DNA of 64,000 nt. Origin: Octopus vulgaris. Lineage: Eukaryota. The translations under genes were made by a program, and so were the position numbers. This document shows positions 1-64,000 of the stretch, piece after piece (positions within the stretch are counted from its first letter, which is position 1; every line of letters begins with the position of its first letter). The notes below the pieces were generated by a model. That model made no database searches. It saw only the letters and a list, made by a program, of their open reading frames with translations, and was not told where the DNA came from. Where the stretch lies: assembly GCA_951406725.2 (NCBI GenBank), contig OX597836.1:42470001-42534000 (forward strand), read 5' to 3'.

Positions 1-290
1 TACCTACCTACCTACATACCTACCTACCTACCTACCTACCTGCCTTTCTACCTACCTGCCTGTCTACCTACCTACCTACATACCTACCTACTTACCTACC
101 TACCTGCCTGTCTACCTACCTACCTACCTACCTACCTACCTACCTACCTACCTACCTACCTACCTACCTACCTACCTACCTACCTTCCTACCTACCTACC
201 TACCTACCTTCCTACATACCTACCTACCTACTTACCTACCTACCTACCTACCTACCTACCCACCTACCTACCTACACCTTACCTACTTCT
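1..290. repeat. (CCTA)n microsatellite in intron 1 of copy A; homologous tracts at 23455-23548 and 56590-56942
   Basis: Direct reading; same intronic position in all three copies, with very different lengths. Confidence 0.95.
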
Positions 291-611
291 ACATAATATA
301 TAAAGCAGTCAAACCTCTCCCAAATTGCCCATCTTCTTCATAACATAGGACAGGATACATTAAATAATATAATCTTTGCCATAGACAGAATGGTTTACAG
401 GAGAAATACCTTTGATCATAGGTCAACCATCAACTCACCAAATGGTACAAAGACTTCAGTGACTGCCATTGTATGGGATTGAACCAGAAATGCTTTTCTC
501 TTTAGTCAGTAACTTAACTGTAAAACCTCAAGGATCCCTAATAACCTACAGAAACGCAAAATGCAATAAGGTTAACGTAAAAAAATGAGAAAACAATAGT
601 AAATTTCTTAC

Positions 612-791
612 AGTTTTCACAAGACTTGTTTTGCCAACATAAGGCAGTCCATAAACTTGTATTATTTGAGTATCTTCATCCTTGATCAAGATCTTCAGTT
701 TTTCCCTCTCATCATGTCGTCCAACAAAGTGTCTGCCAGAATTGCCTTGCTGTCTCATGTAATTGGGGGGTAATCGATATGGTGTTGCCAT
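612..791 (-). CDS. NB-ARC/STAND-TPR gene copy A, coding exon 1 (Walker A); remainder lies beyond the left window edge
   Basis: MATPYRLPPNYMRQQGNSGRHFVGR...GLPYVGKTSLVKT followed by a GTAAGA donor at 611; near-identical to exon 1 of copies B and C; acceptor TTTCAG with an upstream CTAAT branch-like site places the exon start at 1152. Confidence 0.85.
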
Positions 792-1815
792 ACTGATAAT
801 TTAGAAACTTCTTTCGTCTTTCTGAATTTTCAAAAGCTGGAATTCTGGTGAAGATAAACAGAAGAGATAATTGTTGTGTCATGGGATAAAGTGGGACCCT
901 CAACTATGCATGATGCTTAGAAAAAATAAAATTTTATAAATTTTCTACAAGAACAAAGTCTACATCAAACTTAGGTGATGGGACACTTGCAAATGATGGA
1001 GGGTTCGAAGAAGTCGTAGAGGATTCTGCTGTTGAATTGCTCGTGTCCCAGATAGATTGTTAATTAATCAAGGAACTGACTTTGTTAGATCAAGAGTAAA
1101 ATGAGTAATGGTCGTGCTGGATATCTTGGAAGTTTCCTTTACATCTTTGAAACTGAAACCAAAAAAGATTAGTATGACTGGAAACAAAAGTAAGAGCTTG
1201 TTACGGTTATCTCTTTAGATTTTCGGGAGAAATTGTAACCAGCAGTGGTTTGTTATGGTGTTTTGTATCCGAAGCAAATGAGTGCTGGCTATAATTTCTT
1301 TAGGAAATCTTTAGAGATGTCTTTAACATGTGATTTAATAGCACTGCTAACACAGGAGAAAACAGTATTGACTTATAAAAGTATTTAATATATTTTGCTG
1401 TATATTCATCATCATCATCATCATCGTTTAACATCTGCTTTCTATGCTAAACAGATGGCTGCACCAGGCTCCAATCTGATCTGGCAGAGTTTCTACAACT
1501 TGATGCCCTTCAGCTGGATGTCATCGGCACGAGGGCCAGTCAGGCGGTACTGGCAACGGCCACGCTCAAATGGTACTTTTTATGTGCCAGCTGCACAGGA
1601 GCCAGTCCAGCGGCACTGGCAACGACCTCGCTTGAATGGTACTTTTTATGTGCCACCAGCAAAAGTTCCAGTAAGTTGCTGACATAATTGTTTCTCGTAC
1701 GTATGTATGTATGTGTGTGTGTGTATGTATGTGTGAACGTATGAACATATGTATGTGTACGTGTGCTTGTGTGAGCAAATGCATATTTGTGTCTGTCTGT
1801 GTGTGTGTGTGTGTT

Positions 1816-1858
<43 letters not shown>

Positions 1859-2220
1859 ATGCATGTGTGTATTATCATTGAAAGCGGAGACAGATGCACA
1901 CGTAACTGGAATTCCACAAAGGTTTTTAAAAAATGAGCTGTGAGTCATCAGTATACATGCACAATTGTACAAACGGGGAAAGAGAGAGAAGGAGAAAGAG
2001 AGAGAAGGAGAGAGAGAGAAGGAGAGAGATAGAAAGATAGAGAGAGAGAGAGTAAGAGGGACTGACTGACAGTCAGAGACAGACAGAGGCAGAGACAGAG
2101 GCAAACAGTGATATTAATCACATCCTTATTCGAGTGTAAAGTATTATTACCCAAAAATGAATTCTAGATAATGTTTCATTCTGAGTGTTAGGACATTATC
2201 ACGGCCAGTTTTTTTTTCTT

Positions 2221-3758
2221 CACTGAGATTATATCATAACGATGAGATTATATCATAACACTGAGATTATATCATAACACTGAGATTATATCATAACACT
2301 GAGATTATATCATAACACTGAGATTATATCATAACACTGAGATTATATCATAACACTGAGATTATATCATAACACTGAGATTATATCATAAATGAGATTA
2401 TATCATAACACAGAGATTATATCATAATATTGAGATTATATCATAACACTGAGATTATATCATAATATTGAGATTATATCATAACACTGAGATTATATCA
2501 TAACGCTGACATTATATCATAACACTGAGATTATATCATAACACTGAGATTATATCATAACACTGAGATTATATCATAACACTGAGATTATATCATAACA
2601 CTGAGATTATATCATAACGCTGACATTATATCATAACGCTGAGATTATATCATAACACTGAGATTATATCATAACACTGAGATTATATCATAATACTGAG
2701 ATTATATCATAACGCTGACATTATATCATAACGCTGAGATTATATCATAACACTGAGATTATATCATAATATTGAGATTATATCATAACACTGAGATTAT
2801 ATCATAATACTGAGATTATATCATAACACTGAGATTATATCATAACACTGAGATTATATCATAACACTGAGATTATATCATAATACTGAGATTATATCAT
2901 AACACTGAGATTATATCATAACACTGAGATTATATCATAACACTGAGATTATATCATAACACTGAGATTATATCATAATATTGAGATTATATCATAACAC
3001 TGAGATTATATCATAATATTGAGATTATATCATAACACTGAGATTATATCATAATATTGAGATTATATCATAACACTGAGATTATATCATAACGCTGACA
3101 TTATATCATAACACTGAGATTATATCATAACACTGAGATTATATCATAACACTGAGATTATATCATAACACTGAGATTATATCATAACACTGAGATTATA
3201 TCATAATACTGAGATTATATCATAACACTGAGATTATATCATAACACTGAGATTATATCATAACACTGAGATTATATCATAACACTGAGATTATATCATA
3301 ATACTGAGATTATATCATAACACTGAGATTATATCATAATACTGAGATTATATCATAACACTGAGATTATATCATAACACTGAGATTATATCATAATACT
3401 GAGATTATATCATAATACTGAGATTATATCATAATACTGAGATTATATCATAACACTGAGATTATATCATAACACTGAGATTATATCATAATACTGAGAT
3501 TATATCATAACACTGAGATTATATCATAACACTGAGATTATATCATAACACTGAGATTATATCACAACACTGAGATTATATCATAACACTGAGATTATAT
3601 CATAACACTGAGATTATATCATAATACTGAGATTATATCATAATACTGAGATTATATCATAACGCTGACATTATATCATAACGCTGAGATTATGTCATAA
3701 CACTGAGATTATATCATAATATTGAGATTATATCATAACACTGAGATTATATCATAAC
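2221..3758. repeat. 19-bp minisatellite (CACTGAGATTATATCATAA)n, about 80 copies
   Basis: Direct reading; variant units begin TAC, TAT or CGC(TGACA). Confidence 0.95.
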
Positions 3759-3779
3759 AATGCAAGAACAGAACTATTA

Positions 3780-4790
3780 TGAAGAAAACTAGTTTTAGTT
3801 TTACAATTTTCAGTTAGGGGCCCAGTCCCTCCGAACGTCTTAAATGCCACAAGTTGGAAGAGAATGTTCACTGTTAGGTCCCAGTACTTCAGGGTTTTCT
3901 TCTATTCGGCTACGGAAGCAGTAACCCTCCCATTAATTGCAGCATCCAAGATGAGGTGGGGAAAAATGAGCTTCAGACTGTGGTGTCCCAAATGAGGGGC
4001 ATACCTCTGACCCAGGGACAGAGGGTAAGACCATCTGGTCTCTTTCCACCACTTCGGGATAACCTCAAAGGCTCCTGGACTGAGAAGATATTAATCTGAG
4101 CTAGGGTTTGCTTAATAATTAGGTTTAGTTCGGTGTGATGAGCAAAACAAACCAGCATTTGGGTGGTAAGACAGACTGTGAAGACCTGTGGGGTTGAAGG
4201 GGCTACTAAATTTCTCTCACTCTCTCCTCCTGCATCTAGCAGCTCACCTGAGAGAGACAGGCATCCCATCCAGGTGGGGTACCTATACGCCAATGAAACC
4301 GGAAAACTGGTCCTTAGGAGCCAGGTATGGCTTGAGAAGGAACAAACAACAACAACTTACATGTAACGCAAAATTTTTTTCAAGTACCTTTAAAATACTT
4401 TTATGGGTCCCTAATTCACTATTTTGTTGTCTAGACCCTAAAATAACTTTTATGGACCCTGGTTGAGAACCACCGATCTAGACTGAGTAGACCCCCAATG
4501 TGGCCACAGGCATCAATCCAGTTCCCCAGAATTTTGCATGAGTTGAAATTAGGTGACGCCTTGAAAATTAATCAGATTGATCAAGGAGAGAGTTGAGAGT
4601 GGCACCTGAATGCAGATTGTCCCACACTCTCTGTTTCTGTCTATCCTCCACTGTAACCGGAACTGACAAACCCAGCTTTCTCCCCACTGTGATAGAGCTT
4701 CATCCATCTCCCTGTTGGAGTTAGTCCATGTTGGAGGAGAGAAGATGTTGCCTACCGGAGGGGAACAGGCGTGGTTGGAATATGGTGTTT
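3780..4790 (-). mobile_element. Degenerate CRE-like non-LTR retrotransposon (restriction-like endonuclease region)
   Basis: KRPDGLTLCPWVRGMPLIWDTTV motif; related fragments at 15670-15980, 18000-18825, 51340-51735 and 53250-53945. Confidence 0.65.
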
Positions 4791-5159
4791 TGAGTGTGTG
4801 TGTACAACATGGTCGCGGTCCAGTGACTGAAACAAATAAAAGATATTTAAAATAATAATCACCTGCTCCTGATGTTGATGTCCTTTAAACTCACTTCAAT
4901 CCTGAACAAGCAGACCCATAGGTTCAAATAGACGTCTAAGCTGTGACCATCACCTCTTATTTTAAAACACTGTGTATCTAGGGCTATATAATCCAATGTG
5001 CCTAGATCTTCTTCATTCTTTAACGACGACAGCGGCTGATATAAATGTGGAAAAACTGAATTTTTCTCCTTCATTACCTCACGAAAACTACACACTGAAT
5101 GAGTATCCGGGTGGGTTATTCCCCCTCCTTGTCACAGTCTAATTACTCTATCGGCTCAA

Positions 5160-5632
<473 letters not shown>

Positions 5633-5649
5633 TCCTGTATCTGTCTAGT

Positions 5650-5930
5650 ATTTAGTGCTATCAGAGAGACTATGTGACATTTCAAATGCTGTATGCACGG
5701 ATCTCAAACGCCTACCTCCATTATCTCTTCCCAGGTAGGGAAACCTGTCGACATCACTATTTCTGTGGAGATTTCTGGTTGACATCCAGAACCTTGCGGG
5801 TGTTAATGTCTATGCAGTGGATTTCTTCTACAGACCAGTCAAGCGTCCCAAATGTCCGAATTGTTCTTGGAATTTATGTATTTGTTGCAGGTACTCGAAG
5901 TTTTTTAAGAGAGAGTTTTTCAAGAGTACA
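5650..5930 (-). mobile_element. Degenerate R4/Dong-like LINE RT fragment (copies at 14375-14640 + and 49125-49380 +)
   Basis: With frameshifts it translates as TFGTLDWSVEEIHCIDINTRKVL...NLHRNSDVDRF.LP...GRRLRSV, resembling the 'RLYLPRKEGGRGL' region of R4-clade elements. Confidence 0.55.
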
Positions 5931-7215
5931 TATACTGTTTACCAGAGAACATCCTGCTTACCAAAGAACATACTGCATAACCATTCCAGTTTACCAGTTC
6001 CACTCGAACCGTCTAACACATACCAGCAGAGAAATCGGGTGCTAGATGATGATGATGATGATGATGATGTGTGTGTGTGCATGTGCGTGTGTGTGTGAGT
6101 GTCCATGCGTGTGTGCATGCATATGTGTTGTCTTTGTTGCGTAGCCTGCTGCTACGTTGACTGAGATCTCTAATGGAAGACATTCCGACCACGACCTGTT
6201 CAACTTCTTACATTTATCTACAACAAAATTCCACAGTGTCCTTCGTTTTTCAAGTCAACAAAATGCATTCAGCTGGAGCTTCCCTATTTCTAGCAGGTTA
6301 GCCAACCACTTAGAGACACAGCCTTGTCTGTCTGTGTGTTTATTTGTATAATTGTATATGTAGACGTGTGTGTGTGTGTGTGTGTGTATGTGTGTGTGCA
6401 TCGGAGAAGATTGTATGTGTTTACTTGTTTTAGAGTATACTAGTGTAAGCTATATGTGTGAGCATGTCTGTGTATATTGATACAGATTGATTGTATGTAT
6501 GTATGTATGTATTTATGTATGTATTTATGTATGTATGTATGTATGTATGTATGTATGTATGTATGTATGTATGTTTGTGTGTGTGTATGTATTTATGTAT
6601 GTATGTATGTATGTATGTATATATATATATGTATATATTTATGTCAGGTCACTTTGAGTTGCTACTGGTAACATGTAACCCAGTACAACCTGTTGCATGG
6701 TCGGGTCGTCGGCGACTAAACCGGCAACCCCACCAAGCTTGCTTGGTGAGGAGGGTGTTTATTGGACACCCTGCGGGATGAAAAACAAAACCCGTCAAAG
6801 GGCGGAGGAACTCTTGAGAGTCAACGGCCATCCAATAAATGTCTTAAGGCTGTATCATTTCGCGGGGACATAGAAATAATCGGACTGAATACCCGATCGT
6901 GCGGCTAAACCATTGGGAGTGAAGGACTCCTAGCTTTGTTAGGGCATCCTTCTAGGAGAAGGTAGCTCAGGTAACTGGGATAACTCCGACATAAAACCTG
7001 CGGCTCAGTGGTTACCGATGATGTTGACTTGTTCTTCTTTTCGGATTATGGCTGCTGTTGCTTAGTGAGTGGGATTGACTCAGTGCACAGCCTTTCCTCA
7101 CTTTAAAAAAAATCTTCTTGCACAGGCATTGCACGATAACAACATTGATTAAGCTTCGTGCAATGGCCATACTCGATAACGAGGGGGCAGCCACCATGTA
7201 TGTATGTATGTATGA

Positions 7216-7248
<33 letters not shown>

Positions 7249-7759
7249 TGTATGTATGTATGTATGTATGTATGTGCATTTGTCTGAGCATGTGCAGGGC
7301 AGTTGTGGAAGATGGAGGCCGTTCTCAAAACGCTGAACGTTATGAAGGCGGTAATAGAGGACCAAGACATGTGGTGCATTCCTGTACTTGAGAAGACTCA
7401 CCTACCACAACAGAATTGAGATCCTAAAACGAAGGTGCATGTAAAAAGCGTTGGTGTGGGTGCTGGTGTCACGTAAAAAGCGCCAAGTACACTCTGTAAT
7501 GTGGTCGGCATTAGGAAGGACATCCAGCCATAGAAACCAATACAAAACAGACAGTGGAACCTGGTTTGGTCCCCGGCCTTTACCAGTTCCTATCAAGCCA
7601 TCCAGCTCCTGTCAAAATGGAAAAGAGACCGTAAATGTTGCGGCTGCTGCTGCGTATGAGTGAATTGAAGTAAGGTGTAGAATGTGTGTGTGTGTGTGTA
7701 TGTGTGTGTGTGTATGTGTGTGTGTGTGTGTGTGTTTGCATGTCTGTGATATAGGTGTG

Positions 7760-8140
7760 GTGGCACAATGGCCCAGTGCTTAGGGCAGCGGACCCCCAGT
7801 CGTAGGATCGCGGTTTCGATTCTCAGACCGGGCGTTGTGAGTGTTTATTGAGCGAAAACACCTATGGTTCCTCGAGGCACCTACAAGGGGTGGTGGCGAA
7901 CTCTGCTTCACTCTTTCACCAGAACTTTCTCTCACTCTTTCTTCCTGTTTCTGTTGTACATGTACTTCAAAGGGCCAGCCTTGTCACAATCTGTGTCACG
8001 CTGAATCTCCCCCGAGAACTACGTTAAGGGTACACGTATCTGTGGAGTGTTGAGCCACTTGCACGTTAATTTCACGAGCAAGTTGTTCCTTTGATCGTAT
8101 CAACTGGAACCCTCGCCGTTGTAACCGACGGAGTGTCACG
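7760..8140 (+). mobile_element. tRNA-derived SINE (related copies at 42410-42806 + and 46915-47285 -)
   Basis: Box A/B-like head (TGGCCCAGTG...GGTTTCGATTC) and three homologous copies in the window. Confidence 0.7.
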
Positions 8141-8489
8141 TAAAGACATTGGTGCAAATATCTTGTACTTCATCTCTAGGAGGAGATAACTCCTGAAAAA
8201 GGAACGTAACTCAAGGTACACTCAAATCTGAAGTATTAGATAAAAATGTATACCAAATTAACTACTGGGGTTGATATCGAAGTAAGTGCTACAGCATGAC
8301 CACAGTCCAGTGACTAAATCCAATAATGTGACATGACTAATCAGAGGGCTCCTGTGAATTTTTGGAGGGAAGCAAGGATGAACTGAATTATATTTCCCTC
8401 AGTACATAACTGGTACTTGCTCTATTAAACCTGAAGTGATGAACAACTAAGTAAACTCCAGCAGGATTTTGATACCCAACATAAAAAGG

Positions 8490-10082
8490 GCCATTCAACT
8501 TCTTAAAACCCGGAAAAACCGTTACTGCAGAAACCTGTAGCGTAGTTCGGGGATATTCTCACTGTTTGAGAGATATATTAGAAATGATATCGCGTTAGAT
8601 AGCAACCATTTTCGGCTATTTGGATCCTGTTGTCCACTACTCTCATTGGTTGGCATTGGCGTAGTTTGTCTCTTGACTTATTTCGCGCCAATGTGTGAAC
8701 CAACCAATCAGAACTTTCCAATATAATCACGTGACACAGTCTTTTGGATTTTCTTCTGGAGCCTCTAGCAGGTTATAAAAGGCGCCAGCAAATCACAATA
8801 TCTTGGTCTTTGGTTCTAGTCCTTCTAAGGACTAACCTCTGACCACAGAGCGACTCAACCAGGTTCCAGCGACTCAACCAGTTCCAGTTCCAGCGACAGA
8901 CAACATGCAACAACTCAGGACACTTTCTCCACCGTCGCCATCACCATCGTCATCTTCACTCATGACGCCGTCATCAACACCGACGCCAAGTTTATCGTCG
9001 CCCTTCAACTTCATGTCGTCTCCACCAACGCCTATACGTACACAGCAACTCCCTCTGGTTTAGCTTATACGCAATTGTGATATTCACCAAGGTTAACAGC
9101 ACAGCCCCACCGGCGAGATCTTCTGTACCAATGGAATCTCAGCACAGCATTGAAGCCACAACCGCTACACGACATGTGTTCAACCGGCATTCCACACTTG
9201 TGACCCCCAACATCCTGTTCCAGAACGTACTGCGATCGTGTACCTGTACGAACAGGTATTTATCTCCGTCTGAAATACTCTGAGAGACTCTTTTCTATGC
9301 TCTGTATTTTGTCTAACACGCATACACCTTGTTTGTATTTATTTTCACTCTTGTAACGCTCACACGAACACACAGACACACATGTGCACGCACTCATACA
9401 CTACACTCTGCTACCACCCATACTTTATCCTATTGTACACTTCTGTAAATAAAAGCTATCTTTCTCTCAAGCAGTAGAACGGTTGTGTCGTCTTTCTTAT
9501 TTATTTTGGCACTTATTCATTTATACCGTATATTTCACTTATTCTTAGCAGGGTGACCGTGCGGCGTTCAAAAGGAAACATTTCTATCACCAACTCCTTT
9601 ACGTGCGGTCGTTTTACTACAAGTATATTGACATGAAATTGCCAAAATGTACAAAAAAAAACTTTTACTCCTCCGTCCAAACTGGTTAAAAGAAGGGGGC
9701 CAACCATTCTTCATGACAATGCTCGACCACATGTTTCACTAGAGACGCTCCAGAAGTTGAAGGAACTTGGCTACGACGTTCTTCCCCACCCAGCCTATTC
9801 CCCAGACCTTTCTTCTAACGACCATCAATTTTTCAAGCACCTTGATGGTTTGCTGCGAGAGAAGGAGTTCAAAAATCAAACCGATGCTGAAAGTGCGTTA
9901 AAACAGTTCATCAGCTCCAGAACTCCAGGTTCTTATGCTACCGGAATAAACAAACTTTTCACTCGTTGGCAAAAATGTGTTGATTGTAATGGTACTTGGA
10001 TGAATAAAATTTCCGCACTGTTGAAATATACTGTGATGAATTTCATGTTTCAAAACGTTGCTTACTTTTTACTCAGCCTGAC
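8490..10082 (+). mobile_element. Degenerate mariner transposon interrupted by an LTR-like insert
   Basis: FLKPGKTVTAE before the insert; ILHDNARPH, PHPAYSPDL and RWQKCV after it; mariner-like TIR near 10055-10082. Confidence 0.8.
8536..9621 (+). mobile_element. Probable solo LTR
   Basis: TGTAG...CTACA termini, several CCAAT boxes, TATAAAA near 8774, AATAAA near 9448; splits the mariner coding sequence; no clean TSD visible. Confidence 0.6.
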
Positions 10083-10094
10083 ATAGATACATAG

Positions 10095-10187
<93 letters not shown>

Positions 10188-10823
10188 GGTATGTTGGTGC
10201 CGACAGGAAAAATAGAACTCAAAATATGTGTATATGTATATTTTTATTAATATTAAGCAGAAGTAACAAAGTGACTCAAGATTGAGAAGTGCCAACGCAT
10301 GAAACTCTGGGACCCCGAGTCACGCTGTTAAATATATATATATATATATATTAGAAATTGAAAAAGGAAAATACTCACACTTACATAGTTTTAATATAAT
10401 TTTTAATATATCGACAGGTTTCGCTATCGCTATTTATGATATTATGTTTCACTTATTTGAATATATATTTATTCTTAAGAAGAAATTTTGTCCATGTTTT
10501 GTGTGATGAAATTCACGAGTGAATGACTTCAAGTAGATAAATAAAGGGAGGTAATTGGTTGTCGTTATTATTGTTCATGAATAGCGATAGCGAAACCGGT
10601 CGATATATTAAGAATTATATTAAAACTATGTAAGTGTGCGTATTTTCCTTTTCTAATTTCTTATATACATTATACTCACCACGTGGGGATAATCGAAATT
10701 CCTCTTTTCTGTTACTACTACTAGATAAATATATATATATATATATATAATTAAATACATACATATATACATCCATCCATCCATCCATCCATCCATCCAT
10801 CCATCCATCCATCCATACATACA

Positions 10824-10894
<71 letters not shown>

Positions 10895-11054
10895 TGAAAT
10901 TTACAGAAAAACCAAAGACGAAAGCAGGTGTATTACTTTGGCGCTCGGGAAAGTGAGAATGTCTTTTACGTTTCAAGCCTACGCTCTTCAACCGAAAGGA
11001 ACACGAGGAAATAAACAGAGAGAGCATAAAAACTTTTGGAGTTAGCGGTCAATG

Positions 11055-11089
<35 letters not shown>

Positions 11090-11129
11090 TGTATGTATGT
11101 ATGTATATATCTTTCTATCTATCTATCTA

Positions 11130-11190
<61 letters not shown>

Positions 11191-11644
11191 AATCAAAATA
11201 AGCAACAAATATATCCAAAGTAGTGTAGTACAATCGTTTCATGCTAAGTATTACATCAGTCGTGCAATCTTCAGCCACATATAGAATTTTTTAATAAAAT
11301 GAAGTAGCATGAAACGATTGTACTACACTACCTTGGATATCCTTGTTGCTTATTTTGATTATAATCACCCCATTTGATTTATATGGATAATAGCACACCA
11401 AATTTTGGTGCCTTTAACTTAAGTACCATATTCATCTGAAACTAAATTTTGCTGAACATATATATATATACATATATAATGTATACAAATTATATATATA
11501 TGTATATAAATACAGATATATACACTTTGTATATATACATTATATATACATATTTATATATAGAACACACACACACACACTCACACACACACTTATATAA
11601 ATTAACCCAATAAATATCTGATTCATAATATTTGTTCTCATGAT

Positions 11645-11773
11645 TGTGTGGTGCATGTGGCGATGTGTGGTGCATGTGGCGATGTGTGGTGCATGTGGCG
11701 ATGTGTGGTGCATGTGGCGATGTGTGGTGCATGTGGCGATGTGTGGTGCATGTGGCGATGTGTGGTGCATGTG
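11645..11773. repeat. 19-bp tandem repeat (TGTGTGGTGCATGTGGCGA), 6-7 copies
   Basis: Direct reading. Confidence 0.9.
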
Positions 11774-12584
11774 TTCTCTCTATGAATACAGACAGGTGTA
11801 GAGAGAGAGTGTGAAAGCGCTGTCGAATACGGTGGGGTAAGATATAGGACGCTGTGAAACGACGTTATAAGAGAGAACGTGAAGGGAAGGGAGGAAAGAG
11901 AGAGACACGGAGGAAGACAGATACATAAAAGAATGAGAGGAGACTTGTCAAAGTGTGCTTTTTTTTGCCCTACCAACGACACCTTTTAAGATAGGGATTT
12001 CTAAGCTAGCCCAGTCTCATCCTCACCTCATTTTAGATGGCACTGTAAATTTTGGAGTCAATCCGACGGGATCTAGTGCCCTTTAACCCGTTCCAATGCC
12101 AAAACCAGACAAACAAACTTTTTGCATTTCATAATTATAGATATTGATATATATATATCATATGTAACGGATAATGCATATGCTGGAAGGCAAAGATGAT
12201 GTTGATTTCACGAAAGAAAAAACAATGGCCAAAGTTGTAAATAACATATTTATTTTTCCATTACATATAATTAAAACCAAACCACGACGGGCAGACGTGT
12301 ATAAAAACAGTTGGATAGCATACGAGGTAACAAGAGTTATATTTTCTTGAGAAATGTGGATAGCGTTCGATTTACTTATTCTCTGTCGATCGAGCAGCCG
12401 TGAGTAAGAAAGAAAGATACAGGACAACTGCATCGTTGGTGAATTCCATAGCTGTCCCTCTATGACGTTCTGTGGAGACGGTATTTGGAACCGGTCGGCC
12501 TGCTCTTTGTCTGTTGTCTCCCCAAATGTTTGTATTTATAGTAATATACTTGTCTACTCTAGGGGCTAGTAAAAAAAAAAAAGA

Positions 12585-12972
12585 GAGGACAAATGAGGAT
12601 AGACAAACAGATTAAGTCGATTATATCGACCCCCAGTGCGTAACTGGTACTTAATTTATCGACCCCGAAAGGATGAAAGACAAAGTCGACCTCGGCGGAA
12701 TTTGAACTCAGAACGTAACGACAGACGAAATACTTATTTCTATTTCTTTATTGCCCACAAGGGGCTGAACACAGAGGGGACAAACAAGGACAGACATAGG
12801 TATTAAGTCGATTACATCGACCCCAGTGCGTAACTGGTACTTAATTTATCGACCCCGAAAGGATGAAAGACAAAGTCGACCTCGGCGGAATTTGAACTCA
12901 GAACGTAACAACAGACGAAATACCGCTCAGCATTTCGCCCGGCGTGCTAAGGTTTCTGCCAGCTCGCCGCCT
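12585..12972 (-). mobile_element. Abundant SINE with internal tandem duplication (family also at 18840-19070, 34255-34670, 54325-54545, 59060-59477)
   Basis: Shared core GAGTTCAAATTCCGCCGAGGTCGACTTTGCCTTTCATCCTTTCGGGGTCGATAAATTAAGTACCAG in many copies. Confidence 0.85.
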
Positions 12973-13087
12973 TATTTATAGCAATATACACAGCAGTTAC
13001 ACGGATGTACACACCGTTGTGAACAAAGGGTGGATGGATGTAGGTCGACCCTTATCGTACGTGAACTTTTTATGATACTCACGGTTC

Positions 13088-14295
13088 ACAGGTCAAGAGG
13101 GAAATATCTTTATCATGATTTCCTTATTGACAGAACAAAAAGTGGAATGGCAAAAGAGAAGTTTTAGATTCGATTTTGAGGAAGAGAAATTCAGCTTCTA
13201 CAACACCCACCTTCTAGTGAGAGGGTTAAACATCGAACGATACAGTTTCTTGTGAAGTTATGACTGCATATGTGTTTCAAGAAAAATGCAGAAAATGTAT
13301 AAACAGTCATTTAGAAACGAATAAATACTTGTTAAAAACAGGTCAAGAGAGTGAAATAGTTCATGCAGGCTTGGCGTGGATTCGATCCTTGATCGCCAAA
13401 TTTAATTTAACAGTTCAACAGCACTTTTCTCACGGCAAAACAATGGTTTTTCTGTGAGTGACAGCAGTTACATTTGCCAGATACCATCGCTAAGCAACGA
13501 AATCTATTTTTCTCAACAATGTGTCTATCCTTCTGTCTGGTTTTGGATAGTTATAAAAACAAGAACTCCGCAAGCGAAAGTCAGTTAGTGAGAACCGAGT
13601 CTGGCTGACCGGCTGAACAAACTCACCAACGAAGCAGTTGTTTCGTCCCACCACTCTCCCTTTCACTAACTCACCTTCTTTTCTTTGTAACATTACCATC
13701 TCTCTCTATATATACTACTATGAGATCGTGTACACATCTACCGGCCGAAATTAAACTCTTTTTACCTTGCATGCTTTTCTATTTAACCAGTTATACATAC
13801 CAACCTGTCGTGGTTTTGGATATATATTAATGTAAAGGTAAATAAATATCTCATTACAACTTCAATCTCTGTTCTTCTCCCATTTTGCACACAGGCAACC
13901 AACACCTTAACAATAACCGTTACAATTGCTGACCCTCGACTGCAACGAAGTACTAACCGTTACAAGAGGGAAATACCTTAATCATGGTTCCCTTATTGAC
14001 AGAACCATAGGTCGAATGGCAAGAGAGAAGTTTTAGATTGGAACTTCGATTCTCAACCAAGAAGAGAAAATCAGTTCCTACAACTCTCACCTTCTAGTGA
14101 GAGAGTTAAAAATCGAATGATACAGGTGCTTGTGAAGTTATGACTGCATATGTGTTTCAGGGAAAATTCAGAAAAGGGATATACAGTCATTCACAAACGA
14201 ATGAATACTTGTCAAAAACAGGTCACGAGAGAAATACATTAATCATGGTTCCCTTATTGAGAGAACAATAAGTGGAATGGCAAGAGAGAAGTTAA
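13088..14295. repeat. About 260-bp degenerate tandem repeat (about 2.3 units) split by a solo LTR
   Basis: 13088-13351 aligns with 13965-14230; a third partial unit starts near 14220. Confidence 0.75.
13352..13964 (+). mobile_element. Probable solo LTR with 4-bp TSD (AGAG)
   Basis: TG...CA termini, AGAG on both sides, internal TATAAAA near 13552; interrupts the 260-bp repeat. Confidence 0.6.
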
Positions 14296-14764
14296 TCATC
14301 ATCAGTAGATGTTTTGGGTTTAGCACAAAAAATAGGTGGGCGTCAAAAGTGTTCTGTATGTTCTCATGAAAAACTCTCTCTTAAAAAGCTTGAGTACCTC
14401 CATTGAATACATAAATTCGTGGAACAATTCCGACATTTGGGACGCTTGACTGGTCTGTAGAAGAAATCCACTGCATAGACATTAACATCCGCAAGGTTCT
14501 GGATGTCAACCAGAAATCTCCACAGAAATTGTGATATCGACAGGTTTCTCTACCTGGGAAGAGATAAAGGAGGTAGGCGTTTGAGATCCGTGCATACAGC
14601 ATTTGAAATGTCACATAGTCTGTCTGATAGCACTTGCTAAGCAACATTATAAACACTAGAGAGATAAAGGAAAGATATGCTCAGAAAGTGATAGACAGAT
14701 AGATAGATGTGGATAGAGTGCTCTTGACAGTGGTGAGGGGAATCATGTCAGATGAAAGAGAGAG

Positions 14765-14807
<43 letters not shown>

Positions 14808-15340
14808 TGAAAATAAACAGAGGGAATGGAGCGAGATAGGGAGGATAAAGGGCAACGAGTCAACAGCATGTGACTAACAAATTATATAGAACACTTGAGT
14901 CGATAAAGTAATTAGACTGTAAATGGGAGGGGGAAATTATCCACCTCGATATTCATTCAGTTTATAGTTTTAGTGAAGAAATGAGGGAGAAAAATTCGGT
15001 TTTTCCACATTTTTATCAACCGCTGTTGTTAAAAATTGGAGAAGATAACTTATCTAGGCACATTGGATTATATAGCCATAGATACACAGTGTTTTAAAAT
15101 AAGAGGTGGTGGTCACAGCTAAGACGTCTATTTGAACATATGGGTCTGCTTGTTCAGGATTGAAGGGAGTTTAAAGGACATCAACGTCAGGAGCAGGTGA
15201 TTATTATTTTAAATATCTTTTATTTGTTTCAGTCGCTGTGGCCATGCTGTACACTTCCCCTCAAAATAGCATAGAAATGTCAGTTCAATAGCCATTTTGT
15301 AAGCCTTGCAGTGAGCGTGTGTGTGAGAGAGAGAGAGAGG

Positions 15341-15401
<61 letters not shown>

Positions 15402-16552
15402 GGAGGGAGAAATTTGCAAACAATGAATGAAATAAACATGAAACGGAAAAGTCGTATAAATAAAAGGGCCTTACTACAGATGTATACGCCCCCGATTTTG
15501 TTGCCCCATGATATCACAGCTAAGACGTCTATTTGAACCTATGGGTCTGCTTGTTCGGGATTGAAGGGAGTTTAAAGGACATCAACATCAGGAGCAGGTG
15601 ATTATTATTTTAAATATCTTTTATTTGTTTCAGTCATTGGACCGCGACCATGTTGTACACACACACACAAAACACCATATTCCAACCACGCCTACCCCCC
15701 TCTGGTAGGCAACATCCTCTCTCCTCCAACATGGACTAACTCCAACAGGGAGATGGATGAAGCTCTACCACAGTGGGGAGAGAGCTGGGTTTGTCAGTTC
15801 CGGTTAGAGGGGAGGATAGACAGAAACAGAGAGTGTGGGACAATCTGCATTCAGGTGCCACTTTCAACTCTCACTCCTTAATCAATCTGATCAATTTTCA
15901 AGGGATCGCCTACTCTCTGCTGGTGCAAAATTCTCGGGGGACTCGATTGATGCTCTGCCTGCGTCCAACATTGGAGATCAACTCCCTCACATTCATTCAT
16001 TGCCTTTCATTTGTTTGTATGTATATCAATGTGTGTGCGCGAGTGTGTCACTGTTGAAGTCGCACGTGTGTCGCGAGTGTGTCAATGTTGGCTTAGTGGT
16101 ACAAAGTGTTTGGAAACTGAGAATACGATGCAAGTTTCAAGTACATGTCGGTAACTTCTTTCTCCTTATCTTCTAATAGTAATCACCCAACTTTCTCTCT
16201 CGTCTCACAGCTATCCCGCGTTCAAAAACTGTACAGCTATTTTTTTTAAAATTTTCATTCAATAGATAATTAATTACGTACACATTAATAGAATAATAAA
16301 TGATCTTTTCTACTCTTGGAACAAGGCCCGAAATTTTTGGGGAAGGGGGCCAGTCGATTAGATCGATCACAGTGCGCAACTGGTATTTAATTCATCTTAC
16401 CGACCCCGAAAGCATGAAAGGCAAAGTCGACCTCGGCGGAATTTGAACTCAGACAGACAGACACACATTCCCAATTTTATATATCAAGATTTCAGCTTTC
16501 TGAATAGAGTCGTTATTAGACGGTTTCACCACGCGAGACCACGACCATCTAA

Positions 16553-16629
<77 letters not shown>

Positions 16630-16632
<3 letters not shown>

Positions 16633-17995
16633 ATAAAACGGTAAGATAACAAAAGAAAGAAAGAGACCTCAATATTATGTAAATAGAGGAAATTTATCTA
16701 TACAATATGTTACATTACTCGGTAGTCAAGATAAAACTCTGAGTTTCAGATGCCGAAGTGGAAATCCACAACACCATCTCTTCGGTTATCTGGCTATTTG
16801 AAAACGTTATGAAAAAATACCGTTAAAAATGAAGGGAAATTACTCTGTTATAACTCTGCTTTGCCTGCGTACTTATACATCGCTCGCATTTTTCGTCATA
16901 AAAATTATATAAAAATACATAAAAATATATAAAAATATATAAAAATATATAAAAATATATAAAATCTTCTTGGGACATAACACAGAAAGCATGTTCTATC
17001 CGTTTTCTTTAGGGGACCAAAAACGTAACAGAAATTTAGTCACATGTGGGCATGATCCGAAAAGTTCTGTCCTTGTATTTAGACATGTGGTAGGGTCTAA
17101 GCTGCTTTTCCAGATAAGCCATCTCTCCATGTCGCATAAACCGCACCTTCCGCTGCCGTTAGTATAGGGCTTACATCTGGCCAAAATCTTCCATTGTATG
17201 TTATAATCGACACCTTTATCTCTTAAAGACCAAATATGATTGGATAATTGTGTCGCTTTTCTTTTGTTCCAGTGCCTAAAGCTCAAAGTGTGGTTATTGA
17301 ACCTGGCCTTGAAATTACCCTCTGTCAGGCCCACGTATTTCTTCGTCAAAACGGTGTCTTTAGTGGTTATAGAGTTTACGGTAGCTTCATATATGATGGT
17401 CTTGGACATGCAAGCTCCATTTAGCGGGCACAATTCTTTATTCCTGCATGAACAGCTGTTTTCTTCTTGTGTTTTTTGTATGTTATGATTGATTATGTTT
17501 TTAAAATTGGTAGTTGAACTAAAACTAATTTTTAAATTGTGTCTATTGAAGAGTTTCCTATAAGCATGGTTAACTGGAAAATGTCTATCTATCAGTGCTA
17601 GGAAATATTTACCTATATTGAAGGCCACCTCGGGTGAGTAAGGGGGCGTAAACCAGATGACCTTCCTATTTCTATTATTCCTTTTCCTTATTGTTGGGCT
17701 GGTGATAGGTGTATATTTTATTTTTTCGCTAAAACCACTATCTTTTAAAGCTTTATTATAAACTGGGGCAACGCTATTGAAGATGTCCTCATTAGATGAG
17801 AGGCTAGAAATCCTCTTACTAATATTTTTAACTAAATTTTTGAATACTATAGGGGGATGGCATGAACCTACATTAATATAACTTAGTCTATCATTGGGCT
17901 TCCTATAAGGCTTATAAATATTATTATTAAGATCTAAGGAAACGTCTAAGAAATTGACAACCGTCAGGTTAGTGTCTATAGTTAGTGTCTATAGT
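16630..17995 (-). mobile_element. Penelope-like element, 5'-truncated: RT thumb, GIY-YIG endonuclease and terminal region
   Basis: VNFLDV...YRKP...S.HPP, then IIYEAT...KYVGLTEGNFKARFNNH and CGLC..E motifs; hammerhead-like motif at 16729-16791. Confidence 0.9.
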
Positions 17996-19089
17996 TATTG
18001 AGGAAGACAGCTGCAAAACAGACAGTGAAGACATATAGGTTCGGGGTGGGGGCTACCGCAGTGGCGTCTCAGTCCTGTTCAGACTTCAGTTCCTACTCTG
18101 AGTGCGATGGATATGTGGAGTTCATCTAGACTGAGTAGACCCCCAATGTTGGCCACAGGCAAGGCATCAATCCAGTCCCCTGAGAATTTTGCACAAGCTG
18201 AAAGTAGGCGACACCTTGAAAATTAATCAGATTGATCAAGGAGAAAGTTGAGAGAGGCACCTAAATGCTGATTGTCCCATATTCTCTGTTTCTGTCTATC
18301 CTCCCCTCTAACCGGAACTGACAAACCCAGCTCTCTCCCCACTGTGATAGAGCTTCATCCATCTCCCTGTTGGAAATAATCCACGTTGGAGAGGAGAGGC
18401 TGTTTCCCAGCGAAGGGGAGCAAACATGGATGGAGGAAAGAAAGAAGGAGAGAGATAAAGCCAAGCACTTGCGGAGACCCAGACCACCAAACCTTTTGTG
18501 CAAAGCAGCTTAATTGCAGGAGTCTGGAAGGAGTTTGACATTGACCAAGCATTCAAATTTCCCGAAGCATTCAAATCTCGCAGTCAGTGGTCCGACCCCA
18601 CCAAACATCTCGAACGTCACAGGATCGAAAATGTATTTGGCCGACAGATCGCGATGTTTCAGGATTTTGTTCCACTCGGTCGCAGAAGTTGTGGATCTCA
18701 TCCTGACCGCAGCATCCAGAATGCGAGAAGAAGCAAATGAGTCGCTAACTGTGACATCCTAGACAAGTCATCTGCCTTGCGACCAGGAGCACAGGGTGAG
18801 GCCGTCAGGTCTCTTCCCATCAGACTATATATATATATATTTATTTATTGCCCACAAGGGGCTAAACATAGAGGGGACAAACAAGGACAGACGAAGGGAT
18901 TAAGTCGATTACATCGACTCCAGTGCATAACTGGTACTTAATTTATCGACCTCGAAAGGATAGAAGGCAAAGTCGACCTCGGTGGAATTTGAACTCAGAA
19001 CGTAAAGACAGACGAAATACCGCTATGCATTTCGCCCGGAGTGCTAACGTTTCTGCCAGCTCGCCGCCTATATATAGATACAGATATAC

Positions 19090-19496
19090 TCTTTTACTCT
19101 TTTACTTGTTTCAGTCATTTGACTGCGGCCATGCTGGAGCACCGCCTTTAGTCGAGCAAATCGACCACGGGACTTATTCTTTGTAAGCCCAGTACTTATT
19201 CTATCGGTCTCTTTTGCCGAAGCGCTAAGTGACGGGGACGTAAACACACCAGCATCGGTTGTCAAGCGATGTTGTGTGTGGGGGGGGGACACAGACACAC
19301 AAACATATACACACACACACACACATATATATACATATATACAACAGGCTTCTTTCAGTTTCCATCTACCAAATCCACTCACAAGGCTTTGGTCGGCCCG
19401 AGGCTATAGCAGAAGACACTTGCCCAAGATGCCACGCAGTGGGACTGAACCCGGAACCGTGTGGTTGGTTAGCAAGCTACTTACCACACAGCCACA
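19090..19496 (-). mobile_element. SINE (family also at 41800-42190, 44010-44425, 30760-30920)
   Basis: GGCGCAGGAGTGGCTGTGTGGTAAGTAGCTTGCT head with a conserved body and tail in multiple copies. Confidence 0.85.
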
Positions 19497-19970
19497 TAGA
19501 TATAGATACTATATATAGATACACGTACACTCAGAATGAAACATTATCTCGTGTTCATTTTTGGGCAATAATACTTTACACTCGAGTGTATTTACACTAG
19601 ATAAATATCACCGTCTCCTTCTCTTTGTCTGTCTCTCTCTCTCTGTCTCTGACTGTCTGTCTTTCTGTCTCACTCTCTTTCTCTTTCTCTCTCTCACTCT
19701 GCCTCTCTCCATTTGTAGAATTGTGCAAATATACTGATATCTCATATCTCATATTTTAACCTGTGTGAAATTCCAGTTGCGTGTACTTCCGTCCCCATTA
19801 TCAATGCTGATACACGCATACACGCACGCACACACACGAACATACAAGTATGCACACGCACACATGAGCACACGTACATATAGTCGTACATTCACACATG
19901 CATATATACATACACACACACACCTATACATACATACATACATACATACATACATACATACATACATACA

Positions 19971-20001
<31 letters not shown>

Positions 20002-20512
20002 CATTAGAATTTTTCTTCTGCCCTTATCTTGTAAATTATTTATAAATTTAACCTTTAAAGGTATTTTTTGATATGCTGGCCAATGGTAAAAAATTTTTCC
20101 CGAAAAAAATTTTATCCTACATTAGTTATAAATTGAATAGTGTTCACTTCCGGATTCTATCCCTCTGTGAAAGTTTCTAGTTCGAATCACACGTGTCTCG
20201 AGATGTGTCGAAGATTTTTCTATTTTGGATATATTTGGGGTACTTAGTTCTGCTCGGGACTTAGTGCTTGCTTTTTCCATGGGTATGAGTTAGTATTTCA
20301 CTTATATCTCGCGTATTTGCCGCTGAAGAGGGGAAAATTTCTTACGAATTAACCCCGAAATTGGACCAATACGGTAATAACGAATTTTTTAGAAATTTCT
20401 ATCGGTTTGTTTCGAGACACATAAATTATAATGGTTTATTGACAATTATTGTCTTTTTTTCGGCATATTTGGCATTAGAATTTTTCTTTTGCTCTTATCT
20501 TGTAAATTATTT
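20002..20512 (+). mobile_element. Penelope pseudo-LTR-like unit with terminal direct repeat and hammerhead motif
   Basis: About 40-bp direct repeat CATTAGAATTTTTCTT...CTTATCTTGTAAATTATTTA at 20002 and 20474, flanked by microsatellites. Confidence 0.55.
20317..20377 (+). ncRNA. Type I hammerhead ribozyme motif
   Basis: TTGCCG-CTGAAGA-GGGG...CCCC-GAAA-TTGGACCAA-TA-CGGTAA: all three stems and the catalytic core are intact. Confidence 0.8.
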
Positions 20513-20513
20513 A

Positions 20514-20549
<36 letters not shown>

Positions 20550-22973
20550 TATTTATATATATATAATATAAATACTATATAAATATATGCATATATAAAT
20601 ACATATATGTACATATCTACATATATATGTGTATATACATGCATCTATGGGCACAGGACATCAAACAAACCTAGACACAATGAGAAACGAGAGCATAAAA
20701 AACAAAAAAAAAATAGAAAAAGAACTTTTTTCGAACAACGAAAAAAACAAACAGAGAAACGAGACATGCGACATAAAGAACATTCCCTTCATCAGTTGTC
20801 CCCTGTTTTATCTACACCACGATTCGAAGGTAAGGACAAGATGCGACTTCATTAAAACAGTCCTTCCCGCAAGGCAAATTAAATTATAATTTGGGATTTT
20901 TTTGTGGAGGGTGAAAGTGGTAACAAAAGCAGGACAGTGAGAACAAAACAGTAACAACAACTGGTGAGGGTTGTTAAGCCAAAACGATGTAAAGTGGTGA
21001 TCGCTGGAAAATGGGCTTTGAGAAGAGACAGATAAAAGCACTTCTTGTCTTTAGGAAGGAAGTGGAAGAAAGAGAGAATGGCCGTTGGTCACGTGTGAGC
21101 AACGAGAATGTCAAGGAGGAAGAGTGAGAGAGAGGGAGAACGGTGAAGAGGAAAGGAGAAGAATAGGGCATGGGTGGGAGAGAAAAACAGAAAGAAAGAA
21201 CAAGAGAGGGAGATAGATAGACAGAAAATTCCGTAGGGCATCCCCATGGTCCAACGTCCTGTCCCCTCCGAACAATGCAGCAAAGTGCTTGTGAAAGACC
21301 TTGCACATTGCCCTTCGATTTCCTGTCCATGTTCATTTGTCACAGACCTAATTGTAGCATCCACGCCACGTTGAGTTTCTACCGAGCGAACCCACCCGGT
21401 AACGTTGATACCCTCGCCACCCAATGCACGTACCTTAGCCCGAACTCTGCATCCTTCGTGTTTCACATTACATTGAGGTGTCGGTCTAAGGCCGATCTCG
21501 CCGCTAAAATTTGGGATGCAGAGCCCACCCTCAGCGCCTCTTCTAATGCCTTAACTAAGCTTCTTTCTACTCTCTTCTTCTCTAAACTTAACTGTTTACT
21601 AAATCTAAGTGACTCAGTACAAATGGCTCTTTTGAGGGCTCCTCACCACCAGTTATTTAACACAGTGCCGGTCTCTTCAAGGACTGTTTGCAAACACTTT
21701 TGTCCTGTTGTAGAAAGACACCATGCCAGACATTATATATCCAACAAAACATTACACATTTTATATAACTTAAATGAATTTTCTGATAATGTGAGAATAG
21801 CATATATCCCCATGGATCTGGGATAGCTAACTTCAAAGTTAGGGTTACATATATTATGTGTATTATATTATATTATTGGGTATATTATCGAGGTATATTA
21901 TCTGAGAAGAGCTTTTAGACAACTTATGAAAGCAATTGACAGGAAGTATAAGCCTACAGTTAGACTTCTGGAAGTTCAGCCTAATGGATGGTGTGAGTAA
22001 CATACCTGTGTCACACAACACACACATACAATGGGTTTCTTTCTGTTCCGGTCGACCAAATCTACTCACAATACTTTGGTTCAGGCTGAGGCAATAGTAG
22101 AAGATACTTGCCCAAGGTGTCATGCTATAGGACAGAACCCTCACTCTATATAATTGAGAAACTAACGTCTTGACCATCGAGTTATTTAGTAGGTAATTTA
22201 CTCACTTCTAAGAATCCAGTCCAACACCTACTTTAATTTTCAAAGGATTAAGGATTCGTTTTTAGAATCTTCTTGCTTCTGCTCTTAATGACCTGTAGGG
22301 ACACTATATATCTTTAAGCAACCGCAATATACAACGAAATATATTAAATGCTTTTATAAGTCAATACTGTTTTCTCCTGTGTTAGCAGTACTATTAAATC
22401 ACACGTTAAAGTCATCTCTAAAGATTTCCTTAAGAAATTATAGCCAGCACTCATTTGCTTCAGATACAAAAATGTCATAATAAACCACTGCTGGTTACAA
22501 TTTTCTCCTGAAAATCTAAAGAGATAACCGTAACGAGCTCTTACTTTTGTTTCCAGTCATACTAATGTTTTTTGGTTTCAGTTTCAAAGATGTAAAGAAA
22601 ACTTCCAAGATATCCAGCACGACCATTACTCATTTTACTCTTGATCTAACAAAATCAGTTCCTTGATTAATTAACAATCTATCTGGGACACAAGCAATTC
22701 AACAGCAGAATCCTCTACGACTTCTTCGAACCCTCCATCATTTGCAAGTGTCCCATCACCTAAGTTTGATGTAGACTTTATACAAGTGGAAAATTTATAA
22801 AATTTTATTTTTCTAATCATCATACATAGTTGAGGGTTCCACTTTATCCCATGACACAACAATTATATCTTCTGTTTATCTTCACCAGAATTCCAGCTTT
22901 TGAAAATTCAGAAAGACGAAAGAAATTTCTAAATTATCAGTATGGCAACACCATATCGATTACCCCCAATTAC

Positions 22974-23120
22974 ATGAGACAGCAAGGCAATTCTGGCAGA
23001 CACTTTGTTGGACGACATGATGAGAGGGAAAAACTGAAGATCTTGATCAAGGATGAAGATACTCAAATAATACAAGTTTATGGACTGCCTTATGTTGGCA
23101 AAACAAGTCTTGTGAAAACT
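22974..23120 (+). CDS. NB-ARC/STAND-TPR gene copy B, coding exon 1 (FVGR motif, Walker A GLPYVGKT); the ATG at 22942 is out of frame through a 1-bp deletion
   Basis: Acceptor at 22581/22582, GT donor at 23121 (phase 0); C5 run where A and C have C6; the next in-frame ATG is at 22974 (MRQQGNSG...). Confidence 0.8.
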
Positions 23121-24297
23121 GTAAGAAATTTACTATTGTTTTCTCATTTTTTTACGTTAACCTTATTGCATTTTGCGTTTCTGTAGGTTATTAGGGATCC
23201 TTGAGGTTTTACAGTTAAGTTACTGACTAAAGAGAAAAGCATTTCTGGTTCAATCGCATACAATGGCAGTCACTGAAGTCTTTGTACCGTTTGGTGAGTT
23301 GGTGGTTGACCTATGATCAAAGGTATTTCTCTTGTAACCATTCTGTCTATGGCAAATATTATATTATTTAATGTATCCTGTCCTATGTTATGAAGAAGGT
23401 GGGCAGTTTGAGAGAGGTTTGACTGCTTTATATATTATGTATGTAAGTGAGTGGGTGGGTAGGTAGGTATGTAGGTAGGTAGGTAGGTAAGTAGGTAGGT
23501 AGGTATGTAGGTAGGTAGGTAGGTAGGTAGGTAGGCAGGCAGGCAGGTGTGTATATGTGTGTTTGTGTGTGTGTGTCTGTACGTATGCAACTGTGAGCGT
23601 GAGTATGTTTGCATCTCCTCGGCTTGACATTGTAGATTTCTTGTAAATGAATGTCGTTAACTTCCAATATTACTTGGAGATTTCCTATAGAGAAATATTT
23701 CCTTGGAAACAAGTAAGTTCGGTTTCAGCAATGGAATCTGGCTGTAGAGAGTCTGCCAGTTTGACTGAAAACTGGTAAGCTGGGGAGCTGCACCAGGTTC
23801 CAATCTAATTTGACATGGTTTCTACAGATGGATGCCCCTCCTAACACCAACCACTGCAAGAGTGTAAGGGGTGTTTTTACGTGCCAGTTACGAAACCCCA
23901 GCATCAGCCATGACTACGACCTCACTTGACTTGAAAGATCTCTCAAGCACAAGAATAATTAATTGACTGACAGAGAGTCAGAGAGGTAGATGAAATAAGA
24001 GATGGATAGTAAAAGAGATGAAGCAACTGTGTAATTAATAGAAAGATAATTAAAGAGATTGAATGGCAAAGTGACAAACTGTTATCCAGAAAGATACTTA
24101 GACAAACTGTAAGATGAATATAAAGGAATATAAAGGATACCCTGAACTAATGCATAGATAAAAGAATAGACAAAGAGACAGTTATTGAGATTATAAAGTC
24201 AGACAGAGAAAGAGACAAAGTGAGAGACCGATAAATTGATAAGTGAATCTATGGAAACCTTTGAACTTGTTCTAATGTTATGTTTCTAATATGACAG

Positions 24298-25323
24298 GTC
24301 TGTCAAGAATTGAAGGATGAAATCAACCCCGCAAGACTCCACATAAAACACATCCATATTTCTAATAATAGCAGTTGGTCTGATATTTCCAACATGTACA
24401 ATACATTCACCAATTGTTCCAGTATCACCAACACGAAATGGAAAATTTGTATTTTTGATGATTTCCAGAACATTCAAGAAAGCTTCCTTCCAGGTTTCCA
24501 GGAGCTTTGCGACAATGACTTTCCACTGCACCCAAATCTAAAAATCATTCTCATATTAAGTGGTGGAGAACCATTTCAGTTTGATGGAATCAGGTTTGGA
24601 AAGTGTAAAGTGAGTCCATTGTCCATTGGAGATGCCCAGCTTCTTTTCGGTCGCTGTTCAGACATTGAGACGGATGATGAGAACAAAGAACAAATACACA
24701 ACATCATCAGATATGCCTGTGGCCTGCCAGGACTTCTTATTTACTTTGCAGAAAAAATCTCCCAGTTTCATCATCATTTCTCTTTTAATGATATCTACAA
24801 AATGATTTGTGATGAAACCAAGCTCAATGACTGGCTGGACGAATGTACAATTAACAGACGTAATATTAAGCAAGAAATGGACAAGTACTTTTCTCAACTC
24901 TCTCACGAACAGCAAGATGCTATCAAAGTGCTTTCATATTTTCCTGGAAGATTTGGTATTGAGGAAGCTGTTGAAATGACTGGTTCTTCTAGTCAACCAG
25001 CTTCAATGATACGTGTTCTGATGCCGCTTGTTGAACAAGGTTTGATCAGTTCAGATTTAGAATTACAGAATTTCCAAGTACAAGAATTAGTACGTGTACT
25101 TTCTATGCAACAGATTGACAATGTACACAGCAATGATTTGGTAAAGCTCAAATATACAAACATTATCGGGAAAAGTTTGATGAAGGCTCAAGATATTTAT
25201 GATAAAGGCCTCATATATGAAGCACTTGGAATAATGAAGAATAACTGGGAAAATATTTCATTTATCTTGAAGAAAGGGATTGAAGCACCCTCAGATGGTA
25301 GGACATATGGAGTTTATTATGAG
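24298..25323 (+). CDS. Copy B coding exon 2: NB-ARC core (Walker B ICIFDD, GLP motif CGLPG, winged-helix region) and first helical repeats
   Basis: CAG|GTC TGT CAA acceptor, 1026-nt open frame, GAG|GTAAGA donor; joins exon 1 as GKTSLVKT-VCQELK, typical of STAND P-loop domains. Confidence 0.9.
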
Positions 25324-25524
25324 GTAAGATATTTTCTCCAAGTCAGTCTTTCATGTGTCACATTTTTGTTGAACCTGTGTTATATCGTCCATTGGTTTTC
25401 AGTTGAGGACCACATGACCCATAGAGGTCCATACACGAGTTTGCTGTTGTTAAAATATATCAGTAAGAAATTGTTTATACTTCGAAAATACACAAATTAT
25501 TTCAATAATTTTTAAATACAAATC

Positions 25525-25870
25525 TTAATAATAGATAAAGCAGCTATCCGAGTTGACAGTAGATAAAGCTATTAAAAGTATGAAGACAGGGAAAGCCCCC
25601 GGCTCATCGGGAATCACTGCAGAGATGCTCAAAATATCTGGCAGTGTCGGATCTAGCCTGGTCACCCGTATAGATAACCAGGTGATACACGAAGGAGTCA
25701 TATCCAATGACTGGTGTAGCAGCATAATAGTCAACTGCTACAAAGGTATAGGTGACGCCTTAGATACAAATAATTACAGAGGTATCAAGCTGTTGGATCA
25801 GGTAATGAAGGTCACGGAGAAGATCATAGCCCAACTAATTAGGGAGAGGGTCAGTTTGGATGAGATGTAA
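25525..25870 (+). mobile_element. RTE-type LINE reverse transcriptase fragment
   Basis: AIKSMKTGKAPGSSGITAEMLK...W..S.I...YKG.GD...NYRGIKLL. Confidence 0.85.
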
Positions 25871-27760
25871 TATTATTAAATTTATTATCTTCATTAAGTG
25901 AATTAAATTTTATCTTATTTTAATTTTAATTTTTTATTATTATTACTATTGTTATTATTTTATTTTATAGTCAGCTGTAACTAAATTTGGCGTTAGCTGG
26001 CGGTTTGTTGTAGATTGGGTTAGTGGCAGTGATGCTAATAATAATAATAATAATAATCGCGTACAGTTTGATGTAGGGTCCGGGTAGTTTTGATGAACAA
26101 GTAATACTTGTTATCCTATTTTTATTAATTTTCTTTGATTCATGAAGCTTAAATATTTTCCGTATTTTTCATTAATAAATTCCTTTTAGTCATTTTCATT
26201 AATAATTTATTCTGTTTTTCTACGCAACGTCTCCACGAGTTTTATTTCTTATAAACGCTAAGAACTATTCTTTACGTTTATAATCTAGTGATATTTTCTC
26301 AACTAACTAAGCAACGTTCATTCCTCCATTTCGTGTGGATTTTGCATTGTTTTGGGATTAATATTTAGCTGTTATTAATTTTGTTATTGATTTATTAATA
26401 GGGGTCTGTTAGTTGTAGTTGGGTGTCTTCATGGTAGTTTCTCCATAAGCTGTATTTTTTTCTCACCTTTCTTTAGTTCATGAGGCTTAATTGTGTTTTC
26501 GTTTTTTTCGTATTTTTCATTGATAAAAAGATTTGCCATTTTCATTGAGAATTTATCCTATTTGTTTGCACTTTGTCTTCACGCGTAAAATTTTATAAAC
26601 ACTATTAATTATTTTTTCACGTTTAAAATTCAGTTACATTTTTCTTTCGGCAAGCTAAGTTACAGTTTATTGTTTATCTATTTCATTTGGATTTTGAATC
26701 GTTTTGGGTTTGAAATTATTATTATTATTGTTATTATTATTGTTATTGAAATATTATTATTTATTTATATTTTCTTGATAATTATTATTCATGATCGTTA
26801 TTAGTTATGATATCTATTAATTTTTATGAAGGAATTTAACGTTTTACATATAATTTAATTTGAGAATTAGTTTCGTTAGACTATAGATTATATAATAATT
26901 AAGTAATATTTTTATTAAGTAGTATTACATTTAAGTAAATTAGTTTCTATTCTAATTAATATTATGTTCAACTTTATTATCGTGTGAAATATTAAATCTA
27001 TAGATATTACACATATATATTAATAAAATAGTTAGTTTATATAATGGATTTGTGTATATTTGAACCATTTCCTATTTTTGATTGTATTATTCATGACTTG
27101 GGTATATTAATAAGACGCTAAAACATATATTTTTATACATTTAAAATCCAGATAGATTAATTTAATCGTTGAACTTTGTAACATAGTTTGTTTATCAATA
27201 TTATTTGGATCTTGTATTATTTTGAGTTTGATCGTTGTTATTACTATAATTGTTATTGACTGGATTTGTAGAGGATCGTCGGTTGTGGTTGAATATCTTC
27301 ATAGTGTATTGTTCATTTGTTCTAATATTTTTGCACCTTTCTTTAATTTAAGGGGCTTAGATGTTTCTTAGTAAATAATTAGTAAATAATTTTCGCCATT
27401 ATATCATTTATATATATATTGATAGTTATAAGTAATAATAGTTATTAATCATTATATCTATTTATTTGTAATGATTTATTATTATTTTTTATAAAGGGAT
27501 CTAACGTATTACATTTAACTTAATTTGAGAATTAATTTTGTTAGACAATATATTATTTAATAATTAGGTGGTACATTTATTAAGTAGCATTAAATTTAAA
27601 TAAATTAGGTATTATATTAATTTATATTTAGTCAACTATATTATTGAGAGATATATCAAATCTATAGAAACTACACTTATATATTAATTATAAAGTTAGC
27701 TTATTTAATGAGTTTGTCTATATTTGAACCATTTCTTATTTTGATTACAATATTAATGGC
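25870..27760. mobile_element. Very AT-rich degenerate insertion with internal duplications (probably Penelope-derived), absent from copy C
   Basis: 26830-27110 resembles 27490-27760 and 26130-26400 resembles 26470-26720; composition resembles the Penelope relic at 39470-41300. Confidence 0.4.
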
Positions 27761-28214
27761 TTGTAAGCTGGCAGAATCGTTAGCATGCTGAACAAAATGC
27801 TTAGCGACTTTTCATCCATCTTTACATTCTGAGTTCAAATGCTGCTGAGATCTACTTTGCCTTTCATTCTTTCAGAATCAATAAATTTAGTACCAGTGAA
27901 ACACTGGGGTCGATGTAATCGATTAGGCACCTTCCCCAAAATTTCAGGCCGTTAGTAGAAAGGATTAATATTATTATTATTCCCCTGGGGCAGTAAAGAT
28001 TTGAAATCATTAATATTTTTCAGAAAAACATTGATTTCATATTTTGGCACAAGGCTAGCAATTTCTGGGAAGAGGAAAATTGATTTGAACTCAGAACACG
28101 AAGACAGACAAAATGCCACCAAGCATTCTGTTTAGTGTGCTAATGGTTCTGCCAGCTCACCACATTATCCCTACAGACAAAATATTAACACATGTTACTG
28201 TCTTTGTCTTTTAG

Positions 28215-28371
28215 ATAACATTAAAAGCCTCAAATATACTGATGCTATGTCACCCTAGAGATTCAAGACAGTTTTTCCAAGCATGTCTACAAAACTCCCT
28301 GTTATTTGGTAATGAAGAAGAACAAGCGTTTATGAATATAGCATATGGTGTATCATTGACAGATTTACCAG
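28215..28371 (+). CDS. Copy B coding exon 3 (helical/TPR-like)
   Basis: TTTTAG|ATA ACA...CCA G|GTATGA; ITLKASNILMLCHPRDSRQFFQACLQNSLLFGNEEEQAFMNIAYGVSLTDLP; conserved in copy C. Confidence 0.85.
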
Positions 28372-28689
28372 GTATGATATGACGATGGTGTGTAGATTTT
28401 GTCATTCCACTGATGTAGATAATATGCTTAACAGGAATATTGAGCATTTAGCACCATTCTTTGTATATTTTGCTAAATACTGAAGAAGTGCTTACAAGAT
28501 TATGTAATGTTTCTAAAGGCAATTACGTAATACTAGCAGTAATTTTCCAAAATACGTGTATGCTTTATAAAGCATGAAATTCCCTGTTTTCTATAATTTA
28601 TTAACATTCTATAAATATATTCATACATGCATGCACACATCCATATGTATGAACATATATACATATTTATGTATTTCTTTATATGTCCT

Positions 28690-29060
28690 CTGCATTCAGA
28701 GGTTAGAGAGGAATGAGGTTAGTATGCTCTGCTGCATGTGCAATGTAAGTGTACATGTGCAACAGTGTGCTAGTGTGCTGAGAAAAAAAAATTGGCTTAA
28801 GAGACATTAGATGCAGCGTGCAGGAGAGAAGAATGCACTGGTTTGGTCATGTGATGAGGATGGATGTTAACAGTTCCATAAAGAAGTGCCAATAATTGAA
28901 AGTGGATGGAACTCATGGAAGAGGAAGATTTAGGAAGACATGGGACGAAATACTGAAGGATGGCCTCGGGACACTAAACCTCGTGGAAGAGATGACAAAG
29001 GACCAAAACATCTGGTGCTTTGCCATACACAAGAAGATCCATACTCCACAGCAGAAGTAT
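28690..29060 (+). mobile_element. RTE-type LINE 3' fragment
   Basis: Degenerate RLERNEVSML...WFGHVMRM...GRGR...W region. Confidence 0.65.
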
Positions 29061-30314
29061 TGATACTGCCTCCCCTATTCAAAAGGAGTGGCCTGGAAGG
29101 ACCCTGGGCCAGTGCCATATTAAATGCACCCAGCACACACTGTAAATTGTTGGCGTTAGGAAGAGCATCCAGCCGTAGCAACCAAGCCGAATCCAACGGC
29201 TAAGTTACAGGGACATAAACACACCAACACTAGTTTTCAAGTGGTGGTGGGGAACAGAGACACAAAGATACAGACACATAGGTATATGTATATATACAAC
29301 GGGTTTCTTTCAGTTTCCATCAACCAAATTGCCTCACAAGGCTTTGGTCAGCCCAGAAACACAGACACTGTCAAATCACCCAGAGGATCACAGGTCACTC
29401 CCTCAGGTCCCCCTGAAAAAATTCATACTAGCTCCCGTACCTATATGATGGGAAAATATCAAGTATTAAGTCAATATCCTTGATAGTTTTGAAATTTTAG
29501 GCCTTTATGATATTAAATAATTTTACATCTTTTCCCGAACGAGTCTCTCAGATCAGCTTGAGACATTTATTATTCTTCTAGTATGGCAAGCACAACTTTG
29601 AAGCCATCTGTTTTGGGGTTACCTTCAAAAATATCTTACTAAATCAAGAGTATTTTGCAAATTTTTCCATCTACAGCCTTTGAAAGTTGCACATTTAATT
29701 CTTGGCAGCTTTTAGGTACACAAGATTTGAGAGAGATTTGGCTGGTGTTTCTAACAGATCAGGCTACTATGTAGGAGCCCCCATTCCTTTGGTATGCTGC
29801 TTTTGCTGTTGAGCGAACGGTCTTCGTCCCAGAGCTCGCAAGATGGGAGAAACGTTGTCCTTTGCTATTCGTAAGGCCCGCAGAAGAGAAATCAGGTCAA
29901 CCCCCGACACCGAGAGCATCGACGGATGGATGAATGCGCACCCAGGCTCAGCGGTTGCGTAGGAAGTCGGGGACTGCTGCTGTTGTTGGTGTTTTGTTGC
30001 TGACCTCCAGGTCAGTTTTGATAGAATGACCTACGATCAAAGGTGTTCGTTCTATCTGATCATACCATTTGCTATGTATACCTAGGACTATATCATGTAG
30101 TGTGATCTTCCTTTTTGTAAGAAAACTCGGTGATTTGAGTGAAATTTAGCTGTTATTTCTGACAATATTGAGTTACTGTTTGAGGCTACCATTGCCAGTG
30201 ATGTTGTATGTTGCTTTTTTATTATTTGTAGATGTTGCTGTTGTTGTTGTTGTAGGTGTAGCTATTACTTTGGGTATCATTGTAACACAGAATATTTCCT
30301 TGTGTTTTCCACAG

Positions 30315-30462
30315 GTTATGGAGGATACAAAGAAGCCATGGAGCACTACAAGAAGGCTTTGGATGTAATGAAATCGAGAAACATCCAGTACCGACAGATG
30401 CTGCTGTACAATAGCATGGCTTACAATGCCTATATGCGGGGCAATTATGTGGAAGCCTTGAA
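30315..30462 (+). CDS. Copy B coding exon 4 (TPR)
   Basis: CCACAG|GT TAT...TTG AA|GTATGT; GYKEAMEHYKKALDV...LYNSMAYNAYMRGNYVEAL fits the TPR pattern; conserved in copy C. Confidence 0.85.
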
Positions 30463-30925
30463 GTATGTTGTACAAGTCAGATGAAAATCTCTCCCTCCCT
30501 GCCGCTCTCTGTCTGTCTCTGTCTCTGTCTCTCTCCCTCTCCCTCTCTATCAATCTATCTATCTATCTCTGTCTTATATCTATTATACTATCTCCCAACC
30601 TTCTTTTCTCTTATTCTCTATTTTCCTTTCTTCCTCGTTCATCTCTAACTTTTCCTCACTCCCACTTTTGTCCTTTAGTATCGTGCGCACTAATTAACAT
30701 GTAATACTCAACTTATTAATTATCATCATCATCATCATCATATTATACTTATATATTTAGGCGCAGGAGTGGCTGTGTGGTAAGTAGCTTGCTTACCAAC
30801 CATATTGTTCCGGGTTCAGTCCCACTGTGTGGCACCTTGGGCAAGTGTCTTTTCTATAGCCTCAGGCCGACCAAAGCCTTGTGATTGGATTTGGGAGACA
30901 GAAACTGAAGAAGCCCGTCGTATAT

Positions 30926-30972
<47 letters not shown>

Positions 30973-31046
30973 CACTAGGGTGATAAGAATTATAGAAATT
31001 ATTATTACCAGGGGCCTAGCACAGAAAAGAATTAGTCAATAGACTA

Positions 31047-31683
31047 CCGTATTTGACGGCATATAGGACGCACTTTTTTCCAAAAAATTTGGCTCAAAAA
31101 ATCGCCCTGCGTCTAATATGCGAAGTCAAGACCCTCCCGTAGGCTAATCTTCTCCCAGACGGTCACTAACCTAGCTTACAATAAGTATTTCTACCTACGC
31201 TAACGCCTTAATGATATTTTTCGTACTCATGCATCGTTATTTTATTGCTATTATTATTATTATTATTATTACCAGTATTATTACTTTAAAATACGAATTA
31301 TCGTAAAAATCAAAGCAATCTACCGTAAATTGTTAGGCTGCGATCCATGACACACGTTTACTAATATCAGCTGATCGGAACCCTAACTCGATGCCATCTG
31401 ACGGTGAGGAGTAAAACTACGGAATGCACATGATCGTTGCGAGTTCGTGTATATAGGGAGGTAGGTTGGATATCTTGGTACAACAAAGTTTATGATCATA
31501 ACAAAACACACTACAACAGTACAAGCACCCTCACAGCAATGTTTTCTGCTTTTGTAATGTGCTGCTAGACTGCTTTCAACAATATATGCTTAAATACACT
31601 TAAAACTTTTTTTCCTGAATTTGACCTGCTGAAATGAGGGTGCGTCTAATATGCCAGTGCGTCTAATATGCCGTCAAATACGG
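31047..31683. mobile_element. Non-autonomous pogo/Tc2-type MITE
   Basis: TIRs CCGTATTTGACGGCATA.../...TATGCCGTCAAATACGG with a TA TSD. Confidence 0.85.
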
Positions 31684-32020
31684 TATATATTATTCACATA
31701 AAAATATCGTGTACATTAGAACACATCAAGAGGCCTCCAAATAGAAAAGCCTTGTGCTATTGACTAATTCTTGTGCTATTGACTAATTCTTTTTTTTTTT
31801 TGTGCTAGGCCACTGGTAATAATCTTTTATATAATTCTTATTACCCTAATGTTATTGATTATGTTTAAATATTTTTTGATAAATTTGTTCGAAATTTTAC
31901 CGACTTTCCCTCTGTCGCCGGAAATAATCTGCATCTGCGCAGTGGTTTGAAAAGTTAGGATATACATACAGCTAATTTACATGTGGATCTAGTCGTGTGT
32001 ATATTTGAAATCTAAAGGCT

Positions 32021-32091
32021 TTCCTACTGACGAAAACTAGCCTCAGTAAATATTTTTTTACTGGAATTAGTTGGAAACCATGATCTAGGAA
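32021..32091 (+). ncRNA. Hammerhead ribozyme motif in intron 4 of copy B
   Basis: TTCCTA-CTGACGA-stem II (AACTA/TAGTT, CAGTAAA/TTTACTG)-GAAA-CCATGA-TC-TAGGAA; stem III imperfect. Confidence 0.6.
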
Positions 32092-32278
32092 CTAAATGAG
32101 ATGATAAACATTTTTAATTTTCATTCCTTTCGAGAATTTATCCCTAATTAGTGGTTTGAGTTTTCTACTGATGATGATGATGATGATGATGATGGTGGTG
32201 GTAGCGGTATCAATGCTGATAATGATGATGATGATGATGATGATGAGGATGATGATAACTGCTTGATTTGTTCCTCAG

Positions 32279-32388
32279 TTTTGCAGAAACAGGTTACAAC
32301 ATGACCGTTAATGATGCGAGCCCCCAGATGGTGCAGGATGCGAAGATCAGATGTGCCTCTACCCTGGCCTACAACCTCTCATTTGTTG
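32279..32388 (+). CDS. Copy B coding exon 5 (TPR)
   Basis: CCTCAG|T TTT GCA...GTT G|GTAATA; phase 2 to phase 1, compatible with both neighbours; FAETGYNM...ASTLAYNLSFV. Confidence 0.75.
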
Positions 32389-33321
32389 GTAATAACTGTA
32401 TTATGTCTCTCATGGTGGTGGTGGTTTTATTTGGCCCCAGGTCAGCACTTGTTGAGCAGATCTATGATCAAACGTCTACCAGCTTTGAATAATTTACAAG
32501 GGATACATTGTCTAATGTGCCCTTTTATTAATAAGGCAGTGATTTGCAGGGGAAGTTTTGATTGTTATCTATTTCTAGCAAGTTGAGTAACCACATAAAG
32601 GCTTCTTTATTGATTTGTGGTCATATGTAGTATTTGAAAGATTGTGGTTTGAGTCTGGTAATAGTTGTGATGAGTGGAGGCACGGGTCTTAGTGATTAGG
32701 TTGTTAGACTCGTGATCATAAGATTGTGGTTTCAATTCCTGGAGTGGGCGATGTGTTGTGTTCTTGAATAAAATACTTCATTTTCTCATTGCTCCAGTCC
32801 AGTCAGCTGGCAAAAAGTGAGTAATCCTGCAAGGTACTGGTGTCCTATCCAGGTGGGAAATATTTACGCCATGGAAACTGGGAAACGCCCTTAAGAGTTG
32901 GCATGACTCAAAAAGAGGGGGGGAAATAAAAGTAATTGCCATGCATGAGAAGATATGTTAGAGTGGTAGTAGTGGTGGTGGTGGTGGTGGTGGTCATCAT
33001 TGTGGTTGTGGTTGTAGTTACACATGGTAGATGTTTGTTATTTAACCCCAGGTTAGGCCCTTATCCAGTAGACCTATGACCAAATGTGAATCATATCTCG
33101 TCTTTTATTCTGACATCATCCGGCTACATGCTGATGGTGTTGTTGTTGTTGTTGTTTAGCCAGGGGCCTGTCTCCTGACTATGTGCATCTCTGACATGTA
33201 GGTAAACCGACTGCAAGACTAGTTACAATACTCAGACCCATAGCCCCACATGTACCATGTATGCAAGGCTGAAGACTACATTATAGATTCTGTCATGTGG
33301 TTGTTAAGTGTATGTGGACAT

Positions 33322-33760
33322 GAGGGGATGCTGAGAAAGTTCCTGGCTTTGAGTTAAAGAAAATAGAGGAGGATCAGTTAATCATGATTTTATTCAACAT
33401 ATTCCCCTTGCAGATTCTCACATTTGCTGCAGAGGTCCTTCAGTTTTTCTAAGTCCTGTAAAAGAACTCAAAATTTGGGCCCCACGATATCCTTAAAACC
33501 AGGAACTTTTCAGCACCTCCTCATAAAACATGTGATTATATACATACAAGAGGACGCTGAAAAGTTCCTGGCTTTGAGTCAAGGGAAGTGCAGGAGTATC
33601 AGCTAATTATGATTTTAGTCAACTTTTCCCCATCTCAGATTCACACACTTACCGCAGTGGTCCTTTAGTTTTTCTAAATCCTGTAAGAGAACTTGGAAGA
33701 TTGGACCTTCAAACAGGCCTTTTGTGATATCCTTACAGTCAGGAACTTTTCAGCACTCCA
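33322..33760. mobile_element. Two adjacent short mariner-type MITEs
   Basis: Each unit is bounded by GCTGA(G/A)AAGTTCCTGG ... CAGGAACTTTTCAGCAC inverted repeats. Confidence 0.7.
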
Positions 33761-33922
33761 TTGTATAGTGCAGCTGTGTGAACATGTTTAACTTTTACCT
33801 GTCCAGGTGTACCAATGATAAATGTGTTTATATATTCATACAATGATTCTTCTTCTTCTTCTTCTTCTTCTTCTTCTTCTTCTTCTTCTTCTTCTTCTTC
33901 TTCTTCTTCTTCTTCTTTGCAG

Positions 33923-34036
33923 GTTATTATGATAAATGTGAGAAATTATTGACAGAAAACCTAGAGAAAATGTCAGACATGACTACTCCTCTTTTATCTA
34001 CAATGCTGAATACAATGGGTGTTAATTACGAAAGGA
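33923..34036 (+). CDS. Copy B coding exon 6 (TPR)
   Basis: (TTC)n-TGCAG acceptor, GTAAGT donor, 114 nt, phase 1-1; GYYDKCEKLLTENLEK...STMLNTMGVNYER. Confidence 0.85.
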
Positions 34037-34690
34037 GTAAGTATGGTACCACCAGCCCCCTTTTTTCCCCTAAATATTTTGTTACTTTCTGTTTAAGCAC
34101 AGGTGTGGCTGTATGGTGAAGAGTTTGCTCTCCTAATAACATGGTTTTGAGTTCAGTCCCACTGCATGGCACCTTGGGTAGATGGTTTCCACTATGGCCC
34201 TGAGCCAACCAAAGTCAATTTGTGAGTGGATGTGGTTGATAGAAACTGAAAGAAGGTGGGGAGCTGGCAGAAACGTTAGCACGCCGGGCGAAATGCTTAG
34301 CGGTATTTCATCTGCGTTACGTTGTGAGTTCAAATTCCGCCGAGGTCGACTTTGCCTTTCATCCTTTCGGGGTCGATAAATTAAGTACCAGTTACGCACT
34401 GGGGTCGATGTAATCGACTTAATACCTATGTCTGTCCTTGTTTGTCCCCTCTGTGTTTAGCCCGTTGTGGGTAATAAAGAAATAGGTATTTCGTCTGCCG
34501 TTACGTTCTGAGTTCAAATTGCCCCAAGGTCGACTTTGCCTTTCATCCTTTCGGGGTCGATAAATTAAGTACTAGTTATGCACTGGTGTCGTTGTAATCG
34601 ACTTAATCCCTTTGTCTGTCCTTGTTTGTCCCCTCTATGTTTAGCCCCTTGTGGGCAATAAAGAAATAAGAAACTGAAAGAAGCCCCATA

Positions 34691-35320
34691 CAGGGTGTTG
34701 ATGGTAATTGAAGACACGTGCATTTTTAGTCATTATTTTATTCGACTAACTTTTATAAAATTTCTGTTTCAGAAAATAACAAATGACAAGCCCTATGCTT
34801 ACTAATGAAATGAAAAGGTATGCAGTGATTGGGGCTTTGAAGGCCAAGTATGGGGATTTAGAAATTTCTCATTTTCTGAAAGTTGCAAGATCTTCTGTCC
34901 ACATTATTCGGTGTGAGTTAGAGAAAGAAGATGGAAGCATATTACCTGTATCAAAACGTAAAAGACATTCCAAATGCTGCGATTCTATCAGGATTCCGGA
35001 ATTTATTCAGGATGTTAAGCAAAACATTGAAGACAATCCAGGAAAATCAATGAGGTTAATTGCAATTAATTTCGAGTGTCAGAGAAAAAGCAATCAGAAA
35101 TGTTGTGCATGAAGACATCAGATACAAATCTTATGTGATGAGGAAAGGTCAATTCATGTCAGGAAAAAAAAAAAAAGAAGGAAACCGTTTAACAAGATCC
35201 GAAGCACTTTTGAACAAATTTAAAAATTCATCAGATGATGATGTGATTTGGTTTTTCCCAGATGAGAAAATCTTTGACCAGGACCAGAAAACTAACCGAA
35301 GAAATGACACCGAAACAATT
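34691..35320 (+). mobile_element. Truncated, frameshifted Tc1/mariner-superfamily transposase
   Basis: TA-CAGGGTG start; HTH-like EISHFLKVARSSV and NPGKSMR, then WFFPDEKIF (first catalytic D). Confidence 0.7.
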
Positions 35321-36442
35321 TTCTTTAGGTTAGAAGGACCAAAATTTTCATGTGAAATGCAGCAGAATTTAGAAAGACAGTGACAATGTTTGAATGTTTA
35401 TACTACATGTTTACATGTTTACATATTATATTAAATTGGTTTGCTTGCTAGAAAATATGTTGTGACCTAATCTTTCAAACAGACAAATCCCAAATGCTGT
35501 TGTTGTGTGAGCTCAGAGGATCAGAAGCTGTTGTAGTGGCAATAGAGACAATAGAAAGAAGTGACAGCAGACTTGTGGGCCAGGGGCTGGTGCGTGTCTG
35601 TTTCTGATTGAAAAACAGCTTTGAAAACCATGCCAAAACTGACCCTGCCCATGCTGGTGCCATGTAAAAAGTACTCAGTACACTCTATACAGTAGTTGGT
35701 GTTAGGAAGGGCATCCAGCTGTAGAAACCAAACCAAGTGGCCCTTGGCCTTATCAGTTCCTGTCAAGCTATCCAACGCATGCCAGCATGGAAAGCGGATG
35801 TTAGATTTTTGATGATGATGAAGTTCAAGAATTATAAATAACAATTAACCATTTCATTATCATATTTCTAATGAAATACATTTCCACTAATTCAGAAAGT
35901 TTATTTAGTGAATTCTTTTAAATTAATTTTGAGAATAATGAAGAATTTAGTAAGATAACTTTGTCATTCCTAAGCTGGTGTTTGAACCATGAACTGTCTG
36001 GAAATCTTGATGAAATGTTTTAATTCTGATCACTTTAAAACAGGAAGTTTGCGTCATAGAACTAGGGGTGCTTTTGGGTAGGTCAGTATGAAAGGGTTGA
36101 AAGGGATGATGTCAGGGAGATAGAGAACACCTAACTGTTGATGAAATTTTCCACTGAATTTGTTGTCGATTCATGTAAACTTTTCTTAACATCCTCTGGA
36201 TTACAAAATGAAGAATCTTATCAATATTTTTTTCTCTAGTTCTACGTAGAATTGTTTGTTCTTAGAACTTACCAACCAGTTGTTTCCCTAAAATATGACA
36301 CGATTTTACATCCATTTTCAAATCCTGACTGCATCATATTCAAGTTTAGCTTATCCTAAACTAATTTAACTAAAAATCTCACAACTATATTCAAGGCTTT
36401 GTCTATACATTATTTATATTATTTCATTTTCTCTTTCAACAG

Positions 36443-36586
36443 ATGGTTTTCAATATGAGAAAGCTTATGAATTTTATAATGCTGCACTTAGTGAAAGATT
36501 GAAAATTGTTACTGTAAATCCCAAGATATCTGTGATAGCATACTGTAATGTAGCAAAGTTATTATCCCGAAACTTTGGCAAACACA
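36443..36586 (+). CDS. Copy B coding exon 7 (TPR)
   Basis: CAACAG acceptor, GTAAGT donor, 144 nt, phase 1-1; QYEKAYEFYNAALSERLK...AYCNVAKLL. Confidence 0.85.
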
Positions 36587-37047
36587 GTAAGTAAATAGTC
36601 TTAAGTTGTAAGTAAAATCTAAAACTACTTAAAATATTTGTTTGATTTCTTTATTAATATTTCTCCTTCTTAAGATGGTGAACTATCAAAATTACCAACA
36701 TGTTGAGCAAAGTTCTTAGTGGTATTTTGTCCGTTTATATGTTCTGAGTTCAAATTCTGTCAAGGTTGACTTTGCTTTTCATCCTTTTGAGGTCAATAAA
36801 ATAAGTACCAGTTGTATACTGGGATCAATGTAACTGATTTACCCACCTCCCCTGAACTTGCTAACTCTGTGCCATAATTTGAAACCAATATTTCATACAA
36901 TCAACATGACTTTACCTTTCATCCTTTCGGGGTCAATAAAGCAGGTACCAGTCAAACACTGGGGTTGATGTAATCAACTTACCCCCTCCCCAAAATTGCT
37001 GGCTTTGTGCCAAAATTTGAAGTTAATATTTCTCTTTCTTCTTCCAG

Positions 37048-37159
37048 ATAAAGCACTTCAACTCCTGTTCAGTGCCAAGAATATCCAAAAGAAGCATAGC
37101 TGGCTACACATGAACACCTCCTTGGTATTGCATTACATTGGTCGTGTGTATCTGAGAAT
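37048..37159 (+). CDS. Copy B coding exon 8 (TPR)
   Basis: TTCCAG acceptor, GTAAGT donor; KALQLLFSAKNIQKK...SLVLHYIGRVYLR. Confidence 0.85.
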
Positions 37160-37215
37160 GTAAGTACTTTGGTTTGATCAGCCTCTTTGGTCAAGTGCAT
37201 TTGAGATTGGAAGTA

Positions 37216-37781
37216 TTGGGTTGTCTGGAAAGTTCGTGCCGATTTATAGTAGCTTACATTTCGACTTTAGAACATGGTTGATTCCATAAAACAGGATTTT
37301 ACTACACCGCCATTTAGAGCACAGTTTAAGCTATCTTTTCCTGGAAGAAGGTTTATGTTCCTATAAACTGTGTTAATTCTGTAACCCTTTAAAATGGAAG
37401 ATAAGAAAGTTCATTTTCGGCACTTGATGCTTTGGGAACCAGACAAAAATTGCTGCAGTTTGGCTGGGATGTGTTACTCCACCCTCCATATTCACCGGAT
37501 ATTGCTCCTTCGGATTTCCAGTTATTCAGGTCTCTGCCGAATAGTAAAAATTTCAATTTCTTGGATGACGTAAAAAGATACCTTGAAACCACCTCAATTC
37601 TGGGAAGATACCATGAAACCACCTCAATTCTGGGAAGAAGGTATTTTCAAGTTAAAGGAAAGATGGAGATGCATTGTGCAACAAAATGGTTCATATTTGG
37701 TTGATTAAAAATGTAATGGCAAGTATTTATTGACCTTTTTCTTTCCTTTAAAAATCGGCAAGAACTTTCTAGACAACCCAA
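37216..37781 (+). mobile_element. Internally deleted mariner element
   Basis: TIRs TTGGGTTGTCTGGAAAGTTC.../...GAACTTTCTAGACAACCCAA, TA TSD, HPPYSPDIAPSDF motif. Confidence 0.9.
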
Positions 37782-38914
37782 TAATTCTCCACATCGAGTC
37801 AACAAAATGCATGGTAGCTTGATACAAAGGCTTAAAACAAGGGTTGGATTGAACAAGAAGATGCCCAGCACCTTGCCGTACTGAAGAATACCCGTACTCC
37901 GCTGCAGAAGTGTTAAGATTGATCCTTCTGGTGGTGCAAAGCACATGTGGTGGTACCATATAAATGCGCCTGTGCAGTGTCATGTAATATCACCCACATG
38001 GTTCCGTGTAAAGGCGCCCATGTGGTGCAATGTAAAAGCAACCAGCACATCTGTGAAGGGGTTGGTGTTAGGAAGGGCATCCAGCTATAGAAACCTTGCC
38101 AAATCAGACTGGGGTCTGATGCAGCTCCCCACCTTGCCAGTTCTGGTCAAATCATCCAGGTACCAGTCAAACACTGGACAACGGACATTACATGATGATG
38201 ATGAACATATACATACATTGCTCCATGTTTGCTGCCATATGACACATGTCTGGAGCATGCAGCCATTAGTATGACCATATAAGGAGTTTGTGTATTGGAA
38301 CTCTTCTCTGCACTCACGGAAGAGAGACTTTCTTACTATTAACACATGCGCAAAAGCATATCTGTGTGTGTGTATGTATGTGTGGGTCTCCTTGAGAACA
38401 ACAAGGTTCCCAGCATGTTGGTCCTATGTCATCTCAACTGAAAGTTTTAGAATCCTGAGTTCATTCCTCAGTACTTCTTCCCGTGTCTTCAAGATATGTA
38501 TCTACGTGTGTGTGTCTTTGTGTCTGTGTTTGTCCCCCACATCACCGCTTGACCACTGGTGTTAGTGTGCTTACGTCCCTGTAACTTAGCTGTTCAGCAA
38601 AAGAGACTGATAGAATAAGTAGTGGGGGTCGATTCATTTGAGTAAAAAATTCTTCCTGGCAATGCCCCAGCATGGCCGCAATCTAATGAATGAAGCAAAT
38701 AAAAGTTTCAAAATAAATATATTTTTTAAAATTTTTATTTCATTTTCCCTCTGATAGTGTGTGTATCTACCAATCACTACCACCACCACCACCACCTCTA
38801 CCACTAACACCACTACCACTGCTACCATTACTATTACAACAACCACCATCATCATCACCACTACTACTTTTGACTTGATATTACCATTAAACCACTATGG
38901 CCATCATATTCCAG

Positions 38915-39179
38915 GCATGAAATCTCCTACAGCCTGACATTTTTTCATGAGGCTTTGGAGATCTACAACCAGATAAACCCAAACTACACCGGAAAGATGG
39001 ATGTCATTCATGCGATTGCGCACTGCTATCTGCTGAAAGAGGAATTCGATAATGCCACGAGTTGTTTCCAGGACATATTGAATGGTAACACCGACCATTT
39101 GTTGAGCAGCGTATCAGCGGTTGAAGGTTTCTCAATGGCTTTAGAACACCTGGTTTATCTCAATTTGGAAAATCCTCAG
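38915..39179 (+). CDS. Copy B coding exon 9 (TPR)
   Basis: TTCCAG acceptor, CAG|GTATGG donor (phase 0); SLTFFHEALEIYNQI...IHAIAHCYLLKEEFDNATSCFQDIL. Confidence 0.85.
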
Positions 39180-39469
39180 GTATGGTTAATTATCACATAT
39201 GTTGTAATTGTTGATTAATTGCGGGATTCATTGATGATTGATAGATTGATGGATTGATTAATGGATATATGGGTTGAGTGAAAGATGGAGGGAGGGATTT
39301 CTGCAGTGGTTTTTGTTCCTTTTGCTGAAAGGTTTGCAAGGCACCAGTAGGCCTCAAGAGACGCATTCCCGTCCATAGAACATGATTACTGCTTTAGTTC
39401 ACTGCACCCTCAGTTGTCATTCACGATGAGAGAATCCATCATAGCTATATTTACAAATTGATAATAATA

Positions 39470-41414
39470 ATAATAAAATCAATTCGATTTAAAATTAAAT
39501 GGAACTAAAATTAATTCTATTTAAAAATATAATCACTCATCAGGTCTAAGATAATAAATAATAAAAAATAATAATAGAATAAATGTACTTATCTTAACTT
39601 ATATTAATTATCAAATAAATATATAAAATAATACGTGTATTAACTATAAATAATCGAAAAGCATGTAATAATATTTCTTAAAATAAAAATGTAACTTATC
39701 TTGTCGAAGGATTTTCGTGAACTAAAAATTTAAACGTAAACCGTCGAACTTAGCGTCGATATAAAATATATCGCGTGAAAATATGGCGTAATAGAATTTA
39801 TAGAAGAAATAGATAGAAATATGTATTTAAGCTATTAAAATTACAAATGTATTTTAGCTGTAAGAACAAGGAAAAAAATTAATTTTAATATATCATTAAC
39901 TGGAAAATTTGTAAAGTCTAAATATTTTAAAAACTAAATACGTAAAATACATAATATAATAAACGTAAATTAAGCTAAAATTCTATAATTTAATCTATTT
40001 TCATTAATCAATTTATTTTATAAACATCTAATTTTCAATTTATTCTAATTATGTAATATAGACAATATAATCTCGTGCTAATTTATACACATTTTACTAC
40101 TACAAATTATAACTACAGCAATTAGTAACATAAAATAGGGTTTATATATATATACACAAATTAGCTAAACTTATTATGTAAGTAATTTAATTTATGACTA
40201 TAAATTCTATTTACACCATATTTTCACGCGATACATTTTATATAAACGCTAAGTTCGAGGTTTTACGTTTAAATTATGTAATGAATAAGGTAGAAATGAC
40301 TTATGATGAAGTTAATGTTGTTATAACGGCTATGTTGATTAGATACAATAATAAACTGGGCTACGAAGGATACTAGAGACTTTTTTGATATAGCTATGGG
40401 CGCACCCGATTCTGCACAGCCAACTGATTTAGTAGGTATTTATTTATTATCGGAATTTCAATTAGAAAAATTAAAGTTGGAGGGTGGTCTATATAGGGAT
40501 GACATTTTATTAATAACTAAGAATTGCACCAATACAACACTAGAATTATATAAGAAGAAACTATATAGTTTTTTTTAAAAGACATAGATTGAGTATTACT
40601 ATATATAATGAGAACTATAATGTTAATTATTTAGATGCTAATTTTAATTTAATAACAGGTAAAAACCAACCATTCCATAAAATTAAGGAAAACCTTAGAT
40701 ATATTAATGCTAATAGTAATCATCCACCCTCTATTAAGAAATCATTGACAGCTGATATAGGTAAAAGAATATCGTTGCTTTCTTCTAATTTTGAGATTTT
40801 CCAAAAACACGCACCTTATTATAATGAAGCCCCGCGGGAGAGGCGATGTAATAATAATATTAAATTCTTTAATAATTCTAAATATGATTATAATATAAAA
40901 GATTATAATATAAATGATTCTTATATTTTTTATAATAAGCCTAACATTAAGAATTACGATACGTTTTATTTAGGTAATTATGGTATTAATAATATGTATT
41001 ATGATAATACAAAACATAAATATAATAATAGACTAAAAAATAAAATAAAATTTAAATCATTTAATGATAATAATAAATTTAATAATATAAAAAATAAATA
41101 TAATAATATTAATAATAAGAACAAAATTTGGTTAAATATTCCCTATGGAGCTCAAGTTAAAACAAACATTATTAAAGAGATTTTAATTATAATTGAAGTA
41201 TTCGTTAGAGATAATAAAAAATATAATAACATTTTTTTCTAGTAATAATTTTGGATTTGGTTATTCTTCTACTAATAATGTTGGTAACATTATTTCTTCT
41301 TTTAAGTATTTGGTAGATAAAATTAAGGTACTTGGGTGTACCTTATACACACTTTTACATATACATATATACATATACGTATACATAGACATAAATATAC
41401 ATACACGTATACAT

Positions 41415-41494
<80 letters not shown>

Positions 41495-41700
41495 GTTTAT
41501 GTATATATATGTACATGTAAAAGTTTGTATATATGAATGTATTTATATTTATAACTTAACCTTATGAACTTTCTAAATTCTCTGACGAAGTACCTTAATT
41601 TTATCTACCAAATACTTCAATTCACTAGAGGGATGGAAGGAAAGCGGGGTACTGTGACCTCATGACTGAAACAGCTGTAAGAAACTATTCTACTTATTAT
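39470..41700 (+). mobile_element. Degenerate Penelope-like element in intron 9 of copy B
   Basis: MGAPDSAQ..DLVG, LYRDD, VNYLD, SNHPP and WLNIPY motifs of PLE RT; terminal hammerhead motif. Confidence 0.8.
41578..41683 (+). ncRNA. Hammerhead ribozyme motif (Penelope-associated)
   Basis: TTCT-CTGACGA-AGT...ACT-GAAA-CAGCTG (palindromic stem III)-TA-AGAA. Confidence 0.6.
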
Positions 41701-42275
41701 GTTCTATGTTATATATTTTAATAATTACTGGTATTTTTATATATATAAAGAATAATTTGTTATACATGTATGTATTTTGTTATAATTTTTTAAATACATA
41801 GGCGCAGGAGTGGCTGTGTGGTAAGTAGCTTGCTAACCAACCACATGGTTCCAAATTCAGTCCCACTGCGTGGCATCTTGGGCAAGTGTCTTCTACTATA
41901 GCCCCGGGTCGACCAATGCCTTGTGAGTGGATTTGGTAGACGGAAACTGAAAGAAACATGTCGTATATATGTATGTTTGTGTGTGTTTGTGTGTCTGTGT
42001 TTGTCCCCCTAGCATTGCTTGACAACCGATGCTGGTGTGTTTACGTCCCCGTCACTTAGCGGTTCGGCAAAAAGAGACCGATAGAATAAGTACTGGGCTT
42101 ACAAAGAATAAGTCCCAGGGTCGATTTGCTCGACTAAAGGCGGTGCTCCAGCATGGCCGCAGTCAAATGACTGAAACAAGTAAAAGAATAAAAGAAAAAA
42201 GAATAAAATAAATATAATATAATGACTAAAAGTTGCTGAACACCATCTCTTGGTCCCCTTCATTTTCTTATTACC

Positions 42276-42327
<52 letters not shown>

Positions 42328-43115
42328 CATGTAGGTTGTGCTTGTGCTTACGTAATGAGTATTGATCATATACTTACACAAATAATGACGACGTCACAAT
42401 TTTTGTGTAGAGGCGCAATGGCCCAGTGCTTAGGGTGGTGGACTCGCGGTCGTAGGGTTGTGGTCATAGGATCGCGGTTTCAATTCCCAGACTAGATGTT
42501 GTGAGTGTTTGTTTATTGCGCGAAAACACCTAAAGCACTACTAGGCTCCGGCAGTGGGTGGTGGCGAACCCTGGTGTACTCTTTCCTCACAACTTTCTCT
42601 CAATGTTTTCTCCTGTTTCTGTTGTACCTGTATTTCAAAGGGGCAACGTTGTCACACACTGTGTCACGCTGAATCTTCCCGAGAACTATGTTATGGGTAC
42701 ATGTGTCTGTGGAGTACTCAGCCACTTACACATTAATTTCACGAGCAAGCTGTTCCGTTGATTGGATCAGCTGGAACCCTCCTCGTCGTAACCGACGGAG
42801 TGCCACGAATATATTTAAATGTTCTTCAGTATTGATAACAAACAATAATATAAATAATAATATATATAATAATAATAATATATATATATATATATACATA
42901 TGCATAGATATATACCGAAATTTATAAATCTATAAATAAGGATAATATCGATATTTAAATAGCGATCTTATCAAGTGGCCAGCATTGTATTTACTGCGGT
43001 GTTTATTTTGACCATATCGCGCATGGAGCTGTTTGGCAGGCAACTTAAACTGGTCTTGTACATACGTGCACATATAGGTATGTATGAGCGTTCGTATATG
43101 TAAGTATAACGTATG

Positions 43116-43214
<99 letters not shown>

Positions 43215-43459
43215 AAAAAATGAAGTTCGAAAATGCTGCTATATTAGACAAATTTTTAATTTTTATATATACATTATTTATTTAACATGTTTCGGTTCTT
43301 GAAATGATGAACCTTATCAAAAAAAAATTATATATAAAAAAGATAGTTCATGCTATCAAATATAAAAAAATTCATATATAATATACATTAGAGTCAGACA
43401 TCAAAAGTTCATATATAGTGAGGTGAGTTCATGCTATATGTTTAAAGAGTATGATGTAG

Positions 43460-43747
43460 TAGTTCATAGTGGTGATATGCATTCAATATAAAAAATAGTT
43501 CATAGTGGTGATATGCATTCAATATAAAAAATAGTTCATAGTGGTGATATGCATTCAATATAAAAAATAGTTCATAGTGGTGATATGCATTCAATATAAA
43601 AAATAGTTCATAGTGGTGATATGCATTCAATATAAAAAATACTTCATAGTGGTGATATGCATTCAATATAAAAAATAGTTCATAGTGGTGATATGCATTC
43701 AATATAAAAAATAGTTCATAGTGGTGATATGCATTCAATATAAAAAA
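43460..43747. repeat. 36-bp minisatellite (TAGTTCATAGTGGTGATATGCATTCAATATAAAAAA), 8 copies
   Basis: Direct reading; nearly perfect units with no spacers. Confidence 0.95.
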
Positions 43748-43948
43748 TTGACGTTCTTGAAAAAGCGAGGAATTCATTTTATATTTTACCTTGAGCAACT
43801 GTGATGACTTTTGGTCGGTGTCCGCTCGGACAGTTCTGGCGGACCTTGTGAATTGTTTGGGTTTTATATCACCTGTTAGGTGGCCAGAATGCATATATTT
43901 TTTACAAATATATACCCACTCGTATACGAGCTAATCTTATTATAAATT

Positions 43949-43981
<33 letters not shown>

Positions 43982-44452
43982 CTATATATATATATATATC
44001 GATATATATAGGCGCAGGAGTGGCTGTGTGGTAAGTAGCTTGCTAACCAACCACATAGTTCCAGATTCAGTCCCACTGCGTGGCATCTTAGGCAAGTGTC
44101 TTTTGCTATAGTCCCGGGCCGACCAATGCCTTGTGAGTGGATTTGGTAGACGGAAACTGAAAGAAGCCTGTCGTATATATGTATATATATATAAGTGTGT
44201 ATGTATACGTTTGTGTGTCTGTGTTTGTCCCCCTAGCATTGTTTGACAACCGATGCTGGTGTGTTTACGTCCCCGTCACTTAGCGGTTCGGCAAAAGAGA
44301 CCGATAGAATAAGTACTGGGCTTACAAAGAATAAGTCCCGGGGTAGATTTGCTCGACTAAAGGCGGTGCTCCAGCATGGCCGCAGTCAAATGACTGAAAC
44401 ACGTAAAAGAGTGAAAGAGTAAAGAGTATATATGTATGTATTTATTTGCCGA

Positions 44453-44525
44453 TCTGGTATATTCAACTGAAGAAGGCAGAGCTTCTCATGCAAAGTCAGA
44501 AATCCAGGATCTTCAATTATCCAGA
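44453..44525 (+). ncRNA. Hammerhead ribozyme motif about 250 nt upstream of exon 10a
   Basis: TCTGGTATATTCAA-CTGAAGA-AGGC...GTCA-GAAA-TCCAGGA-TC-TTCAATTATCCAGA; stems I and II have mismatches. Confidence 0.55.
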
Positions 44526-44769
44526 AATATCTTTTTTTGCTAGATAATTTTGTCTCTCTGTCTTCTCTCCTAGCGCTGTGGCTTTTGAGCCACGGTTTGG
44601 ACTGCTATTTCAGCATGGTGCCATCTCTCAGATACCCTAATTTGTAGTTTTAAATAATTTTTACCTTTCTATGGCATTTATTCCCATGTTGGCCACTTGA
44701 TGAGATCGATATTATCCTCATATATATATATACATATGTGGCTTAATTTCACTTCATTTTTATTTCTAG

Positions 44770-45090
44770 AACCAGCTGATTCATATGAAGAATATTTTGA
44801 ACCATCTAAGACAACTATTGAAACAAAAAGTAAATGAGAAACAGAAGCAACGATATGCCGATGCTATTGCTAAGTACCACGCCTTGAAAATACTCCTGGT
44901 AGATAAACTCAACCAAAATGAAGAACGGGCTGGACTCCTCATGGACTCAATCCCTGTTCTTTGTAATCATTGCAAGACCTTCAGGCAGTATTTGAATTGT
45001 TCTCAAGAGAATTATATTCATAAACTTTGCGGACTGCGATCTAATTTATATGAAATCGACATTCAACAACGATTAAAGATTGTAGAATAA
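44770..45090 (+). CDS. Copy B terminal coding exon 10a (helical segment plus Cys/His motif)
   Basis: TTTCTAG|AAC CAG acceptor in phase 0 matching exon 9; open to TAA; AATAAA overlaps the stop (45086-45091). Confidence 0.8.
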   Translation, partial: NQLIHMKNILNHLRQLLKQKVNEKQKQRYADAIAKYHALKILLVDKLNQNEERAGLLMDSIPVLCNHCKTFRQYLNCSQENYIHKLCGLRSNLYEIDIQQRLKIVE

Positions 45091-45254
45091 AGAATTACAC
45101 TCTCAGAGTGGTTAGCATTAGGAATGTCATCCTGCTGTAGAAACTTTACCAGATCAGATTGGAGCCAGGTGCATCCTACAGGGTTGCCAGTCCTCAGTCA
45201 AACCGTCCAACCCATGCCAGCATGGGAAACGGACGTTAAATGATGATGATGAAG

Positions 45255-45301
<47 letters not shown>

Positions 45302-45327
45302 TAATTTCACTTTCTTTTTATTTCTAG

Positions 45328-45645
45328 AACCAGCTGTTTCATTTGGAGAATCTTTTGAACGAAATAAGACAACTACATAAACGAAGTGTAAATGAGAAAC
45401 AGAAGCTACGATATTCCAATGCTATTGGCAAGTACCAGTCCTTGAAAATACTCCTGGTAGATAAACTCAACCAAAAGGAAGAACGGGCTGGACTCATGGA
45501 CTCAATCCCTGTTCTTTGTCATCATTGCAAAAGTTTCATGCTTTATTTTAATTGCTCTCGAGAGAATTATATTCATAAACTTTGCGGACGGCGATCTAAT
45601 TTATATGAAATCGACATTCAACAACGATTAAAGATTGTAGAATAA
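45328..45645 (+). CDS. Copy B alternative terminal coding exon 10b (tandem duplicate of 10a)
   Basis: Same TTTCTAG|AAC CAG acceptor, intact frame to TAA, AATAAA at 45641-45646 and again near 45785. Confidence 0.75.
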   Translation, partial: NQLFHLENLLNEIRQLHKRSVNEKQKLRYSNAIGKYQSLKILLVDKLNQKEERAGLMDSIPVLCHHCKSFMLYFNCSRENYIHKLCGRRSNLYEIDIQQRLKIVE

Positions 45646-47313
45646 AGAATGGTTTATGATTTTACATTTTTGGTATGATTGACTACATTATAGCTGTGGG
45701 CAGTTTAATAGATGAACTCAAACATATCACAGTCTGATGAAGGATAAGCAAGCCGAGACTTCGAAGCTGTTCTTGTTAAAGAATAATAAATAAAACTATT
45801 AAAAAGGTTGCAAGACGCAACGACAATTTTAGGACAATAAAAATAAGAAAACCGTGGAAATTTTACCGGTGAGTGTGTTACTTAATAAGGCACAAAAAGA
45901 AAATGACTCTCCCCAGACACAATAGAATATGCTTCAACACACGAACTCATATAAAGACTCCTGCAAACCAAATCCCAAAACGAAAAATAATAAATAAATA
46001 CTCGAGAAAAAGTATTCAGTTTAATGTAAAATTATTGTCAGATAACCAGATATTGGATAGCTGGATGGTTATCTAAAACACATTTGCTTCCGAGTCAGAG
46101 ACGGAAGGCATAGAATAAATATTCGACTGTTCCTTGCGGCAGAAGGTGACAAAATGCCACATTTCGTTTGTGGTTGTTGTAAAAAGGAGAGAGCGGGAAC
46201 GAAATGAAGTCACGGAAAATAATTGTGTGGAATTTACTAAGAGTTACGTCCCTTGGTCTCTAAATTCTTACGTTTGGCTATAAGAATGAGAATCTGTTGG
46301 GTAGAAATATGTGTAGGGTGTTAAGGGTTTGGTACGTGTGTAGGGCTGATACATGTGTCGGAGTTCTTTGGTGGGGCTGGAATAGGGGTGCAGATGCCTG
46401 AACCTATAACCCCATGTTTGGGCATGTATGCACATGTGAGTCCATATGTATATAGTGTTTTTTGAAGGCACGTGACTTAGTGGCAAGGAGCATTGTTGGG
46501 GCGAGCGGCAAGGGCAGCAGCTGCTGCTGTCGTAGTTTGATGGCCATTGTACTTTGAATGGCCCTTTTTATGTTGGGTATCAAAATCCTGTTAGAGTTTA
46601 CTTAGTTGTTCATCACTTCAGGCTGAATAGAGCAAGTACCAGTTATGTACTGAGGGAAATATAATTCAGTTCATCCTTGCTACCCTCGAAAAATTCATAG
46701 GAGCCCCGTGATTAGTCTATGTCACATGACTGGATTTTGTCACTCCACTGTGGTCATGCTGTAGCACTTGTTTCGATATCAACCTCAGTTGTTAATTTGG
46801 TACACATTTTTGTCAAATGCTTGGGAGTTGAGTGTACCTCGAGTTACGTTCCTTTTTCAGGAGTTATCTCCTCCTAGAGATGAAGCACAAGATATTTGCA
46901 CCAATGTCTTTACGTGGCACTCCGTCGGTTACAACGGCGAGGGTTCCAGTTGATCCGATCAACGGAACAGCCTGCTCGTGAAATTAACGTGCAAGTGGCT
47001 GAGTAATTCACAGACACGTGTATCATTAACGTAGTTCTCGGGGGAGATTCAGCGTGACACAGAGTGTGACAAAGCTGGCCCTTTGAAGTACAAGTACAAC
47101 AGAAACAGGAAGAAAGAGTGAGAGAAAGTTGTGGTGAAAGAGTGAAGCAGGGTTCGCCACCATTCCTTGCTGGAGCCTAGAGGAACCATAGGTGTTTTCG
47201 CTCAATAAACACTCACAACGCCCGGTCTGAGAATCGAAACCGCGATCCTACGACCGCGAGTCCGCTGCCCTAAGCACTGTGCCCCCACACCAATATCACA
47301 GACACGCAAACAC

Positions 47314-47351
<38 letters not shown>

Positions 47352-47819
47352 TCTACACCTTACTCCAATTCATCCATACACAACAACAGCAGCAGCCACA
47401 ACATTTACGGTCCGTTTTCCATTTTGACAGGAGCCGGATGGCTTGATAGGAACTGGTAAAGGCCGGGGGCCACACCAGGTGCCACTGTCTGTTTTCTATT
47501 GGTTTCTATGGCTGGATGCTCTTCCTAATGCCGACCACATTACAGAGTGTACTTGGCGCTTTTTACGTGACACCAGCACCCACACCAACGCTTTTTACAT
47601 GGCACCTTCGTTTTAGGATCTCAATTCTGTTGTGGTAGGTGAGTCTTCTCAAGTACAGGAATGCACCACATGTCTTGGTCCTCTGTTACCTCCTTCATAA
47701 CGTTCAGCGTTTTGAGAACGGCCTCCATCTTCCACAACTACACATGCCAGACACATGCTCAGACAAATGCACATACATAAACGCATACAACTGCCCTGCA
47801 CATGCTCAGACAAATGCAC

Positions 47820-48577
47820 ATACATAAATACATACATACATACAAACACACATACATACATACATACATGCATGCATACATACATACATACATGCATACA
47901 TACATACATACATGCATGCATGCATACATACATACATACATACATACATACATACATACATGCATGTATACATACATACACACACATACATACATACATA
48001 CATACATACACACACAAACATACATACATACATGCATACATACATACACATACATACATACATACATGCATGCATGCATACATACATACATACATAAATA
48101 CATACATACATACATACATGCATGCATACATACATACATACATACATACATAAATACATACATACATACATGCATGCATACATACATATTTACATACATA
48201 CATGCATACATACAACATACATGCATACATACATACATACATACATACATACATACATACAAACACACATACATACATACATACATGCATGCATACATAC
48301 ATACATACATGCATACATACATACATACAAACACACATACATACATACATACATACATACATGCATACATACATACATACATACATACATACATACATAC
48401 ATACAAACACACATACATACATACATACATACATGCATACATACAAACATACATACATACATACATACATACATACATACATACATACATACATACATAC
48501 ATACACACATACATACATACATACATACATGCATGCATGCATGCATACATACATACATACATACATACATACATACA
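47820..48577. repeat. Long degenerate (TACA)n microsatellite
   Basis: Direct reading. Confidence 0.95.
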
Positions 48578-49419
48578 ATCAATCTGTATCAATATACACA
48601 GACATGCTCACACATATAGCCTACACTAGTATACTCTGACACAAGTAAACACATACAATCTTCTCCGATACACACACACACACGTCTACATATACAATTA
48701 TACAAATAAACACACAGACAGACAAGGCTGTGTCTCTAAGTGGTTGGCTGACCTGCTAGAAATAGTGAAGCTCCAGCTGAATGCATTTTATTGTCTTGAA
48801 AAAGGAAGGACACTTTATGGAATTTTGTTGTAGATGAATGTAAGAAGTTGAACAGGTCGTGGTCGGAATGTCTTCCATTAGAGATCTCAGTCAACGTAGC
48901 AGCAGGCTACGCAACAAAGACAACACATATGTATGCACACACGCATGTACACTCACACACACAGACACATGCACACACACACATCATTACCATCATCATC
49001 ATCATCATCATCTAGCACCCGATTTCTCTGCTGGTATGTGTTAGACGGTTCGAGTGGAACTGGTAGGCTGGAATGGTTATGCAGTATGTTCTTTGGTAAG
49101 CAGGATGTTCTCTTGAAAAAATATCTCTTAAAAAACTTCCAGTACCTCCAACGAATACATAAATTCGTGGAACAATTCCGACATTTGGGACGCTTGACTG
49201 GTCTGTAGAAGAAATCCACTGCATAGACATTAACACCCGCAAGGTTCTGACGTCAACCAGAAATCTCCACAGAAATAGTGATGTCGAAAGGTTTCCCTAC
49301 CTGGGAAGAGATGAAGCAGGTAGGCGTTTGAGATCCGTGCATACAGCATTTGAAATGTCACATAGTCTCTCTGATAGCACTAAATACTAGACAGATACAG
49401 GAAAGATATACGAAAAAAA

Positions 49420-50870
<1,451 letters not shown>

Positions 50871-51759
50871 AAAATAAAGAGAGCGAATGGAGAGAGATTT
50901 GGAGAAGAAAGGACAACGAATCAACAGCTAGTGGCTAACAAATTATACAAAACATTGCCTTTGTTGAGTCGATAGAGTAATTAGACTGTGACAGGGAGGG
51001 GGAAATAACCCACATTGATATTCATTCAGTGTGTAGTTTTCGTGAGGAAATGAAGGAGAAAAATTCAGTTAATCCACATTTATATCAACCGCTGTTGTTA
51101 AAAAATGAAGAAGATAAATAATCTAGGCACATTGGATTATATAGCCCTAGATACACAGTGTTTTAAAATAAGAGGTGATGGTCACAGCTAAGACGTGTTT
51201 TTGAACCTGTAGGTCTGATTGTTCAGGATTGAAGGGAGTTTAAAGGACATCAACGTCAGGAGCAGGTGATTATTATTTTAAATATCTTTTATTTGTTTCA
51301 GTCACTGGACCGCGACCATGTTGTACACACACACAAAACAACATGTTCCATCCACGCCTGCTCCTCTTTGGTAGGCAACATCCTCTCTCCTCCAGAGCTG
51401 GGTTTGTCAGTGGAGAGATCTTGGGTTTCCGGTTACAGTGGAGGATAGACGGAAACAGACAGTATGGGACAATCTGCATTCAGGTGCCACTCTCAACTCT
51501 TTCCTTGATCAATCTGATTAATTTTCAAGGTGTCGCTAAATTTCTGTTCGTGCAAAATTCTCGGGGGACTGGATTGATGCTCTGTCTGTGGCCAACATTG
51601 GAAGATTACTCAGTTTAGATGAAATCCGCATCTCCATTGCACTCAGAGTGGGAACTGACGTCTGTACAGGACTGAGACACCACTGCGGTAGCCCCCTCCC
51701 CGACCCTATATGTCTTCACTGTCTGTTTTGCAGGGAATCAAAGTGAATATACAGGTATT

Positions 51760-52150
51760 CCAGTGAGAGAGATAATAAATCAATTATTTAAATTTGGAAA
51801 ATACATATTTTCCTGCATGAATGCAGGAAATACTTTTCTCATTTCTAAGATTAAGTAGGGTATTCCTAGATGAATAATAAAAACAGCTTCAGTTATACAA
51901 AGAAAACATTTTTTATTATCTTTTAATTCCCATATAAATTTAATTAATCCAGTGGAATTAGCTTTCTGTCTATTCTTAAAAGTTTGTAAATGATTTGCAA
52001 CTCTAGTCTTAATCATATTTTCCATTGAGCCAATATAAAAATGTTTTTTCCCTTGAGCTATAACATTGCATTGGTATACTTATACTTTTTCTTTTACATG
52101 AATTCTTAATCTTACAATTATTTCTAACTCTACAATCACAATTTTCATAA
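51760..52150 (-). mobile_element. Degenerate Penelope GIY-YIG fragment
   Basis: FYIGSMENMIKTRVANHLQTFKNRQKANSTGLIKFIWELKD resembles the endonuclease at 16996-17628. Confidence 0.65.
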
Positions 52151-52858
52151 ATGTTATTATTAGTGGGTGTATTAGATGAGTAATTTATATTAGTAGTATT
52201 AGTATTAATTGTTTAGGTTCCATTATTGAGATTTATATATACACAATTATTATGGTTATTAGAATTTGGAAGATGTATTCTAAGTTCAGGGGAGTTATTA
52301 GGATTATTATTATTGACATTTTTATTGGTGTAGAATTTCTATTGGAGTAGAATTAAGATCAAACAATAAGTCATAAATGGATGATGGATTACTAGGCTCT
52401 GTTCCTGATCTTGACATATTGCAGCATTTGTTCTGAGAAAGCAGTGCACTCCCCAATACTGTCTCAAATCCAGTGGTCTCATAATAAACCACCAAAGTGG
52501 ATGGTGAAGATAATGAACTTAACTAAAACTAAGTGCCGAAATTTGGACGGGCATTGGAGTGGTGTGAAAGGGGGTGGTACTTTACGTTCATTATATGGGG
52601 ATGGGAGCGAGGAACTGGTTTCAGTTCTGAGTTCAGTGGAGAGAGGAATACTCCACATGGGGATATATTTCCGATCGAGTTTTTATAGCTGGCAAACCTC
52701 CTCGTTAAATTTATATCTTTTATTATTTTTATCTCATGCTTGCTTCAGTTGTTGCATTGTGGCCATGCTGTAGCACCGCTTTTAACAATTTAGTCAAACA
52801 AATCAACCCCAGTTTTTTTATTAACAAACCAACACCGATTTCCATGTGGTGTTGGTGG

Positions 52859-52923
<65 letters not shown>

Positions 52924-54220
52924 TATCCAACCTGCTTCTGTCAACGAAATTCACTTACAAACCATTCATCGACCTGGGATTCGAGTAGAGGACACTTGCA
53001 CAAGGTGCCACACAGTGGGATTGAACCTCAAACTACTTGTTTGCAAAGTGAGCTCTAAACCATAGTACCATGCCTGTATAAATGTTTTATTTTCATATTT
53101 TATTTACATCTTTTATATTTTCATGTTCATTTACATATTTTAAAACAATGTTATTTTATAGGATTTTGCTCCCAAATTTTAAAATTAACACAAACATTCT
53201 TTTAGTTGAAAAAAAATTACAGGAGAACTTTCTGCTAATTCTTCCAAATCTTTCTGTTAAAGCTGTATTGAAACCATTTGTTGGGAAGTTTTTTATCACA
53301 GAAACTGGCTGCACAACACAAGGTTTAACCGAAGCCACCGAAGCAATCATGTTTCCGAAGCTAAGGTGCTGGGAAAACGAAGCATCCTCATGGGTGACAC
53401 CTCAGTGAGGTGAGCTACCAACGTTGACATGAACTTTGTGGTTAGTGACCCAGTCCCTCCGAACATCTCAAATGCCACAGGTTGGAAGAAATGGTTCTCT
53501 GTCAGGTCCCGATACTTCAGGGTTTTCTTCCATTTGGTTATGGAAGCAATGACCCTCTGATTAACTGCAGTATCCAGGTTGTGGGCGGAAGAAAAAAGTC
53601 GCAGACTGTGACATTCCAAATGAGGTAACTACCTCTATCCTAGGAGGAGAGGGTAAGACCATCTGGTCCTTTCCACCACTTCTGGATAACCCCAACAGCT
53701 CCAGGATTGAGGATATATTAATCTGAACCAGGGCCTTCTTAATGATTAGTTTTAGCTCAGTGTGACGAGTGGAGCGACCAGCATTTTAGTGGTAAGACAG
53801 ACTGTGAAGACCTGTGGGATTTGGGGCGCCTACCACAGCAGCATCACAATCCTGTACAGACGCCAGCTCCCACTCTGAGTGCGATGGATATGTGGAATTC
53901 ATCTAGACTGAGTAGACCCCCTCAATGTGGCCACAGGCAGGGCATCAATCTATATGTTCATCTTTTGGGCAATGATACTTTACTCTCAAATAAGGCTGTC
54001 TCCTTCTCTCTGTCTCTGTCTGTCTCTCTCTCTTTCTTTCCTTCTTTCTCTCTCTTTCTGTCTCTCATTCTCTCTCTCCCCTTCTCTCGATTCGTACATG
54101 TGCGCAACTATAGTGATACCTCATATCGTTTTTTTAACCTGTGGGGAATTCCAATTACGTGTCCTTCTGTCTCCATTTTCAATGATAATACACACATACG
54201 CGCATGCATGCACACACACG

Positions 54221-54280
<60 letters not shown>

Positions 54281-55149
54281 GTATGCACTCGCACACATAT
54301 GTTCATACACTCACACATACATACATACTTATTTCTTTACTACCCACAAGGGGACAAACAAGGACAGACAAACGGATTAAGTCGATTATATCAACCCTAG
54401 TGCATAACTGGTACTTAACCTATCGACCCCGAAAGGATGAAAGGCAAAGTCGACCTCGGCGGAATTTGAACTCAGAACGTAACGGCAGACAAAATACGGC
54501 TACACATTTCGCCCAGTGTGCTAACGTTTCTGCCAGCTCACCGCCTTCATACATATATATATATACATACATACGTACAAGAAACAATTATGTCAGCAAC
54601 CTAAATTTGCCGAAAAAATATATATGTCACCTTACCAAACAAAGCCACTCAGACAAACTGCACAATTAATAATAGTCGTATTGACAACAGAGTAAACGCT
54701 TTTCTTTAAACAACACAATAAACTGTTTTTTGAAGGGAATGTGAACGACAAGAAACTTGATCATGGCAAACCAAATAATAAAAGATCCCCGCCATGAAAG
54801 TAGTGTTTCTCTGTGGAAGATGCACAGAAGTTATAAAGTCTATGGACACATGAGAGGGGAAACATGATTTTCTGAAATGCCTTGAAGGCTTTCTGGAACA
54901 GTGGTTCTCAGCCATGCTGTATATATGACTCCCGGGGAAGTTGGGAGAGGCTCTATAAGCCTTTGTGGGGAGTCCACGCAAGCAAAATAGTAAACTGGGG
55001 AATCACAGAAGTGTTTTAAGGATCAATGAAAAATATTCTGTTTCAAGTGTATTTCTTGTAAGAAACAGCTAAATTTCTTTCCCTGACGTTTTACATGATT
55101 CAAACTACACAAGTTAATGTGTGACAAACAAAATTTTTTACCCATAGAT

Positions 55150-55490
55150 TGATAATAATGGGTGGTGGTCTGTCTGCAAGCAGAATTGTCTTTCAACGAT
55201 AAATTTATGGAATTTCATTACCACAAATATGATGGTTAATTCTTCCTTCTCTATTTCACTGTAAATTTTCTCAGCCAGAAATAAGGAATGCATGAGCTAC
55301 AGCTTTCATGCTAGCACCTTCATAATTGTGTAAATTCACAGCTCCAATACCATTTTCACTACTGTCTGATGCCACTACCGTTTGTAAATTCGGTTCAAAA
55401 TATGATAATAAGAATTCTGACATTAAGATGCTTTTAATTTCCTCAAAAGCTTTTTGGTACTTGTCCGACCAGTTCCACTTAAATAATTTT
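55150..55490 (-). mobile_element. Degenerate Gypsy-type RT connection/RNase H fragment
   Basis: WNWSDKYQKAFEEIKSIL...VVASDSSENGIGAV...YSEIEKEELTIIF..KFHKFI. Confidence 0.7.
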
Positions 55491-56074
55491 ATAAGACAAT
55501 ATTGAGTTCTCCTGTGTTAGCAGAGCTATTAAATCACATGTTAAAGTCATCTCTAAAGATTTCCTAAAGAAATTATAGCCAGCGCTCATTTGCTTCAGAT
55601 ACGAAACACCATAACAAACCACTGCTGGTTACAATTTCTCCTGGAAATCTAAAGAGATAACTTAAACAAGCTCTTACTTTTGTTTCCAGTCATACTAATC
55701 TTTTTTGGTTTCAGTTTCAAAGATGTAAAGAAAACTTCCAAGATATCCAGCACGACCATTACTCATTTTACTCTTGATCTAACAAAATCAGTTCCTTGAT
55801 TAATTAACAATCTATCTGGGACACGAGCAATTCAACAACAGAATCCTCTACGACTTCTTCGAACCCTCCATCATTTGCAAGTGTCCCATCACCTAAGTTT
55901 GATGTAGACTTTGTACAAGTGGAAAATTTATAAAATTTTATTTTTCTAAGCATCATACATAGTTGAGGGTTCCACTTTATCCCATGACACAACAATTATC
56001 TCTTCTGTTTATCTTCACCAGAATTCCAGCTTTTGAAAATTCAGAAAAACAAAAGAAATTTCTAAATTATCAGT

Positions 56075-56254
56075 ATGGCAACACCATATCGATTACCCCC
56101 CAATTACATGAGACAGCAAGGCAATTCTGGCAGACACTTTGTTGGACGACATGATGAGAGGGAAAAACTGAAGATCTTGATCAACGATGAAGATACACAA
56201 ATAATACAAGTTTATGGACTGCCTTATGTTGGCAAAACAAGTCTTGTGAAAACT
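56075..56254 (+). CDS. NB-ARC/STAND-TPR gene copy C, coding exon 1
   Basis: MATPYRLPPNYMRQQ...GLPYVGKTSLVKT|GTAAGA; in-frame TAA just upstream of the ATG; exon acceptor at 55714/55715. Confidence 0.85.
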
Positions 56255-57698
56255 GTAAGAAATTTACTATTGTTTTCTCTTTTCTTTTTACGTTAACCAT
56301 ATTGCATTTTGCCTTTCTGTAGGTTATTAGGGATCCTTGAGGTTTTACAGTTAAGTTACTGACTAAAGAGAAAGCATTTCTGGTTCAATCCCATACAATG
56401 GCAGTCACTGAAGTCTTTGTACCGTTTGGTGAGTTGATGGTTGACCTATGATCAAAGGTATTTCTCCTGTAACCATTCTGTCTATGGCAAAGATTATATT
56501 ATTTAATGTATCCTGTCCTATGTTATGAAGAAGGTGGACAGTTTGGGAGAGGTTTGACTGCTTTATATATTATGTATGTAAGTGAGTGGGTGGGTAGGTA
56601 GATAGGTAGGTAGGTAGGTAGGTAGGTAGACAGGCAGGTAGACAGGCAGGTAGGTAGGTAGGTAGGTAGGTAGGTAGGTAGGTAGGTAGGTAGGTAGGTA
56701 GGTAGGTAGGTAGGTAGGTAGGTAGGTAGGTAGGTAGGTAGGTAGGTAGGTAGGTAGGTAGGTAGGTAGGTAGGTAGGTAGGTAGGTAGGTAGGTAGGTA
56801 GGTAGGTAGGTAGGTAGGTAGGTAGGTAGGTAGGTAGGTAGGTAGGTAGGTAGGTAGGTAGGTAGGTAGGTAGGTAAGTAGGTAGGTAGGTAGGTAGGTA
56901 GGCAGGCAGGTAGATAGGCAGGTAGGTAGGCAGGCAGGTAGGTGTGTATATGTGTGTTTGTATTTATGTTTGTACGTATGCATCTGTGAGCGTGTGTATG
57001 TTTGCATCTCCTCGGCTTGACGTTGTAGATTTCTTGTAAATGAATGTCGTTAACTTCCAATATTCCATGGAAATTTCCTATAGAGAAATATTTCCTTGGA
57101 AACAAGTAAGTTTGGTTTCCGAAGGGGCATCTGGCTGTAGAGGGTCTGCCAGTTTGGCTGAAAACTGGTAAGCTGGGGAGCTGCACCAGGTTCCAATCTA
57201 ATTTGACAGGGTTTCTACAGATGGGTGCCCCTCCTAACACCAACCACTGCCAGAGTGTAAGGGGTGTTTTTTACGTGCCAGTTACGAAACCCCAGCATCA
57301 GCCATGACTACGATCTCACTTGACTTGAAAGATCTTCTCAAGCACAAGAATAATTAATTGATAGACAGAGAGTCAGAGAGGTAGACGAAATAAGAGATGG
57401 ATAGTAAAAGAGATGAAGCAACTGTGTAATTAATAGAAAAATAATTAAAGAGATTGAATGGCAAAGTGACAAACTGGTATCCAGAAAGGTACTTAGGCAA
57501 ACTGTAAGGTGAATATAAAGGAATATAAAGGATACCCTGAACTAATGCATAGACAAAAGAAATAGACAAAGAGACAGTTATTGAGAGAGAATTATAAAGT
57601 CAGACAGAGAAAGAGAAAAACTGAGAGACCAATAAATTGATAAGTGAATCTATGGAAACCTTTGAACTTGTTCTAATGTTATGTTTCTAATATGTCAG

Positions 57699-58724
57699 GT
57701 CTGTCAAGAATTGAAGGATGAAATCAACCCCGAAAGACTCCACATAAAACACATCCATATTTCTAATAATAGCAGTTGGTCTGATATTTCCAACATGTAC
57801 AATACATTCACCAATTGTTCCAGTATCACCGATACGAAATGGAAAATTTGTATTTTTGATGATTTCCAGAACATTCAAGAAAGCTTCCTTCCAGGTTTCA
57901 AGGACCTTTGTGACAATGACTTTCCACTGCACATAAATCTAAAAATCATTTTCATATTAAGTGGTGGAAAACCATTTCAGTTTGATGGAATCAGGTTTGG
58001 AGAGTGTAAAGTGAGTCCATTGTCCATTAAAGATGCCCAGCTTCTTTTCAGTCGCTGTTCAGACATTGAGACGGATGATGAGAACAAAGAACAAATACAC
58101 AACATCATCAGATATGCCTGTGGCCTGCCAGGACTTCTTATTTACTTTGCAGAAAAATTCTCCCAGTTTCATCATAATTTCTCTTTTAATGATATCTACA
58201 AAATGATTTGTGATGAAACCAAGCTCAATGACTGGCTGGACGAATGTACAATTAACAGACGTAATATTAAGCAAGAAATGGACAAGTACTTTTCTCAACT
58301 CTCTCTCGAACAGCAAGATGCTATCAAAGTGCTTTCATATTTTCCTGGAAGATTTGGTATTGAGGAAGCTGTTGAAATGACTGGTTCTTCTAGTCAACCA
58401 GCTTCCAAGATGCATGTTTTGATGCCACTTGTCGAACAAGGTTTGATCAGTTCAGATTTAGAATTACAGAATTTCCAAGTACAAGAATTAATACGTGCAA
58501 TTACTAAACAACAGATTGACAATGTACACAGCAATGATTTAGTAAAGCTCAAATATACAAACATTATTGGGAAAAGTCTGATGAAGGCTCAAGATATTTA
58601 TGATAAAGGCCTCATATATGAAGCACTCGGAATAATGAAGAACAACTGGGAAAATATTTCGTTTCTGATGAAGAAAGGGATTGAAGCACCCTCAGATGGT
58701 AGGACATATGGAGTTTACTATGAG
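57699..58724 (+). CDS. Copy C coding exon 2 (NB-ARC core)
   Basis: Same 1026-nt length and splice sites as copy B exon 2; 23 amino-acid differences by manual alignment. Confidence 0.9.
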
Positions 58725-59581
58725 GTAAGATATTTTGTCCTTAACAACGTGTCTTCTATCTTGTGTTGTAAGTCAGTCTTTCATATGTCACATTTTAGTT
58801 TAACCTGTGTTATATCTTCCGACATCTTTACCATTGGTTCTCAATTGAGGGCAATATGGCCCATGGGGGTCCATATGGCTCATGGAGGTCCATATAAGAG
58901 TTTGCATGCACATCCAAAACTTGCCATTCACCAGTTCCCCGTTCGCCTGTCATATGCAGTGACTATCAGTAAATCACAACTGAAGACTTTTAATAAAATG
59001 GGGCTATTTTTACCTGAACCTGTATTCAGCCATGGCCAGGTATATGCTGTCAGGTATAAGGTGGCGAGGTGGCAGAAACGTCAGCACGCCGGACGAAATG
59101 CTTAGCCACATTTCGTCTGCTGTTACGTTCTGGGTTCTAATTCCGCCGAGGTCGACTTTGCCTTTCGTCCTTTCGGGGTCGATAAATTAAGTACCAGTTA
59201 CGCACTGGGGTCGATGTAATCGACTTAATTCGTTTGTCTATGCTAGTTTGTCCTCTCTGTGTTTAGCCCCTTGTGGGTAGTAAGGAAATACGTATTTCAT
59301 CTGCCGCTACGTTGTGAGTTCAAATTCCGCCGAGGTCGACTTTGCTTTTCATCCTTTCGGGGTCGATAAATCAAGTACCAGTTACGCACTGGGGTCAATG
59401 TAATCGACTTAATCCGTTTGTATTTCCTTGTTTGTCCCCTATGTGTTTAGCCCCTTGTGGGTAGTAAAAGAAATAGGTCAGGTATATGCTGCATTCTCAA
59501 GGGCATGCAAATGATCTGATGTGAAACTTAAAGTTATCAACACTGACAAAGAAGGGAAAAGTAGAAGAAAGAATTATTATT

Positions 59582-59612
<31 letters not shown>

Positions 59613-59883
59613 TTATTAATATTATTATTATCATTATTATTATTATTATTTCCCTGCGGCAGTAAAGATTTGAAATCATTAATATTTTTCATAAAAACTT
59701 TGATTTCGAATTTTGGCACAAGGCCAGCAATTTGTGGGAAGAGGAAAATTGATTTGAACTCAGAACACGAAGACAGACAAAATGCCACCAAGCATTCTGT
59801 TTAGTGTGCTAATGGTTCTGCCAGCTCACCACATTATCCCTACAGACAAAATATTAACACATGATACTGTCTTTGTCTTTTAG

Positions 59884-60040
59884 ATAACATTAAAAGCCTC
59901 AAATATACTGATGCTATGTCACCCTAGAGATTCAAGACAGTTTTTCCAAGCATGTCTACAAAACTCCCTGTTATTTGGTAATGAAGAAGAGCAAGCTCTT
60001 ATGAATATAGCATATGGTGTATCATTGACAGATTTACCAG
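59884..60040 (+). CDS. Copy C coding exon 3
   Basis: 157-nt paralogue of 28215-28371 with the same splice sites. Confidence 0.85.
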
Positions 60041-60602
60041 GTATGATATGACGATGATGTGTAGATTTTGTCATCCCACTGATGTAGATAATATGCTTAA
60101 CAGGAATGTTGAGCATTTAGCACCATTTTTTGTATATTTTGCTAAATACTGAAGAGGTGTTTACGAGATTATATAATGTTTCTAAAAGCAATTACGTAAT
60201 ACTAGCAGTAATTTGCCAAAATACGTGTATGTTTTATAAAGCATGTTTTCTATACTTTATTAACATTCTATACATATATCCATATATGCATGCTCCCATC
60301 CCTATATATGTATGTACATAAACATTTGGAAGGCAGCTCCTTGAGCAACCTTCTTTGTCTGATAACCTTGAACACATGCCCAAAGAAGTCATAATTTTAA
60401 AACATACTTAGGTCAGACACAAATGTGAATCATATTAATTCTGCAGGAGCTGGTATGAATTTTTTCAGAGGGATCTGAGGGGGTGACCAGGGAAATTTTT
60501 CTGAAACTGGATGATTTGATATGGAATAACCCATATACATATATATGCATATATATATACATATGCTTGCATGCATGCATGCATGCATCCATCCATCCAT
60601 AC

Positions 60603-60642
<40 letters not shown>

Positions 60643-60667
60643 GTGTGTGTGTGTGTGTGTGTGTCTA

Positions 60668-60709
<42 letters not shown>

Positions 60710-61545
60710 CTAGCAGAATTGCCCGGCGATGCTCGGGGCTGAAAGTACTGTTAATGATTGCACTGAATTATGATGATTATTCAGGCAAATATCGATATAA
60801 GTTTACGGTGGGAGATAAGGACTTAACGATCAAACGTGTGCCATTGCATTGTTTTGGGGGAACCAAATTTCTATAGGGGCACCAACTTTAAGTTTGAGAA
60901 TGTGTGGTGGTAGTCCGGTGGGCTCAAAGGAATTGAGTACCTCTATTGGATAGTTGATGACGTCCTCTGGGTCAGGAGTTGTATCGATAGACTTATATAC
61001 ATAGACATCCCCAGGAATGAGTTTTAGCATTTCATCATTAATATGGTGAACAGTTTTATTCCTCGGGGCCAGAATAGCCCTTTGGCCAATCCAATCCATA
61101 TTCTGATAATTAGCTTGTAGATCTGGGAACACTGCATCTCTGAGATCAGAAGGCGTTTTAACAATGGTACAAATGGAATCGATGGCAATATTACCATTTT
61201 CATCCCCTGGTATTTTGCCTTCGACAAGTGCAAGGAGGGTGTGAGAAAATGCTGCTGATGTGATATTACGTTGCATATGAGCACGCATATTGGTGTGAAG
61301 TTTGAGAATCTTCACCAGTGGCCACAATGTGGATGACTTAAGACACGCACTTACTGCATCAGTTCTAGTCCCTTTGGGAATAACGGGAAGTGTTTGTCGG
61401 AAGTCCCCTGAAAGAAGAAGTGTTATGCCTCCCATGGGAGCTGAAGAGTGTTTGATGTCTCTGAGAGATCTATCTAGTGCCTCAAGAGCACCTCTGTTGG
61501 CCATCGTGCATTCATCCCAAACGATAAGCTTGCATCGTCCAATTT
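60710..61545 (-). mobile_element. Helitron 3' fragment (PIF1-like helicase) with intact 3' end
   Basis: IVWDE, GDFRQTLPV, AILAPRN and LPPHILKLKVGAP motifs; hairpin CCCGAGCATCGCCGGG followed by CTAG at 60710-60713. Confidence 0.9.
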
Positions 61546-62229
61546 TAAAACAATAACCAAAGCCCCTTCTCCGAAAGGGGGAGGGTTACGGTTTACAATT
61601 ATTTAACAAATGCAACACAACAACGTTTCCCTGACGAGGAACCAACAAACGTGATTACAATAGTCAAACAGTAATAATAATAACAACAAACCTTTTTAAT
61701 GTATCCCCATTTATGTGAAACCACTTATTCAAGTTCAAGCCATTGATGCAATTTTATACGAATTGCTAATACACACACACATAATAAGGGTGAAAAATTG
61801 AATATTAAGTTGATTATTATGAATCGAAATCCAGTGGTGTAGCATATAAGACCATAGCGGATCTTCTTCTAGCAAAAAGGATGACCAGTATTAATTACTC
61901 TTCCCTTTTATATAAATACTTTCACTTTAATTGTTGCACACTTGCAAAGAGAAAGGAGGAGAAAGTGTAGTGGTAATAGTAGGAGTGAAGCACTTGAAAT
62001 GAAAGAGGGAAATCGTAAAATATTGAGTGTTCTCGAATTTTTGCTTAATTGGGGGTGAAATTGAAAAAACTTTACATGCCATGACCCAATGGAATCTACT
62101 TGGAAAAATGATAGGTAAATTCCAATTGAAGAAATTCTATATTGTAGAATTGTATAAAAAACGAACGGTTTGGGAGGCAGAGAAAATCTGCCTTTTATCA
62201 TAAGAGATGCATTGAGTACTGTTCTCACT

Positions 62230-62620
62230 TATGGGCAGGTGCTCCTGCAGATTGTTTCACTCTGTTGGGCTGCATTCGATGCTGTATTCATATTCTATTG
62301 GTCCTGATCTATCTTCTAAATTGGATTCACTCTCTCATTGTCATCATGTGGGTCTTCCTTGTCCCTTTTCTATAAGTATTTTCATAGACATTGTTCAGCT
62401 GAGCTCTCCTCTCTGGTTCCTCCTCCAAGAACTTATCACCGATCAACTAGACTTGCATCCATCAGTATCCCGTGCAACCTCCTAAGCGCCGTAAAGCCCT
62501 TTACAGAACCAGTTTCTTCCCTCACACCTCTGAACTTTGGAATTCCCTTCCACAGTCTTCTTTTCCGCTTTAATATGTCCTTCAGTCTTTTAAGTCTAAT
62601 GTACATCTTCTCCTATTGAC
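62230..62620 (+). mobile_element. CR1/Jockey-like LINE 3' fragment
   Basis: SLSLFYKYFHRHCSAELSSLVPP...RSTR and FFP.T..LWNSLP-like remnants. Confidence 0.55.
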
Positions 62621-63738
62621 TTCTGTCTGGTGTCCATTTTATTCTAGTAACTCTTAGGTTTTCAGTGCTCTAAGGATCTTGTAATGAGTGAATGCTTTAA
62701 AAGAAGAAAATATATACATATATATTTGTATATATAAATGGATGAATGAATTATCCTTTGTTTACTGTTAACATGGACAATGTTGAGATACTTTCTCTTT
62801 CTTTCCTGATGAGAAGATTGCAATTGACACCGTTTATTCCTTTGGAATAAAACCAATGTTGTCTTCGAAACATATGTCGATAGTAAAAGAATTTGAATAG
62901 CATCTGCATTCAACTTCATTTATTTACTTGTATTTGTATATATGTATACATATACGATGGGCTTTTTCAGTTTCTTTCCACCAGATCCACTCATAAGGCT
63001 TTGGCCAGCCTAAGGTTATAGCAAAAGACACCTGTCCAAAGTGTAATGCAGTGGGGGAGAACTCAGAACCCTTTGGTTGAGCAGGAATGTTCTTACCACA
63101 CAACCATGTCGGAGCCTTTTAATGAATAATTGATGATAAACATCATTTGTCTGCTGTGTGAATTGAACACACCATGCTATATTGAAAAGGCAATGGAATA
63201 CAAATTAACACTTGAACCACATACCCACTATGTAATACATGTGAGTCTTTAAGTTTATTAATTACTGGTTGAGACGCCATATTTCGTTATGAAATCATAA
63301 TACGCTACTGGGTATATGAAAGGCTTATCAGTTGATACTGTGCTGTTGTACAATGCATATACACCCATTACTTATTTTTAATACTTATTGGACTGTTGTT
63401 GTTGTTGCTGCTGCTATTACTGTTCCTGACCTCCAGGTCAGTTTTGATTGAATGACCTCAGATCAAAGGTGTTCTATCTGATCATACCATTTTCTATGTA
63501 TATCTAGGACTACATCATCTAGTGTGCTATTCCTTTTTGTAAGATGACTCATTGTGATTTGAGTGAAATTTAGCTGTTATTTCTGACAATATTGAGTTAA
63601 TGTGTAGAGGTTACCATTGCCAGTGATGTTGTCTGCTGCTTTCTTATTATTTGTAGATGTTACTGTTGTTGTTGTTGTAGGTGTATCTATTACTTTGGGC
63701 ATCATTGTAACACAGAATATTTCTTGTGTTTTCCACAG

Positions 63739-63886
63739 GTTATGGAGGATACAAAGAAGCCATGGAGCACTACAAGAAGGCTTTGGATGTATTGAAATCG
63801 AGTAACATCCAGTACCGACAGATGCTGCTGTACAATAGCATGGCTGCCAACGCCTATATGCGGGGAAATCATGTGGAAGCCTTGAA
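63739..63886 (+). CDS. Copy C coding exon 4 (TPR); gene continues beyond the window
   Basis: 148-nt paralogue of 30315-30462 with the same splice sites. Confidence 0.85.
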
Positions 63887-63933
63887 GTATGTCGTACAAG
63901 TCAGATGAGAATCTCTCTCCCTCCCACTCTCTC

Positions 63934-63992
<59 letters not shown>

Positions 63993-64000
63993 CTCTATCT

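Follow-up and report, generated by a model that had tools for sequence, protein, structure and literature searches.

Why does one gene in a tandem cluster of Octopus vulgaris end in two homologous last exons, where did the second come from, and is it used? The preliminary description of this DNA had proposed that a single NLR-like gene makes two isoforms of different specificity by choosing between them. We followed up this proposal in the window, the 64,000 nucleotides at positions 42,470,001-42,534,000 of C23, the contig that carries the cluster, and placed the ten coding exons of the gene, here called gene B, using the O. sinensis orthologue as a guide. The features are as follows, all but the first in window coordinates.

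C23:42,146,000-42,730,000, two head-to-head arrays: STAND-NTPase + TPR cluster, 16 genes
22942..23120, + strand: gene B exon 1 (coding), with Walker A GLPYVGKT, placed by the O. sinensis protein guide
24298..25323, + strand: gene B exon 2, the remaining STAND NTPase, with Walker B-like ICIFDD, GLP motif and winged-helix region
28215..28371, + strand: gene B exon 3, helical linker
30315..30462, + strand: gene B exon 4, TPR
32279..32388, + strand: gene B exon 5, TPR region
33923..34036, + strand: gene B exon 6, TPR region
36443..36586, + strand: gene B exon 7, TPR region
37048..37159, + strand: gene B exon 8, TPR
38915..39179, + strand: gene B exon 9, TPR
39180..44769, + strand: last intron upstream of X1
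44770..45090, + strand: last exon X1 (106 aa), CxxC preceded by two predicted helices, joined to exon 9 in transcript contigs
45092..45095, + strand: 4-nt microhomology where the 3' end of X1 meets the middle of a repeat element
45092..45327, + strand: spacer with the second acceptor, containing the 3' portion of a dispersed repeat of high copy number and a (TA)n run
45328..45645, + strand: last exon X2, 105 aa, with 0 private base substitutions and one private codon deletion
45646..46491, + strand: family 3' flank/UTR, about 850 nt common with paralogues, with AATAAA at 45785 and 45836

Exons 2-10 of gene B have open frames and GT-AG ends. In exon 1 as assembled, a C run is one C shorter than its O. 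sinensis counterpart, so that the frame changes at codon 9, and an in-frame ATG follows at codon 12, 3' of the shift; the missing C may be an assembly error or may mark a null allele. The 3' end of exon 9 carries one base that is absent from every other paralogue and thus tags B transcripts.

A search with X2 found 17 last-exon copies on C23 within about 580 kb and one distant copy on C24, and a search with the NTPase exon found 16 copies on C23 and one on C24. Mapped in 664 kb of contiguous sequence, the cluster consists of a minus-strand array of 10 genes and a plus-strand array of 6, which meet head to head near where the window begins. The pair of homologous, in-frame terminal exons behind one donor is found in gene B only, which gives 17 last exons against 16 genes on the contig; neighbours A and C, for which duplicated last exons had been considered, and the other paralogues have one last exon each in the cluster search. 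The nearest paralogue of gene B differs from exon to exon and, to judge from the sequences, gene conversion is frequent in the cluster.

Several cluster copies are near-identical to each other, exon 9 falls into two sharply distinct types, and no exon 1 was located near two of the copies. Gene B and two other copies lack one base of the exon 1 C run, a fourth copy has one base too many, and three copies carry additional 1-nt indels; these indels and short C runs may be assembly errors or null alleles. The single distant family member (C24:10,772,853-10,785,891) has 27-33% identity, its NTPase exon and last exon lying 12 kb apart. The window also holds long minisatellites at 2221-3762 and 43460-43748, whose repeats measure about 19 bp and about 36 bp, as well as open frames that we take to resemble a PIF1/Helitron-type helicase (60833-61585, - strand), a retroelement end with endonuclease (16999-17988, - strand) and a mariner-type transposase (9637-10083, + strand).

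Both last exons are intact, as had been described: the open frames of X1 (44770-45090, 106 aa) and X2 (45328-45645, 105 aa) lie 558 bp apart, each is preceded by the acceptor TTTCTAG/AAC in phase 0, and each ends in a TAA stop overlapped by an AATAAA (45086 and 45641). The X2 acceptor, with 18/20 pyrimidines, is as rich as those of functional paralogues, and the Octopus vulgaris protein at NCBI matches X1 at 100%. A search of Rfam with 43900-46500 gave one chance match only (E 0.59). The overlapping AATAAA had been read as a dedicated poly(A) signal for each exon; it is the coding Glu plus stop in the last exons of all 15 close paralogues. Nor do the transcript contigs described below support a poly(A) end of its own for X1: they go on for 120+ nt past its stop, while behind X2 the contigs leave the examined stretch. 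The 3'UTR of the family is absent from X1 beyond 5 nt and complete in X2, and the flank at 45646..46491 is likely the common end of both isoforms.

The pair had been taken for a duplicated exon whose copies then diverged, and the shared variants, the flanks and the exon tree favour instead capture from a paralogue, with an AU test as the reservation (below). X1 and X2 differ at 32 bases, and for 24 of these both states are present in single-exon paralogues, the private bases numbering eight in X1 and none in X2. With O. sinensis and O. bimaculoides proteins added, X1 has six residues that are unique among 21 other members, all within its first 38 codons, and X2 has none; the two N-terminal types of the exon are separate proteins in O. 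bimaculoides. Most of the differences between X1 and X2 are older paralogue variants that have been shuffled by gene conversion.

Homology of X1 to the paralogues ends 5 nt past its stop. The spacer with the X2 acceptor (236 nt) matches the terminal part of the last intron in 10 paralogues; it starts inside a repeat element, at 4 bases that also stand just before this point in 10/15 paralogues. Of the 15 other paralogues, 10 carry the element (73 matches in 664 kb) in their last intron, and these element-bearing introns share 92-96% mutual identity over about 1.8 kb. The B intron before X1 has only its first 76-134 nt and dispersed repeats in common with other last introns. In the exon tree X2 groups with exactly the 10 element-bearing genes and X1 with four element-less genes on a branch with support 96/99 when the outlier pG is left out; with pG included there is no well-supported branch. 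A recombination signal was detected within the last exon (p 0.0004), and the AU test did not reject X1 and X2 as sisters (p 0.19). Because of the 24/32 shared variants, the paralogue-type lead-in and the join at a 4-nt microhomology, we interpret the pair as a recombination chimera rather than a diverged duplicate, and on this sequence evidence X2 was likely captured from a neighbouring copy by recombination.

A different order of events also fits the same sequences: a local tandem duplication of the last exon, after which X2 and its lead-in were overwritten by conversion from neighbours, X1 keeping an older sequence. The AU result is compatible with this course, as is the frequent conversion that makes the nearest paralogue change exon by exon. 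It requires an extra event, however, and it leads one to expect the repeat element upstream of X1, where it is absent, the B intron being unlike the 10 element-bearing introns; we regard it as improbable.

The use of the two exons was followed in contigs of four sequencing runs (24 listed) placed on window 44700-45700, three of the runs being guessed to be RNA and the fourth probably DNA; a microsatellite before X2 was skipped in the placement, hiding the sequence that precedes X2. In two of the three RNA-like runs a contig starts at the X1 acceptor with a loose end that is the private exon 9 end of gene B, bearing out the predicted junction 39179>44770, and a contig of the third starts at the same acceptor and is compatible with this junction. 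In all three RNA-like runs (3 studies, 2 organism labels), contigs pass from the X1 end into the spacer with 0 mismatches; their short side has 30 letters, one less than the bridging rule asks for, and 27/30 words in this part are unique in the 664 kb.

These contigs also bear on whether the pair is an artefact, in which haplotypes or paralogues were stitched in tandem by the assembler. The several near-identical copies and the 1-nt frameshifts, which resemble homopolymer errors, would be in keeping with faulty assembly, and the fourth run gave no junction-bridging piece among the matches listed. Against this, the step from X1 stop to spacer recurs with 0 mismatches in runs from three studies, and the annotation of O. 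sinensis, an independent species, has both exons at one locus, so that an artefact is largely refuted and very improbable, and with it the suspicion that two haplotypes had been assembled in tandem.

The second predicted junction, 39179>45328, fared otherwise: no branch from exon 9 to X2 was compatible with the contig shapes in any of the three RNA-like runs, contigs being a form of evidence that drops rare branches. In a 31-mer graph simulation, such a junction would limit the X1 contig to 21 nt upstream of the acceptor; the observed reach was 344, 52 and 37 nt, the last being the simulated value for X1 plus other paralogues with no X2 junction. X2-identical contigs were present in two runs at a depth similar to that of X1. 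Read-through alone predicts an X2 contig that begins 60 nt upstream and ends at 45469, and in one run 56 nt and 45468 were observed; in another, the X2-identical contig has 149 upstream letters, which the read-through model leaves unexplained. A weak search for the exon 9>X2 junction in short proteins gave 4 matches among 96 candidates, none of them transcript-derived.

RefSeq isoform models are usually based on junction reads. For O. sinensis, RefSeq LOC115223560 has isoforms X1 and X2, XP_029650057.1 (858 aa) and XP_036368273.1 (857 aa), which are identical to residue 752 and differ only in the last exon, and in the X2 model the codon deletion specific to X2 follows the B body. Only 9/111 31-mers from the 5' portion of X2 are unique in the cluster, making cross-mapping easy. 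Two further O. sinensis models, P0028 and P0005, have the body of one paralogue and the last exon of another, and may be recombinant genes, cross-gene splicing or annotation errors. The idea of one gene with two isoforms thus survives in part: the X1 junction is present in contigs and both forms are modelled in O. sinensis RefSeq, and common use of both junctions is what the contigs do not support. X1 is the demonstrated form, and X2 is a predicted isoform and probably a minor one.

It is also conceivable, and in our judgment fairly unlikely, that X2 is never spliced in, being a passive 3'UTR remnant that gives a poly(A) site, with the RefSeq X2 isoform built from mis-mapped paralogue reads. 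The contig shapes of all three RNA-like runs agree with such a remnant, as do the ease of mis-mapping, the appearance of P0028 and P0005 as mosaics of neighbouring genes and, weakly, the result of the short-protein search. Against it stand the X2 acceptor with 18/20 pyrimidines, the frame that is open in both species, the frame-preserving indel, and the RefSeq model in which the X2-specific deletion comes after the B body.

Do the two exons differ by selection? The preliminary codon count was right (23 replacement codons, 2 purely silent, one 3-nt indel), and the conclusion drawn from it, divergence almost only by amino-acid changes, was not confirmed: path counting gives ~5 silent changes rather than 2, the silent steps having been under-counted because several of the 23 replacement codons carry two or three changes. 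The dN/dS between X1 and X2 was 1.3-1.6 with p 0.33-0.44, not significantly above 1, which is the outcome that had been named beforehand as refuting the proposal. By NG86, with Sd 5.25 and Nd 26.75 on 63.8 silent and 251.2 replacement sites, dN/dS was 1.32 (Fisher p 0.33), and by maximum likelihood omega was 1.57 (LRT p 0.44); neither test supports diversifying selection between the copies, and a p of 0.023 arises only with the earlier count of 2 silent changes. Across the family the mean dN/dS of the last exon is 0.68, versus 0.38 for the NTPase exon, and dN exceeds dS in 10/87 pairs of single-exon paralogues as well.

Site models were fitted on trees that ignore the recombination present in the last exon, which inflates their results. 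For the last exon M2a was not preferred to M1a (p 0.088, and 0.43 without codon 17, a triple-change codon), and the fit without X1 gave p 0.0008, due to codon 17 alone. Some positive selection was favoured in exon 2 (p 1e-8) and exons 4-6 (p 0.0045), with ~4% of codons in the NTPase exon (24298-25323) at omega ~6 across paralogues, and not in exons 7-8 (p 0.099) or exon 9 (p 0.45). The last exon is relaxed and variable, and selection for the difference between X1 and X2 has no significant sign.

The clustering of variable positions 27/30/31/34/37/38 on one helical face was confirmed (R=0.75); compared with every 6-set drawn from positions 24-44, a range chosen after the data had been seen, it has p=0.007. 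Residues 775-799 are modelled as a helix in a low-confidence model (pLDDT about 60-70), and the six variable positions of helix 2 lie on the face opposite the large hydrophobic residues, the predicted exposed face. The one-face pattern fits a binding stripe but equally plain surface exposure, as in any amphipathic helix.

These data bear on the original model, in which regulation would select one of two C-terminal sensor modules held apart by diversifying selection. It draws on the O. sinensis models for both isoforms, the one-face clustering, the six residues that X1 shares with none of the 21 other members, its private base changes (7 replacement, 1 silent), and the site models of exons 2 and 4-6. 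Several results count against it: the pairwise dN/dS is not significantly above 1 and the family mean is below it, the last-exon site models turn on the one triple-change codon, the 7:1 ratio of private changes accords with an omega as low as 0.55 (p 0.22), the variable face lies where any amphipathic helix would vary, recombination inflates the site models, and the exon 9>X2 junction was not seen in contigs. A regulated specificity switch is thus possible but unsupported, and we consider it doubtful.

The product of gene B has an N-terminal STAND NTPase followed by TPRs. The Walker A consensus GxxxxGK[ST] is present as GLPYVGKT at 48-55, with G48/G53/K54 kept in 43, 43 and 42 of the 44 distant homologues that have a residue there (64 aligned), and the Walker B consensus hhhhD[D/E] as ICIFDD at 110-115, variable among homologues (D in 25/50 at 114). 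A GxP motif is present as GLP at 202-204, with P in 56/56 homologues, and the winged-helix region lies within positions 16-316, over which the family profile matches PH0952. Profile comparison gave E 2.9e-6 with PH0952 (6mfv) in the NTPase region and E 6.5e-7 with plant At5g66900 (8yl6). The B orthologue scored 18.4 bits with Pfam NB-ARC, below the curated cut-off of 23.5, which two homologues passed (26.0 and 37.2 bits). The sensor-1 Arg and MHD, which we take to be NB-ARC motifs, are missing in B, with ILILSG lacking the Arg and VQE in place of MHD; by its motifs the domain is best described as a divergent STAND NTPase and not a canonical NB-ARC.

C-terminal to the NTPase, Pfam matched TPR_12 (54.8 bits) and no LRR, and the NTPase begins at residue 22 of the RefSeq model, leaving no N-terminal signalling domain. 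Assignment as a bona fide NLR (NACHT or NB-ARC plus LRR) was ruled out, with TPR_12 in place of LRR and no N-terminal signalling domain. What remains of the NLR-like label is a protein with a STAND/NB-ARC-like NTPase and TPRs.

No Pfam family matched X1 or X2 at cut-off. The CxxC of the last exon (window 44962-44973) is kept in 27/30 and 31/32 of the distant homologues with a residue in these columns (64 aligned), and two helices that continue the solenoid are predicted before it with low confidence; the last exon is likely a capping helical hairpin with a putative metal site at the CxxC, and not an established ligand-binding module. An AlphaFold2 model built on 13 close sequences had a mean pLDDT of 41, which is too low to support a search by fold or a map of the surface, and residues 700-858 matched solely bacterial TPR or unnamed clusters in the ESM Atlas (0.90-0.91), a lead only. 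Homologues of the same layout occur in abalone, scallop, oyster, clams, snails, argonaut and one hemichordate (18 of 20 clusters looked up bear a name), several extending into long low-complexity tails. A candidate immune role of the cluster proteins is likely, on architecture and tandem expansion only.

On balance, and with modest confidence, we favour the explanation that in gene B the last-exon end of one paralogue (X1) was recombined onto the last-intron end, last exon and 3' flank of another (X2), with X1 as the default, X2 likely serving as 3'UTR, and the X2 C-terminus made only if the first acceptor is skipped. The two paralogues would have been joined once, by microhomology-mediated deletion or unequal exchange. 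One pre-mRNA would then offer two acceptors 558 nt apart, with one poly(A) region behind X2 shared by both forms. Use of the first acceptor would give the default product with X2 in its 3'UTR, presumably not a target of decay because no intron lies downstream of the X1 stop; skipping to the second would replace 105 residues with a paralogue-type C-terminus, giving what would be the minor isoform. The AU result (p 0.19), the unexplained 149-nt lead of one X2 contig and the fact that both exons are open in two species count against this explanation.

By analogy, the protein would work as an NLR-like switch whose NTPase is kept closed by the TPR/C-terminal region until a ligand opens it, and, lacking a signalling domain at its N-terminus, it would depend on a partner. 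By comparison with TPR-sensor STANDs (PMC6468293), the C-terminal region could bind a ligand or hold the NTPase closed. A broader and quite speculative reading is that the family represents undescribed, mollusc-wide, effector-less STAND-TPR-CxxC sensors, with 16 copies in Octopus and recombination at the scale of exons, in which the captured last exon has made two paralogous C-terminal modules into a splice switch, kept in two species, that changes binding or the ease of firing; the new alternative exon would then have arisen through gene fusion and not through exon duplication.

The intracellular immune sensors of cephalopods are poorly described, and the cluster provides 16 STAND-TPR genes with exon models and mollusc homologues. 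The pair clearly illustrates, with a breakpoint that can still be read and an event that can be dated, how a join between paralogues can give rise to a homologous alternative last exon; its importance would be greater if the second isoform were regulated, and as the data stand a single dominant form is favoured. RefSeq already lists both isoforms as uncharacterised models, and what is added here is a map of the cluster, a capture junction legible in the sequence, and the negative outcome of the tests for selection. Among open-access titles we found none on the octopus STAND-TPR family, which supplements of cephalopod genome papers could list.

Gene B can be compared with several known systems. 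Human homologous 3' exon substitutions include 77 C-terminal swaps among 236 events (PMC9741552), and the octopus pair resembles these in having homologous terminal exons behind one donor and a difference confined to the C-terminus, often in exposed helices; it differs in that X2 likely came from another cluster gene in a young event (1/16 paralogues), X1 has no 3'UTR of its own, and use of X2 is predicted. Animal and plant NLRs (NACHT-LRR, NB-ARC-LRR; PMC3879445) share the STAND switch, C-terminal repeats and lineage-specific tandem expansion, whereas gene B, by the definition given there, lacks LRR, NACHT and an N-terminal death-fold/TIR/CC domain. Coral TPR/NACHT tandem expansions by non-allelic recombination (PMC12314368) are similar in their TPR-rich arrays and unequal exchange near repeats, but concern other families, and a captured last exon is not reported in the portions available. 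In brown algae, tandemly expanded NB-ARC-TPR candidate receptors have a repertoire widened by exon choice (2023 work cited in PMC11378527), so that tandem expansion and exon choice are common to both; there TPR exons are shuffled and spliced combinatorially, whereas in the octopus a single terminal exon pair occurs in one gene. A further comparison is with PH0952 and MalT, STAND NTPases that carry a TPR sensor (PMC6468293; PDB 6mfv), in which the NTPase is likewise followed by TPRs; in contrast to these, gene B is an animal gene of many exons, with no DNA-binding output domain and with an extra C-terminal CxxC module.
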